Shown: piece by piece, positions 1-64,000 of the stretch | Position numbering within the stretch: position 1 is the first letter of the stretch | Layout: each line of letters starts with the position of its first letter | Origin: Octopus sinensis | Lineage: Eukaryota | NCBI RefSeq assembly: GCF_006345805.1 | Contig: NC_043000.1 | Coordinates: forward strand, 48,670,001-48,734,000 | Direction: 5' to 3' | Length of the DNA: 64,000 nt | Notes under the pieces: model-generated | Seen by the model: the letters and a program-made list of their open reading frames with translations, nothing else | Database searches by the model: none | Told to the model about the DNA's origin: nothing | Made by a program: the position numbers and the translations under genes

Positions 1-392
1 AACGTTAATAATAACGCTAGTACCCAGAATGGGTATACATATTGCATATTTGATCACTCTATTAAAGTTCTATATACATAAGACTTTAATATATTTTTTT
101 AGTTGGAATCTTCACATTTACAAAGAAAAGCTATTTAATGTCAATATGAATGCATTTAAAGTAAGGGCGCAGAAGAAGAAGCAGTGTTTGCTATTCACTA
201 ATAAGTCCTAAAATGCGAGAAATATCTGTATGTATTATAATGTGCGTGATAAATATCACATTTGACAACTACTTCTGAAGCTTTACAAGATTATTCCTAC
301 TGCACATAGATACATGATACTTTTCTCTGTTACAAAAAGTATACTCCCGGGCATAATGACGCTTAAAATACACATGCACACTGACACTTAAT

Positions 393-431
<39 letters not shown>

Positions 432-2602
432 TACGTGCATTACTTAGATATATTCTCTGTAATATAACGTCGTAAATTAAACACAAAACCGTATATTATG
501 TTAAAGGATCTTTATTTCTTTAGCATTCACAATTCGAAAAGCCTTTAGAACTTATATTAATACTAAAATGATGAACAGCAAACCTTACACAAATTTATAT
601 GACAAAAATAACACTAGAACCCGAGACTTTTAATATTAAATACAGCAAAGTGCAGTTTGTGGTATAACACTGTGTGAATAAAATATGATGTGCTGCAAAT
701 ACAAAATGTGCTACAAATAAAAATAAATCAAGTACCGAGAAACATCTCAAAACGGAATATTGGATGTACATTGATTCAAAATGATTGATAACATTACAAG
801 GACAACAGTAGTTGTAAGGTTTGTCAGCATCGGTTGATTATTCTTTCTTTGCATTTCTTAACCTTCATCATTTTATATGCATGGCATTTGTCCCACTTCT
901 GATGTAACGAAACGCTGCACACCTAACACAAATCGTCTCAGTGCAAATGCAACCGATATTTGCATAAACACATGTACTTACTCCGGAAAGACAATTCAAT
1001 CTTTAATCTTATATACAACATTTATTTTCACCAATATCTACCGGATATATTAAATTAAAACGAAAAGAAATACATATCAAATGAAATGCATTGAAGACGA
1101 CCTAGTTTTTAATAAGATTAAAAGTTACAGCACAGTGAAATGTAATTGTCAGTCAGAAGATTAACATCCACTGCATACCAAAGAAATTCAATAGCTGGTA
1201 GGAATTTATTTGTTTAATGGAGCGAAATAAATGCATAGTAATATTGGAAAACTTTAGAGTAATAATATTGGAATTTAAATCAGACATCTGATTTAAAAAT
1301 CAAAATCGTTATTCGAAATCGTACAAATATAATTTTAACACTATATGAATTTTGTGATATGATTTTAATTAAATCGAATAGTTTATCTTTTCAGTTAAAA
1401 ATTGCTTTTTCTGTGTACCGAAAACAAATTATTTAATAATTAACGAATAGATTACAAGATTTCTTGCCGAAAAAATCTTGTGTCTCTCTTTGGTTACTTA
1501 GTTACATATTTGCATTAATATTGTTGATCTATGAACACAGATGTAATATTATCTCAACTTATGGGATTTCTTAAATATCTCACATATCAAAACGCAGCTG
1601 TTACTATATATTCAGTTTAGAAAAATGATTATCTTTAACTTTCAGCTAATGCGTTCTGTCATCTCATCCTCATTTACATATGAAACGTACAAATCCGAAA
1701 ACAGACGGGTAGCCGTTGTACAACTAGAGTAAGGAGGAGAAATAAAATAGCAGACTGAGATGTAAGTTATTGATATAATCTTAGAGATTTTTAGTTGACT
1801 GAAACTTTTATAGCAAAACATTCTAGAATAAATTTACATATGATGTTTTTAATCGTAAAAGTATATATATATATGTCCGCACATCAGAACATGCAAATGT
1901 AATTGGAACTAAATATTTGAACAGTCATGCTATCTGAAAACACTTAAGTTGTTTGAAAATTCGTAACGATTTTTCATTTGTACTAATAATTCTTTGTAAG
2001 CATTGATGACAATACAAATGTATCAATTAGACATGACGCACTTTGGGCGGGTCAAATTTCATTCCAACAATTGATATGAAATCGACAATAGGAAAATGAA
2101 ATAACTATTAGTATGGTTTATTTTTATTAAATGCTTGTTTCACATTTTGGCACAAGGCCAGTAATTTTTGGTGAAGGATTTAAGTTGATTAATGGAACTT
2201 CAATTCTTCTAACTTCATGATGTCTTCTGAAATCCAAAGCATTTTTTTCTTTATTTCAAGGCCTGTATCTATATTTACGTTACGCACTGGATAACACATT
2301 AGTCTCTCATTTGATTGTTGCAGTAGCATGTCAACTTCTTTTCAGACGATAAAATATGCTACTATTCAAACCTCTTGATCAATCCTATCTGGAGAAAGAA
2401 GTAATGTGAATGGTCCCACGACCTTTTCCTTAGTTTACCATAGCCGACTCCAGAAGAGTCATTACTAGACTGAAATTTAATTTATAAGCATGAAAAGGGT
2501 TCTTTACTAGATTGAAGTTTAAATTATAAACATGGAAGGGTGAAATGAAGAACAAAATTCGGAAGGATTTGAACTCAGATTGCAAACAGACGGAACAAAT
2601 AT

Positions 2603-2956
2603 TCTATTCTACACAATGCCCGAAATTTTGGAGGAGTGGGCGTGTCGATAAGATCGACCTCAGTACGCAACTGGTACTTAATTTATCGACCCGAAAAGAG
2701 AAAAGGCAAAGTCGACTTCGGCGGAATTTGAACTCAGAATATGAAGACAGACGAAATACCTATTTCTTTACTACCCACAAGGGGCTAAACACAGAGGAGA
2801 CAAACAAGGACAGACAGACGGTACTTAATTTATCGACCCCGAAAGGATGAAAAGCAAAGTCGACCACGCCGGAATTTGAACTCAGAACGTAACGGCAGAC
2901 TAAATTCGGCTACGCATTTCGCCCGGTGTGCTAACGTTTTTGACAGCTCGCCACTT
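2603..2956 (-). mobile_element. Dimeric tRNA-derived SINE (family A)
   Basis: On the minus strand: head GGCGAGCTGTCAAAAACGTTAGCAC, B-box-like GAGTTCAAATTCC and central TTTCATCCTTTCGGGGTCGATAAATTAAGTAC. A second monomer is joined through the linker TATTTCTTTACTACCCACAAGGGGCTAAACACAGAG (+ strand), which is also seen at 41525. Confidence 0.85.
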
Positions 2957-3863
2957 TCAGACAGAACAAAAATATTGTGGAGCATTCTATTCGAATCGCA
3001 AAAGATTTTGGATATTGTTAATTTTCTCTTATATTTTTTATAATAAAACCAGAAGGTATTTTCCTCCTTTATAAAAAAAGATAGCTATGGATATTGGTAA
3101 AAAAATTCTGAGATGAATTTTCCCCAGGCAGTCCAGTTGCAGAACCAACTGTACTTAGTATGATGCTCTTGTGTTATCATAGCACATCAACATTCAGTGT
3201 AACAAAGATTATTTTTATTCAACAGTATGAATATTGATTGATTTCGAAGCAACTTAGCTGCTTCGATTGTAAAACGAATTTCGTAGGATGATAGAAGAGG
3301 AGATTTCATTATTTTCGTTGTAAATGATACTGATTGCATTATTTCTTTTCTGCTTCTTCTTTGATAAATCTATATTTTATACGCAAGGCAATGAATTGTT
3401 CTGAAAATGAAGATAACAATGGTCAACATTGTTCGATAAGAAAGGTCACTTAGTAATTCTTAGTAATTTCGATTTTATATATAATGTGTGCGTATGTCTG
3501 TAAGGGAAGGCATGAAAATTACGTTCTGTTCTACTTAATAATTCTATTTCAAGTACTACTACATGATCAACTTATTTTCAGATAATCGAGTGAATTCTTT
3601 AACTTTTCCTCACCTATACCAGACCAATTATATTTACATAAGTGCTGTGGAGGGAGCTACATGAGCTATATCTACATCTACCAGCTACAGGGGTAGATGA
3701 CTGTAGTCCTGAAGGAACATTGAGTACTCTCTTGAATTTTGCATCGCTCTAATCAACAAGATAAATCGAATGCCTTTATGTGGTCACAAATCTAGGAATG
3801 ACACATAAATGTCTCTGAAATCAAACCCTACCACCTTTAAAAAGAGATTCCATAATGTGTCTA

Positions 3864-3864
<1 letters not shown>

Positions 3865-3929
<65 letters not shown>

Positions 3930-3948
3930 TGTGTGTGTGTGTGTGTGT
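3865..3948. repeat. (TA)n(TG)n compound microsatellite
   Basis: Seen directly in the sequence. Confidence 0.95.
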
Positions 3949-3963
3949 ATTTATATAAATAAA

Positions 3964-4230
3964 GATAAGATCGTTATTTAAATACCGATCTTATCAGGTG
4001 GCCAGCATGGGAATAAAAACCTCCAAAGGTAATGATTATTATTGAAAATATAATTTAGGGTATCCAAGAGAGACAACATATTTTCGACTAGGAGAGTGAA
4101 CGGAGAATCAAATTGAAAAGAACCAGTAAAACAGGGTAAAGTATTTTGGACAGCACTCTAAATGTACCACCAGCCAAGTTTTGGCTGCTATTTCCAGCGT
4201 GGTGGTATCTCTTACATACCCTAAATTATA
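3964..4230. other. Structured non-coding element between microsatellites (palindrome plus MITE-like inverted repeats)
   Basis: 32-bp palindrome at 3964-3995 with one mismatch; 26-bp inverted repeats at 4049-4074 and 4205-4230 with three mismatches; internal hairpin CAGCCAA-GTT-TTGGCTG at 4171-4187. Confidence 0.6.
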
Positions 4231-4236
4231 ATATAT

Positions 4237-4288
<52 letters not shown>

Positions 4289-4300
4289 ATATAATATATA

Positions 4301-4336
<36 letters not shown>

Positions 4337-4424
4337 TGTATGTAGTATGTATGTATGTATGTATGTATGTGTGTGTGTGTGTGTGTGTGTTAAGCATATG
4401 TAGTCGACAATATATATATATATG

Positions 4425-4459
<35 letters not shown>

Positions 4460-4460
4460 G
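4231..4460. repeat. (TA)n/(TATG)n/(TG)n/(GATA)n compound microsatellite
   Basis: Seen directly in the sequence. Confidence 0.95.
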
Positions 4461-5628
4461 ACAGGAAGTAGACGATCTTATTACTCATTGATTCAGGGTA
4501 TCTGAATAATCCCGACAAATACGGTGATTATTCCGAATAAAAGACTCAGTCATAGTCGACTCACTTAGGAAAGAACAGACTTTACTTTAGCTGATATAGA
4601 AATTAGAGGACCACAGATCTATGCGTGAGAAAGGAATATTTTAGAGTATAAACGTGCGAGAAAAAAAAATCATTCAGCATTTAATCCTCTTGGAAGTCAA
4701 TATCTAAGGTACTTCACTTTGTATGCTATTCTGTAATATGGCAATATTCAAACATACCTGCGTACAATATTTGCTAGTTACCCAATGACTCTCTCATCAT
4801 TATATCAGATACAATAAGATATTTTCTTACTGGGGAAATTTGATAAGACCGAATGGTATGCAGAGTTATGTATGACAATAATTAAACAACAGCTTCACTA
4901 TTTGTGATTGCTTTTTAGATGTTAATTGCAGTAAGTATGACAAGTAGATTCACAAAAATTTGCATACCGTGTAAAGAATGGATTTATTTTAGTTTTATAT
5001 TTAATTTATTGTTTTTCCTCGTTTGCTATGGCAATTAATGAGGAAAGGTGTCATTGGTTACAGGTTTCCAATAGATTAATCACTGGTTCACTGAATATCT
5101 GACATCGAGAGTAACAGCGTCTGTAGCTCCACTATATATGAGTCATGCGACAGATGGCGTATATATTTGACCTTTGATGTCACGATAATTATAGCAATCA
5201 TATCATTAACAACAATACTAATCATCATAGTGATGTTGCTGATGACAATGACGTCAATATTAATAGCGATATATCTGCTGATGATGATGGTGCTGTCTGT
5301 AAAATCCTAGTGATAAATTGTATGACTTTTGATCATAATACACATAAGAAATTTAAATGATCAAAATATAACAAGAACAGTAAGTAATTTCTAACAGAGG
5401 CTAAAAGTCAGAAATTTGGTTGGGGCAAAAGATAGTTATTTCAATCAAACTCGTACTTGAGTGATACTGTATTTTATCGACTCTGGAAAGACTGAAAGAC
5501 AAAGTTAAACACAGAAGGATTTGTATTCAGAACGTAATCATAACGCAAAGAGCGTGAAGTAAAGGCCTTTTATAGTTGCAGCAGAAGTATATAACTGAGG
5601 GACACGTCTTTATTGCCTGAAGAAGTTA

Positions 5629-6139
5629 TTATACGAAGCCCTGTATACTCATCATCACTACCCGTCTGATAAGGGCACACCAGGCACACGCTTCACAACC
5701 ATATGTGTGCGACATGATGATCTCATATCAAGATAAACAGCGCATGACCTTGCAGGTGGGGCCCAGTTAGAATTTCCTTCTGGTCGAGTAACCCATTCCG
5801 CTCAAAGTGTCCCTGAATAAGGATTGTTTAAGGATCTTGAACGAACCAACCATATTTCCAAAGGTGAATTATCCAAACCTCTAAGAATTCCTTTCAGCAC
5901 ACGGCTATGATGCTCCCCCCACTACTTCTGCTCATGATCAGAGATGCAGATATCGTCAGCCACTGGGGGACATGGTCAACTGGTTATGGTCAAACAACTG
6001 ACTAGCAAATCTGTGGTATTGAGCAGAATATTTGCTGTAGTCTATCTTTTATACCAAGACAAAACGGTGTACATGATAACACTTTCAATCAGTTAAGATC
6101 AGAAGCCCTGAGAGCCACTGTCAGGTATTGCATCAGAGC

Positions 6140-6141
<2 letters not shown>
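5629..6141 (-). mobile_element. Non-coding interspersed repeat embedded in (AAT)n; probable non-autonomous retroposon
   Basis: 5629-5820 aligns with a second partial copy at 6477-6620 (TATACGAAGCCC...CAGGCACA...GGTCGAGTA...CCCTGAATAA). It runs directly into the (ATT)n tract and has no ORF. The strand is inferred from tail polarity. Confidence 0.7.

Positions 6142-6206
<65 letters not shown>
6142..6206. repeat. (ATT)n microsatellite
   Basis: Seen directly in the sequence. Confidence 0.97.
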
Positions 6207-6208
<2 letters not shown>

Positions 6209-6435
6209 GTCGGTGAGCTGGAAGAATTGTTAGCATGCTGGGCCAAATCCTTAGCGGTATTTCGCCTGTCGGTACGTTCTGAGTTCAAATTCCGCCAAAG
6301 TCAACTTTGCCTTTCATCCTTTCGGGGTCGATAAATTAATTAGCAATTGATACTGGAATTAATGGAATCGACTATCCACCTCACTGAAATTCCCGGCTTT
6401 GTGCCTATAGCAGAAAGGATTATTATTGCTATTAT
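6207..6435 (+). mobile_element. tRNA-derived SINE (family A), monomer with (ATT) tail
   Basis: Head CGGTGAGCTGGAAGAATTGTTAGCA, B box GAGTTCAAATTCC, central GCCTTTCATCCTTTCGGGGTCGATAAA and 3' end GTGCCTATAGCAGAAAGG followed by an ATT tail. Confidence 0.88.
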
Positions 6436-6620
6436 TGAGTGAGAGTGCATGCCATCAAAGTGACACAGAGGTAAAATATACGAAGCCCCCATCAGGACTA
6501 CTCCTCTGATAACGGTTCAGCAGGCACAGGCATCACAATCATATGTGCGTGACATGGGGATCTCAAATCAATTTTCTTCAGGTCGAGTAGCTTATCGTTC
6601 TCAAAAGTTCCCTGAATAAA
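6436..6620 (-). mobile_element. Second, truncated copy of the (AAT)n-associated non-coding element
   Basis: Homologous to 5629-5820. On the minus strand it ends ...CACTCTCACTC-AATAAT. Confidence 0.7.
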
Positions 6621-7281
6621 CTTATGTTTCGTTTTGCTGACTCCTAGTCTCACCCAACGACCACAAGAGGCAATAAGTTAGAAGTTCAAGTTGTGTTATG
6701 ACCAGAGTGCCATATATTTGGTTTTGTTCAGAGTATCGTTCTAGAAAATATCTCTCAAAGCTTAAGTAAATTAGAAGATTGTTTTAAAGGTAATTTGATT
6801 AAAAGATGATAGTGTTATGTTAAGATGACCATAAAAGGCGTTTGCTATTATGTAGATTGAAAAATATTTCAACACTGTTTCCAGATTAAAATATTTGAGG
6901 GATTACATAGACAATATATTACGTAGAATATGAGCACTACTTTTTGAATATTCGTCTGGTAGCTTCTTTTAGGCAGGGACTGGTCTTGGGCTGTTTTAAA
7001 AGACCATCCCGTCCCTGATTTTAAGCCAGAAGACATTAACCGTTGATGGATAAGGGTTTTGTGAACATCAGCATTATTAGCTCTCTTTGGGTATTTGCCA
7101 TTGAGGGATTTTTCTTGCCATTTATCAGTGAGAATATCTAAATCAGCAGTTTTAACAAGGGTTTTCATGCGCTTAACTTTTTCTGTGATTGTATCTAGTA
7201 CGTCTAATTCTGGGTTTTGTTTTATCTGGACTTATATGTTTCCAGTTCACCTAATTCTGGGATTTGTTGTGTTTGGAATGG
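6621..7281 (-). mobile_element. Decayed R4/Dong-like non-LTR retrotransposon fragment 1
   Basis: ORF 6869-7168 reads KWQEKSLNGKY...LMSSGLKS...AQDQSL..RSYQ. This matches the W..K.LHG.Y / LK.ETE..I.AAQDQ.L.T..Y segment preceding the CCHC finger of RLE-type LINEs. 6621-6760 is a probable 3' UTR. Confidence 0.7.
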
Positions 7282-8250
7282 AATTATTATTATCACTGCT
7301 TTTGCACAGCTTCTAACGTTGGAAATGTACTACAGTGTCAGCTGTTCACTACCGGTGAACTAAGGTAACATCTCTTATTTTTCGAGCACCTTCCGGAATA
7401 TTCGAGTGGTCCCAAAAAGTGCTGTTTTCTGCAAGTGATCCACCCTTATTGCAGCCCCTATGTGTTCCACGTACTTCTCGAGATTTTTGCTCACTGTTCC
7501 CAGGGCTCCGACACTTATTGGTACTACTGCTACCTTTTTCATCGACCACAACTGCTTAACTTTCCAAGCTAACCTGTCATATCTGTCGACTTTTCTTTCT
7601 TCCTTACGCATACCTTGTTGTCAGCTGGGCTTGCTATATAAATGATACAGCATAGTTTGTTTTCTTCTCAGTTATGTCTGTCTGGCTTCCTATTCTCTAT
7701 CTTATGGTCACACTGAATCATAAAATCCCATAGGATCTTTGCATTTCTATTTTCGATGATGCCTTTATATAGTGGCTATATTGTCTGGGCGTCTCTTATA
7801 TTCCTTCTGGGCTAGTGGCGTACATTGGCTGGTAACATACCATATATTTTCACCCTTTTGTCCACAGATTCTGCACTTACCACTTTTTGCTGTGTTGTCT
7901 ATTATGTATTTTATGTAGTTTGTTCTTAGTGCTTGCTCTTGGGCAGCACAGATTACAGCCTCCATTTCCGGTTTTAAATCACTTTTAGTCATCCACAGCC
8001 ACCTTTTTTCTCTGCCTGTCTCATCAACAACATCCCTATGAAATTGATCATGCATTCTTTTCTTTACCCACCTATCTTCACTTTCATTCGTTTTGAATTT
8101 CTTGTATAGTGCTTTATCTTTGCAATATTTCATCCTACACAAGCCTGACCGTCTTACTCCTAATAATAGCGGTTCTGGGGCATTTTTACACACCATGCTA
8201 TGTTGTTTTCTTCTCCTCTAATGCTCACACATTATCCAATATCATAATTT
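7282..8250 (-). mobile_element. Decayed R4/Dong-like non-LTR retrotransposon fragment 2 (CCHC + RLE + 3' UTR)
   Basis: Motifs ICAAQEQALRTNY, CRICGQKGE..YVTSQCTPLAQKEYKRR, KILWDF..CDH..ENRKPD, K..RY..L..VVPISVGALG and LQKTALFGT. The 3' end runs into GATAATAATAAT. Confidence 0.9.
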
Positions 8251-8882
8251 TATTGATTGAAGATATTGTGCTTACCGGGTGTCTGTACTGTCTGTCAAGT
8301 CATAATATGAACTGATAGAACATTACGCAATATGCGCGCAGTTCCAAGTAATGCCCATTTTTTGCAATACACCTAGATTGTAGGGAATTTCTAAAGTTTC
8401 TAGATGTTTCTTTAGCGTGGTAGGTATTGAACCCAATGCTTCGATGAAAACAAGAATAACCTTTATGTTTGACTTTCGTAGTAGCCACCTCTTAGCGATC
8501 TCAATTCTCATGTCTTCATATTTTTCAATGTTTTCTCTTTCTTTCACGATGATATGTTGATCCCCTGGCACTGCCACTTTATTTATTCGGTACTCTTGTT
8601 TGTCCCTCTTAAATGTTACTATATCCGGCTTTCGGTGCTCTAACACCTTGTCTGTCTGGAAGTTAAAGTCCCAGAGTATTTTTGCCTTCCCCGTTTCGTC
8701 CATTACCTTTTCCGGTGTATGTTGGTACCAACCAACCGTTACCTCGTATCCGTACTTCCGGCATAGTAGCCAGTGAAGCTTTTGGGCTACCTTGTCGTGT
8801 CTGCACTTATACTCTTTCTGCGCAAGACATTCACAAGCACTAACAAAGTGAGTTACGCTTTCGATCCTCTTCCCACACTTAA
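8251..8882 (-). mobile_element. Decayed R4/Dong-like non-LTR retrotransposon fragment 3 (CCHC + RLE)
   Basis: HFVSACECLAQKEYKCRHDKVA..LHW lies upstream of ORF 8323-8703, which reads KILWDFNFQTDKVLEHRKPDIV...EKYED...EALG (PD-(D/E)xK-type endonuclease). Confidence 0.9.
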
Positions 8883-8884
8883 TG

Positions 8885-9228
8885 CAGATTACATCGATTT
8901 CAGTGATTAACTGGTACTAACTTCATCGAGCTCGAAAGGTGAAAAGCAAAGTCGACCTGGACAGAATTTGTAATTTAGAATCAGTCTACAAAAACCGACA
9001 AAATGTTGCTAAGCATTTTGTCCGATATACTAACGATTCTGACAGCTCACTACCTTAATACTAATATTAAAAAACCCTTTTGGGGAAATGACACTCAACT
9101 GGTACTTATGTCATCGACCCCAAAACGATGAACGCAAAGTCGTCCTCGGGGAAAGTGTGACTCAGAACGTAAGAACGGATGAAATGCCACTAAGAAATTT
9201 GTCCGGTGTGTTAGAGATTCTGCCCCTT
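8885..9228 (-). mobile_element. Two tandem degenerate family A SINE copies
   Basis: CTGGTACT..TCATCGA...GCAAAGTCG...head motif occurs at 8885-9056 and again at about 9075-9228. Confidence 0.75.
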
Positions 9229-9234
9229 AATAAC

Positions 9235-9317
<83 letters not shown>

Positions 9318-9341
9318 TAATGACAGTAACAACAACAACAA
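9229..9341. repeat. (AAT)n/(AAC)n microsatellite
   Basis: Seen directly; it produces the spurious poly-N and poly-I ORFs. Confidence 0.97.
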
Positions 9342-9717
9342 CCGTTATAAAGGCTTCAGGGTTCGGTATCTTAATAACTGTTAAAACAGTATGATACATA
9401 CGCTTGTGGGGTGTTAGAGGATTTGAATAAAATCAATAAAAATGTTTGTGCTGTTATATTTCCAGAGATTATAATGCCAAGTGAGTTAAATTACGCATTC
9501 CATTAGGTCATAATTTTATATCCTCCTGTGTATTTACAGTTTTCATTAACCTAATCTTAGTTCCATGCGATGCCAGCTTTAACACTAACGGGAAACGTTT
9601 ATAATAAATCTGATAAAGGAATGTGCCTTACCTGTAGTTGTATCTCTGCGTGTAGTTGTTGATAAAATATTTATTTGAGATTGGCAACGTTATATTACTT
9701 AATAAACTCAAAAGTAG

Positions 9718-10108
9718 AGGCGCAGACGCAGCTGCGTGGTAAGGAGCTTTCTTCTCTTCCAAACTACATGGTTCGGGGATCAGTCTCACTACGTGACACC
9801 TTCGGCAAGTGTCTTATACTACAACCTCGGGCCGACCAAAGCCTTGTGAGTGGGTTTGGTAGACGTAAACTGAAAGAAGCCCGCCGTGTGTGCGTGTATA
9901 TGCGTGTGTGTGCATCATTTGTCTCCTACCACTGCTTGACAAACGATGTTGATGTGTTTACGTCCCTATAACCTAGCCGTTCTCCAAAGGAGAATGATAG
10001 AGTAACTACTAGGCTTTTAAAAAATAAGTCGTGGTGTCGATTTATTCCAGTAAAGCGCTTCAAAGCTGTGCTCCAGTATAGCCGCAGTCAAATGACTAAA
10101 ACACATAA
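9718..10108 (+). mobile_element. tRNA-derived CORE-like SINE (family B), diverged
   Basis: AGGCGCAG head, CORE-like motif ACCTTCGGCAAGTGTCTT, GGCCGACCAAAGCCTTGTGAGTGG, an internal TG tract and 3' end GCCGCAGTCAAATGACT. Confidence 0.85.
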
Positions 10109-10883
10109 CACTATTCTAATTTCTTTTTATGTGAGGACAAAATATGCAATTCTAATTGTAGATAACTTCAATCATTTTTATGACTAATTTTAATTACATA
10201 TATATCGTTTATCTCTATTGTGATATTTTCATTGTCTATGCGCGTAGCAAAATTATAGACTTGTTTCATGCTCGTTTGAAAACTGAACGAAATATGTCGG
10301 GTTTAATTGACTGATAAAGCTTTATATTCATAAAATAAAATAAAACATCTCTTTCTTTTATATTAAGAGTTTCAACACTATTTCTCTATCCTTTTAATCT
10401 AAATCTTTCTCAGACGCCTTTTCTCTCATCGAATCATTTAAAGGTGATTATACACTTTTACACGCCAATTTGTTTCAAATTATAATCGATTTGATGTTTT
10501 CTGTCACAAATAGTTCAAACTTTACTAGCAAATGCAATTATCATTTCAAAGTAGAACGTAGAAAGAATTACAGTTATGTGGTGCGAAGCAACCAGGCGTT
10601 CAAAGACAAATCTAACTCGGAACAAAGTGGGACAACATGCATGTTTTCACAATTATCAATATATGATATCACAAATCAGGAATTAGATGTGTCAAACTGA
10701 ATGATTCAAGCTTTCCTAATTGAACGGAAATATAGCCAACCTTCCTACAAGAAGTCTGATTATATAAGAAAAAATATGGATTAATGCAATATAGTGCAAG
10801 ATACACAATTATTTTATTCAGACTGCTTTATATTGGTGTATTTTCACTACCTCGTGTAATGTGTTACTGGAAACCTATTAGTA

Positions 10884-10929
10884 AATAACAATAATAATAA
10901 TAATAATAATAATAACAATAATAATAATA

Positions 10930-10960
<31 letters not shown>
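10884..10960. repeat. (AAT)n abutting (ATT)n, forming a palindromic microsatellite
   Basis: Seen directly; the polarity switches at about 10930. Confidence 0.95.
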
Positions 10961-12900
10961 GTCATATACACTCAACAGATTAAACTTTAGGAAAAGAAAA
11001 GAATCCTGACATCGGGCTGCCACAAAAAGCCTTAGATGCCCAGAACCCCTCAAGAACCCCTAATAACACTGTTTTCTGCAGCTGTACTCAACTGGGTTTT
11101 ATGCATCTTTCCCCTCTCCATCTGCTCATATCTATACTTCCTTATGTACCTATAACTACTGGGATGCATCTTACCCGCACTTTCTCCTGTCTCTGTAATT
11201 CAATAGTTAGGTCTTGGTACTTTGCTATTTTTTCTAGGCCTCTCATATTAGTTTTTTCATCATTTGGGACTGTAAAGTCAATTATCTGGCACTTTTTATT
11301 CTCTTTATCAACTACTACTAAATCTGGCTTATCTTTTATTACTCTCTCAGTCTGAATGTTATAAATTCCTACAACATCTTGTATTTCCTACTTTCTGGTA
11401 CATTACTAGGTTCATGTTCAAACCATTTATCAGCATGTTCCTAGCTTTTTATATAGCTCTCAGTGGATTGCTCTCCCTTGCTTCTCATGTCTTTTCTTCT
11501 ATTCTTTCTGAGCCAGTATGCTACATTCACTTACTATATGAATAAAGATTTCCTCTTTAGTCCTTCATTTATCCAATCTAAAAAAGCATCTAAGTAATGA
11601 TACTCTTTACTCTTTACCCTTTTACTTGTTTCAGTCATTTGACTGCGGCCATGCTGGAGCACATCGACCCTGGGACTTATTCTTTGTAAGCCTAGTACTT
11701 ATTCTATCGGTCTCTTTTGCCGAACCGCTAAGTTACGGGGACATGAAGACACCAGCATCGGTTGTCAAGCAATGTTGGGAAGACAAACACAGACACACAA
11801 ACACACACACACATATATATACATATATACGACAGGCTTCTTTCAGTTTCCGTCCACCAATCCACTCACAAGGCTTTGGTCGGCCCGACGCTATAGTAGA
11901 AGACACTTGCCCAAAGTGCCACGCAGTGGGACTGAATCCGAACCATGTGGCTGGTAAGCAAGCTACTTACCACACAGCCACTCCTGCGCCTAGTATCTAA
12001 GTAATGATACTGCCCAAGTATTTACAACCTTCACTAGATTCAGGCCATTTAGCTTTGACTTCATTAGCTTCTTCATTCTTCTTATGTACTCCTTCTCAAT
12101 TTTCGTTTTCATTTATGTAGTTAATAACTCTGTTAGATTCTAATACTCCTAGATACTTATAACTCATCTTTTCAATGGTTTTAATGTCTGGTCATTCGAT
12201 AATTGGATGCCCTCGCTGTTGACTACCTGTCCCTTTTTATGACTAATATTGCACACTTATTTATGCCAAATTCCATGCCTATAACTTTGCAGAAGAGTTT
12301 TACAGTCTGTATTAAGGAATCTATCTCTTTTTCATTCTTACTAAAAAGCTTCAGATCATCCATGTAGAGCAAATGGTTAATGTTTCCATTACTTTTTTCT
12401 GAACTGATACTCTGCTTTGCTTTCTTTAATACTAAACTGGGGGGGGGGATCAAATATAAGAAAAATATTAAAGGGAAGAACAAGTGTCTCTGGAAAATTC
12501 CTCTTTTGATATTAACTTTCCCTAAGAGTGTGCCACCTGAGGAAAGATCTATTTTTCATTTCTTCATGCTAAAGCTAATTAATTTTCTTATGTTGTGTGC
12601 TATACAGAATATACTCAAACATTCACTTACCCATAAGTGTGGGATCATGTCATAGACTTTCCTATAATCTATCCATGCTATTGTTAGATTTTTCTTCCTA
12701 GCTTTTGCCTCATTTAGAACTGTTTTTTTTCTATATATAATAGATCGTGCATTCCTCTAGCCTTCTTCCTGCAACCTATCGATTCCTCTAGTAGTAAATT
12801 CTGGTTGTCAAGGTGCTCGTAAATGCTTTCTGAAAGCATTCCTGTTAACAGCTTTCACACTAATGGTAAGCAAGTGATTGGTCTATAGTTGCTAGCTGTA
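10961..12900 (-). mobile_element. R4/Dong-like non-LTR retrotransposon relic (RT, CCHC, RLE, 3' UTR), internally deleted and SINE-interrupted
   Basis: Motifs NYRPITCLP, AWIDYRKVYD.IPH.W, KRGIFQ, NHLLYMDDLKL (catalytic YxDD), GMEFGINKC, NTWAVSLLRY, HIVSECSILAQKE and LQKTVLLG. The 3' end runs into (AAT)n. Many stops and frameshifts. Confidence 0.92.
11605..11991 (-). mobile_element. Family B SINE with 20-bp target-site duplication
   Basis: Near-complete copy from the AGGCGCAGGAGTGGCTGTGTGG head to the AAAGAGT-type tail. Flanks are AGCATCTAAGTAATGATACT (11585-11604) and AGTATCTAAGTAATGATACT (11992-12011). Confidence 0.93.
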
Positions 12901-13100
12901 TTACGGAGACTATGGAAATTGTGGGTAAAATGTATCCTAGTAGTTATAGGTGCATTGGGAACTCTTCCTAAAGATCTGAACGGATGGATAGAGGAAATAA
13001 GCATAAAACCCAATTTAGTACAACAGCAGAAAGTGTTATTAGGGACAGCTAGGATGCTTAGAGCGGTTCTTGGCATCTACGGTTTTCTAACAGTCTAGTA
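12900..13100 (+). mobile_element. Inverted 3' (RLE C-terminal) fragment of the same LINE family
   Basis: Reads LRRLW..VKCILVVIGALGTLPK...IKPNLVQQQKVLLGTARMLRAVLG and is similar at nucleotide level to the reverse complement of 11020-11190. Confidence 0.85.
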
Positions 13101-14324
13101 TGTTGTGTTTATATAAAAATAATTTCTACTAAAGGCACAAGGTCTGAAATTTTGTGGGATGGGATTAGTAGAATACACTCTTATGCAAGCATTCGAGTCA
13201 GGACTTGAAGTTGAGGCCAAGACCCTACGCCCCTTCATTAATGAAATCTATAAACAAATTTGTTGTACGCATGCCTGTTTTCCTTCTTCAAGATTATTTG
13301 AGAGATATTTGACTACTGTTTGAACAGGAATGATCAAGTAACCACGTAGAGGCCCCCTTGCTGAAACGACAGGGACTATTGGAATGAAAGTGTTTCAGTA
13401 TAGTTTTCAATTTCTCGAAACAAAGTAGATATTTTGCTATCGTATTTGAATGTAGGGGCTACTTCAACCACATAACATGACTAATTGTTTATATATAGCG
13501 TAAATATTATTCTTCAATGATAGTCAGGTTTTTCGATATACTGACAAAATTAAACATTGAAAATTTTCAGTAATAATCACTTGAGACGAGGAGGAGCATA
13601 TATATATATAGGTAACAATATCATCACATTCAGAACCTATTCAGGAATTTACTACCCAAATGAGCAGTTTCGCGGAATCTTTCTTTGAAATAAACACTGT
13701 ATACACTGTATTGTTGAAGGTTACATGATTGATTACTTTCCCTTTATGGCGAAGGCATTCACTGATGGAGAAAAAGGAGAATGTCTCATATGAATAGTTA
13801 ATATATGCAGTCTCTTCACAATTGTGTTGGGAAATAAACACATATACACAGTCGAGGAGTCCTTAGTGTATAATACGGTGAGTAATAAAATATCATCGAT
13901 AAATGAATATATTATGGGAAGATGCCGAAAATTTCATAAAATGGTATAGAAAATAGCACCTTTGATAGTCAAAGGTTTTGTTGGTTTTCTATTTCTTCCT
14001 TTGACATCTCGTAAAATAGGTGCATTTATACTATGAAAGTTCTTTTATAAAGAGCAGGAGAATGTGTATCTCTTTGGAATATTATTTTATACGTTTGTAA
14101 CATCGAAGATGAAAGTTGGGTACTTTTTATGTTCCGTAATGTTATCGGTGAAAAGTTTCTTGGCAAGTGAGTGTCATATCAAAATTTCGTTTGCAACAAC
14201 TGTATTTGAATACTTCAAATGTCTGGGTTTTATGGTTTTGCTGACATAAATAGAAATAGGAGGATAGTAGGCTTGTTCTTAAAGTTAGCCCTGTCTATTC
14301 CGTGCAACTGAAATCTATAAATGA

Positions 14325-14400
14325 CATCTGCAGTCTGCATCCAGCATCTGCAGTCTGCATCTAGTATCTGCATTCTATATTTACATTTTGCATTTACATT
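14325..14400. repeat. Short minisatellite (CATCTGCAGTCTGCATCYAG, about 2.6 copies, decaying)
   Basis: Seen directly; built from TCTGCA hexamers. Confidence 0.8.
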
Positions 14401-14436
14401 CTTGTGGAAGTAATAATGCTACAATTAAGTTTCCAC

Positions 14437-14819
14437 TATTGTTATATTTCGGAATGGTAATTTTGTTCTTGCCAAATAAACCCAAGCACTATGTATTCGT
14501 TCTTCCTTCATTTAATAGTGTTCTTACTTTACTTTATGTCTATTTTCTGGACATCTTTCTTCACACACCTTTCCATCCTAATGGACTAATCAGAACAGAA
14601 GGAAATACATGGGATAGGAGAGTCGCTGAAGAGGACACAAGAGGGTGACGAACGATTTCCTGACAAGAGACATAAGATAATAAGAACAATAATAAACGAG
14701 CGGAGAACGAATATACAGTGCGTGTGTTTATTTGGCAAGAAGGAAAATGACCGTCCCGAAGTAAAACAATATCTGTTTCAACCACGATTTCACACCAGGA
14801 ATCTTGCAAAACAAATTCA
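14437..14819 (+). mobile_element. Asymmetric inverted-repeat element, copy 1 (Penelope-like pseudo-LTR architecture suspected)
   Basis: Arms 14437-14570 and 14640-14771 are reverse complements. A right-hand extension at 14773-14819 is shared with copy 2. Hammerhead-like CTGAAGA-G-GACAC..GTGAC-GAAC at 14626-14653. Confidence 0.7.
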
Positions 14820-15118
14820 GAAAACGTTAGTTTCCAATAATTTTCGTCAAATGTATTTTATAGGGATACATATAGTACACCAGCAATATCAAAGTAAACA
14901 TGCAAACCGAGAGGATCATCATATGAATACCTTTGGGAACATAGACGTTTATACCGCAGTCTAATATATTGAAACAATTTAAAGATAAATATATGTAGAG
15001 TTACAACTGTGATGTTGTTGGTAAAACATGTTCTTTGTCTATCTCCTTATCCTGTTGGAGATTTTGGATAAAATTGTACTAATGTGTCCTTCAAATTTAA
15101 TTAAATTCTATGTTTTTC

Positions 15119-15205
15119 TGCAGCTGAAGATTGTTCTACATTTTAAATTGATGTAGTGATTGCATTGTTCAATTAAATGAAGTCGCATGAAACGATCGTA
15201 CTGCA
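15119..15205 (+). ncRNA. Type I hammerhead ribozyme motif with extended helix II
   Basis: Helix I TGCAG/CTGCA is perfect; core CTGAAGA (15124-30) and GAAA (15189-92); palindromic helix III ACGATCGT; cleavage triplet GUA at 15198-15200. The closing pair of helix II is imperfect. Confidence 0.7.
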
Positions 15206-15236
15206 TTACCTCTGGATATCCTTGTTGCTTATTTTG

Positions 15237-15286
<50 letters not shown>

Positions 15287-15315
15287 TGTGCGCACTCACT
15301 CAATCACATATTTAA

Positions 15316-15697
15316 GGACGCATGGACTAGGGGTTAGTGTGTTGCAGTCACGATCAAGAGATCGTGGTTTCAATTCCTACACCAAGTGCTGCCTTTGTTT
15401 CTTCAGTGTCTTTAAAGTATGTCAAAATTAGAGCCAAATACAACGTATGAATGATTATAATCTAAGCCACTTACAACGTTTCAATACATTTATATTTTAT
15501 TATACGCAATTATATATCTTCATGGAAAGAGAAAATAGATTCACTTACATCGATACAAGCGTGATACACCGTGCACCTCTTCAGACAACGTCAATTTGAT
15601 GGAGGGAATGAGTTAATGTGCAGCACGAACATTCGATCACTGTAAACAAATTATTCGTGCAGGTCATTCGGCAGAAGCTGAAGAGTTATACGTCGTC
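15316..15697 (+). mobile_element. Degenerate tRNA-derived SINE (family C), interrupted
   Basis: tRNA-like head GGACGCATGGACTAGGGGTTAG...GGTTTCAATTCC at 15316-15380. A probable 3' part at about 15555-15697 is followed by (CAT)n. Confidence 0.55.
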
Positions 15698-15709
15698 CAT
15701 CATCATCAT

Positions 15710-15790
<81 letters not shown>

Positions 15791-17985
15791 TATATATACA
15801 CACACACACACACGCATCCACACACTCATACACATATACATACTGAAAATCACGATTTCACGTCCCAATATTAAAAAGAACTTTATATTGTTGGGCATGT
15901 TAGCTATGTCCCAATGAAGTCTATTGATAATGAACAGTAATAGTCATAGAAATTATTTTGGAATTATAGCTTAAAAATAGCCCGTTGTATATACTAAAGG
16001 AAATGTATATCGATGTGAGTGAATCTATTTTCTGTTACCACGAAGATATGTAATTGCGTCTAATAAAATATAAATGTATTGAAACGTTGTAAGTGGGTTA
16101 GATTATAATCATTCCTATGTTTTATTTGGCTCTAATTTTGACATACTTTAAAGATACTTTGGCAATTAAATACAATGCACTTCTTTAATAAGCTAAAACT
16201 AATTTACCTCTAGCACTATTATTTTTTCTTCATTTTGTGTCTCATTCATTTTTCATAATTTTGCTCATATTTTTTCTTTCATTTCTTTCGGCAAATAGAC
16301 AACGTTAATCAGGTTATCTTACAGTTGATCATAAGGCATTTCGGTTAATATTTAATGAATACTGTATACATTTTTAGATTTCAATAAAAAATCAATATTT
16401 TACTTTTTGCCTAAACATATTTTTTAAGACATCCATTTGAGAATTTTTTTATAAATACTTCCTCTTTATTATTTATAATTTTTGCTCTGGAAATACTGTT
16501 TCTTGATTTTTGTTTTTCAAGTTCATAGCAGTAGTTTTAATTCGTGTGCTGCTTTTTGATGCAACTGTAGCGCAAACGATTCTTTCTTTGCTTGTGAACA
16601 AGCGAGAACACCAGTACCACGCATACTCATTCTGATTTTATATCCTGATAATAACGTGATTGTTCAGTTGAGTTTTGTCATTGAAAAGCCGCTCAGGGAA
16701 TCATTATCATCCTACATTCACAATCACATTACAGCTGAATAGATACGTGCTGCTGTCTGACTTGCCATGCCATTACATGGATTTTATGATTCCATCTATT
16801 TTCCTCATTTTCATGGCTTGTGATGTATTGAATAACTTTGATGTTTAAATCAATACAAAACAAAAACTTTCTGCATGCTCTGGTTAGAGAAAAAAGATTT
16901 ACAAGCATCAGATGATACATATCAGCTGGATTACTTTGATGATTGCATGCAAAAATCAAACACATATAATGAATTATCAAATACACCTTCCTTCATTTAT
17001 GCTATACAATGTCAGAACAGCAGAATTTCAAATCAACTCCAATGTATTTAAAACAATTATGTTTCATTTCTATTTACTCCGTTTCTAGGCATTCACATTA
17101 ACCTCGTTGTATTAGTAGTTGCTTGCAAAAAATCCCTCTAAGAAATTATTTTACGCATGATAATTACACCATGTACAAAATATTTTTGTGAAATCTATTA
17201 CATTACAAAAACGCTATTAGAAATCAAATATACGTATTCATATTATCAAACCCATCGCTAAAATTGGGATTAATTTCAAAATAGTCCATTATTAAGTTCT
17301 TTTATTCTCTTAGAATTGTGGTTACTGGTGGAGCTGTTATTTTATTGCTCTTCTGTTACACGATGGATTATCCTATTACTATTTCAGATACGTTCACTAC
17401 TTCATGTTACGCCTTTTGATTCTTTGGAGTAGAGATATTTCTAAAGTTACAAGAAAGCTTCAAAATATTTTCATATGTTATCTATGTGTGTTTATACTCT
17501 TTGCTGATGTGCTTCGTTTTATTCGCATAACTATCACAGAATTTACTGCAAAATTTTGCGAATATTCTTTTACAATATATTATCTCAATATATACATATG
17601 TTATTCTGTTTACATGAGAGTTTGATATAATAACCCTGGCGTTATTTTACGTAGGGGTTTTTAGCGTGAAGTTGAAGATCTACATTTTTGCAGTGAAAAA
17701 CCACACTCTATATATTTTTATTTTGTACTGATATTTAAAGATGAACGTTTGATGTTTCCATTCTGTTTTGTAGTTGGTTAGCATATGAATATGGTAATAT
17801 ACGTTGTCGATGTTATCAAACATACACATATTTATGTATTTAAATATATGTATGTGTGTGTGTTTATGTGTGCATCTGTATATATGTGTGCGATAATTTT
17901 AAACGATGTACTTATATTTCTGTTGAGCGTGCTTAACACAGTATTCCCTCTAGCCACTGTAGCTATCACTAGTATTACGTTAGCT

Positions 17986-18210
17986 AATGGGGAGAGCTCT
18001 AGAGAATTGTTATTACGCCGGGCAAAATGCATAGTAACCTCTCGTCCGTCTTTGTGTTCTGAGTTGAAATTCCGTCGAGGTTGCCTTTGCCTTTCATCCT
18101 TTCGAAGTTGATAAAAGGAGTACCAGTTGAGCACAGGGGTCGATGTAATCCAGTATACCCTCACCCCTACAAATTTCATGTCTTGTGTCTATCGTAGGAA
18201 GGAATATTAT
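17986..18210 (+). mobile_element. Family A SINE, diverged
   Basis: GAGTTGAAATTCC, GCCTTTCATCCTTTCG, GTACCAGTTG and GGGGTCGATGTAATC. Confidence 0.85.
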
Positions 18211-18257
18211 TTTAATGTTAACTATGGCCAAGTGTTTTATAAAAAATGTCAGGTTGA

Positions 18258-18296
18258 ATGACCAGTAGTTTTCATATTTGCTTCATCAGCGGTCAT
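18258..18296 (-). ncRNA. Degenerate minimal hammerhead-like motif
   Basis: Minus strand reads ATGACCG-CTGATGA-AGCAAATAT-GAAA-ACTAC-TGGTCAT. Both core boxes are intact and helix I pairs, but helices II and III are eroded. Confidence 0.4.
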
Positions 18297-18700
18297 CTCT
18301 CATTTCAAGACAACCATTACCTTGAGTCATAAGAGGACCTGGAGCCTTTTTGAAGGGCTACATTTGAGTTACTATTTTCATTATAATTCTACAATCAATT
18401 CGCAGAGTATCCGAAGCAGCAACACAATGGGTTGCTATTTCGGATATTTTCTTTGTACTTAACTGAGATTTCAATGTGTTATTGCCAGTGATAAACATTT
18501 AGTCCACAGAAAACGGATACCTAAACGCTGTTCTTTCTAGAAAAAAAAGGGGAAATAGCGATAACATGTATAACGGATAATAACAACATGTCACTTGCGC
18601 AATTTATACACTTGCTGAGCAGTGGGGCTACATCCGAAACCTGCAAACTGACCTTCTTAAACACTCATCCATGTCTCTGCCGTCATATATATATATATAT

Positions 18701-19277
18701 ATGTTGTTGTATTTCGTGATGGTCATTTTTCTTTATCAAATAAACACAAGTACTAATATTTGTTCTTCACTCATTTATTACTGTTCTTATTCTAACCCAT
18801 GTGCACGATGGCAACACCGTGGGCGAATACACAATTACAGAAAAATACAGGAACGGTACCAAATTTTCGGGTCCTAGGACAGCAGCAGCGACAACGGGGT
18901 TAGAGGATAGGGCTGAGGGGAAGAGCATACTGCTGCTAAGAGCAATGACACACACACACAAGCATACATACACGCACATACACACTGATGCAAACGCATG
19001 CGCATATAAGGATACACATCATATAAGAGCAGAATGGTGTAAGTGGAGCAAGAGCACACACAGACGAAAAGTGTCCCTGGAGAGGTCACAGAGGTGTGAC
19101 GAAAGATTTCCGGAAAATGGACATGAGTTTGAATAAAAACAGTAATAAACGAGTGAAGAACAAATAGATAGTGCGTGTATTTATTTGGCACAAAAAATGA
19201 CCGTCCCGAAATACAACAATATCTGTTTGTTGAAACGATTTCACATCAGGAGTCTTGCAACACAAGACAAATTCATA
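18701..19277 (+). mobile_element. Asymmetric inverted-repeat element, copy 2
   Basis: Arms 18701-18804 and 19119-19222 are reverse complements; extension at 19223-19277. Hammerhead-like CTGGAGA-G-GTCAC-AGAGGT-GTGAC-GAAA at 19077-19104. Flanked by (TA)n on both sides. Confidence 0.72.
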
Positions 19278-19281
19278 AACG

Positions 19282-19417
<136 letters not shown>

Positions 19418-19794
19418 GAATGTATTTTACCCTTGTTAACAATTAATACGGAAAAAATAGGATAAATAGTTACCAGGGTAGCAAAAAATCACACAAGAGG
19501 TTGTAACTCCTTGTTTTTAAAGGTAGAAACTTCGGGTTTACGTGGAATTTTTTGTATAATATAAAAATAAATAAATGGAGTAAATAAATAAATGGAGTAA
19601 AGCAATGTAACCTGAGGGGAAGGCCATACTGCAGCTAAGAACAACGACACAATGTGTATGTGTGTATGTATATATGTTTTACACCCGTTATTCTTTTGAA
19701 TGATATCAGTGAAATCTTCGAAACATGCGTCGGAAGTAAAAGTATTTGAATTATATCTGCGTTAAACTCCATTTATATATATATATATTCAAAA

Positions 19795-19990
19795 TGTGAC
19801 CGCGTGTGTACCGTTGGCGATTTTTTTCCTCTGTCTTCCCTTCTCTGGATATTTCCTTCTCCTATGTTTCCGACGAAGAGCTCCGCTCGAAACGTTAAAC
19901 CCTCCTTCTTTCCTTAGCGTCCAATAATACTATATTTGTTTCACGTCCTCGCGTTGTTGTGTTTTTTGTGCTTTCTTGTTTGGATTAACT
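19795..19990 (+). mobile_element. Short hammerhead-bearing repeat between (TA)n tracts (Penelope-like pLTR relic)
   Basis: Homologous to 34575-34745 (GTTGGCGATTTT ... CCGACGAAG ... CACGTC ... TTTGRATTRACTATA). Confidence 0.65.
19866..19900 (+). ncRNA. Minimal type I hammerhead ribozyme (U4C core variant)
   Basis: GTTT-CCGACGA-A-GAGC-TCC-GCTC-GAAA-CG-T-T-AAAC: helix I GTTT/AAAC, helix II GAGC/GCTC, palindromic helix III ACGT. Confidence 0.7.
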
Positions 19991-20014
19991 ATATATATAT
20001 ATATAATATATATA

Positions 20015-20080
<66 letters not shown>

Positions 20081-20902
20081 ATCTTTGAGTGTGTTTGTGA
20101 GTGTAGATAGTATTGGGTCAGTATACTACGCAATACTTTCTTGTAGGAGACAGAGGAGTGTGAGAAGAGAAAGACATTAAATACGAAGTTAGAATAGTGA
20201 TCGTTAGAAAAAGAATGAGGAAGATGAAAAAATTAGTTGTTAGAAATATACTGACCTGCAAGAGATCATAACTCTGATAGCAGATTTGTGGTAACGTAGA
20301 TGATGGAAGGAAAGTTAAAGACAGTCATTGTTATGTTTTATTAGAAAATCAAAATCGTGAGTGTGGTGTGCAGATGAGTTGAATAGAGTAACGAAAGGGT
20401 GTGAGTGCATGAGAGCTATGAGAAAGGTTATATCGATGGTGCTAGAATAGTTGACTTTTAGATAGAAAACAAAAATGGCGAAGGAAAGGAAAAGACTATT
20501 GTTTGAAACATGAAATTTTCATTAACGATAATGCGCTATTGTTAGAAAACGTAAGTGGTTCTATAAAGTGATTTAATGATTGCTAATTTATATTTGTTTG
20601 GCTACTGCTTTCATAACTGATATACACATATACCCCCTCTAATCTGCTCCGTCATTTATTAATGTTCATGTTCATATACTGATTGCTTTATGATTATATA
20701 AGATACGGTTACACTCATTCGTTTTCCATACACTTGTTAACACCCACCAGGCTGGTTAATCTTTTTTTTTTTGTTCTCGGGTGAAGGTCTTTATATTGAC
20801 CCTTTCTCAAAAATTCCCTGACTAATAATTTTTGTTGAAAGGTTAGTGCAATGCTAACATCGTTTATTGAATACGTATTTCTTTCATTATTTTGTTGCAA
20901 CT

Positions 20903-21077
20903 AAAGGCGGTGAGCTGGCAGAATTGTTAGCACGCCAGGCAAAATGATTGGCTGCATTTTGTCCATCTTAACGTTCTGAGTTCAAATTTCGTACCAGTCA
21001 AGCACTGGAAATTTTGGGGGAAGCACTGGTTTTCCCCACAAATTTCAGGCTTTGAGCTTATAATAGATATGGTTATT
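20903..21077 (+). mobile_element. Family A SINE with central domain deleted
   Basis: The AAAGGCGGTGAGCTGGCAGAATTGTTAGCACGCC head and B box are joined directly to TACCAGT. Confidence 0.8.
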
Positions 21078-23656
21078 TTATTGCAGGTTTAGTCACTTTC
21101 TTGAACATTCTTTACGAAAGCTCCTCCTCTACGTGGTCATGTTGTATGCTAAAAATACCAGGAATCGCGTGGGTTCTCAGAATGAATTCTTTTCAAACAT
21201 TATTGTAATTTACATCATCAAAACGTGTAAGGAAACAAAAATGAGATGTGCGAAGTATCACTTACACACAATTTTTTCCTTGTGAAGTTCGGATATAATC
21301 GTTATCCACACTTCGTGATAGATATTCGTAGAAAATTTCATTAAAAATAATTTTTTCTGAAAGTTATGACGAAACGCAGTTGAAGTGTATGATTTATCCA
21401 AACATACTTTACCCACCCCCTTAAAACCTTTTGACAAGTTCTTGTATACACATATTTTAAACAGTCTAAAATGTTTTTATAGAAATTTTCGTTAAAAGGT
21501 ATAAATTTTCCAGGAAGTTATGAGGAAACAAATTCAGATAAAATGGAGGGCAGACTTCTGTAGATATGCAATTTATTTACTGAGCCAATAAGTAATATTA
21601 GACAAAAGAGATACAAAGGAAAATTAGATGTAACACATGAAAACAAATTAAAATATTGGGAATCAAATGTATTGATATCATTTGACGAGTAGCAATATGA
21701 ATATTGATTTATCATTATTAATACGAATAATGATTTATCATGACCAATTATCCGAGAGAAGAGTAAATAAACGCCTTGTGAAAATTGCGACCAACTCAAA
21801 ATGAGAAGAATTAAGAATTTTCTAAAATTGGCATGCCATTAAGGAAAAGAATGTGTAATTGCTTGAAAATGAGAGTACAGCTATTAACATGTGTTTCTGC
21901 CTTCATAATTATCACCAGCCCAGCAGTTGACATACCTTAACACTTACACACTAGATACCTAGATATATATTAATTTCTAAGAAAGAACTAAGATCAAATA
22001 ATTTTATGAAGGTGTGGTTGATTGTATCATCATTAGTGCTTTTATGATACTTTCTGAGTCGACCCGGAAAGAAAACGTCAATTCCGACGAGACCTGAACT
22101 CGTAGTATCTCAAACTTAATTACCCTAGCGAAAGCATGAAGGACACACATGACCTAAGAATATTTATAGAAAAGAATAAACCGTCAAGCTGACTTATTAC
22201 ATTAAATAACATTTTCTAGCGACCATATCGTCGAAAAGAAGTGAATTGATACACGTTAGCGAATTAGTAATATATATAGTATATCAACATGACGACTCCA
22301 CTATCTCAAATGCTTCGAGTTCCTTTAATGCTTCATGTGATTAAGTAACTTGATGCAATACTGCAAAGTTAAAGAAAAACACTCCTTAATTATACAGTTA
22401 TGCTCCTATCACTTACTTAACTAATCAGTATTTATTCAACGCGTTTATTTACAGTTATGTTGACATAAGTGTTAGAATGAGGCACCAGGGCAACATGGTA
22501 TACGAAATATCAGTCGTTTCAAATATTAGTGCCACGTCTAGATTTGGTTGATCAGAGCACTCATCTCGAGAATGTAAATACGTATTCTATATTACACCAA
22601 TTATATTTGTTTTGATCAGACCATGCTCGAATAGACGGAGATAGATGCCTTATCATCAGCATTATTGAAACTATGGAAAACATAAACTGGTAATTAAATT
22701 GATTTAAATAAATGACTGTTTCTCATAAAATATCTATATATCAGTAATCATACTTTCTCGTCTCATGAACTGAGTGTCAGCTGTGGAATAATCCATCCAC
22801 GTTTAATACCATGTGACTAATATCAGCTCCAACGATTCACTAGTAAATATCTGTATTTTCCATGTGAACATCAGCGCCTATGACTTAATATTTTACGTTG
22901 TTAGGTAACATGAAAGCAAATTTATCTCAGGAATAAAGGAGTTTTATTTTTATATATTTTAAGATATTTTAATATGGTGCTGTGAATGTCTGTATGTCAT
23001 CTGCTGCATGTAATCTAAGCACTGAAGATAAAGAACTATTTCTGTACCTACCTGCAGGCGCAAATCTATAATAGAGAACCCTCCTGATATGTTCTATCAG
23101 ATTAGATTACTTATCCCTGAAGCTCTTTCTGTGATAGTTTTTCTGGCACGCTAAATGTAACTTTAGATCTCAGCTTGCAAAATTTAGTTTTCTGAAAGTT
23201 TCTATAGTTCCGCAACTGATAATGTGGTTTATTTTGATTGAATTAATACATTAGTATTCTCTGCTTGTGAATACCATACTGCACGAGGTGAGCCCCCGGA
23301 GATATTAGATAAAACTGCGATTCGTTTTGATTCTCATTTGACGCAAGTTCATATCATTTTCGCCGAGTCTACTTTCGGAAGGTATAAATGTCGCAATACT
23401 TCATTCTCTCAGATTGAAAAACAATAAAACAATGTGATATTTCTGCCTCTTTTTAAAGACAAACTGACACGCATACACACACCCAAGCACACACACACAC
23501 ACACACACATACATACACGGACACAAACACATACACACACGCACAGCACACCGCAGCCACAGATCTAATATTTTTAAGGGGAAGTGATTTGTTGATACCG
23601 TCGATCTCAGTTAAAGTTAATATTTAAGTGTTATGTATGTTCCTAGTAGTACGCTG

Positions 23657-23705
<49 letters not shown>

Positions 23706-23708
<3 letters not shown>

Positions 23709-23849
23709 TAGTACCTTACTTTTCGAACAACTTTGATGGCGAATAAATCGTGCTTTCTAAATATATATATATATAGATAGTCAGATATAGATATATAAAA
23801 AGTACGATTTCTTCGTGATCAGAGGCGTTTGTAAACCGAGGGACTACTG
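23706..23849. mobile_element. pogo/Tigger-like MITE with TA target duplication
   Basis: TA-CAGTAGTACCT...AGGGACTACTG-TA. Imperfect TIRs of about 50 bp, including GAATAAATCGTGCTTT / AAAGTACGATTTCTTC. Confidence 0.8.
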
Positions 23850-24194
23850 TATTTAATGAATATGAGAAAGACAGGAGATAAAGTACAATTTATTTTTAAT
23901 TAGAGTTGTTTGAAAACCAAGGTTCTGCTCTATGCATATATGTATAAATGTATATACATATATATATAAAGTTAATATTTAAGTGTTGTATATGTTCCGA
24001 GTAGTTCGCCGATAAAGCACGTTTACTGTCTATGGTTACCTGGCGTCATGCAGGGTGATTACACAACTGTCTCCAGAATTACCTCGGATATTCCCCAGTG
24101 TACTTTGAGTATGAAACTAATGAGACGGTGAACGGAATACACAAGAAACTATATAAAGTTTCCCGTGTAGCATATTTTCCGTCTATATCATTTG

Positions 24195-24195
24195 T

Positions 24196-24242
<47 letters not shown>

Positions 24243-24335
24243 ATATACATATGTGTGTGTGTATGTGTACTCGCCCCCCACCATTTATATGTATATATAT
24301 ATTGTATATATATGTATCTATACATACGTACATAC

Positions 24336-24388
<53 letters not shown>
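24195..24388. repeat. (TA)n-rich compound microsatellite
   Basis: Seen directly in the sequence. Confidence 0.95.
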
Positions 24389-24390
<2 letters not shown>

Positions 24391-25614
24391 AACGTTTTTG
24401 AGAAAGAAGTTAAAGTGTATCGGGAAATTGATTTCGCAATATAGTTTCAATTCTTTGTTGAAGCAGTTTCACTAACTTTATGCGACTAATCTCATCAGCC
24501 TTTTAACTAGTGGATTTAGTATTAGCGTTGCGTATATTACATATTTCCATTTCTTGATACACCGTCCTATATGGATAGTAAAATTATGTCAAAACTATAC
24601 ATTTTAAGTGCGTTTGACAAGTGTCAAGTCCAAGATACTTAACTTGTTATGTTAACTTCATGACCAATATATTGATTATGGTGGAAAACCAGACGACATT
24701 TTCTCTCGGTTGAATAAAGGATGTAATGGATCGAAGCAACAGCTGTATGTTGGTAAAACATACTCAATTGCTAATAGAATGATGGAATGTAGTGTGGGCT
24801 GCAGCAGGGCTGTCAGTAAGAAGACCGGAGAAACAAAGACCACTTTTAATCAATTTGTTTTTTCTTTGTATTTTATTTATTTTTTTATTTTTGTAATTCC
24901 ATTGGTACTACGACATTGTTGTTTCACTGTTTGTTTTGGCATATAAAGGGGATTTAACTGGAGAATGGATCTTCATATTTTCCCCATGCTAGCAATTAAC
25001 CTAATTCTCTTCACCGCACTCTAGCAACATATGAGTTCTTATAACGCCAAGGCCATAATTTTAGCATATTTGTCCCTGTTTACCAACAAAAAAAAGGAAT
25101 TTATATGCTAAAAATTAGTGAAAAATTAGTGAACAGTGGTACTTAAAACTATTTAAATACATTTTATATTTTCATTTCAAATTCCGGCGAGACGAAATGC
25201 TTTCCTTCTTGAGATCAATATCGACACCAGAACATTGATATACTAATATTGCTATAATCGTCTATAACATTCACCCCAAATCTGTGGCCTTGAAATCAAT
25301 ATTCTAGTGTACTAAACCAATTTTAGAATAAAACTTCTCATAATAGTATGCGTAACGTAACGCCAGCAAAAATTATTTTTAAACGATAACTCTGAGGATG
25401 CCAGACATATAACCTTTATCTTGAAAATGGATGTTTCATGCTTAAATTTAAGCACTTGTAATGGCTAGAGATAAGACTATTAACACAGGCATCATGAGAT
25501 AATTTATCAAAACACATAGTTGACATTTACTATATATATATATTTATGTGTGTGTGTGTGTTTGTGTAAAGAGCAATGGGTCAGGTTTTGTGTATTTCAG
25601 TATCAAATGGCGTA

Positions 25615-25661
25615 TATATATATCACACACATGTACACATTGAGATATATGCACATGCATA

Positions 25662-25708
<47 letters not shown>

Positions 25709-25754
25709 TTATATATATACATACATATATGTATATATGTACATATACATATAC

Positions 25755-25825
<71 letters not shown>

Positions 25826-25945
25826 ATATGCATATATGTGTATATATATATGTGCTTGTGTGTGTACATAAATATATATATATGAATGAATATATGTGTA
25901 TATACATGCATATATACATACATATATGTGCGTGTATGTATGTAC
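25615..25945. repeat. (TA)/(TG)/(CA) compound low-complexity tract
   Basis: Seen directly in the sequence. Confidence 0.95.
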
Positions 25946-26471
25946 CTATATCAAAGCGTTATGGAATTCCTTTTGCAGATAAATTGTAAATTATATTTTG
26001 AAACAAATGACTATACTTATCTCTTTAATTTTTGGTAACATATCTCTTACGTTACATATATCTGGCATCGTTTTAATGGTTGATATATTTAAATTGATTC
26101 CAAAAACTGAGATTTAATATGACGGGAATTAATTTTAGAACGTATCTTCTCCGTAAAAAGTATATTTGACATTCTGGAAGCTCAGTTATATCGTTTTATA
26201 GGGAACACTGGCAAATTTGCAGAGTGTGTATTGTCAATTAAATCTCCCCTTGTACTTCAGTATTCATTTGCAAACCCGGAAGAATAAACAATTCTGTTGT
26301 TTTCGGTAGGATATGAATACACTACGTAAATAACGAAATGCTTTTATGGTTATTCATTTAGCGATTATTCAAATCCAGCTTTCCCAAACCAGATTCTGAT
26401 TTACTGAATGTTATTTGTAAAAAATAATGTGAAGGTAGTGGAATAGATCGTGTCGCTATTCAGTAGTTTAT

Positions 26472-26670
26472 AAAAGGCGGTGAGCTCGCAGAATTGTTAG
26501 TATACCGGGCAAAATGCTTGGCGGCATTTTGCCTATCTTTGCGTTCTGAGTTCAAATTACCCCAGGTCGACTTTGTATTTCATCTTTTCGGATAAGTACG
26601 CAAGTCAATGTAATCGATTCGTCACCTTTCCCCAACATTTCTGGCCTTGTGGCTGTGGCAGAAACGATTG
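26472..26670 (+). mobile_element. Family A SINE
   Basis: AAAGGCGGTGAGCTCGCAGAATTGTTAG head, GAGTTCAAATT, AGGTCGACTTTG and 3' end GGCCTTGTG. Confidence 0.85.
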
Positions 26671-27064
26671 TTCAATGATTTATAGCGCTTAGACTATTTC
26701 TGACTCAGGGGTGACTTTGCTCCCAACAATATAGTTTTGAATTCTGTTAACCTAGTATCTTCAGCCAGATTTTCAGTTTCACCTTTTCTTTGGGAAGGAA
26801 ACTTAGTAGGAGCATGCCATTAAATATATGTGTGCGTGTGAATGCGAGGCGTTTGTGTGTGTGTCTATGCATATATATATGGGGCTGTCGAGATTGGAGC
26901 AATCTCAAGATTAATCAACCGAAATTGCGTGGATGATCCGGTTCTTGACTGAAGATTGAAGGCTTCGATTGACCCGTCCGTGTTTTGTGTATTGTCTTCT
27001 GAAAGTTTTGCGTTCTTGTCCCATTTTGTATTTTACACACACACACATACACACAAACACACAC

Positions 27065-27095
<31 letters not shown>

Positions 27096-27097
27096 TA

Positions 27098-27143
<46 letters not shown>

Positions 27144-27515
27144 ATAAATCTCTCTACCTTAATGCAACAGTGTCCTCTGAAAATCTGATTTTGCTAAGCA
27201 TCCATATGCACATGTGACACACAGTGTAGGATTCCAAGCCACCTTAATGGTGAACCGTATGCTTATGTTTATCTGAATTATTCTAATATTTCGTCTGTAT
27301 TTCATAGCTACTAACACTTAACCACCACACTGGAATATAGTAATCTACGTGCAATCTAAACATAACAAAGACACTCGTGCATCTTTGTACATACATATAC
27401 ATACATAAATACATTCAAATATATCATATATACATATATATACATACATAGATATATATATGAATACATGTACATGTATATTATATACACACATACATAT
27501 ATATATGCATACATG

Positions 27516-27560
<45 letters not shown>

Positions 27561-28585
27561 TTATTTATGCATACATATTTGCTTTTATCTACATGCATAG
27601 CGTAATGTATTTTGGGTTGTGTTTTCATGTCACTCACCAAACCACGAGTCAAAAAGTAGATGCTGTTTCAAAGGGAAAATTTCGCCAGACAATAAAATAT
27701 ACCTCAGGCTATAATAAATATTGTCTTAATATTTTTTTACCTAAAAGCCCAGAAAGCCCTGTCCTGGCTGCAGTCCAATGACTGGAATCAGTAAGAAAAT
27801 TAACGAATTTCTATTTTGTGTTCAACTATTAGATTATCCATGAAATAATACGACTAGTTTATTGAGTTCGTCTCGATCGATTATGCCCCCCACTGAAACG
27901 AAAATTATTTATTCATAAAACAGTTTCTATTTATTTCGTTCGAATTGATTGACTATCGATTGAACAAATAAAATGGCGACTTAAAAAATTTAAGTGCAAG
28001 TTCATTATTTCAAGAGAAGTTGTAGGTTCAGTTCAATATTCTGCCAGATATATTTTCTCACAGCGGAAGCAACTCGGGCGTAGGACATATTAGGATCTAG
28101 TACTTTGTATTAAACATTTAGAGACGAACGACTAGTGTAGCGTACTTCTGTTTTAAGTACCTATATTTGCCACCTTACCGCTTTAATGAAACTGTTGAAG
28201 GTTTGCTAGGTCAGACGAAAATAAATGACCACAACTTTAACAAAAATAGTTAATCCACACCTTGACTACGATAGTTTCAATTGATTGCTCAAATGGATTA
28301 ACACTTCCTGGATTAAGTTACAAATCACTGAGCATTCTTCAAGAAAGTGTACTTTTAACGTAATTCTCAGGCAGGATCAGTATGACATACTGTTTGAGAA
28401 TGTACTACATTTTGTATTACAATTACAATCCAGCCGTTGGGATTCTGTACCGTTCTCCTCTTGCTAATGTCATTTACAGAGTATTAATCAGCCTGAGGCT
28501 ATCGGTAATGACATTTGCTAATATACCAGTGGGATGGAGGTCACGTTCTAACAATTCTAAATTGTTAATGATTCACGTTAATGAT

Positions 28586-28731
28586 ATATATACGCATATA
28601 TATACAAACTCATACACACACACATGCGTACCGTAAAAGTTCTTGTGCTTGTGCGTATATAGACGTATGTATGAACTTTTACGGTACGCATGTGTGTGTG
28701 TGTATGAGTTTGTATATATATGCGTATATAT
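28586..28731. repeat. Near-perfect 57-bp inverted repeat with 30-bp spacer
   Basis: 28586-28642 is the reverse complement of 28673-28731 except for one extra TG unit. Confidence 0.95.
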
Positions 28732-29423
28732 TTGGTGAAAAATGCGAGTGAAGATATGTACGTTTTCATAGTGATGTATAAGTACGCACGTGGGTTCGCG
28801 AGCAGAATTATAACACAGTAATTTCCCTTTATATAACGGTACTTTTTCATAGCGTTTTTCAGATGGCCAGATAACCGAAGAGATGGTGTTGTGGATTTCC
28901 ACTTCGGCATCTGAAACTCAGAGTTTTATCTTGACTATTGAGTAAACGTAACAAATTATTTTATATATATATAATACTATAAAGATAATATAATTCCACG
29001 TATACATATGTAATGTATAATCTGGACTAAGGTAGCTGTTGAAGTGCTGGAGTTATAGGTAGGGATGTCGTTTAGTGGGTGCAGCGGTTATAGTTTTGTC
29101 CCGAAGGCGACGGAAAGAGAAAGTTTTTGCTTTTCATGTTCAATTAAAGCAGATTGTCGTTTGCTAGACTAAGAACCTCTTATATTTTTGATTTTATAAA
29201 ATATTAACAGTGGTAGAAGACTTTAGCCAATAAGACAACAAGAGGGATGAATCACTGAACAAATCTGTAGATTAGCGGCAAAGAAGAACAGAAAATGTAA
29301 ATGCAATGAGTATTTCAGCCGAGAGAACGAAACGAGAATAAGTGAGACAATATGAATGAAAGATTTCAAACGTTAAGAGGGATTCAAGAGTAATTGTTAT
29401 GTCTCACAATTTTCACGGGATCA

Positions 29424-29818
29424 TCTACTACTATATATCTCTATATATATAAAGCTGAAGTTGTCTGTATATGGCAGGTCTGGTAGCCTTCAACTAACAC
29501 TATCTCCTCCGAGACTCTGCAGTGCAAGTTGACCAAAATTGAGAGTATGATAGAAGAAGGCTTGCTCTTCTTTCCGGAGAAGAAACAATTCAAATCGGAC
29601 CATGTTAACACCAAAAATTAGTTACGCGTTTTTCTATGAAAATCCCTATTTTTTACGATTTTTTGACTGCTGTGTCGCCATTTTTCGGTGTATTTCAACC
29701 AGAAAAATGTTCACTTAAAGAGAATAACAAGCTACATAATGCGAAATTTTTACTTTTCAAAAATTCCAATTCTAAAGGGTCAAAACAAACCCGAGCAACG
29801 CCGGGCGATACTGCTGAG
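29424..29818 (+). mobile_element. Non-autonomous Helitron
   Basis: 5' end A|TCTACTACTATATA..TATAAAG; subterminal hairpin CCCGAGCAACGCCGGG at 29790-29805; 3' end CTGAG|T (CTAG with one insertion); inserted between A and T. Confidence 0.82.
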
Positions 29819-32800
29819 TATAAAAGTATTATTTTTTTGCATATTAATATATATTATGTGTATTTTTATATTGAAGTTTTATTGTTAGAAATAATTTTTA
29901 AAAGTGTTCATGGATTTTGTTGAGCAAATGACATATTGTAATAATTACTAAAAAGTGAAATTAAATATTCAGGTTTTCTGTTATACTTGTATATTCAGAG
30001 CTATAAGTATTTAGACCCGTACAGAAATATTTAACAGTTGTTCAGAATCATAAAGTCAATATTACAAATAATTATAATTAATAAATGGCTAAAATGTTTC
30101 AAATCATTTCTTGTGGAGACACAACTAGGAAGCCGCATACAGAAATACTGATTTATTCCCACTGCCCACAAAGTCTTATATTCTATCGAAATAGAAATGG
30201 ATTGATCTGACATCCATACATATATTCTGGCCTAGTGAGGTACAATCTTAAGTTGTGAACAGAATTTGTTGCGAGATCTGAATTCTAGCGTTTAAAAAAA
30301 GAATGAAAGTGGAAGTGACCATTCGATCTGGTAGAAACAGCAGTCACATCTCAACCATTACACTATTTTAAGTAAAGTTCGATATTGTATAATTCCTTCT
30401 GGAGTACACTCACTTGAATAAAAATCAGATGTTCATTATATGAATTTAATTTCTTGATCAGCGTTGTAATTGGTCTGGTTTGATTGAACTACGACAACAT
30501 TTTAAACATGAGTACAAACTCCTATATACTAATGTTATTACTGTCGCCTTCAAAAACATTTAGAAATACAGTAGCTGAAGTTGCTCCGGAAGAAGTTGAT
30601 TTTAACATTTTCTCCTCAATTGATTTCACTGATTAGAAACTTTTCACATGTTTGAATAATTAAATTTGTATGGATTATTGTTAGTTCTGGCATAACAGAA
30701 TGTTTGTGACGTGACTTTGATTCTATTTCGACAAAATAAATAGCTTAATTTATAATCTCGTTTTCATACAGTTATTAAAACATATAATAAGCAATCTACC
30801 TGATATGTTATGCTCCTGTATGTTACACTTGAAGTGCGTGCACATATTGAGTCAGAATATCATTATCCAATTTATTTGGCATTTCTGTTAAGTCAATAGA
30901 AATCATTTTATTTATGTAAGATTATACTTTTAAGCAAGGCTAAATTGATTACCTCTAATCATGTCTTTAAGCAAACAATATAAAGATGTCGTTACACATA
31001 GCAGCCCATGCTACAGAAATTCTTGACATAACTGCATAACGCGTAATACTTTTATCATTGAATGAATAACGTACAATCGACGTTTTCGATTATCTCTGCT
31101 TCCTATTCACTCATTGGTTTAACTCTTTTGTTATCTTCAAAGATTCACTATAGTTCATGCTGCTTTATCATTGAAGCTGATCAGAAAGCTTTTGACTTTC
31201 AAGTAAGTGGGAAATAGAACTTTAAAATTCCATTTAGTTTCGAAGTTTAACGCTTATCACCAGCGTAAATGTTCTAGGACGTAAGCGAAATAATAGACAG
31301 AAAAATGGAAAAGCACTTGTAATTAGGAGAAGATTATTTCAATAAGGAAATAATATCCGATAATTTTATTTTCATGCAGACTCCAGTGGTGTAATGCTAG
31401 TAGTCCATGTTTCTGTGAATTGGTTTACAAATGGAATCGGATATTGAACTTCTCACGTTAATTCCGGTTTCCCGACAGAATATCGATTAATTTTATTGCT
31501 GACTGCCAAATACAACGGCCGAGAGTTCTTTAATGGTATCATAAAATACATTAAGTGAGGAGAGGTGAAGAAAGGAGAAAAGAAAATAACAGTTTTTCTA
31601 TCTTAGAATGCTGGAGTATTGATATAGAGGAAAACATGGATATCCGCTGAAATGTTATATCTATGCCAGTATTATTTGCTTTTGTAAATCATGAAATATG
31701 GAGAATATCAAGTAATGTTTTTTCATACTATATACAATAGCTGTAAAAATTAAGTATTTTTCTTGTGTAATTTTTTAAAAGATTATGTCTCTTCGGTATT
31801 AGTCATTCATTTAAATTTATCTTACAATGGAAATTGATATATTTTGATAAAGAAACACCAATTTTCTTGAAATACTCGAATTAGTGACAAAACATTAGTT
31901 ATACATTCGTGATAAGCATGTAAATTAAGAAACATATTCTGCAACAAGATCAAATTATATCAACAGTTGCTATAAAATACTTGTCTCATTACTCTTGTTT
32001 TCTATCAATTAAATGCTTTGTCAATCTACTTTATTCTTTCGGAGAATGGATAGTAAAACATATAACAAAATCCTTTTCAGAAATTCATTTACTGAGGTTT
32101 CAGAAAATGCGTATTTAGTTTTATATTTTGCATTTATGAAATTCAAAATGCATTTTAAAATTGATAAATTGTTTTCAGCATAGGATCTAAAAAATACACA
32201 TACAGAAAAAAAAATTATGGTCCTAAAGCAAGCATCCTGCAATGAGAATGAAATAATGTTAATTATTCGTTAACAACCATAACATATGTATTGATGTTAT
32301 TATATAGCAGAAGCAGATTACGATCTGACGTAGATATTTTCGTATGTGTCTCACTTCGTAGATCAATACATTTATCCTAATTTCAAGTTTATGGTAGTAG
32401 TCTTTAAATAAGCTGTTTAAGAAAACCATCCTGAAAAATATATTTAAATTTCAAAATTATATTTCTATTTTTTTCTTTAAAATCTATTAAACTTTTGCGT
32501 TCAGAAAAATATCCTGTTGTGCTTCGAAAACGGTAGGAAGATTTAACGTCAATATCGTAATATTTCAGAGAATTTAATGAAAAAAATGTTAGTCGATCAA
32601 AAATTATTTGCGGCAGTCATTCACTCTCTGGGATCGATAAAATAAAGTAACAGCAAAGAGCTGGAGTCAATTGTAATGAAATATACCCAACTCCCTCACA
32701 CCCTAAATAAGAAATTCTGCGCCCGTGTTAGAAATCGATATTATGTTTCAGGGTAGTGGCGTAGAGCAAATGTTTAACAGTATTTAGTCATGCTACTTCT

Positions 32801-33719
32801 CGTTCTTCATTCAAATCTCATTGGGGATAGCTTTACATTGTATCTTTGTGAGGTTAGTATTTATACAGTATAATTTATTTATTCAATTGACTGCAAACCA
32901 CAATCTTTTGACAATATAATACAATGGTATTATATTCACTCACAAGATGGCAAGATGGATGATTCATTGCACGCTGAACAAAATGCTTAGCCGTTGTAAG
33001 TTTGAATTCGCCGAAGTGAGATTTGCCTTAATGAGTCAATAAAAAAAGAACCAATCACGCTCAAGGTTCGATGGTAACAACTAACCCCACCTTCAAAATC
33101 TCAGGCATTGGCCTCCCCTGGAAAGGATACTGCCGCTGGTGTTGCTGCTTAAACAATTGTTGTTTAAGCAGATTTATAAGCCAAATGGGTTTAATTTATA
33201 ACCATCTCAATTTTCGTTCACACAGTGTATCTAGGGATTTTTATTCAGTATATCTTTAAAAAAAAAAGGAAACTAAGAAACAAAAATAGAGTTTCGGCTG
33301 TGGTCTGAGAAAGATTTGGTTGATATCGCTAACTGGTCGAGGTGCTAGGGAGTGTTGTGGCAGGAATATAAATGTTTGAAACAAAATTTCTTACGAAGTT
33401 AAATTTGCTCTCGTATTCTGCATGCTTATCGATAATTTTTTTCCGGTTTTCAAATAATATTCGCAGAGTTAATTTATTTCCACATTTTGTCATTCAAATA
33501 TTTAAAATCGTATGCAAACATGAACTAAGGGAACTTAGAAATATAACTTTTAGTTATATTTTTATGTCCAACTGCATTTCGTGATAATGATTGTTAATTT
33601 ATCAAATGTTACAAATAAATACGCAGCAATACGTATAGCAGTAGTTGTATAGTTATATACATCGTAACACTCACGTACACACACACATACACACATATAT
33701 ACACACAAACACACTCAAC

Positions 33720-33873
33720 GCTTTGAAATTTTAGTCGAATGTATCGACCCCAGAACTATTTTTTTTAAATCCTGGTACTTACTCTATCGGACGCTTAGGC
33801 CGAACCGCTATATTACGGGATATAATCACAGCAGCACCGGATATCAAGCGGTGGTGGAGGAACAAATATTGGA

Positions 33874-33909
<36 letters not shown>

Positions 33910-34105
33910 AAACACACATTCACACACACACACACACTCACACACACACATATCTACATATGTACGACAGACTTCTTTGAGTTTTCGTCTCCCAAATCCA
34001 CTCATAAAGATTCGTTCGATCTGAGGATATAGTAGATGACAGTTGCCTAAAGTTTCAACGCAGTGGAGTGAATCAGGAACTATGAACTATGTGGTAGGAA
34101 AGCAA
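33720..34105 (-). mobile_element. Family B SINE, diverged
   Basis: ATCGACCCCAG, GCCGAACCGCTA, an expanded CA tract, AAATCCACTCA and CGCAGTGG. Confidence 0.78.
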
Positions 34106-34155
34106 GTATATATATATATATCTGTGTGTGTATATATATATATCCCTATATATAT

Positions 34156-34493
34156 ACTCTTTTATTCTTTTCTCTTTCACTTGTTTCAGTCATTTGACTG
34201 TGGCTATGCTGGAGCACTGCCTTTAGTCAAGCAAACTGACCCCAGGATTTTATTCGTTGTAAGCCTAGTTACGGAGACGTAAACAGCATTGGTTGTCAAG
34301 CGATGTTGGGGGGATAAACGCAGACATACATATATATATATATGACAGGCTTCTTTCAGTTTCCGTCTACCAAATCTACTCACAAGGCTTTGGTCGGCCC
34401 GAGGCTATAGTAGAAGACACTTACTTGCCCAAGTTGCCACGCAGTGGGACTGAACCCAGAACCATGTGGTTCGTAAGCAAGCTACTAACACAC
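34156..34493 (-). mobile_element. Family B SINE with internal deletion
   Basis: CTTGTTTCAGTCATTTGACTG...CAAGGCTTTGGTCGGCCCGAGGCTATAGTAGAAGACAC...GCAAGCTACT. Confidence 0.88.
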
Positions 34494-34501
34494 ACGTATA
34501 T

Positions 34502-34548
<47 letters not shown>

Positions 34549-34574
34549 TGTGTGTGTAGTTACAGCAACGTAAC

Positions 34575-34745
34575 GACACACGATTTGTTGGCGATTTTGT
34601 ATTCCTTTGACTTTTCCTTTTCTCCGACGAAGCGCTATGTTCGAACTATCTCCTTTTACTGAGTGCCAAACTAATACATTCCTTTTGCACGTCGTCTTTT
34701 TGTCTCTCATTGTTAATTATATTATTCGTCTATTTGAATTGACTA
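34575..34745 (+). mobile_element. Degenerate second copy of the 19795-19990 hammerhead-bearing repeat
   Basis: Contains CCGACGAAGCGCTATGTTCGAAC at 34624-34646 plus the shared flanking motifs. Confidence 0.55.
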
Positions 34746-35810
34746 TACATATGTGTGTGTGTATACATGTATGTATGTATGTATGTACGTATAGTGAAGT
34801 ACACACGCCTCTACTGTATGTCACGGCGGTGAGCTTTTGCTTCAATAAATATAATAGATAAAAAAAAAAACTGGAAGCAAAAGATGAAACTATGTTTCTC
34901 CTTTCAGTATTCTCTCTGTATATAATATTAATCCGTCACGTCTTAAAGAAAACAATGATTTTTCACATGTATATCTATTTTGTTTCGTATAAAATATAGC
35001 TATGTTTGTTGATACGCGAAGATGGAGTTCATTCAAATGTTTCTTTCAAATCCAATTGTATATATAAGAACATACATCATAGGTCATGAAATGCTGGCAG
35101 ATAAACTGTTTTTTAAGGAATCGCTTTACATATGACACGGTAATAAGGTGAGCTGATAAAGGTTTTGGTGCATACCCGATCTAATAAGACTAAAATATTG
35201 GCTATTTCGTTTTTCTGGTGTAGTGCTACCAACACAATATACACGATGTAGACAAAGAATTTAGACTGGGGGGGTCTTGAGAAGACGATTGTATACGAGA
35301 AACTCGCATGGAATCTTTTAGAATCTTTTTTACAGATATTCATTATCAAAGTAATTCTATATGAAATAATTTAGCAGACATAATAAATCCATCACGTATT
35401 TGGGACATGTCAATATATTTGTTCGTTACGTTAGTGTAAACGTATAATAATAGAAATTTATGTTCCTAGAAAGAATATCGCATACGTGAAGGACAAATTG
35501 CGTTCAGTATGACAACTAATGAAATTACTTGATTGTTAAATTTGTAGAATAGTGAATAAATGTCTAATAGAATCTTGATACAGCTCTTTACTTTCTGAAT
35601 TCGGAAGTAGAAAAGTCATCTTTGTCGTTTAGATTTACGTAGACTGGTTAAATAAATAGCGATATTAAAATTTCTGGTTTTGCATGTATTTTGTTTGAGA
35701 TCAACCTATTCTTACGTTTTAAGTTCAATTCCATTCATGTTCGACGTTGAGTTGCACGCCTCCAGAGTTAATTAAAACGTATCACAAATATGGTCTAGTA
35801 ATCGTATTTA

Positions 35811-36027
35811 CGAAGGTGTTCTGAAGAGTTTCTGGCTTTGGATAAGAGAAAATACAGGAGTGTCAGTTAATTATGATTTTATTCAATGTATTCCCGTCTC
35901 AGATTGATACACTTATTGCAGCGGTTCTTCAGTTTTTCTTAGCCTTGTAAAAGAACTCGGAAAGTTGGACCTCAAACCAAGCCTTTCGCGAAACTCTTAA
36001 AGCCAGGAACTTTTCAGCACCACCTCG
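35811..36027 (-). mobile_element. mariner-derived MITE (217 bp) with TA duplication
   Basis: TIRs CGAAGGTGTTCTGAAGAGTTTCTGGCTTT / AAAGCCAGGAACTTTTCAGCACCACCTCG. Retains the transposase C-terminus NKCINLRREYIE* on the minus strand. Confidence 0.85.
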
Positions 36028-36707
36028 TATATTGCTGATCTTCTACAAATACAAAACCAAAACTGAAATTTTGTAGCTGAAGTAAAATTATGTTACCAGG
36101 AAATGCTGTGTGAGACATTTTGTTGAAGAGAAAACTTTATAATATTAAATGTTTCGTTGTTTTCAATATTTTGAGAAATCTGGGTAGTTACCAAGATTTC
36201 ATCGACTAACTCATTTACAGGATTCAGGATTAAAATCCGATGGTTTTGTACTTTAGAAATTATGAATCTGATTAAATCACATCACAGATCTGTCAATTAA
36301 CGATTTCAGTTATCAACCTAACCATATGCGCAGTCACAAAATTTGTAATGAAATACAAAAGAGAATTCAAGAACAGCAGAAATGACACGGCAATTGACAC
36401 GCATCCCACACAGTCTTCTCAGGTGTAATGACTACTAACATATATTAGCAAAAAACAAAGATTGATCTGAGATGAGTTGCTGTACATCCATGTAGCTAGC
36501 TAGTACTCTATATTAAATAACCTGAGCACATATTATTATTATTGTACTTTGCATAACATAGAGGTTAGCATATTTAGTGTAATAGATCTTTGAATCACAC
36601 ATATACATTCTACGGACTTAATACGTCCTATCATATTCAGATATGATTTGAAATTGACAACAGTATAAAAATAATGACAGATCCGATTTTTACTGTTCAT
36701 ATTTCAG

Positions 36708-36779
36708 GAAAAAAAAATCTCTTCTTTGTAAACACTTTCAAGGAGACAAATACGTTACTATGAACAATTCTGAGTACAG
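36708..36779 (+). other. Candidate 72-nt exon
   Basis: Acceptor TTTTACTGTTCATATTTCAG| and donor CAG|GTAAC. One reading frame is open (KKKSLLCKHFQGDKYVTMNNSEY). No homology recognised. Confidence 0.25.
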
Positions 36780-36847
36780 GTAACTGTGGTTGAGATCAAG
36801 ACAATGTTGGAGAGTTGTACGTAACACTTGTTAAATGTGGTTTACAT

Positions 36848-36910
<63 letters not shown>

Positions 36911-38701
36911 CCTTCCGAATTATACTTGTATTCCGACATAATGATTAAGATTGCTTCTCATTCGTTTCTTTTGTTAGAATATTCCCTAATACTTAGGTTA
37001 TATAGATATTTATATTTTCACAACGAATAAAATTACCACAGACTTTAGAAAGGTGGTGAATTACAATATCATCATATAGTTCCATTTCTTTACGGTCTGA
37101 ATTCAAATTCCTCTGGGAGTCGGCTATGACTCTTATAGTTCTACAGTTGATAAAGTACCAGTTATGTATCAACACACAAGTGAATCATTTACGCGAATAT
37201 GAGCTTCTCTGTATGACATAGATCTTTATTATGATATTGCTCGTTAGTCTCTGGTAAGATCTGACCCAATAGACCTGTCAATAGAAGTGTCTTCCCCTGC
37301 ATTGCATTTTTACTCTAAATTTATACAACGAATTTCTACATTCTTTAGGAGGTAAAATTTAACTGGAGATAGATATTTGACTATGATATCTTGCATTTCG
37401 ACTGACCGTGTAGAAGCTCACTCTTTGACTGAAAACAAAGTTACTATACTAAAAAGATTTTCCAATAAACGATGCAGTGGAGTGATGCATTAAGTTACTC
37501 CCTACATCATTGGATTCGAGTTAGCCCTCCACACTCCGAAGGTCGATAAAATATGAACAAGGAGATGTAATCGACTGTGTCCTCAGTACATATACATGGA
37601 CTTTTAATTATTACATTATGAAAAGAAACATTATTGATTATATGAACTCTACCAACTTTCCGGCAGATATTAATAAACAGATAATTTCCTTAATCATTTT
37701 ATATTAATTAATTATATTAATTATATTAATAAACAAAATATTTCTTTAATCATTTAACATATTATAGATTATTTAATTACTCGCGTGGAGAAAAGCCTTG
37801 GAATTTCTCACTTAGATCTCCAACGATTATATCAATGCACACCATCATCGTTTTCAAAATGGAAATAGTGTTTATTTTTTAACAAAATCTGCTGTTAGTT
37901 TCGTATAGTTACATTTCAAAATTAGCTGATAACAGTTCTTATGATATAAGAATAACAAGTGATGAATTACATAGAACAGCTTTGCGTTATTAGCTTATTT
38001 CATACGTATAACAAAACAAATGGTGCGGGGAACAGAATCACAAGGATATATCACATTTAACATTAGCTCCTATATTTTTGTTTTTATCTCTGTAATGATT
38101 ACTGTGTTTATTCACAGGCAGTAAAGAACGACAGTAATACTAAGATTCTATTGTTGGGCTAGTGATAATAGGTTCACAGCGTCTAAACTACGAAACTGCT
38201 AATCCAATTAGTAAAGTTTAGACAGTTGTAATTTTATACAAATTGGCTGGACCAGTGACTTGTCTCAACATATATATATACAACAGATATTTCGTTTAAA
38301 ATGTAAAATTGTATGTTTCGCACAAAATTATATATTCAGTTTCACAATGTTATTAATGTTTCTTAGATGTATCTTAATAGCTGCGCAATTATCGGCTGAA
38401 TGATATTGTTCTGTGGAGTTACTCTTGAAATTCCATTTGACCGTTTGTTTCTTTCATAATTATATCACATAGAAACATTCACAATTACTGTATTTTAGTG
38501 TGTATCACATCTCTAAATTTATCCAGATCTTAGTGGCTAATCAGTGCATAAAACAGATTTAGAACCTCTCGACTTCTTTGTAAAAATAAAGAAACGACAA
38601 GTCATTTTATTGGGAAATAATGTTTTCGGTGTTTTATAATTCGAATTTCCTTTGTCGTTATTAGCAATTTAAAATTCTTTAGTATTTTTAAAACAAATGC
38701 A

Positions 38702-39117
38702 TACTCTTTTACTCGTTTACTTGTTTCAGTCATTTGACTCCGGCCATGCTTGAGCACCACCTTTAGTTGAGCAAAATTGACCCCAGGACTTATTCTTTGT
38801 AAGTCTAGAAGTTATTCTATCGGTCTGTTTTGCCGAACCGCAAAGTTACGGTGACGTAAACACACCAGCATCGTTTGTTAAGCGATGTCGGGGGAGACAA
38901 ACACAGACATACAAACATATACACACACATACATATAAATATATACATATATACGACGGGCTTCTTTCAGTTTCCGTCTACTAAATCTATTCAGAAGGCT
39001 TTGGTCGGCCCGAAGCTATAGTAGAAGACACTTGCCCATGGTGCCACGCAGTGGGACTGAAGCCGGAGTCATGTGGTTGGTAAGCAAGCTATTTGGCACA
39101 CAGTCACTCCTGCGCCT
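38702..39117 (-). mobile_element. Family B SINE, full length
   Basis: Colinear with 11605-11991 from tail to the AGGCGCAGGAG head. Confidence 0.92.
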
Positions 39118-39858
39118 ATAATATTTCTGTATATATTTTTGTGCGTGTGTGTGCGCGTGTGTATGTGTGTGCGTTGAATGTGTTATGCATAAAGTACTAG
39201 CTGCCTTTTGATTAGGAGAAGAAATATGATATTTTACTGAAAAATATGACGTTGTAGATCATCTATAGTTTCCTAAATCTCTTTCCTAAAAGGACCACTT
39301 TCGCGGCATGGTGCTGTTAATTAAATTAGTCTCAGTACTTGACTATTTTATCGCTCTTGGAACGTTAAAATGCAAAGTTGACTACGGCGGGATTTGAAGT
39401 GGGTGTTAAGCAGTCATAACCAAAATACTGCAATGAATTTTCCGTAGCTCTAACGATTGTGCTAGTCTTCTTCCTTTCGCCATAATATAATAACGATTTA
39501 TTTCAAAGGTAAAAAAGACACACTTAGAGAGTTGTAGTCGATTGAATCAACTCAATTATTTATTTTATTGATCCCACAAGAACGAACAGCAAAATTGATT
39601 CTTAAGGGATTTGAAGAGAAGAAAATTAAAGGGGCGTAACTTAAAACCGCAAAGTACGTTGTTCGGTTCTTCATTTTATCGACCGTTGAAGGATGAATAA
39701 CACAATTGACTTTCGGTTTAAGATTCGAATATATGAAGTAAACGGCCGTGCCTAAATACCAGAGACACGCATCTCAAAATTTAGTATCCACTGAGGCTAA
39801 TGGAAGACAGACATGCTAGGTTTGGCGTAGTAAAACGTAACTCAGCTACGGCCACGTG

Positions 39859-39888
39859 AAGGAGGAGGAGGAGGAGGAAGAGATGCAG

Positions 39889-39921
<33 letters not shown>

Positions 39922-39922
39922 A
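39859..39922. repeat. (GGA)n/(GAA)n purine tract
   Basis: Seen directly in the sequence. Confidence 0.9.
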
Positions 39923-40018
39923 ATAATGGGCAGCGGTTTGACCGCTTTTCTTCCACTTTTAATCTCCATCACCCTTCTATATGTTATTGAACTTTTAGAT
40001 TTGCAACAGGATGAACTA

Positions 40019-40909
40019 CAGGATGCAGTGAATAAACTGTTGTCTAAATTATGCAAAAATGTAAATAAGAATGTCATCTCATTTTAACTGATATATTTAC
40101 CAAAATTACATTAAAATGTCTTGAAATTAAATGTCTTGAGTAACTGTGTTCAATATAATCGCCATTGGCTTCAAACACGGTCTCCAGGCGACTTCGGAAT
40201 CTCCTGCAACTCTTCGGGACGGTCTCCGTATTAAAAGTAGGTGAATGCTGCCATACTTCTTGGCTTCAGTTCATCTTTGATGTTACAAGGAGTTTTCTTG
40301 GTCTCTCTCTCAACTGCGCCCCACACATAATAATCAAGGGGGTTGCACGTCTGGGGAGTTATCTAGTCAGACTCTGGGGAGTTAGCTGGAGTTAAGTGGT
40401 CGCAGAAATTGTCTCACATCCATGACTGGGTTCTCCTGCTTGTGTGGCATGGTGCAGAATCCTGTTACCAGACATAGGATCTTCCAGCAGCCACCCACTT
40501 GATCCAAGGCAGTACTACCTCCTCCAGGCACTTGATACTTGCCCCCGTCTTGAGCCAGAGTCTGCGTGGAGAAATGAATGAAAGCATAACGTCACTGTCT
40601 CTAGTGCTCATCCCAAACACCATGATGTTGACTGGGTGTTTAATTTTTATCACTCTCGGTACATGTTATCAGATTGCACTGTCCTCACATTGACACCCAT
40701 ACACTTTGAAATGTTAATACTGGAGCTTTCGGTGCGAATGCCAGGCAGTACAGTTTCCAAATTTTTGGCAGTGGAAATTGCGTCATTGTGCTATTTATAT
40801 TCACAGACACTGCCCTATAATACTGTGTAGCCGACAAAATCAAAAACAAACAATGTACCTGCGCGAAATTAAAAATATAAATTCATGATAATTTACCCAT
40901 TGCACCCTG
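40019..40909 (-). mobile_element. Internally deleted maT/DD37D-like (Tc1/mariner superfamily) transposon
   Basis: TIRs TA-CAGGATGCAGTGAATAAA / TTTACCCATTGCACCCTG-TA. Transposase remnants KHPVNIMVFG, YVW*QDSAPCH, PLDYYVWGAVER and RFRSRLE.V.EANGDYIE. Confidence 0.85.
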
Positions 40910-41352
40910 TATATTCATGTTAATCAACCAATACATGATTAACAGCTATTTTATCGACTTCACAATAATGAAAAAGTAATCACTGACTCAAAAATGTTTT
41001 CGACTTTAAAAAGCCACTAAATATACTATATTTAATTAAGTATTTTCAATGACTACGTTGTATTTTTGTTCTTCATTTTTATCTTAATTGCTTATTAGCA
41101 GGAGTAAAAACCTTTTCCGGGGTCTCTCTGACTAATAAGGAGAAGAGAGGCTTCGCTAAAACGTTACTAATATCGAACGTAACTAAAAGCAAGGAAGGCC
41201 CAGGTGAGGATATTATACTGATATACAGAACAAAATGCCTTTATAGAATACAACTCCTATGAAAGACGTTATATTTGCATATTAGATCGATGAAATATGC
41301 ACTATACTCAATTAATATAATCAATTTACTCTAAAAGACATTCACCTTTGTG

Positions 41353-41756
41353 TTTTCTTTTCTACTCTAGGCACAAGGCCCGATGTTTTTGTGGGGTGGG
41401 GGGCCAGTCGGTTAGATCGACCCCAGTGCGCAACTGGTACTTAATTTATTGACCCCGGAAATGATAAAAGGCAAAGTCGACCTCGGCGGATTTGAACTCA
41501 GAACATAAAGTCAAACGAAATACCTATTTCTTTATTACCCACAAGGGGCTAAACACAGAGGGGACAAACAAGGACAGACATAGGTATTAAGTCGATTACA
41601 TCGACCCTAGTACGTAACTGGTACTTAATTTATCGACCCCGAAAGGATGAAAGGCAAAGTCGACCTCGGCGGAATTTGAACTCACAACGTAACGCAGACG
41701 AAATACCGCTAAGCATTTCACCCGGCGTGCTAACGTTTCTGCCAGCTCGCCGCCTT
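41353..41756 (-). mobile_element. Dimeric family A SINE, well preserved
   Basis: Two monomers, each with a B box and a TCGACTTTGCCTTT..AAATTAAGTACCAGTT core, joined by the same linker as 2603-2956. Possible TSD CCTTTGT at 41345-51 and 41753-59. Confidence 0.92.
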
Positions 41757-43761
41757 TGTCATTGTTAACATTACTACTGTAAATACTAAGAACAAGTATT
41801 TTATATTTTCTGGTAATGAGAATAGAATATTTCAGACGTAGTACTTTCACAACAAAGCACGGAATTTTCAAATGGTTTCCTTCCTTTCATGCCAGCTCCA
41901 TTTTCTGTATAATTGAGATAAATCATTGGGTTTACATATATTATCAAACTTCATTATCGACCAACGAAAGATCTTTTCAGTGGGATAACGTTAAGGATTT
42001 TTAATTTTGAGTATATGAAAACATATTTTTCAAAACATATTATCATTAGTTGAAGTTATTCCAAATATATGACGAAATTGTTCCCTGTTGGTTTCAATTG
42101 GGGAGCTCAATTAATGTAACTAAATATTCATAGCATTCATTATAATGCGCTGCGCTGCCTTTTCTATCATCCCGGGTCCCTTGAAAATTTACAAAACCGA
42201 GTTCTAGATTTTACAAACACCGTAACTTCTTGTGCAAGCAATTGTTGGCGATGTTATAATAGGATAGCAAATGATTCAATACGGATAGGAACTTGAAAGC
42301 TCTAGATAAGAAATGTATATACATATATTATGAGGCAATTATTCCATAGACTACATCTACTAAAATGCTGCCCTTCAAAACTGTATAGTTATGACTTTTT
42401 ATGTTGGCACAATTGAAAAGTTTGTTGCCCAGGCATAAAGTCAATTAGTATCAGTAGCAATATTTCTTGAAGGCTGATTTTTTCAACCACTACTGATGAA
42501 AGGGTAAATCGGTATTGTCGAGATACTTTGACATTAAATGTAAACTAAATACCACAAGGCATTTTATCTGTTGCTTCTGTTAGTACACTACTTAGAAAGA
42601 ATTAGAAAGTGTAAACAGATTAAGATATATCATTTGAAGAAACACTGCCTACATTGCTATATCTTTAACGATTTAGGCATTGTGAATCAATGGTCGTCAG
42701 ACATTATATAATTTCCTATATGGGAAATATAGTTATATAGGTACATGGTTATATAATTTCTGTTGTACAAATTCTTTTCTGCCTAGTAATTATTACAAGC
42801 GTTCTTCACAACATTTGAAATAGTCGTAATTTTATTTCATCGGCTAAACATGAACGGCTTGTTGTACTTCGTTCACATGAAATGTCTTTAAAAACGATGT
42901 CGAAAAGTTGTTACGTCCATATTATACTTCTTTGGGAGTTGATTACGACCTGGCGATATACCACCATAAGATAGAACGCTTTACAGCATTAAAAAGTCTA
43001 TAAAATTTAATGCTGTAGATACTTAACAAAGAAAACTATGTATTGAATTGTTATAAACTAGAAATCACTCGATACTTTTTATGTTTTGTCAATTTTACTT
43101 CATGTTAAAATGCCTCTATTATGGAAACAAAACCCGCATATAAAATACCACTTACAATACAACCGTGTTCAACTGGTACAACATTATTAATCATTTTGGC
43201 TATGTCATAGCACATTTTATTTCAAATGTTAACATTGGTACAGTTTAGTTTCTTGGTCTTGTAGTTAAATGTATTTAAAGAAGTTAAAAAATTCTTTTCG
43301 GTACTATTATTTCAGTACTATTCTTTTCAGCACTATTATTTGTAAAGGAATAGTGAATTGGAAGAATTGTTAAAGCATTGAGAATAATAACTTGCGGTAT
43401 TTTGTCAAAGCATTTTAAGTCATCATTTCGAATCGCACTGATGTTAATTCTGTATTTTATCACTTCAGTAACGATGAAATATTTTTGTCGATCCTGAAGG
43501 AAGGTCACCATTTCTAAAAATCTGCGAAGAATAATTCATTTGTAAAAGAATTATCCTGATGCCAATGTAACCTATGCGTAAAACACATGGTGTTCAAGAA
43601 CAAGGATGGCGAACAAATGATAGAGATTATATAATTGGCAGATAAACTCTTTGTCTTACTATTATTCTTTCTCATACAGCACAAAACTCTCTCTCTTTAT
43701 TTCTCTTTCTCACGCACGCTCGCGCGAATAGATCCCTTCCTGTACTCTGTTTGGATTAATA

Positions 43762-43938
43762 TTGGTTTCAAAATTTGGCACATGACCAAACATTTCGTGA
43801 GAGAGGATATGCTGATTAAATCGACCCCGATGTTTAACTAGTATTTATTCTGCCGAACACAAAAATATGAAAAGCAAAGTCAAATTGGAGGAATTCGATT
43901 CCAGAACGTAAAGACGGACGAAGTACCGCCAAGCGTTT
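43762..43938 (-). mobile_element. Family A SINE, degenerate
   Basis: TTTGGCACATGACC, ATCGACCCC, GCAAAGTC and CAGAACGTAAAGACGGACGAA. Confidence 0.7.
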
Positions 43939-46659
43939 TCAAAGCAAACAAACTTATTTATTTCAAAACTTGTATTTCAAGAGATTTCACTTAGAAATAG
44001 ATGTTACTTTTTGATATTAAGCATATTTTGAGGGTCATTTACATTTTGTCGGTGACATTTAACATATATTCTATTTGGAAAATAAAATCTTAATCATTAT
44101 TCTACCTCTTACAACCTGCATTCAAACGTTACTCATTTGTAACTGTAGATATAATCGAAATTTTTACGGAATGAAAAATGTCTGAATGTTATACATTTAA
44201 ATATCTTAAATATGAAATACTATCTAATGTAATGCAAAAGGTTCGAATATTGCACTTTATCCATTCTTAACTGTATAATGTGTTGGAAGACATAATTTTG
44301 ATATGTTAAGATGATATGCCAATGCTACGAGGGTTTATAAATTTATGCATCAAGATAAAAACAAGAACAGTCTAAAAAGTGAATATCCACGAGACTCGCT
44401 AACATACATAACCTACTAGATAACTGATCGATAATTGTGGAAGTGCTAAATAGAGCAAAGTAAATTATTGGCCCATTTTCATTTACTAGATTGATGGAGT
44501 GGGGTACAAATTTGAGATTTAAAATTAGAAAGGTAATCAAAATAAAGGCACTAAATCGTATAGCATTATAGTACTTCTGCTTTGACAAATTCATTACTGG
44601 TAATCGCAAGATGCTTTGAAATAATTATGTCTCTTTACGCGTTAAATTCAATCCTGAATTTGCTTTTCATCGTATGAAATTCAATATTAGAGTTGATATA
44701 TTTAACTATATCATTCTTCAATAAAGCTACTCTGTTTCCATCTAATGTATCTACACGTTGTCTTTGCTAAATTATTTGTTTTGAGCTATTTTGATAATTA
44801 TAACCTATGTAAGGTAATGTTTCCCAGCATCCTCTTTCATTATGTTGTCTTCGTCTTCAAACTATATTACAGGTACTAATGAGGTAGTTTTGAACTAAGA
44901 TAAATGGTACAAAAACTGGACAAAAACTTCTTTCACGAGCATTTGTATAGTTGACACTACACAGATAAATTTTTTTAAATTATTTAGTGAAACGTTAATT
45001 CGAAATGCAGAAAGATAAATGCATATATTATAATTTTTCTGTCAGACACAGTAACTCTCACCAATATTCAACCCAACATATTTGATTAAGTGCTGCGAAA
45101 AATATATATATACGTTTGTTCTTTTAATAATTTTAGTAATTATATCGGGACTGACTGGAGAGTACAGCAACTTACATCAACCCCAGTAATTATTTCAGCT
45201 ACTATTTACTCTATTCACTCCGGGACCATGAAAGGTGAAATGGACTTGAGTGTCTTTTAAACTCGTGAAGCCTATTCTTACAAGATATTTTTGCCACTGT
45301 TTTGAAATTACAATTGCACTGATACAAGAAATCAAACTAAAAATCTTCAATAAGGCATTCATGTTACCCTTTAACATCTGGGTCAGTATGTATCGGGTTG
45401 GCGACTGAGAACATGGTGGAAACTAGGTAAAGGTAATAGCACATAAAATATTGAAACATATATTTAAAGCCAAACCAGGATCATTTTATTTGCTATCACC
45501 ATTCTCGTTTGTAACAGAGGCTCATTCGATCTTTATTTGATTTACTGTGGCTTTTTGCATTTATGAATAATGTTATGAAATATATATTACTAAATATCAT
45601 TTGATGTTTCGTATTTCATATATAAAGATCAATATACATACACAGCAAATTAATGTCGTAGGTATTTCGGCGGTCAAAGCTATTTTATATAAATAAAGTA
45701 AGAAGCTTAAAGTACACTCGCCTAAAAGTGGAAATGGAAAGTGTTGTCTAACTACACCTTCATAAAACGGAACAAATATCTCTAACCTTTTGTACATTGA
45801 CTTTCAGTTAACACTCAGTTGAACAACTGTATTTATCTTTGGCAGAATACTGACCTCACTGATCTTTTCCATTAAGACGAACTGCTGTAGGGAATAACCA
45901 TACCTGTCCTAATGGATGTGAGTTATAAAACAATTATGGTATATGTGCAATTAATAGTGCAATAAAATGCAATACTCTACTTTGTTTTCAGTAATATTTA
46001 TCGTGTTTAAACCTATATTATCCGTTTGATGGTATATATTTGTGTAATCCTACCATAAAGATAAACTGACGTCTAAATGAACCATACATGCAACATAGAT
46101 GCAATCACTTATTTTCATATTTAAATTTACTTGAATCCTCCAGTCATAATCCTTGAAAGGAATATAGATGGGCGCTGCTGTGCTAACGGCTCTTCGATAT
46201 ATATCATGTTGGTATAACCTTATAATGCAAAAGTATGTATTCACCGTTACAAAACGATTTTTCATTGTTCAAATGCATAAGTTGTTTTACTTATTACTCG
46301 TTACTTTATTAGATTGTAGCCGTATTGAGGAACTGTTCTCTTGTATTTTAATCGATTATGTAGAGCCGAGTAATTTCGTTTTGGCGTTGTTTTATTGATC
46401 TCAATATATTGAATCTCTACATACCGATATCACATAAATGGAAGGAAACAGTTCCACCAATAAGTTTACAGTTTTACATTAACGCAAACACGCACAAACT
46501 CACTCACACACATGGACTTCCCGATATTTTCCGTGTTCAAAATTCCACTGAAAGATGTTGGTCAGCCTGCGACATAAGGTGCCATAGTGTTTAATCGATT
46601 TTATAATTACAGGATTTGTGAAACAAAATGTGCAACCTATAGGGGTACGCCTGTACATA

Positions 46660-47385
46660 TATAATCATAATGTAACACACCTGCGCCAGACCATCAAACA
46701 CACACCATCAGCTTCTTTTGATGAATTTTGCTTTTTGGACTATGTTTTGGTGGTTCGTCTTTGTCCAACCATTGTGCTGAACGATTACGGTTGTTGTATC
46801 CGATCCATTACTCATCACATGTTACTATTCGATTAAAAAATGATTAATTTTTGTGACGTGAAAGTAGCATAATGCAAACTTCCATAATGCTGTTTCTGAT
46901 TTTCATTGAGTTCATGTGGAATCCACTTATCCAACATTTTCACTTTACCGATTTGAACTAGGTGAGTCAATATTGTTCACTTGCTAACACCAAAGAACAA
47001 GGATACTTCACGGGCACTTTTGTTTCTTGTTCTGCTCATTTGTGAGATCAAAATTACCTGAACGAAATTCTGCAAACCAATTTAATATTGAATGCTGTGT
47101 AATAACATTAGAATGAAATACTCCATTAATATTCCGAGCTGTCTGCGATGTTGTATTTCCAAGAAAGAATTCATAATTCAAAACTGTATGAATGTCCGAC
47201 TTATCCATCTCTAAACAAAAATACCAAAACAAGATTTATAAATACTTTATAAAACGCAAAATGAGTTAGAACAGACAAACAAATATGTCAGTTTTCCAAC
47301 AAAAAATATTGTTAAAATACTATAACGGCGCAAAATGAGTAGTTTACCATATACCTCACTAGAAATTTCATACTTGACGACCTAA
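46660..47385 (-). mobile_element. mariner (DD34D-type) transposase 5' relic
   Basis: N-terminal HTH MDKSDIHTVLNYEF...TARNIN...WFAEFRSGNFDL, a WIPHEL motif, RIVTCDE*W (first catalytic D) and TIR TA-TTAGGTCGTCAAGTATGAAA. Confidence 0.88.
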
Positions 47386-47793
47386 TATAATATATCTTAT
47401 ACACTAAATCCGAAATACTTTTCATAGTTTACTGGGAAATATATCTGAAAATAATCTTGAAATATTCTGAGAATAACCTTGTAAAATGTTTACAATAAAA
47501 TTAGAGCTTCACTTAGTGTTTCTAAATACAATATTCCCTCAAAGCTTAGAATAAATGTAAGATGTTAAAGTTTGCAGTGCAATTAACGTAACAGTACGTT
47601 GCATATTTCTTTAAAACATTCTAAATTATGAAAATGAAATTAAAGTTTGCTTTGCAGTAGAATTTAACCGTTTTAAATATTTTTATGGTATATTCGTAAA
47701 TTCAAACATGATTTAACACATATATAATAAATGAATATATATATGTGTTTGAGTGTATGTGTGTATGTATGTATATATATATGTATGTACGTA

Positions 47794-47844
<51 letters not shown>

Positions 47845-48255
47845 GCGCGCGCATGTATCTGTGTGTGTGTGTACCGTTATAGCACTGCTATGGTTTTTTT
47901 ATGAGTTTTCATTTCTCTAAGTATACAAAGAATTATGTATGCTACAGAAAGAAACGTTAACATTTGTAAACCAATTTTGGTACTTTATTTTTCTACTTTA
48001 CTGCATATTGTAAAACAAAAATCTGCTTTGCTTTCATACTTTGTAAAAGGATTTATTCTGTCATTTCAAACCTAATGGACTGCATAGATATCTTTCGATA
48101 TTTAGCTTAATTTGTCTAGTCGGTGTCCTCAATTGAAATCACTCTCCAGGATCAGCTTTTATGTTTATCCCGTTTCCTAAAATAATAAGTGATACCAGCT
48201 TATATATATATATATATATTTACAAATTTTTTATCTGATACATACATACACACAC

Positions 48256-48346
<91 letters not shown>

Positions 48347-48352
48347 ATATAT

Positions 48353-48568
48353 CGGTCTCAAATTTTGGCACAAGGCCACCAACTTCGGGAAAGTAGGTAA
48401 CTTGATTCCGTCAACCGCAGTATTCAACTGCTGCCTTTTTCATCGACCCCGAAAGGATGAAAGGCAAACCTGACCACGGCGGTATTTGAACTCAGAACGT
48501 AAAGATGCACGAAATGACGCTAAGCATTTCCTCCGGTGTGCTAACAATTCTGCCATCTCGCCGCCTTT
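48353..48568 (-). mobile_element. Family A SINE between (TA)n tracts
   Basis: ATCGACCCCGAAAGGATGAAAGGCAAA, TTTGAACTCAGAACG and head CTCGCCGCCTTT. Confidence 0.88.
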
Positions 48569-48579
48569 ATACTGAATTT

Positions 48580-48745
<166 letters not shown>

Positions 48746-48942
48746 ATACTGAATATTAAAAGAAACGAATACAGCTGATATAAGAGGATATAGTTTTATC
48801 GATTATAAAATATTACTGGTACATATTGTATTGTTCTAAAGTATCTGTGGGAGGTAAAGTTGGCATTTTTATTCATATCTTAAAACTGCAGTCCTTTCAT
48901 TTAGCTCCCAGATTAACTACACTGCCAAATTCTGTGTAGTGT

Positions 48943-48946
<4 letters not shown>

Positions 48947-49011
<65 letters not shown>
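48947..49011. repeat. (GA)n microsatellite
   Basis: Seen directly in the sequence. Confidence 0.97.
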
Positions 49012-49015
<4 letters not shown>

Positions 49016-49358
49016 TGTCATGTCTAGCAGGTGAAGTAACTAAGTACAAAATATTAATATACATGGTTCTTGAAAAAAATTTATTTACCTTCATTATTTA
49101 TTCTGTTATCTGTTGCTCAAGCACATTTTGCTTGTTACATAATTTTTAATTTTCATTACTCCAGCGAAAACACATGTTTAGCCATGATGCTATGTAATTC
49201 CAAGGCTGTTTCGTTGTATCACTAAACATCATACACTGATAGTTATCGTAACAGTAGTGAAACCATGTGCTTTAGTTCGTAACTGTGTTATCTTGCTGTT
49301 GTGTCATTCGAAGTCAGTATCATGAAATTGTAGTTATTATCAGTTTGGATATACGTGA

Positions 49359-49936
49359 GGCACGTTCAAACTGGGAAACAAGTTATTCACTGCGTTTTGT
49401 CAAGTTTGTTGACAAATTGTGTGTAAACACCTAGATCAGTTGGCCGTGCCACCTACCTGGACTCTGAGATGCCAGCATTTCAGAATAGTTATCTCCCCTT
49501 CGGTCACAGACACTAGGTAGACGATGCTACGCGCTGAGTAAAGAGACTGACTCTCTTAATATTTTCTCGTCACCATACCGTGACTGGTTGCGCTATACAG
49601 CGTTTGACCGTTAGTAATTTACGGAGGTGGGGAGCGTTAAGCAGTGATAGGTGAAATTGCAATGTTATTATCAATCCTAATAAGCTTGATACACATTCGA
49701 ATTGGAGAACAAGTTGCTCAATGCGCTTTGTTAAGGAGAATATATCTCGATTGTTGACAAATGGTGTGCATTCAATCAGACTGTGTCTGTGACCGAAGAG
49801 GAAATGACTACACCAAATTACTAGCATCTCATAGTCTATGTAGGCGGCGCTGCTAGCTGGTCTACACATCATTTGTCAACATACACACCATTTGTCAACA
49901 AGTGAGATACATTCTCCCTGACAGTTCGAACGTGCA
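49359..49936. mobile_element. Non-autonomous TIR element, PIF/Harbinger-like
   Basis: Termini GGCACGTTCAAACTG / CAGTTCGAACGTGCA with flanks TGA/TTA. The internal motif TGTTGACAAATKGTGTG occurs twice forward and twice reversed. Confidence 0.55.
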
Positions 49937-51679
49937 TTAAGCATATTCAGACTGATCATGAGATTACAATTTTACTTATCACTGCTTCGTGCTCTCCGTC
50001 CGTAATTACTATGAAAATCCGACCGAAACATTGTACTAGCTGTTCTACTCTACTTTTCAGAGCCTATTCTTATCACCTGAAGTTATAGTTTGTCACGTAT
50101 CATTATAGGCGTTCTAGTTGTATTTATCCCCTCTTTAACACTTTTAAAGGACATGTATCGTGATCTAAATTATCCCATTTGGTCTTCATGTTTTCGAGTG
50201 CGATTTGGCAATGATTTAACAACTCTCACCTCTAGATGAATATATCTGTTAAAGATTCCCACCGTGGATCTCTTGAGAGGAATATGCTATTGAATATGGA
50301 AGCATATTAGTATATTTCAGTTTTCTCTCCTTTCAGAATCTTTCTACGATTTCCTTTCGTAGTAACATTCGGATGTATTTATATAACATTGATATAATAT
50401 TTCGTTCAGTTCTCACTCTACTCCCATCTTCCTTGCCCCTTCAAAATAATGCTCTAAATATTTTAATCTTTTATATCTTGTTATTTCTTCATTTTAGGCA
50501 AGTGATACTCGGTATTTTCACAATAATAGGAGTGTTTTTGATCACATTGGCATACATGACCGGATTCTGTTCTGATTGAGTTATTTATTAACAGAAGTAT
50601 CATATAGTTTATATATTTTCATGAATAACATCTTTAATATTTCACATATGTCAATAAAGAGGTTATACATATTTTCACAGTAATTGATTATTTATTTTTC
50701 CTATGTAATTTTTGACATGTTTGCTGATACTTTATTGCATTAAATACCACCATACTATTGCTTGGAGGCATTGTCTACCATGATGTTACCCCCTCCAGTT
50801 TTCAAATAAATACTTTATGAAAATTAAATATAAGATTCGCCTACTTTTATAGTGTATGTCATCGATGTGGAGCTATTATTTTTAATCTTTTCCTATCCAC
50901 TTCTTGATTTTATCGAGTTCTCACTGGAGCTAAGATATTATGCACACATTTCCTTCTTTTGCTTCAGGCAGTTGCATATTATCAAGGAATATTTTCTCTT
51001 GGAATTCACATTTACCTTATTCTTAGCAATAATATTTGTAAATTCTTTTAAGAACTTTGTTTAAGTTGTCTTAATCCACCTACATTGAAACATATGTCTT
51101 TTTAACCTTTCTGTGTTAAGAAGGATCATATCTCACACTGATAACATGAAATGAACATATTTTCAGATGAAAACACATAATCAGGCGTACAGTAACATAG
51201 TTAAGAATTCTGATATTCTTATATGTCCATATAAATTATTCAAATTACATATTTTTTAAATAGAATATATTCCTTCATAAGCGACTGAAAACAGGCTGAA
51301 ATTCTATATCAAACTATTGACATTGTGATAGATATGGAATTAATTCACAAACGAAATATATCAGCTGAACCATGAGCTCTTGACAATTTGCGACAATTAA
51401 AAACCCTTATCTTCTTATTACACTAGATTCATTTCCTAAAACATTCTATTCTAAACTGACAGTTAATAATTTATTAAAATATCTATGCCTGGAAAAATCC
51501 GGCATTTAACTTTCAAATTGGTTTAAGATCAGAGGAACAAATTAATTACAGTCTTATCGTTAAAAGTAAACCGTATATTTTCAAATCAAATTTGACAATT
51601 AATTAGTTTGAAATTATTTGAACAGTACTATCCAGCTGTAGGAACTGTTCAATCAGTAACAAGGGGGAAATAATGCATA

Positions 51680-51870
51680 TCTTTGAGTCAAAAGATGAAG
51701 CCTGATCGTGGTTGACTATCCTGTTAGAAATGCCCGCCAAATCGTTCTCAAATGACTTTATATCATTATGAAATAATGCGCTACATAATATAGTCCTACA
51801 TAACCTTAAAATACTTCATGATGTCTAGTGTAAATTCTTTTAAGTACTCGAGCTCTGGCTAAGCCAGTGA
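51680..51870 (+). mobile_element. Old, highly diverged SINE-like repeat (family D); related relics near 3700-3850(+), 13280-13360(-), 30300-30400(+), 33290-33350(-) and 37340-37430(-)
   Basis: A degenerate motif resembling CGTGGTCA.TCGA.CTG.TAGAAA.AGC.GCCAAAT.T..CTCAAAT recurs at these sites. Confidence 0.45.
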
Positions 51871-54284
51871 ATACACATATACATCATACCCTTATGCATA
51901 TTAGATTCATATATGTGTGTGTGTATTATATATATGCAAGATCGTTAGTGCTGTAAATCTAGTTTACGCAGTCAACCCCTATAATAGCCTGTCCTGCTCT
52001 TTTGCTGATCTTAGTCAAAGAACAACGCCTTGAAGTTGTTTAATAGCCACAATTAACCACAGTTCTTAGTCGCTTCTTGCTTTAATACTCTGTTGTGAGA
52101 CAAAGACAGGTACACGTTTGTATATAGATTTGTACGCGCCCGAAAATAATATAAATATATACGTGTGCGTTTGTGTGTGTGTGTGTGTGTGTGTTCGAGA
52201 GTCTGATTTAGTTCGTTCTAACAAACACGCATACATGCATTTATATATAAGTCTACATCTCTACAACAGAACATTAGATGAAAATGAATTTTTTTCTGTC
52301 AGAAAGCTAGCTACAGTGACTATAGCATGTCTAACCAGAGCGTGCGGTAATTTGTCATTGATGTTGAAGTGGAAAGATTTGTAGCTCAGGAACAAGAATT
52401 GATAAAATACATACTACAAAAATGTAAATGGGAAGCATATATAACAACCAGATATCCTAATCGGTAGATATTTTCTGGAATTCATACCTAAGATGTGGCC
52501 CAAGTCTTCAGCAGCTGTTTGAAAATGTCAATGTGATATTATCTACAGATAACGCTTGAAGTGGTGGTCCATACACTGTACAACGTTTTCTTTATGAACA
52601 CGTTAAAGATGTGTACAGCGTATATTCATACGTAATACGAAATAATAGTGGCGGGATGTTGCTGTAGAAATATTTGTGAAGTATAAGCAAAAATAGTCTA
52701 GGTGGAGTGATCTCGGACTGAAAACAAACAGTGTATACAGTAGTAGAAATTAGGTGAACAGTAGACATTGGACCGTTTGATTTAGCTTACCGCTCGTACC
52801 AGCGATTATCGTTGTGGAGTGTAGTATAATTCAGACTTGTGCTTTTCCCATGACAGAGGTAAATCCATTAAAGGACTTACCACTTAAAGGAACTAACCAC
52901 TAGAGTTTACCAAACTTAGTGAACTTACTCTCGTCTTTGTTATTGAAGATGTATGCACTAGTTTATGCTAGAAGCAGAATTTTGGTGAAAATTTTATGTT
53001 TAGATAACTATACTTACTGATGCGCCACGTCTATCGAGACGAGAAGCTAGGTTGCACATAGCTGAAAATAGTTAATAAATATTATACATAATAAATTTTA
53101 TTGGATTAGTTGAGAAGAAGAAGCTGTACTCATGACCTTTACAGCAAAATAGACGCAGTTAATGTTTCTGTTAAATATCTTCAGAGGAATCACTGAATGG
53201 AATTCAAGGGAAAAGAGAATATTTCAGAGAGAGCTAATTTCTGAAGGAAATCACAAGGCGAATTATTATGGGCGCAGGTCGGGGGCGTGGAGACAAGTGA
53301 GCCGGGAAAAACTGAATAGAGAAAAACCGGTTTCCAAGGTAACAGGCAACTGTAATAACATTACAAGATTATAAGTCGAGCTCTCATGTAAAAGAACCTC
53401 TGAGATAGAGGTTGGATTGTGTTGTAAGGCGACTTCGTGATATTTAGTCGTTAAGCACTTTTGTGTGATCAAAGTTGTCTGTATATAGAGTCTAAGCACT
53501 TAGGTTTAGTATTGGGTGTGTTATATTTTTTTTAAACTTGTGAGAATGGTTATTATTTGTAAAGTAGACTTTTCTAATATCGGGAAATATTTCTTATTAA
53601 ATCTTTATCTTGGAATTGAAATCTATTTTCCATATAGATGAAAGAATTCTGCTCTAATTTGTTCAAGATGCATAGCATTAAGTGGTCTGAGGACTAAAGT
53701 GTGTGAAAGCTGAAATTAAGTACGGTTTTAATTGCCCATACTGAATTAAATACTTCATGAGCTATATATGTCAAAGACTTTCTATTGTTATGACTTCATC
53801 TCATCGGAGATATGTTTTACTAGGAACACTAGATTATTAATGAGTTCTAACATTTAATACATGAGATGCTTTATACTGTCATATTTTATATCAAATTAAA
53901 AATACATCTGTATTTTTCGAAAATGACATCTTATCAAAATAGTATAGATAAAGTTTTATTAAAATATCATTGCTAATTCATTATCAAAACACTATCAGAT
54001 GCTCTCATTTTTATCATACACATTATATTGGGAGGAAAACTATATATTTTGAACGAGTGAACACGCGTAGCAATATATTACTTTCAGGCTTACTCTTATC
54101 TCTTATAGTTGGTTCTGTTTGAAAACATGGGTTTTTAACCGTACTATCTTTTTCGGTCGGATGGCTAGCTTTTAAAATAAATTTTGATACTGTAATTCCC
54201 ATCTAAGAAGTATTATTGTGAATATAATTTTACCCAATAATCCATGAAATGCTTTTATGTCGAACATACACCTAAGAAAATTAC

Positions 54285-54292
54285 AATATATG

Positions 54293-54331
<39 letters not shown>

Positions 54332-54355
54332 TGTATGTGTGTGTGTGTGTGTATG

Positions 54356-54430
<75 letters not shown>

Positions 54431-54460
54431 ACATATACATACACGCATATATATATATGA
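54285..54460. repeat. (TA)/(TG) compound microsatellite
   Basis: Seen directly in the sequence. Confidence 0.95.
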
Positions 54461-54499
54461 CATATTTCAATGGTATTCTCCTGCACTACATCTACAATA

Positions 54500-55695
54500 G
54501 TGTGTTTGACCACCACCTTTCTGAATTACTTCAAAATACACTATTTCATACTCTCAATATATGTTTGCAGCATATAAAGTGGAAGCTCCTCCCAAGCCTT
54601 TTTTATTGCCATTACCAGTTTATCAACGGATGAATATTGCTTGGCTTGACTGTGCACAACATTCGTGAGATATCCCCAGGAATTCTCTATAGGATTAAAG
54701 TTGGAACTTCCTGTTGACCATGGCTTGACTTTAATTACATGGGGGAAATACAAATTTGCCTTAGCTTTATGAATTGGAGCATTGTCCTATTGAAATATAA
54801 AGTTCTCACTATGGAAACCTCTTTCTTCTACAATATGAGCCCTGTCCAACATATCAATCTCTCGTGCAGCATTAACCGGCAATCCATAATGACAAGTGGC
54901 AGCTTCCCATTGGAATATATTGCTGCCCATACCATAAGACCTCCCCCGCTGTTCTGCCACTTCGAATACGTAAAGTTTTGTATACATTTATCTGTCTAGC
55001 GATACTTAAAACTGTCGGGCCCATCCAAATTCCATTCAGAGAACTGGATCCTGGTTCATTCATCATCCCACATCTGATGCAGCCGAGAAAACTCTAATCT
55101 AACAACTTTGTGGAAAGGGGACACTAACAAACGCCCTAGCTGCTTCTTCAGATGGAAATCTCGGTTCCAAACCACTCTTCTTACGGTGGATGTCGAGGCT
55201 CCTACTCCTGCTGATGCCTTGATTTTGAGAATAGAAGAGCAGCGTGACTTCTTCACAGCTCTGACTGTGGAACTTTCATCCCTGAGCTTTCAGAAAATTG
55301 TCTACTGGCGTTCTGTTTGGTTGAATCTTCTTGGCAATCTTCTAGTTACTCATTCCTCTCGCTTCCAGCACTAGAATCTTCCCTTGCTCAACTCGGAGAT
55401 CTTTATGGCTTTATCCATACTGGAAATGTAATCTAGATCATGGTGAATACGATTCAGTCGAATATTTTCTGAGACAATCTGGGAAGGAAATAAAATGTAT
55501 TATCAGCTTTATAGTTTTGAAGTGTTGATATGCTAGGTATTGTAATGTGGTAATAAAGACACAACGTTTACACTGCAAAGTATTAAAAAACTACCCATTT
55601 AAAATATATTGTGCCCTTTAGTCCAATTGAATGCCGAGCTACATTTCTAAATAACTTTAATAAAAACATGTGCTTTATAGTTTTGAATAGTAATG
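54500..55695 (-). mobile_element. Tc1/Tc3-like transposon relic (near full-length, frameshifted transposase)
   Basis: Start MDKAIKISE at 55418; motifs WNLDGPD, GGGLMVWAA, FIFQ*DNAPIH, SSNFNPIENSWGYL and IKKAWEEL. Probable TIR TA-CATTACTATTCAAAACTATAA at 55695. Confidence 0.85.
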
Positions 55696-55739
55696 TATGA
55701 ATGTATGTATGTATGTATGTATGTATGTATGTATGTATG

Positions 55740-55768
<29 letters not shown>
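55696..55768. repeat. (TATG)n microsatellite
   Basis: Seen directly in the sequence. Confidence 0.95.
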
Positions 55769-55771
<3 letters not shown>

Positions 55772-56018
55772 ATTGACAGTCATTTTTGTAAAGGACCGCT
55801 TATAGATATAGGAAAGGAATACTCAGTTGGAATCTAAGAGATACAGTGTTCGATTTACCGCAGCCGCCTGCTGGGGACTTTTTGTTGTTTTGTACCCAAT
55901 TGTTGTTGTAAGTACCCAATCTTTCTCGTCAGTTTTGACAACTATGCTGCAATTGAAATTTTCTTTCTTGTCAGTAAAATACCAACACACAGAGTGCCTC
56001 TAAAGTTTGTCTATAACA

Positions 56019-56093
<75 letters not shown>

Positions 56094-56113
56094 ATATATA
56101 TATGTATGTATAA

Positions 56114-56169
<56 letters not shown>

Positions 56170-57454
56170 TTTGTATTTGTATTTGAATGAGTATATAGCA
56201 GCATTACATAGATACATACAGCAACAATACCAATATTTAAAATGTTATGTGTAAAATTAGCGTAAGATTTGTTAAGAAATCACTGAATTCAGTCTTACGT
56301 ATATTTGCTATACATGAAGTTTTTGTTTTGGTAACACTACTTGCAACTACGTGAATGGCTATTTAAAGAAGTGTCAGAGATAAAAACATGTGTATGCATC
56401 CGCAAATCTCGTGATTGGTGATTCTTATCGATTAATGCAAGTTTATTATATTGATTCTACAAACCAATGCTGCAGATGTCATCGCATGTGATGATTTTCC
56501 GAAAAAAATTCAATAGCGGCTTTCTTTGTAGACAGCGAATAAACATGCCTAGATCTACAACAAACCTTGGCTTCTATTCACAGATTTTCTTGCGAATGCC
56601 TAATTCACAAAAATGGAATTCAGAAAATGGTGAATTCTTCCATTATGGAACGCCTGAAACTGATATTTAATCAGTGTATTCTTACTGATATTTTCTAGAA
56701 ATTCAAATATTTTTACAAATTCTCTTTACAAGCATGCAGATTTTCTCACATAATTATGTCATTTACCGATACTTCTTGTTGATCTTTTTTTTCTGTTTTC
56801 TTTCTAGTATTTCCCTAAAATGACAACAACTGTTATTGATTATATGAGAGGAAAATAGAGAATAACTATTCTTTCGATTTACCCTACTTCATCCTGTCCC
56901 CTTTTGCAGCAGTATATGATTCGTTATCCATTTAGAATGTATCCCAGAATTATCACATGAAAGTAAATCATTGCTAATAGCTTATATCGAATGATCCAAC
57001 GATTTTACGTTTATTTTTTTATATTCCTAAGTTTTGTATTATGAACATCTCTTGTTTCCCCAATATATTTTACAAAGACGAGATACCTTCAGTGATACAA
57101 TACCGATGAATCCTAGGTATACAGGAAAGCAACTCAAAGTCTTTAAACATATTTTACAGTATATATTGTATGACTGAATGTTGTATGACCAAAATATATT
57201 TTATGGTAGGTAGAATAACTTTCAAGTATAAAGATATCTTCAATCGTTCGGGATATATTTTCCAATATGTTATATACAGGGATGCGAAGGAAATTGTAAA
57301 CTTACAATATATGATTACTACATTACATATTCAGTAAAAAATTATGTAAATAGTTTGATATAATTTTATTAAAGCAATTTAAAGATGTTACGTCATAATA
57401 TTTTTCAATGCTATAGTCATATAATATACTGAATTATTTGATTTATTACTTTAA

Positions 57455-57533
57455 GCTTAATTTTTTTTAAATATTTTTCAGGTAAGCTGCAGTTTATAAT
57501 GTGTTGGAAAGTACATTTAATCTTCTAGTAAGT
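57455..57533 (+). promoter_or_regulatory. Candidate recursive splice site (AG|GT ratchet point) with 46-nt cryptic exon
   Basis: TTAATTTTTTTTAAATATTTTTCAG|GTAAGC with the junction at 57481/57482, and a second donor GTAAGT at 57528. Confidence 0.45.
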
Positions 57534-58884
57534 AAATATTTTTTTTTCTTTCGGACATGAAACATAGCCTTATGTTTCTTTTACTTCAGCTTTGGACTGT
57601 AACTAATAACACTTCACAAGCACAATATTTTAAATCGTAAATGAACGGGGTTGCAAGTATCTCATCCATTAGCACTTTGAGACATGTATATAATTTGAAG
57701 GATAAGTATAATAATGTAAACATTTCTTCCATGATCGAAATGTGAAAAAATGTGGTTCCTAAAAAATTGAACTGCAAGATAATGAGCTTCTACCAGGATT
57801 GAAACCTAAGTGTGATGATATTGATTTTTCATACCTCTTACTAAGGCAAATGACTAGAGACTCGATTATATGTATAAGAATTTATTATACTATTAATGTT
57901 TAAGCGTATAGTATACAACTAATTACTGAGGGCTGCAACAGAACCAAGGATTGAAATAAAATGCTAATACTACCTTTACTTAAATATTAATGATGTTGTA
58001 AACACATATCTATTGAAGTATGCTGCCAGGGGCTTACAGCACATACAAACTTTCTAAATCAATGATAAGTATATTACTCTGTAGACTTCGTTTGAAGAAA
58101 TACCATGCATCTGTTTACATAAAATCAGAACGGAGAGAATTAGTAACAATACATACATGTACGATCGCATTATCTCGTATCCAAATTATTAGTAAACTAA
58201 AACAGAATTAATGGATTTAGACATGAAAGACTAAATTTGAACACTGAACACTTTCTGAAGATCGCATTTCCATCTGCATGATATCAATAAACTATTGAAC
58301 AGAAGAGAAACAAACAGATTTTCAGGGACGAAATTACATTAGTACGGCATACAGTACATAGACTAATACTTCAGAAACTTTCATATCCCTAATTCAAAGG
58401 CGTAGTGGAGTATAGAACTACAATTATCGTTTATCCCACTACGTTTAATTATAACGCCAAATTTATTTCTTCTTGAAGATACATAAATAATTTTAAAGTT
58501 TAACGATGCATTATTATGTTATATTGCGGAACAACACATTGTTAGATAAGAAAGTAAGTTAAATTAAAGATGATGAGGGTTGAGTATTATTGTGCTGCAA
58601 AATTCTGAAATATTGCTATTTAAACCGGTTCCTTTGTCAAATAAACAATTTTATGAGATTTAAAGACGTGTATATTGCATTGCTTTAATATTTGTCAGCA
58701 TGGTTCACAACATAAAAATAGGATTCGATTCTGAAACATCATTATTGAGAGTCTGGTGGTAACAATTCTGAAAACAAAACACATTCTGCTAAAAGTCTAT
58801 AAACATAACGTATAAATAACACGTCACCTGCTATATACACACATTTATATATATATGTGTGGTATGCACGCGTGTGTATACATG

Positions 58885-58893
58885 TGTGTGTGC

Positions 58894-58956
<63 letters not shown>

Positions 58957-59026
58957 TGTTTGTATGTATGTATGTATATATCTGTGCGTGCGTGTGTGTG
59001 TGTGTCTATATGTGTGTGCGCGCGCG
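58885..59026. repeat. (TA)/(TATG)/(TG) compound microsatellite
   Basis: Seen directly in the sequence. Confidence 0.95.
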
Positions 59027-62000
59027 ATATCATTCTTGCCGAGATGTGAGGCTGTGATCGACAGATTTGGTTACCGGAAATGCATATCCCGAGACCCAAT
59101 GAGGTCATTTACACCTTCATCTGTGTTTTTGCACACATCTTTGTGTATCATTTTCTTCCCGGACGAGGTCTGCAACATAAAGGTCCACCAAACGCACATA
59201 TATTACGATATTTACAAAGTTATAACTGTGTATATAACAACGTATCCAAGAAATGATGAGATGGAATTAAAGAACATGAATACAACAAACTCATATGCCT
59301 TGAACACGAAGAACTGACCATTTACTAATTTACACATGGATGCGGTGGAACAGATGGGTAATAGGGTCACATTTGTGGTATGGAAGTTTTGAAAGCCCAG
59401 AAACAAATCAAAATTTTAATTAACAATATAATTTGCTTTTAAATATTTGTAATAGGTCTTTCAGAACGCAATTCAATCGCTTTAAACACGTTCTCACATT
59501 CTCGCACACACACAAACACACGCAGAATTCTACAGGTTTATTTATACATGTGTGTGTGTCTTTGTGTGTACTTGTATTTACATGGGTATGTAAGTATGTA
59601 TGTATGTGTGTATATATATATATATATTTATCAACAGGGTACACGAGGTACTTATCAGCTAGAAATTGGAGTTAAAACCCCCAGTTAAACCCCCAATAAC
59701 ACTGAAAAATACAACAGAAAACAACAGTATGCGTGCGAACGGGTAAAGAATTTAGACATACCATTTATAATTTAACGCTGTTTGACGCCTCCAGCCATCT
59801 ATATTATTGTTGTTGTTATTATCAATTATTTAAATTTATCGCAGATAATAATAGCAATAATAGTATCTATATAAATATTTACATTTGAATATTAACTCCT
59901 CATTACACACACACACACACACGCATATATATATATATATTATATATATGTATATATGTATATATATATATGTGTGTATGTATATATACATATGTATGTG
60001 TATGTGCGTGCGTATGTGTGTGTGTCTATGTGCACATTCATACTGGAGAAGCCTTATTTCTGTCATTATTATTGTAATTAACGCTTTACACCTTTTCCTT
60101 ACTGCCAGTTCTATTTGTTCAGCTCTTTTCATATTGCTTATCGGAATTACATGTATAATATTGTGCTTCTGTACTCTTTTATTTTCACGGAATTTTATCA
60201 TACATTTTGCATTCAATATTTTAACTACCGATAATAATTTGAAACCGATATCACTCCATTATATCGTATGGTTCTCCATAATTACACATCTGTACCGGTA
60301 AATACTGTACGCTCTCTTGCGCTAACACTTGTAGAATATCTCTGTATACGTTACGTAGATCATAGAATGTATGTTTATTGATATTTTTCGCAAGTGATAC
60401 TTCAAAGTTGTAATTTTATTCAATGAATACATTCGCGTGTACGTACAGAACAAAATGAGCACTCAGTCATAGGAATAATTATATTTACACACATTCTGTA
60501 CATATAAAATGTGTGTGTATGTGTGTTCACAATTTGTAAATACATTCAGAAATGTTTTTGTCTGACCGCAATACAATACAATTTAATGGGAATATATCGT
60601 GTCAGTTTCGGTCAATACATTTCTAAACTATCGTATCGTTCTATATGGAAGCAAACATCATGCCTAGTTGGAAACGAATAGTCTATAGGGAATGATTAAT
60701 CACTGAAAACGAATCATATTCCCCGCAGAATCATCGCGTTCTGTTTCGTGCATGCTGTACTCACATTTTTATATTTTGTTAGCATCGATATATCGCATGT
60801 CAACAGTTGTAAAATACGATAATGTTCAGTTGAAAACATTTTGCGTCATAGCTATAAAAATACTTGCATCCTACTTGCATTCTTTGCTACTAAAAAATGC
60901 TATTCTTTGAGACGTTGTTCATTTATTAGCCAAATGCAAAAACTAATATGCTCGGATATTCCATTTGTAGCAATTCAGAGTTTTCTAGCTTTCCTAAGAA
61001 TAATTTTAGGATCTTTTTCAACGCTTTCAGTTATGCAGCTTTGATGTATTGTTTCAGAAAAATCATCTATCTCGGATGTGAAACACCTATAGTAATTAAA
61101 TGTTCCGTTCTTTCGTCCTTTTATCCACTTTGTGCTAACACAAAAATCATGCAAGTGATTCTTTAATGAAATTACAGTTTTAAACAAGAATGTTTACTTC
61201 CACTATATGAATCTTTAAAAGCTTAACGATGAGTGATAAACTACAAAATATGGTTGGTCTTTTTTGTTTTAGTTATATCCGTTTCTATTTTTTCTGTCAG
61301 TCCAGGAAGCGTTGATCGACGCATTTTTATTATGATATAAAATGTTAGATAAAGCTTGGCAGTTTATGAGATTTGTTTTGTTCCACTGGTAGGAAACGTG
61401 AATAGAAACATCAATTATCTATCTTGATGAGAAACTATCTTACAGCCCGTAATATAACAGAGACAACTTCTATTCAATGACTCTCAACACATGTGATATG
61501 TTATTGTATAGATACAAGGACCCATATCTAGACTGCAATAGAAATAGGATTTCGTAACTATTAAGCTATTCCATTTGATGATATTCAGTTAAGTGAAATA
61601 GATATACCGGATATGAAAACAGGGTCATGAGGTTAGCTTTTCATTTGCATACTTCTATTACGTATTCCTTTTTCCCCAAATGAAATTCTTGAATCAATCA
61701 ATATAATGTGTTTATAATATTAGGAATGTCTCAAGCTATTGGTCAGCTTCTAGTGAACCGAATCTTTGACAATAATTTGGTGCAGCCATTTCCTTGATAT
61801 GTGTCACTAACGCTAGTGAGCTGGAGCTAAATATATACGCTACACAATCGCATTTCCTCTTCTACATATATAACTTGTCAAAGTATGCATCTCGTGCAAT
61901 GAAATCCTTGATTACTCACGAGTCTTGCCTTATCTTAAACACATTTACATAATTATTGAAGAATTTAAAATTAATTAATTTCAAATAAAAATACATAAGA

Positions 62001-63835
62001 AGAAATACTTCGAGTATTTTAAAATACGTTTAATAATTTACATCCTATTTTAGAAACTACTTCGTATATAGTAATATGTGAAATGAAGATAAGTGATAAT
62101 TCAATATTACATAACTGATCGGTAAACATCTACGCGTAAGATGAGATATGTGTTTCCTGTAGTCTGTTTAACCACATTACGCGATCTATTCTATTTGAGA
62201 CTTATACTAATTTGCTTAATATTTATTATCTGACTATCTGACAAGTTTCTTTCAATTTCGATACACAGATTCAAACAAAATGATGTTTCAGAGCTTTATG
62301 GCCTGTATACATTGTCTTCAATAACAATAGGATGGGATTGACTTTAAAAAAAAATATATGGAACTTCCTGATTATTTGAAATGTTTTGCTAGTAAATGAA
62401 TAATAATTTACATTGTCCAGTTTGACAGGACTTGCAACGTGTGAAGTAGAGAGGATGACAAGATACAGTTTCTATTTTCTCCTCCAATCATTATATAGAA
62501 ATTCTTAAAAAGGATTTTGTTTCCACTACAACCACTACCGATTCTCTGTAATAATCTCTACGCTAAATCCTTCTTTGCAAGAAGTAAAACCTCTGGCATC
62601 ACCTCCCTGCACACTTTCTCCTATAGCTGTCGATTTGAAACTCTTCAACCGCTTCAATATAATCGAACATGCGAAAGCCATGTTAACAGCAGCTTCCTCC
62701 AGACTAAAACAATAAAGGAAAACCTGGATAAATAGACTAATCACTCTTTTCACTTAAAGCATTGTTTTATCTCTTGGCTGACAGTAGTATTTTATGGTTG
62801 TTAGAGTATCGCTTTTAAAAAAATTGAATTTCAATTGCTACAAAATTTTAAATGTTTGTTTAGGTTGATGAGAAAGTTCTCTCTCAGTCGAACAGTTAAC
62901 AAATTTCATATTAAAAAAAATATACGACACATAAGGAAAAAAAAAGAGGATTGAATAGACAGAATAGGCGCAATTAGTGTACACACGGTGTAACTTCAGT
63001 TTTAATTATACTTAAAAATAGCTATCATCAAGGCATTATCATCAACTGCGATTGATCTTTTACATTTGAAAATTTTTCACTGCCGCGTTTTAAGTAATTA
63101 TAACTTGGAAGTCTAAATAATCCAAAAATCACATAGGATACCGAAAATAATATTAAAATACGTGGAAAATATTTAAATCAAGTGTGATTTTATTTAAAAG
63201 TGATATTCTGCAGAATGTAGTTTTTGAAACAGTATTGCATTTTAAACTTAATTAGTAGCTTTAAAAATAATATATTGCAGAAATATCTAATTATCTTTAA
63301 ATTATCACCTGAAAAGCATTCATCGAATTATAATCCTTTGAAAATTAAAGATTTCTAAAGATGAAATAGTTTTCGAAGTGCAATACTGTAGCCGGCATTC
63401 AAAATAATATTGCTTTCGCACTTAACAACAAGGCAACGTATTTGTTTGGGAGTATAGAGTTAATTGACTCGACTTGAGTACTTGAATTATACAGAATTTG
63501 TTGTTACCACAGGCGAGGGGAATGAAAAATCAAATTAGTCTAAAAAAATGAAAATGCTTTAGAGTATTTAATCTTTTTGAATTTGGTATAAACACTTATT
63601 TTATATCATTCAGATACTATATTTTTCAGTCTCCCATTTTTGTATCACATGGAAAATGCTACTTTTTCACTCGTATTTAATTTAGTATGCTGTGTTATAT
63701 TTGCATTACTTTAAAATGTAAAGCACAATTTGAAAGTCTAATTTAGCTCAACTACGTCATATATTATACTTTTCGTTTCGTTATGTCAGTTTATCTCATT
63801 ACTGCTATTTAAAGATTATATTATACCACAAGTAT

Positions 63836-64000
63836 AGGCGCAGGAGTGGCTGTGTGGTAAGTAGCTTGTTTACTAACCACATGGTTCCGGGTTCAGTCCC
63901 ACTGTGTGGCATCTTGGGCAAGTTTCTTCTACTATAGCCTCGGGCTGACCAAAGCCTTGTGAGTGGATTTGGTAGACGGAAACTGAAAGAAGCCCGTCGT
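63836..64000 (+). mobile_element. Family B SINE, cut by the window end
   Basis: AGGCGCAGGAGTGGCTGTGTGGTAAGTAGCTTG...GGGTTCAGTCCC...CTTGGGCAAGT...CCAAAGCCTTGTGAGTGG. Confidence 0.93.

What the first reader, a model, noticed from the sequence alone, without database searches (positions are those of the whole stretch)
18701..19277. Asymmetric fold-back element, copy 2, confirms the architecture and complements the hammerhead
Seen: ~104-bp inverted arms, the same left start and right tail as copy 1, but a different and longer interior; flanked by (TA)n. Here helix II (GTCAC/GTGAC) and GAAA are perfect while the first box reads CTGGAGA; copy 1 has the opposite defects. The two-copy consensus is therefore a canonical CUGAAGA-G-GUCAC..GUGAC-GAAA core. 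Helices I and III are only partly reconstructable, which is inference.
Basis: partly seen in the sequence, partly recalled or inferred. Interest (0 to 1): 0.72.

Follow-up and report, generated by a model that had tools for sequence, protein, structure and literature searches.

The report
Octopus Penelope retrotransposon stump with hammerhead
The fold-back repeat and its hammerhead-shaped RNA motif are real, but this is the worn, cut-short end of a protein-coding Penelope-like jumping gene of an octopus, in a mirror-image layout already described for these elements, and this copy's ribozyme is predicted to be dead.

Summary
Observation confirmed; right end is 19282. The element is a 5'-truncated insertion of an abundant Penelope-like retrotransposon (Neptune-type motifs) in an octopus genome. 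Longer copies run upstream into decayed RT and GIY-YIG frames; a younger sister subfamily has 900-1120-codon frames (fold nearest telomerase). The left arm is an inverted second 3' end. The two ends are fixed sites 25 and 81 nt inside the element's own ORF (ATG at 19197), so the 'tail' is coding; 30 of 31 head-to-head pairs carry one short and one tailed end. The family motif is a minimal type I hammerhead (helix I, 6-bp helix II, palindromic helix III, UUC triplet, cut site predicted after 19110), with paired changes between subfamilies. This copy has A6G and a broken helix I, and its arms decayed independently. Copies 1 and 2 are different subfamilies. Layout and motif are published (PMC8557442, PMC4209133, PMC11167929), and this scan found the same kind on other octopus DNA. 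One aside is less ordinary: the youngest sister subfamily (2114 exact matches) has a fixed A9C core change. Cleavage is untested.

The parts
18685..18702 (.). Left half of the (TA)n target; its last bases overlap the element end
   Evidence: sequence
18701..18805 (-). Inverted, 5'-truncated second 3' end (pLTR piece). It ends at the short terminus (ORF +25), holds the ORF start codon equivalent and has no hammerhead
18803..18805 (.). Inversion junction; the family majorities of both arms read the same 3 nt here (one changed in this copy)
   Evidence: a contig with 0 differences spans 18772-18885 in run X3
18804..19282 (+). Main 5'-truncated copy: last part of the 3' UTR/pLTR of subfamily A, 40 of 459 scored positions (8.7%) off the family majority
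19071..19115 (+). Minimal type I hammerhead motif: helix I 19071-19076/19111-19115, C3 19077, extra G 19084, helix II 19085-19090/19095-19100, GAAA 19101-19104, helix III 19104-19105/19108-19109, C17 19110. This copy differs from the majority at 19076, 19080 (A6G), 19093 and 19115
19118..19222 (+). Right arm, the part mirrored by the left arm
19197..19282 (+). First 27 codons or so of the element's ORF (ATG at 19197), frameshifted near the end in this copy
19222..19282 (+). One-sided tail between the short end (ORF +25) and the long end (ORF +81); 56 nt in the family, 61 nt here
19283..19417 (.). Right half of the (TA)n target, running into (ATAG)n
14437..14826 (+). Copy 1: an independent insertion of a sister subfamily (A') with the same layout; C3 at 14626

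Best explanation
This is a decayed, 5'-truncated insertion of a Penelope-like retrotransposon: two 3' ends of the element lie head to head in a (TA)n tract, one stopping 25 nt and the other 81 nt inside the element's own reading frame, likely because the element's RT-endonuclease cut both DNA strands and copied its RNA twice from two internal start sites. Shown: family membership, the link to RT and GIY-YIG frames, the two fixed ends inside the ORF, one short plus one tailed end per pair, the hammerhead motif in the family majority, and independent decay of the arms. Inferred, by analogy with the anole element PAc: nicking of both strands, internal priming on a read-through pLTR-ORF transcript, early termination and joining of the two cDNAs. 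The hammerhead belonged to the source element's RNA, where it likely cut after C17 weakly and only as a dimer or with protein help. In this copy it is predicted inactive.
For:: 90 matches among 40 scored of 4475 first-look candidates; the shared unit is query 104-582, and copies end at 522 or at 565-582; family A copies extend upstream by variable lengths into broken GIY-YIG frames (L007, L018, L028) and RT frames (L017 with YVDD, L027); sister copies about 65% identical in RT have open frames of 882-1120 codons and the same layout with 98.8-99.4% identical arms (L046, L047, L050). RVT_1 E 0.0022; GIY-YIG E 3.3e-4 (both below the curated cut-off); model pLDDT 91.5, top three Foldseek hits are telomerase RTs. 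DKS(G), YVDD, CX4CxxC linker, CCHH residues; 13 of 14 copies read through the long end, 10 of them on into the ORF body; the frame from that ATG stays open 197 and 224 codons in L132 and L133, and homologues P0030 and P0047 align from their residue 7; 78 short and 74 tailed ends; 33 of 35 classifiable pairs are mixed, 30 of 31 after removing four loci whose 'tail' was an internal read-through; of 16 close pairs among the first 100 listed hits, 12 are head to head; arms differ by 10 left-only, 5 right-only and 1 shared change. Literature: PMC8557442 (inverted 5'-truncated copy, one tail, (TA)n), PMC11167929 (two internal RT start sites inside the ORF make the tail), PMC4209133 (minimal hammerheads in pLTRs).
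Against: No intact ORF of subfamily A itself was found; the intact frames are from sister subfamily B. Pfam scores are below cut-off. The tail is 56 nt, longer than the usual 30-40. Among the four removed loci, L136 has two short outer ends, and L108 is short plus short. Junctions are mixed: 8 of 21 show 2-4 nt overlap and 13 show gaps of 2-35 nt, with no control. Only 49 of 78 short and 31 of 74 tailed ends meet (TA)n under a strict pattern. Folding gives no support for helix I or III in subfamily A monomers, and the helix III duplex is 0.0 kcal/mol. The distal two pairs of helix I do not hold in subfamily A'.
Confidence: 0.93

Rival explanations
1. A non-autonomous retrozyme or circular-RNA replicon: short non-coding units with active hammerheads, spread by the PLE enzyme.
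For: Most listed copies are short and hold no ORF. 24 of 46 group-A copies keep an intact core. Animal retrozymes are reported to derive from pLTRs (10.64898/2026.07.22.740005, part 1 read).
Against: 5' ends are scattered and run into the ORF. Close pairs are mostly inverted (12 of 16), 3 are tandem. This insertion holds a single hammerhead, since the left arm begins downstream of the cut site. Core positions erode in genomic copies at 6.4% against 7.7-10.5% for flanks.
Confidence: 0.04
2. A host-used fold-back RNA or ribozyme at this locus, kept by selection.
For: Strong hairpin (z = -8.1). The same hammerhead variant stretch 19031-19110 stands with 0 differences in a run of a second organism label (X4).
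Against: The arms carry 15 private changes and 1 shared one; arm-to-arm distance is about twice the distance to the family majority, as expected for neutral decay. The core has A6G and helix I has lost two pairs. X4's flanks differ at only 4 places in about 370 nt, so identity over 80 nt says little.
Confidence: 0.02
3. A foldback or MITE-type DNA transposon with terminal inverted repeats.
For: Long inverted arms and TA flanks.
Against: The right arm is not terminal (61-nt tail). Arm length varies from about 100 nt to kilobases among copies. Many copies have no inverted arm. The linked protein is RT plus GIY-YIG, not a transposase.
Confidence: 0.01

Closest known systems
Insertion units of EN+ Penelope-like elements, Neptune/Nematis type (Craig et al. 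2021, PMC8557442)
   Same: C-terminal GIY-YIG with CCHH, CX2-5CxxC linker, telomerase-like RT, 5' truncation, adjacent inverted truncated copy, tail on one end, (TA)n target, hammerhead in the pLTR
   Different: Tail is 56 nt rather than 30-40. The supplement rows I saw name octopus Naiad and Hydra families only. Placement in Neptune versus Nematis was not tested on a tree.
PAc (Poseidon) of Anolis carolinensis (Frangieh et al. 2024, PMC11167929)
   Same: Element ends lie inside the ORF; the tail is the stretch between two start sites; AT-rich target; hammerhead at the pLTR-ORF junction
   Different: Here the hammerhead cut site lies 87 nt upstream of the ATG rather than inside the ORF, and the ends are at +25 and +81 rather than about +111-118. 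No biochemistry here.
Minimal type I hammerheads of metazoan PLEs (Cervera and De la Pena 2014, PMC4209133)
   Same: Long helix II, short helix I, extra base between 9 and 10.1, G10.1-C11.1, short palindromic helix III; pairs on opposite strands 100-700 bp apart are described there
   Different: Keeps a 2-bp helix III with a 2-nt loop (like their Drosophila and shrimp variants). The youngest sister subfamily has C at position 9.
Non-LTR retrozymes (PMC7229834, search listing only; 10.64898/2026.07.22.740005, part 1)
   Same: Type I hammerhead; pLTR-related sequence
   Different: No tandem array of fixed monomers with intact ribozymes; the copies are truncations of a coding element.

Membership tests
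EN+ Penelope-like element (Neptune/Nematis type) | Telomerase-like RT with DKG-type and YxDD motifs | tested here: met
   Sister subfamily B: DKSG and YVDD, top fold hits telomerase. Subfamily A: decayed frame with YVDD, about 65% identical.
EN+ Penelope-like element (Neptune/Nematis type) | C-terminal GIY-YIG endonuclease with CCHH | tested here: met
   Pfam GIY-YIG E 3.3e-4, 21.3 bits against cut-off 22.6; homologue P0077 passes the cut-off; two Cys and two His conserved.
EN+ Penelope-like element (Neptune/Nematis type) | CX2-5CxxC linker between RT and EN | tested here: met
   CX4CxxC in L047 and most homologues shown.
EN+ Penelope-like element (Neptune/Nematis type) | pLTR formed by partial tandem, with an adjacent inverted 5'-truncated copy | tested here: met
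   L132, L135, L137 show inverted end + truncated copy + full unit of 3.9-4.6 kb; pairs.
EN+ Penelope-like element (Neptune/Nematis type) | Tail extension on one end only | tested here: met
   30 of 31 pairs; 56 nt long.
EN+ Penelope-like element (Neptune/Nematis type) | (TA)n target preference | tested here: met
   Both flanks here; 80 of 152 ends under a strict pattern. Copy 1 is an exception.
Neptune clade specifically | Groups with reference Neptune RTs on a tree | not tested
EN+ Penelope-like element | Retained intron in the 5' UTR (some families) | not tested
   Not examined.
Hydra clade PLE | DKT motif, CCHH absent, CxCX5C linker | tested here: not met
   DKS, CCHH present (definition).
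Naiad/Chlamys PLE | N-terminal endonuclease, no canonical hammerhead | tested here: not met
   Endonuclease is C-terminal.
Minimal type I hammerhead (family majority) | Core CUGANGA...GAAA with A15.1-U16.1 and H17 | tested here: met
   Every core position is the majority in 46 group-A copies (40-46 of 46); H17 is C 40, U 6.
Minimal type I hammerhead (family majority) | Helices I, II, III | tested here: met
   91.4% of 806 cells paired, slid controls 26-45%. Double changes between A and B at two helix I pairs; one-sided at another and in helix III. Helix II does not covary. The distal helix I pair fails in A'.
Minimal type I hammerhead (this copy) | Intact core and helix I | tested here: not met
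   A6G at 19080; changes at 19076 and 19115 break two helix I pairs.
Minimal type I hammerhead | Self-cleavage after H17 | not testable with these tools
   Needs an in vitro assay.
Non-LTR retrozyme | Tandem non-coding monomers each with an intact hammerhead | tested here: not met
   One hammerhead in this insertion; 3 of 16 close pairs tandem; variable 5' ends running into an ORF.
Foldback/MITE DNA transposon | Fixed terminal inverted repeats at both ends | tested here: not met
   One-sided tail and variable arms.

The most novel reading that the evidence does not exclude
This octopus lineage is a natural experiment on what the PLE hammerhead is for. Older waves (A, and B with A9) carry a canonical core, but the youngest wave, the one with long open frames and at least 2114 exact core matches, fixed A9C and spread anyway. 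Either self-cleavage is dispensable for retrotransposition in vivo, or A9C is an undescribed working variant. The near-strict pairing of one +25 end with one +81 end would then be the genomic footprint of a dimeric RT priming both cut strands at two different sites of one RNA.
Probability: 0.4. Interest if true: 0.5.

Novelty: new member of a known kind. Interest (0 to 1): 0.24.

Why it matters
The locus itself is an ordinary dead repeat. It matters for annotation: hairpin-plus-hammerhead sites in octopus DNA of this kind are PLE stumps, not retrozymes. The family is useful as a test system, because it has young long-ORF copies, two sharply defined ends inside the ORF, and three age classes that differ at one ribozyme core position. 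That would allow a direct test of whether hammerhead cleavage is needed for PLE spread, a question left open in PMC8557442 and PMC11167929.

Tried and rejected
Rfam scan of the window at E up to 5: 149 matches, none a hammerhead family; minimal hammerheads seem to be missed by those models. Pfam on the two L017 frames gave nothing useful. PDB sequence search with the single protein gave only a chance hit; the profile found only weak RT matches. No ESM Atlas result was obtained for the endonuclease part. Sequencing runs: no RNA holder listed; the two guessed-RNA runs cover only repeat parts and not the flanks; no conclusion on expression is drawn. Rejected: copies 1 and 2 as the two pLTRs of one full element. 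Their hammerheads are 4451 nt apart, close to the 4413-4554-nt unit, but tblastn of the window with the B protein found nothing and copy 2 has its own inverted arm and (TA)n. Rejected: helix I using the second GGACA at 19119-19123, which would give a G at position 17. A tail hairpin (lead from e1-9869566): only a weak 6-bp stem around the short end is shared by A and B, and coding constraint explains the tail's conservation. Junction microhomology across 23 loci: 2 without a clean junction, mixed result, no control. The tree is poorly rooted, and five B copies were mislabelled A by my rule, so it is used only qualitatively; the same mislabelling and the A' copies inflate the 12.8% figure. Literature searches for A9C (0 papers; no direct A9C datum in the passages read) and for an octopus Neptune family (only PMC8557442 relevant) are limited to the open library. 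The supplement of PMC8557442 was cut when stored and I saw 3 rows; bioRxiv supplements were not seen; Repbase/Dfam were not available, so the family may already be named.

Full report
Observation. The region 18701-19282 holds inverted arms 18701-18805 and 19118-19222, 84% complementary, followed by 61 more bases and (TA)n on both sides. The strand folds far better than shuffles (z = -8.1, 0 of 100). The only other long match in the window is copy 1 at about 14437-14826. A model built from 62 relatives finds these two sites (70.9 and 45.6 bits, both were in the training set) and nothing else below E 0.5. A contig in run X3 spans the inversion junction with no differences, at the depth of the unique flank; this run may be the assembly's own sample.

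Family. The genome is 2.72 Gb. The closest named protein to the family's ORF is 98% identical and labelled Octopus vulgaris. The element gave 4475 first-look candidates, of which 40 were scored. The shared unit starts near 18804; the left arm is the reverse complement of the unit's own 3' part. Many copies have no inverted arm within 1.5 kb. Upstream homology among 30 copies fades at scattered points up to 1.5 kb, as expected for 5' truncation. Several copies run into broken coding frames: a GIY-YIG-like stretch in L007, L018 and L028, and RT plus endonuclease in L017 and L027.

The coding element. The L017 RT frame found 150 scored matches among 2745 candidates, many about 65% identical and some in long open frames. 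Six of those fetched have frames of 882-1120 codons. They score weakly on RVT_1 and GIY-YIG, both under the curated cut-off. The 715-residue model (pLDDT 91.5) has telomerase RTs as its top three fold matches. An alignment of 90 proteins shows DKS(G), YP, GAIG, YVDD, a CX4CxxC linker, and the CCHH and catalytic R/H/E/N residues. By the definitions in PMC8557442 (passages) this fits Neptune or Nematis and excludes Hydra, Naiad and Penelope/Poseidon. I could not place it on a tree with references.

The two ends. Copies stop at one of two sites: 78 short and 74 tailed ends. Searching the long end for read-through gave 14 copies; 13 continue with the same sequence and 10 go on into the ORF body. 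The frame opens at an ATG that corresponds to window 19197 and stays open for up to 224 codons; two outside homologues align from their seventh residue. The short end is thus ORF +25 and the long end +81, and the tail is 56 coding bases, similar in amino acids across subfamilies. L135 and L137 give unit lengths of 4554 and 4413 nt. This matches the PAc result that RT starts at two sites inside the ORF and the tail lies between them (PMC11167929, parts 1-2 of 4 read).

The mirror. Of 36 head-to-head pairs, 1 was cut off; 33 of 35 have one short and one tailed end. Four loci (L132, L133, L136, L137) were internal read-throughs; without them it is 30 of 31, against about half if ends were independent. 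By their outer ends L132 is mixed, L136 is short plus short, L133 has a partial tail and L137 was not resolved. Either the long or the short partner may carry the tail (L046 versus L051). Among the first 100 listed hits, 16 neighbours lie within 10 kb: 12 head to head, 3 tandem, 1 tail to tail. The loci were chosen by similarity and are not a random sample. My mechanism, inferred: both strands of (TA)n are nicked, each 3' end primes cDNA at one of the two sites, both stop early and are joined. At this junction both majorities share 3 nt. Across 21 junctions the picture is mixed, 8 overlaps and 13 gaps.

The hammerhead. In 46 distinct group-A copies (including copy 1 and one mislabelled B copy), each core position is the majority; 24 have a whole core and 18 also keep helix II and the first two pairs of helix I. 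Architecture: 5-bp helix I with one bulge, CUGAAGA, an extra G, a 6-bp helix II, GAAA, a 2-bp helix III with a 2-nt loop in a self-complementary 6-mer, and UUC. C17 is 19110. This is the minimal PLE hammerhead of PMC4209133 (parts 1-2 of 4 read), which cut poorly in vitro and only as multimers. I aligned 62 of the 81 copies, leaving out 19 with indels or near-identical young copies. 91.4% of cells pair. Between A and B, two helix I pairs change on both sides and one helix I and one helix III pair change on one side. These are a few events, not dozens. Helix II is invariant. Subfamily A', to which copy 1 belongs, keeps the three inner helix I pairs but not the next one. ViennaRNA forms only helix II in A monomers and gives the helix III duplex no stability.

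This copy. It is 8.7% from the family majority. Its arms differ by 10 left-only, 5 right-only and 1 shared change. It has A6G and has lost two helix I pairs. Changes in the CUGA turn gave low activity in a mutational scan (PMC9901934, passages), and A6C is slow in Mg2+ (PMC3088659, passages and section 8; PMC7151607, passages). A6G itself was not in those passages. The left arm has no hammerhead, so there is no partner within the insertion. Across A copies the core erodes at 6.4%, helix II at 3.9% and flanks at 7.7-10.5% (non-CpG sites). I read this as decay after insertion.

The aside. Exact core matches: subfamily A 199, B with A9 395, B with C9 2114; exact counts favour young copies. Median distance to the own majority is 2.3% for C9 (52 copies) and 7.5% for A9 (12 copies), and C9 nests among A9 copies in a rough tree. 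A9 is part of the consensus core (PMC7151607); that it pairs with the general base G12 is recalled, while G12's role is in PMC6155905 (passages).

Comparison and verdict. The layout is Fig. 2 of PMC8557442 as described in its legend. This scan has 18 earlier findings of the same kind in at least 4 genomes, and none near this place or by sequence. The retrozyme preprint (part 1 of 5) defines retrozymes by tandem units, which this is not. Verdict: real, a new member of a known kind, interest 0.24. The A9C wave is the part worth a bench test.

Noticed in passing
G000, e.g. L046:8598-8665, L047:7355-7422: The youngest sister subfamily (long open frames) has C at hammerhead position 9 in 30 of 35 copies examined; 2114 exact matches against 395 for the A9 form.
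   Followed up: partly
window 14428-14436 and 14827-14835: Copy 1 is not in (TA)n; the same 8-9 bases stand on both sides in direct orientation and look like a target-site duplication.
   Followed up: no
window 19227-19234: Eight bases of the tail are replaced by the reverse complement of an overlapping quasi-palindrome, likely a template-switch mutation (seen by comparing).
   Followed up: no
window 15405-15555 and 16008-16158: A 151-nt inverted repeat (93%) whose arm matched only these two places in the genome search; likely a local inverted duplication, unrelated to the PLE.
   Followed up: partly
window 19612-19651: An isolated 40-nt fragment of the same family's 3' UTR, 330 nt right of the element.
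   Followed up: partly
window 7768-8916 (-): Two frames of 150 and 197 codons that look, from recall, like the C-terminal end of a non-LTR retrotransposon protein; Pfam gave only weak hits (zf-RVT E 0.095).
   Followed up: partly
L118, L121, L129: Short tandem units that read about 110-130 nt past the long end and then jump back into the pLTR, giving mini-repeats of a few hundred bases; possible retrozyme-like precursors.
   Followed up: no
L107/L111 (G000:C2:96180964-96181857): Two complete fold-back units of subfamily A' lie next to each other as a larger mirror image.
   Followed up: no
L046, L047 ORF N-terminal third: A long Asn/Ser/Gly-rich low-complexity insert precedes the RT; a similar (AAC)n-rich stretch lies in the subfamily A 3' UTR just upstream of the window's truncation point.
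   Followed up: no
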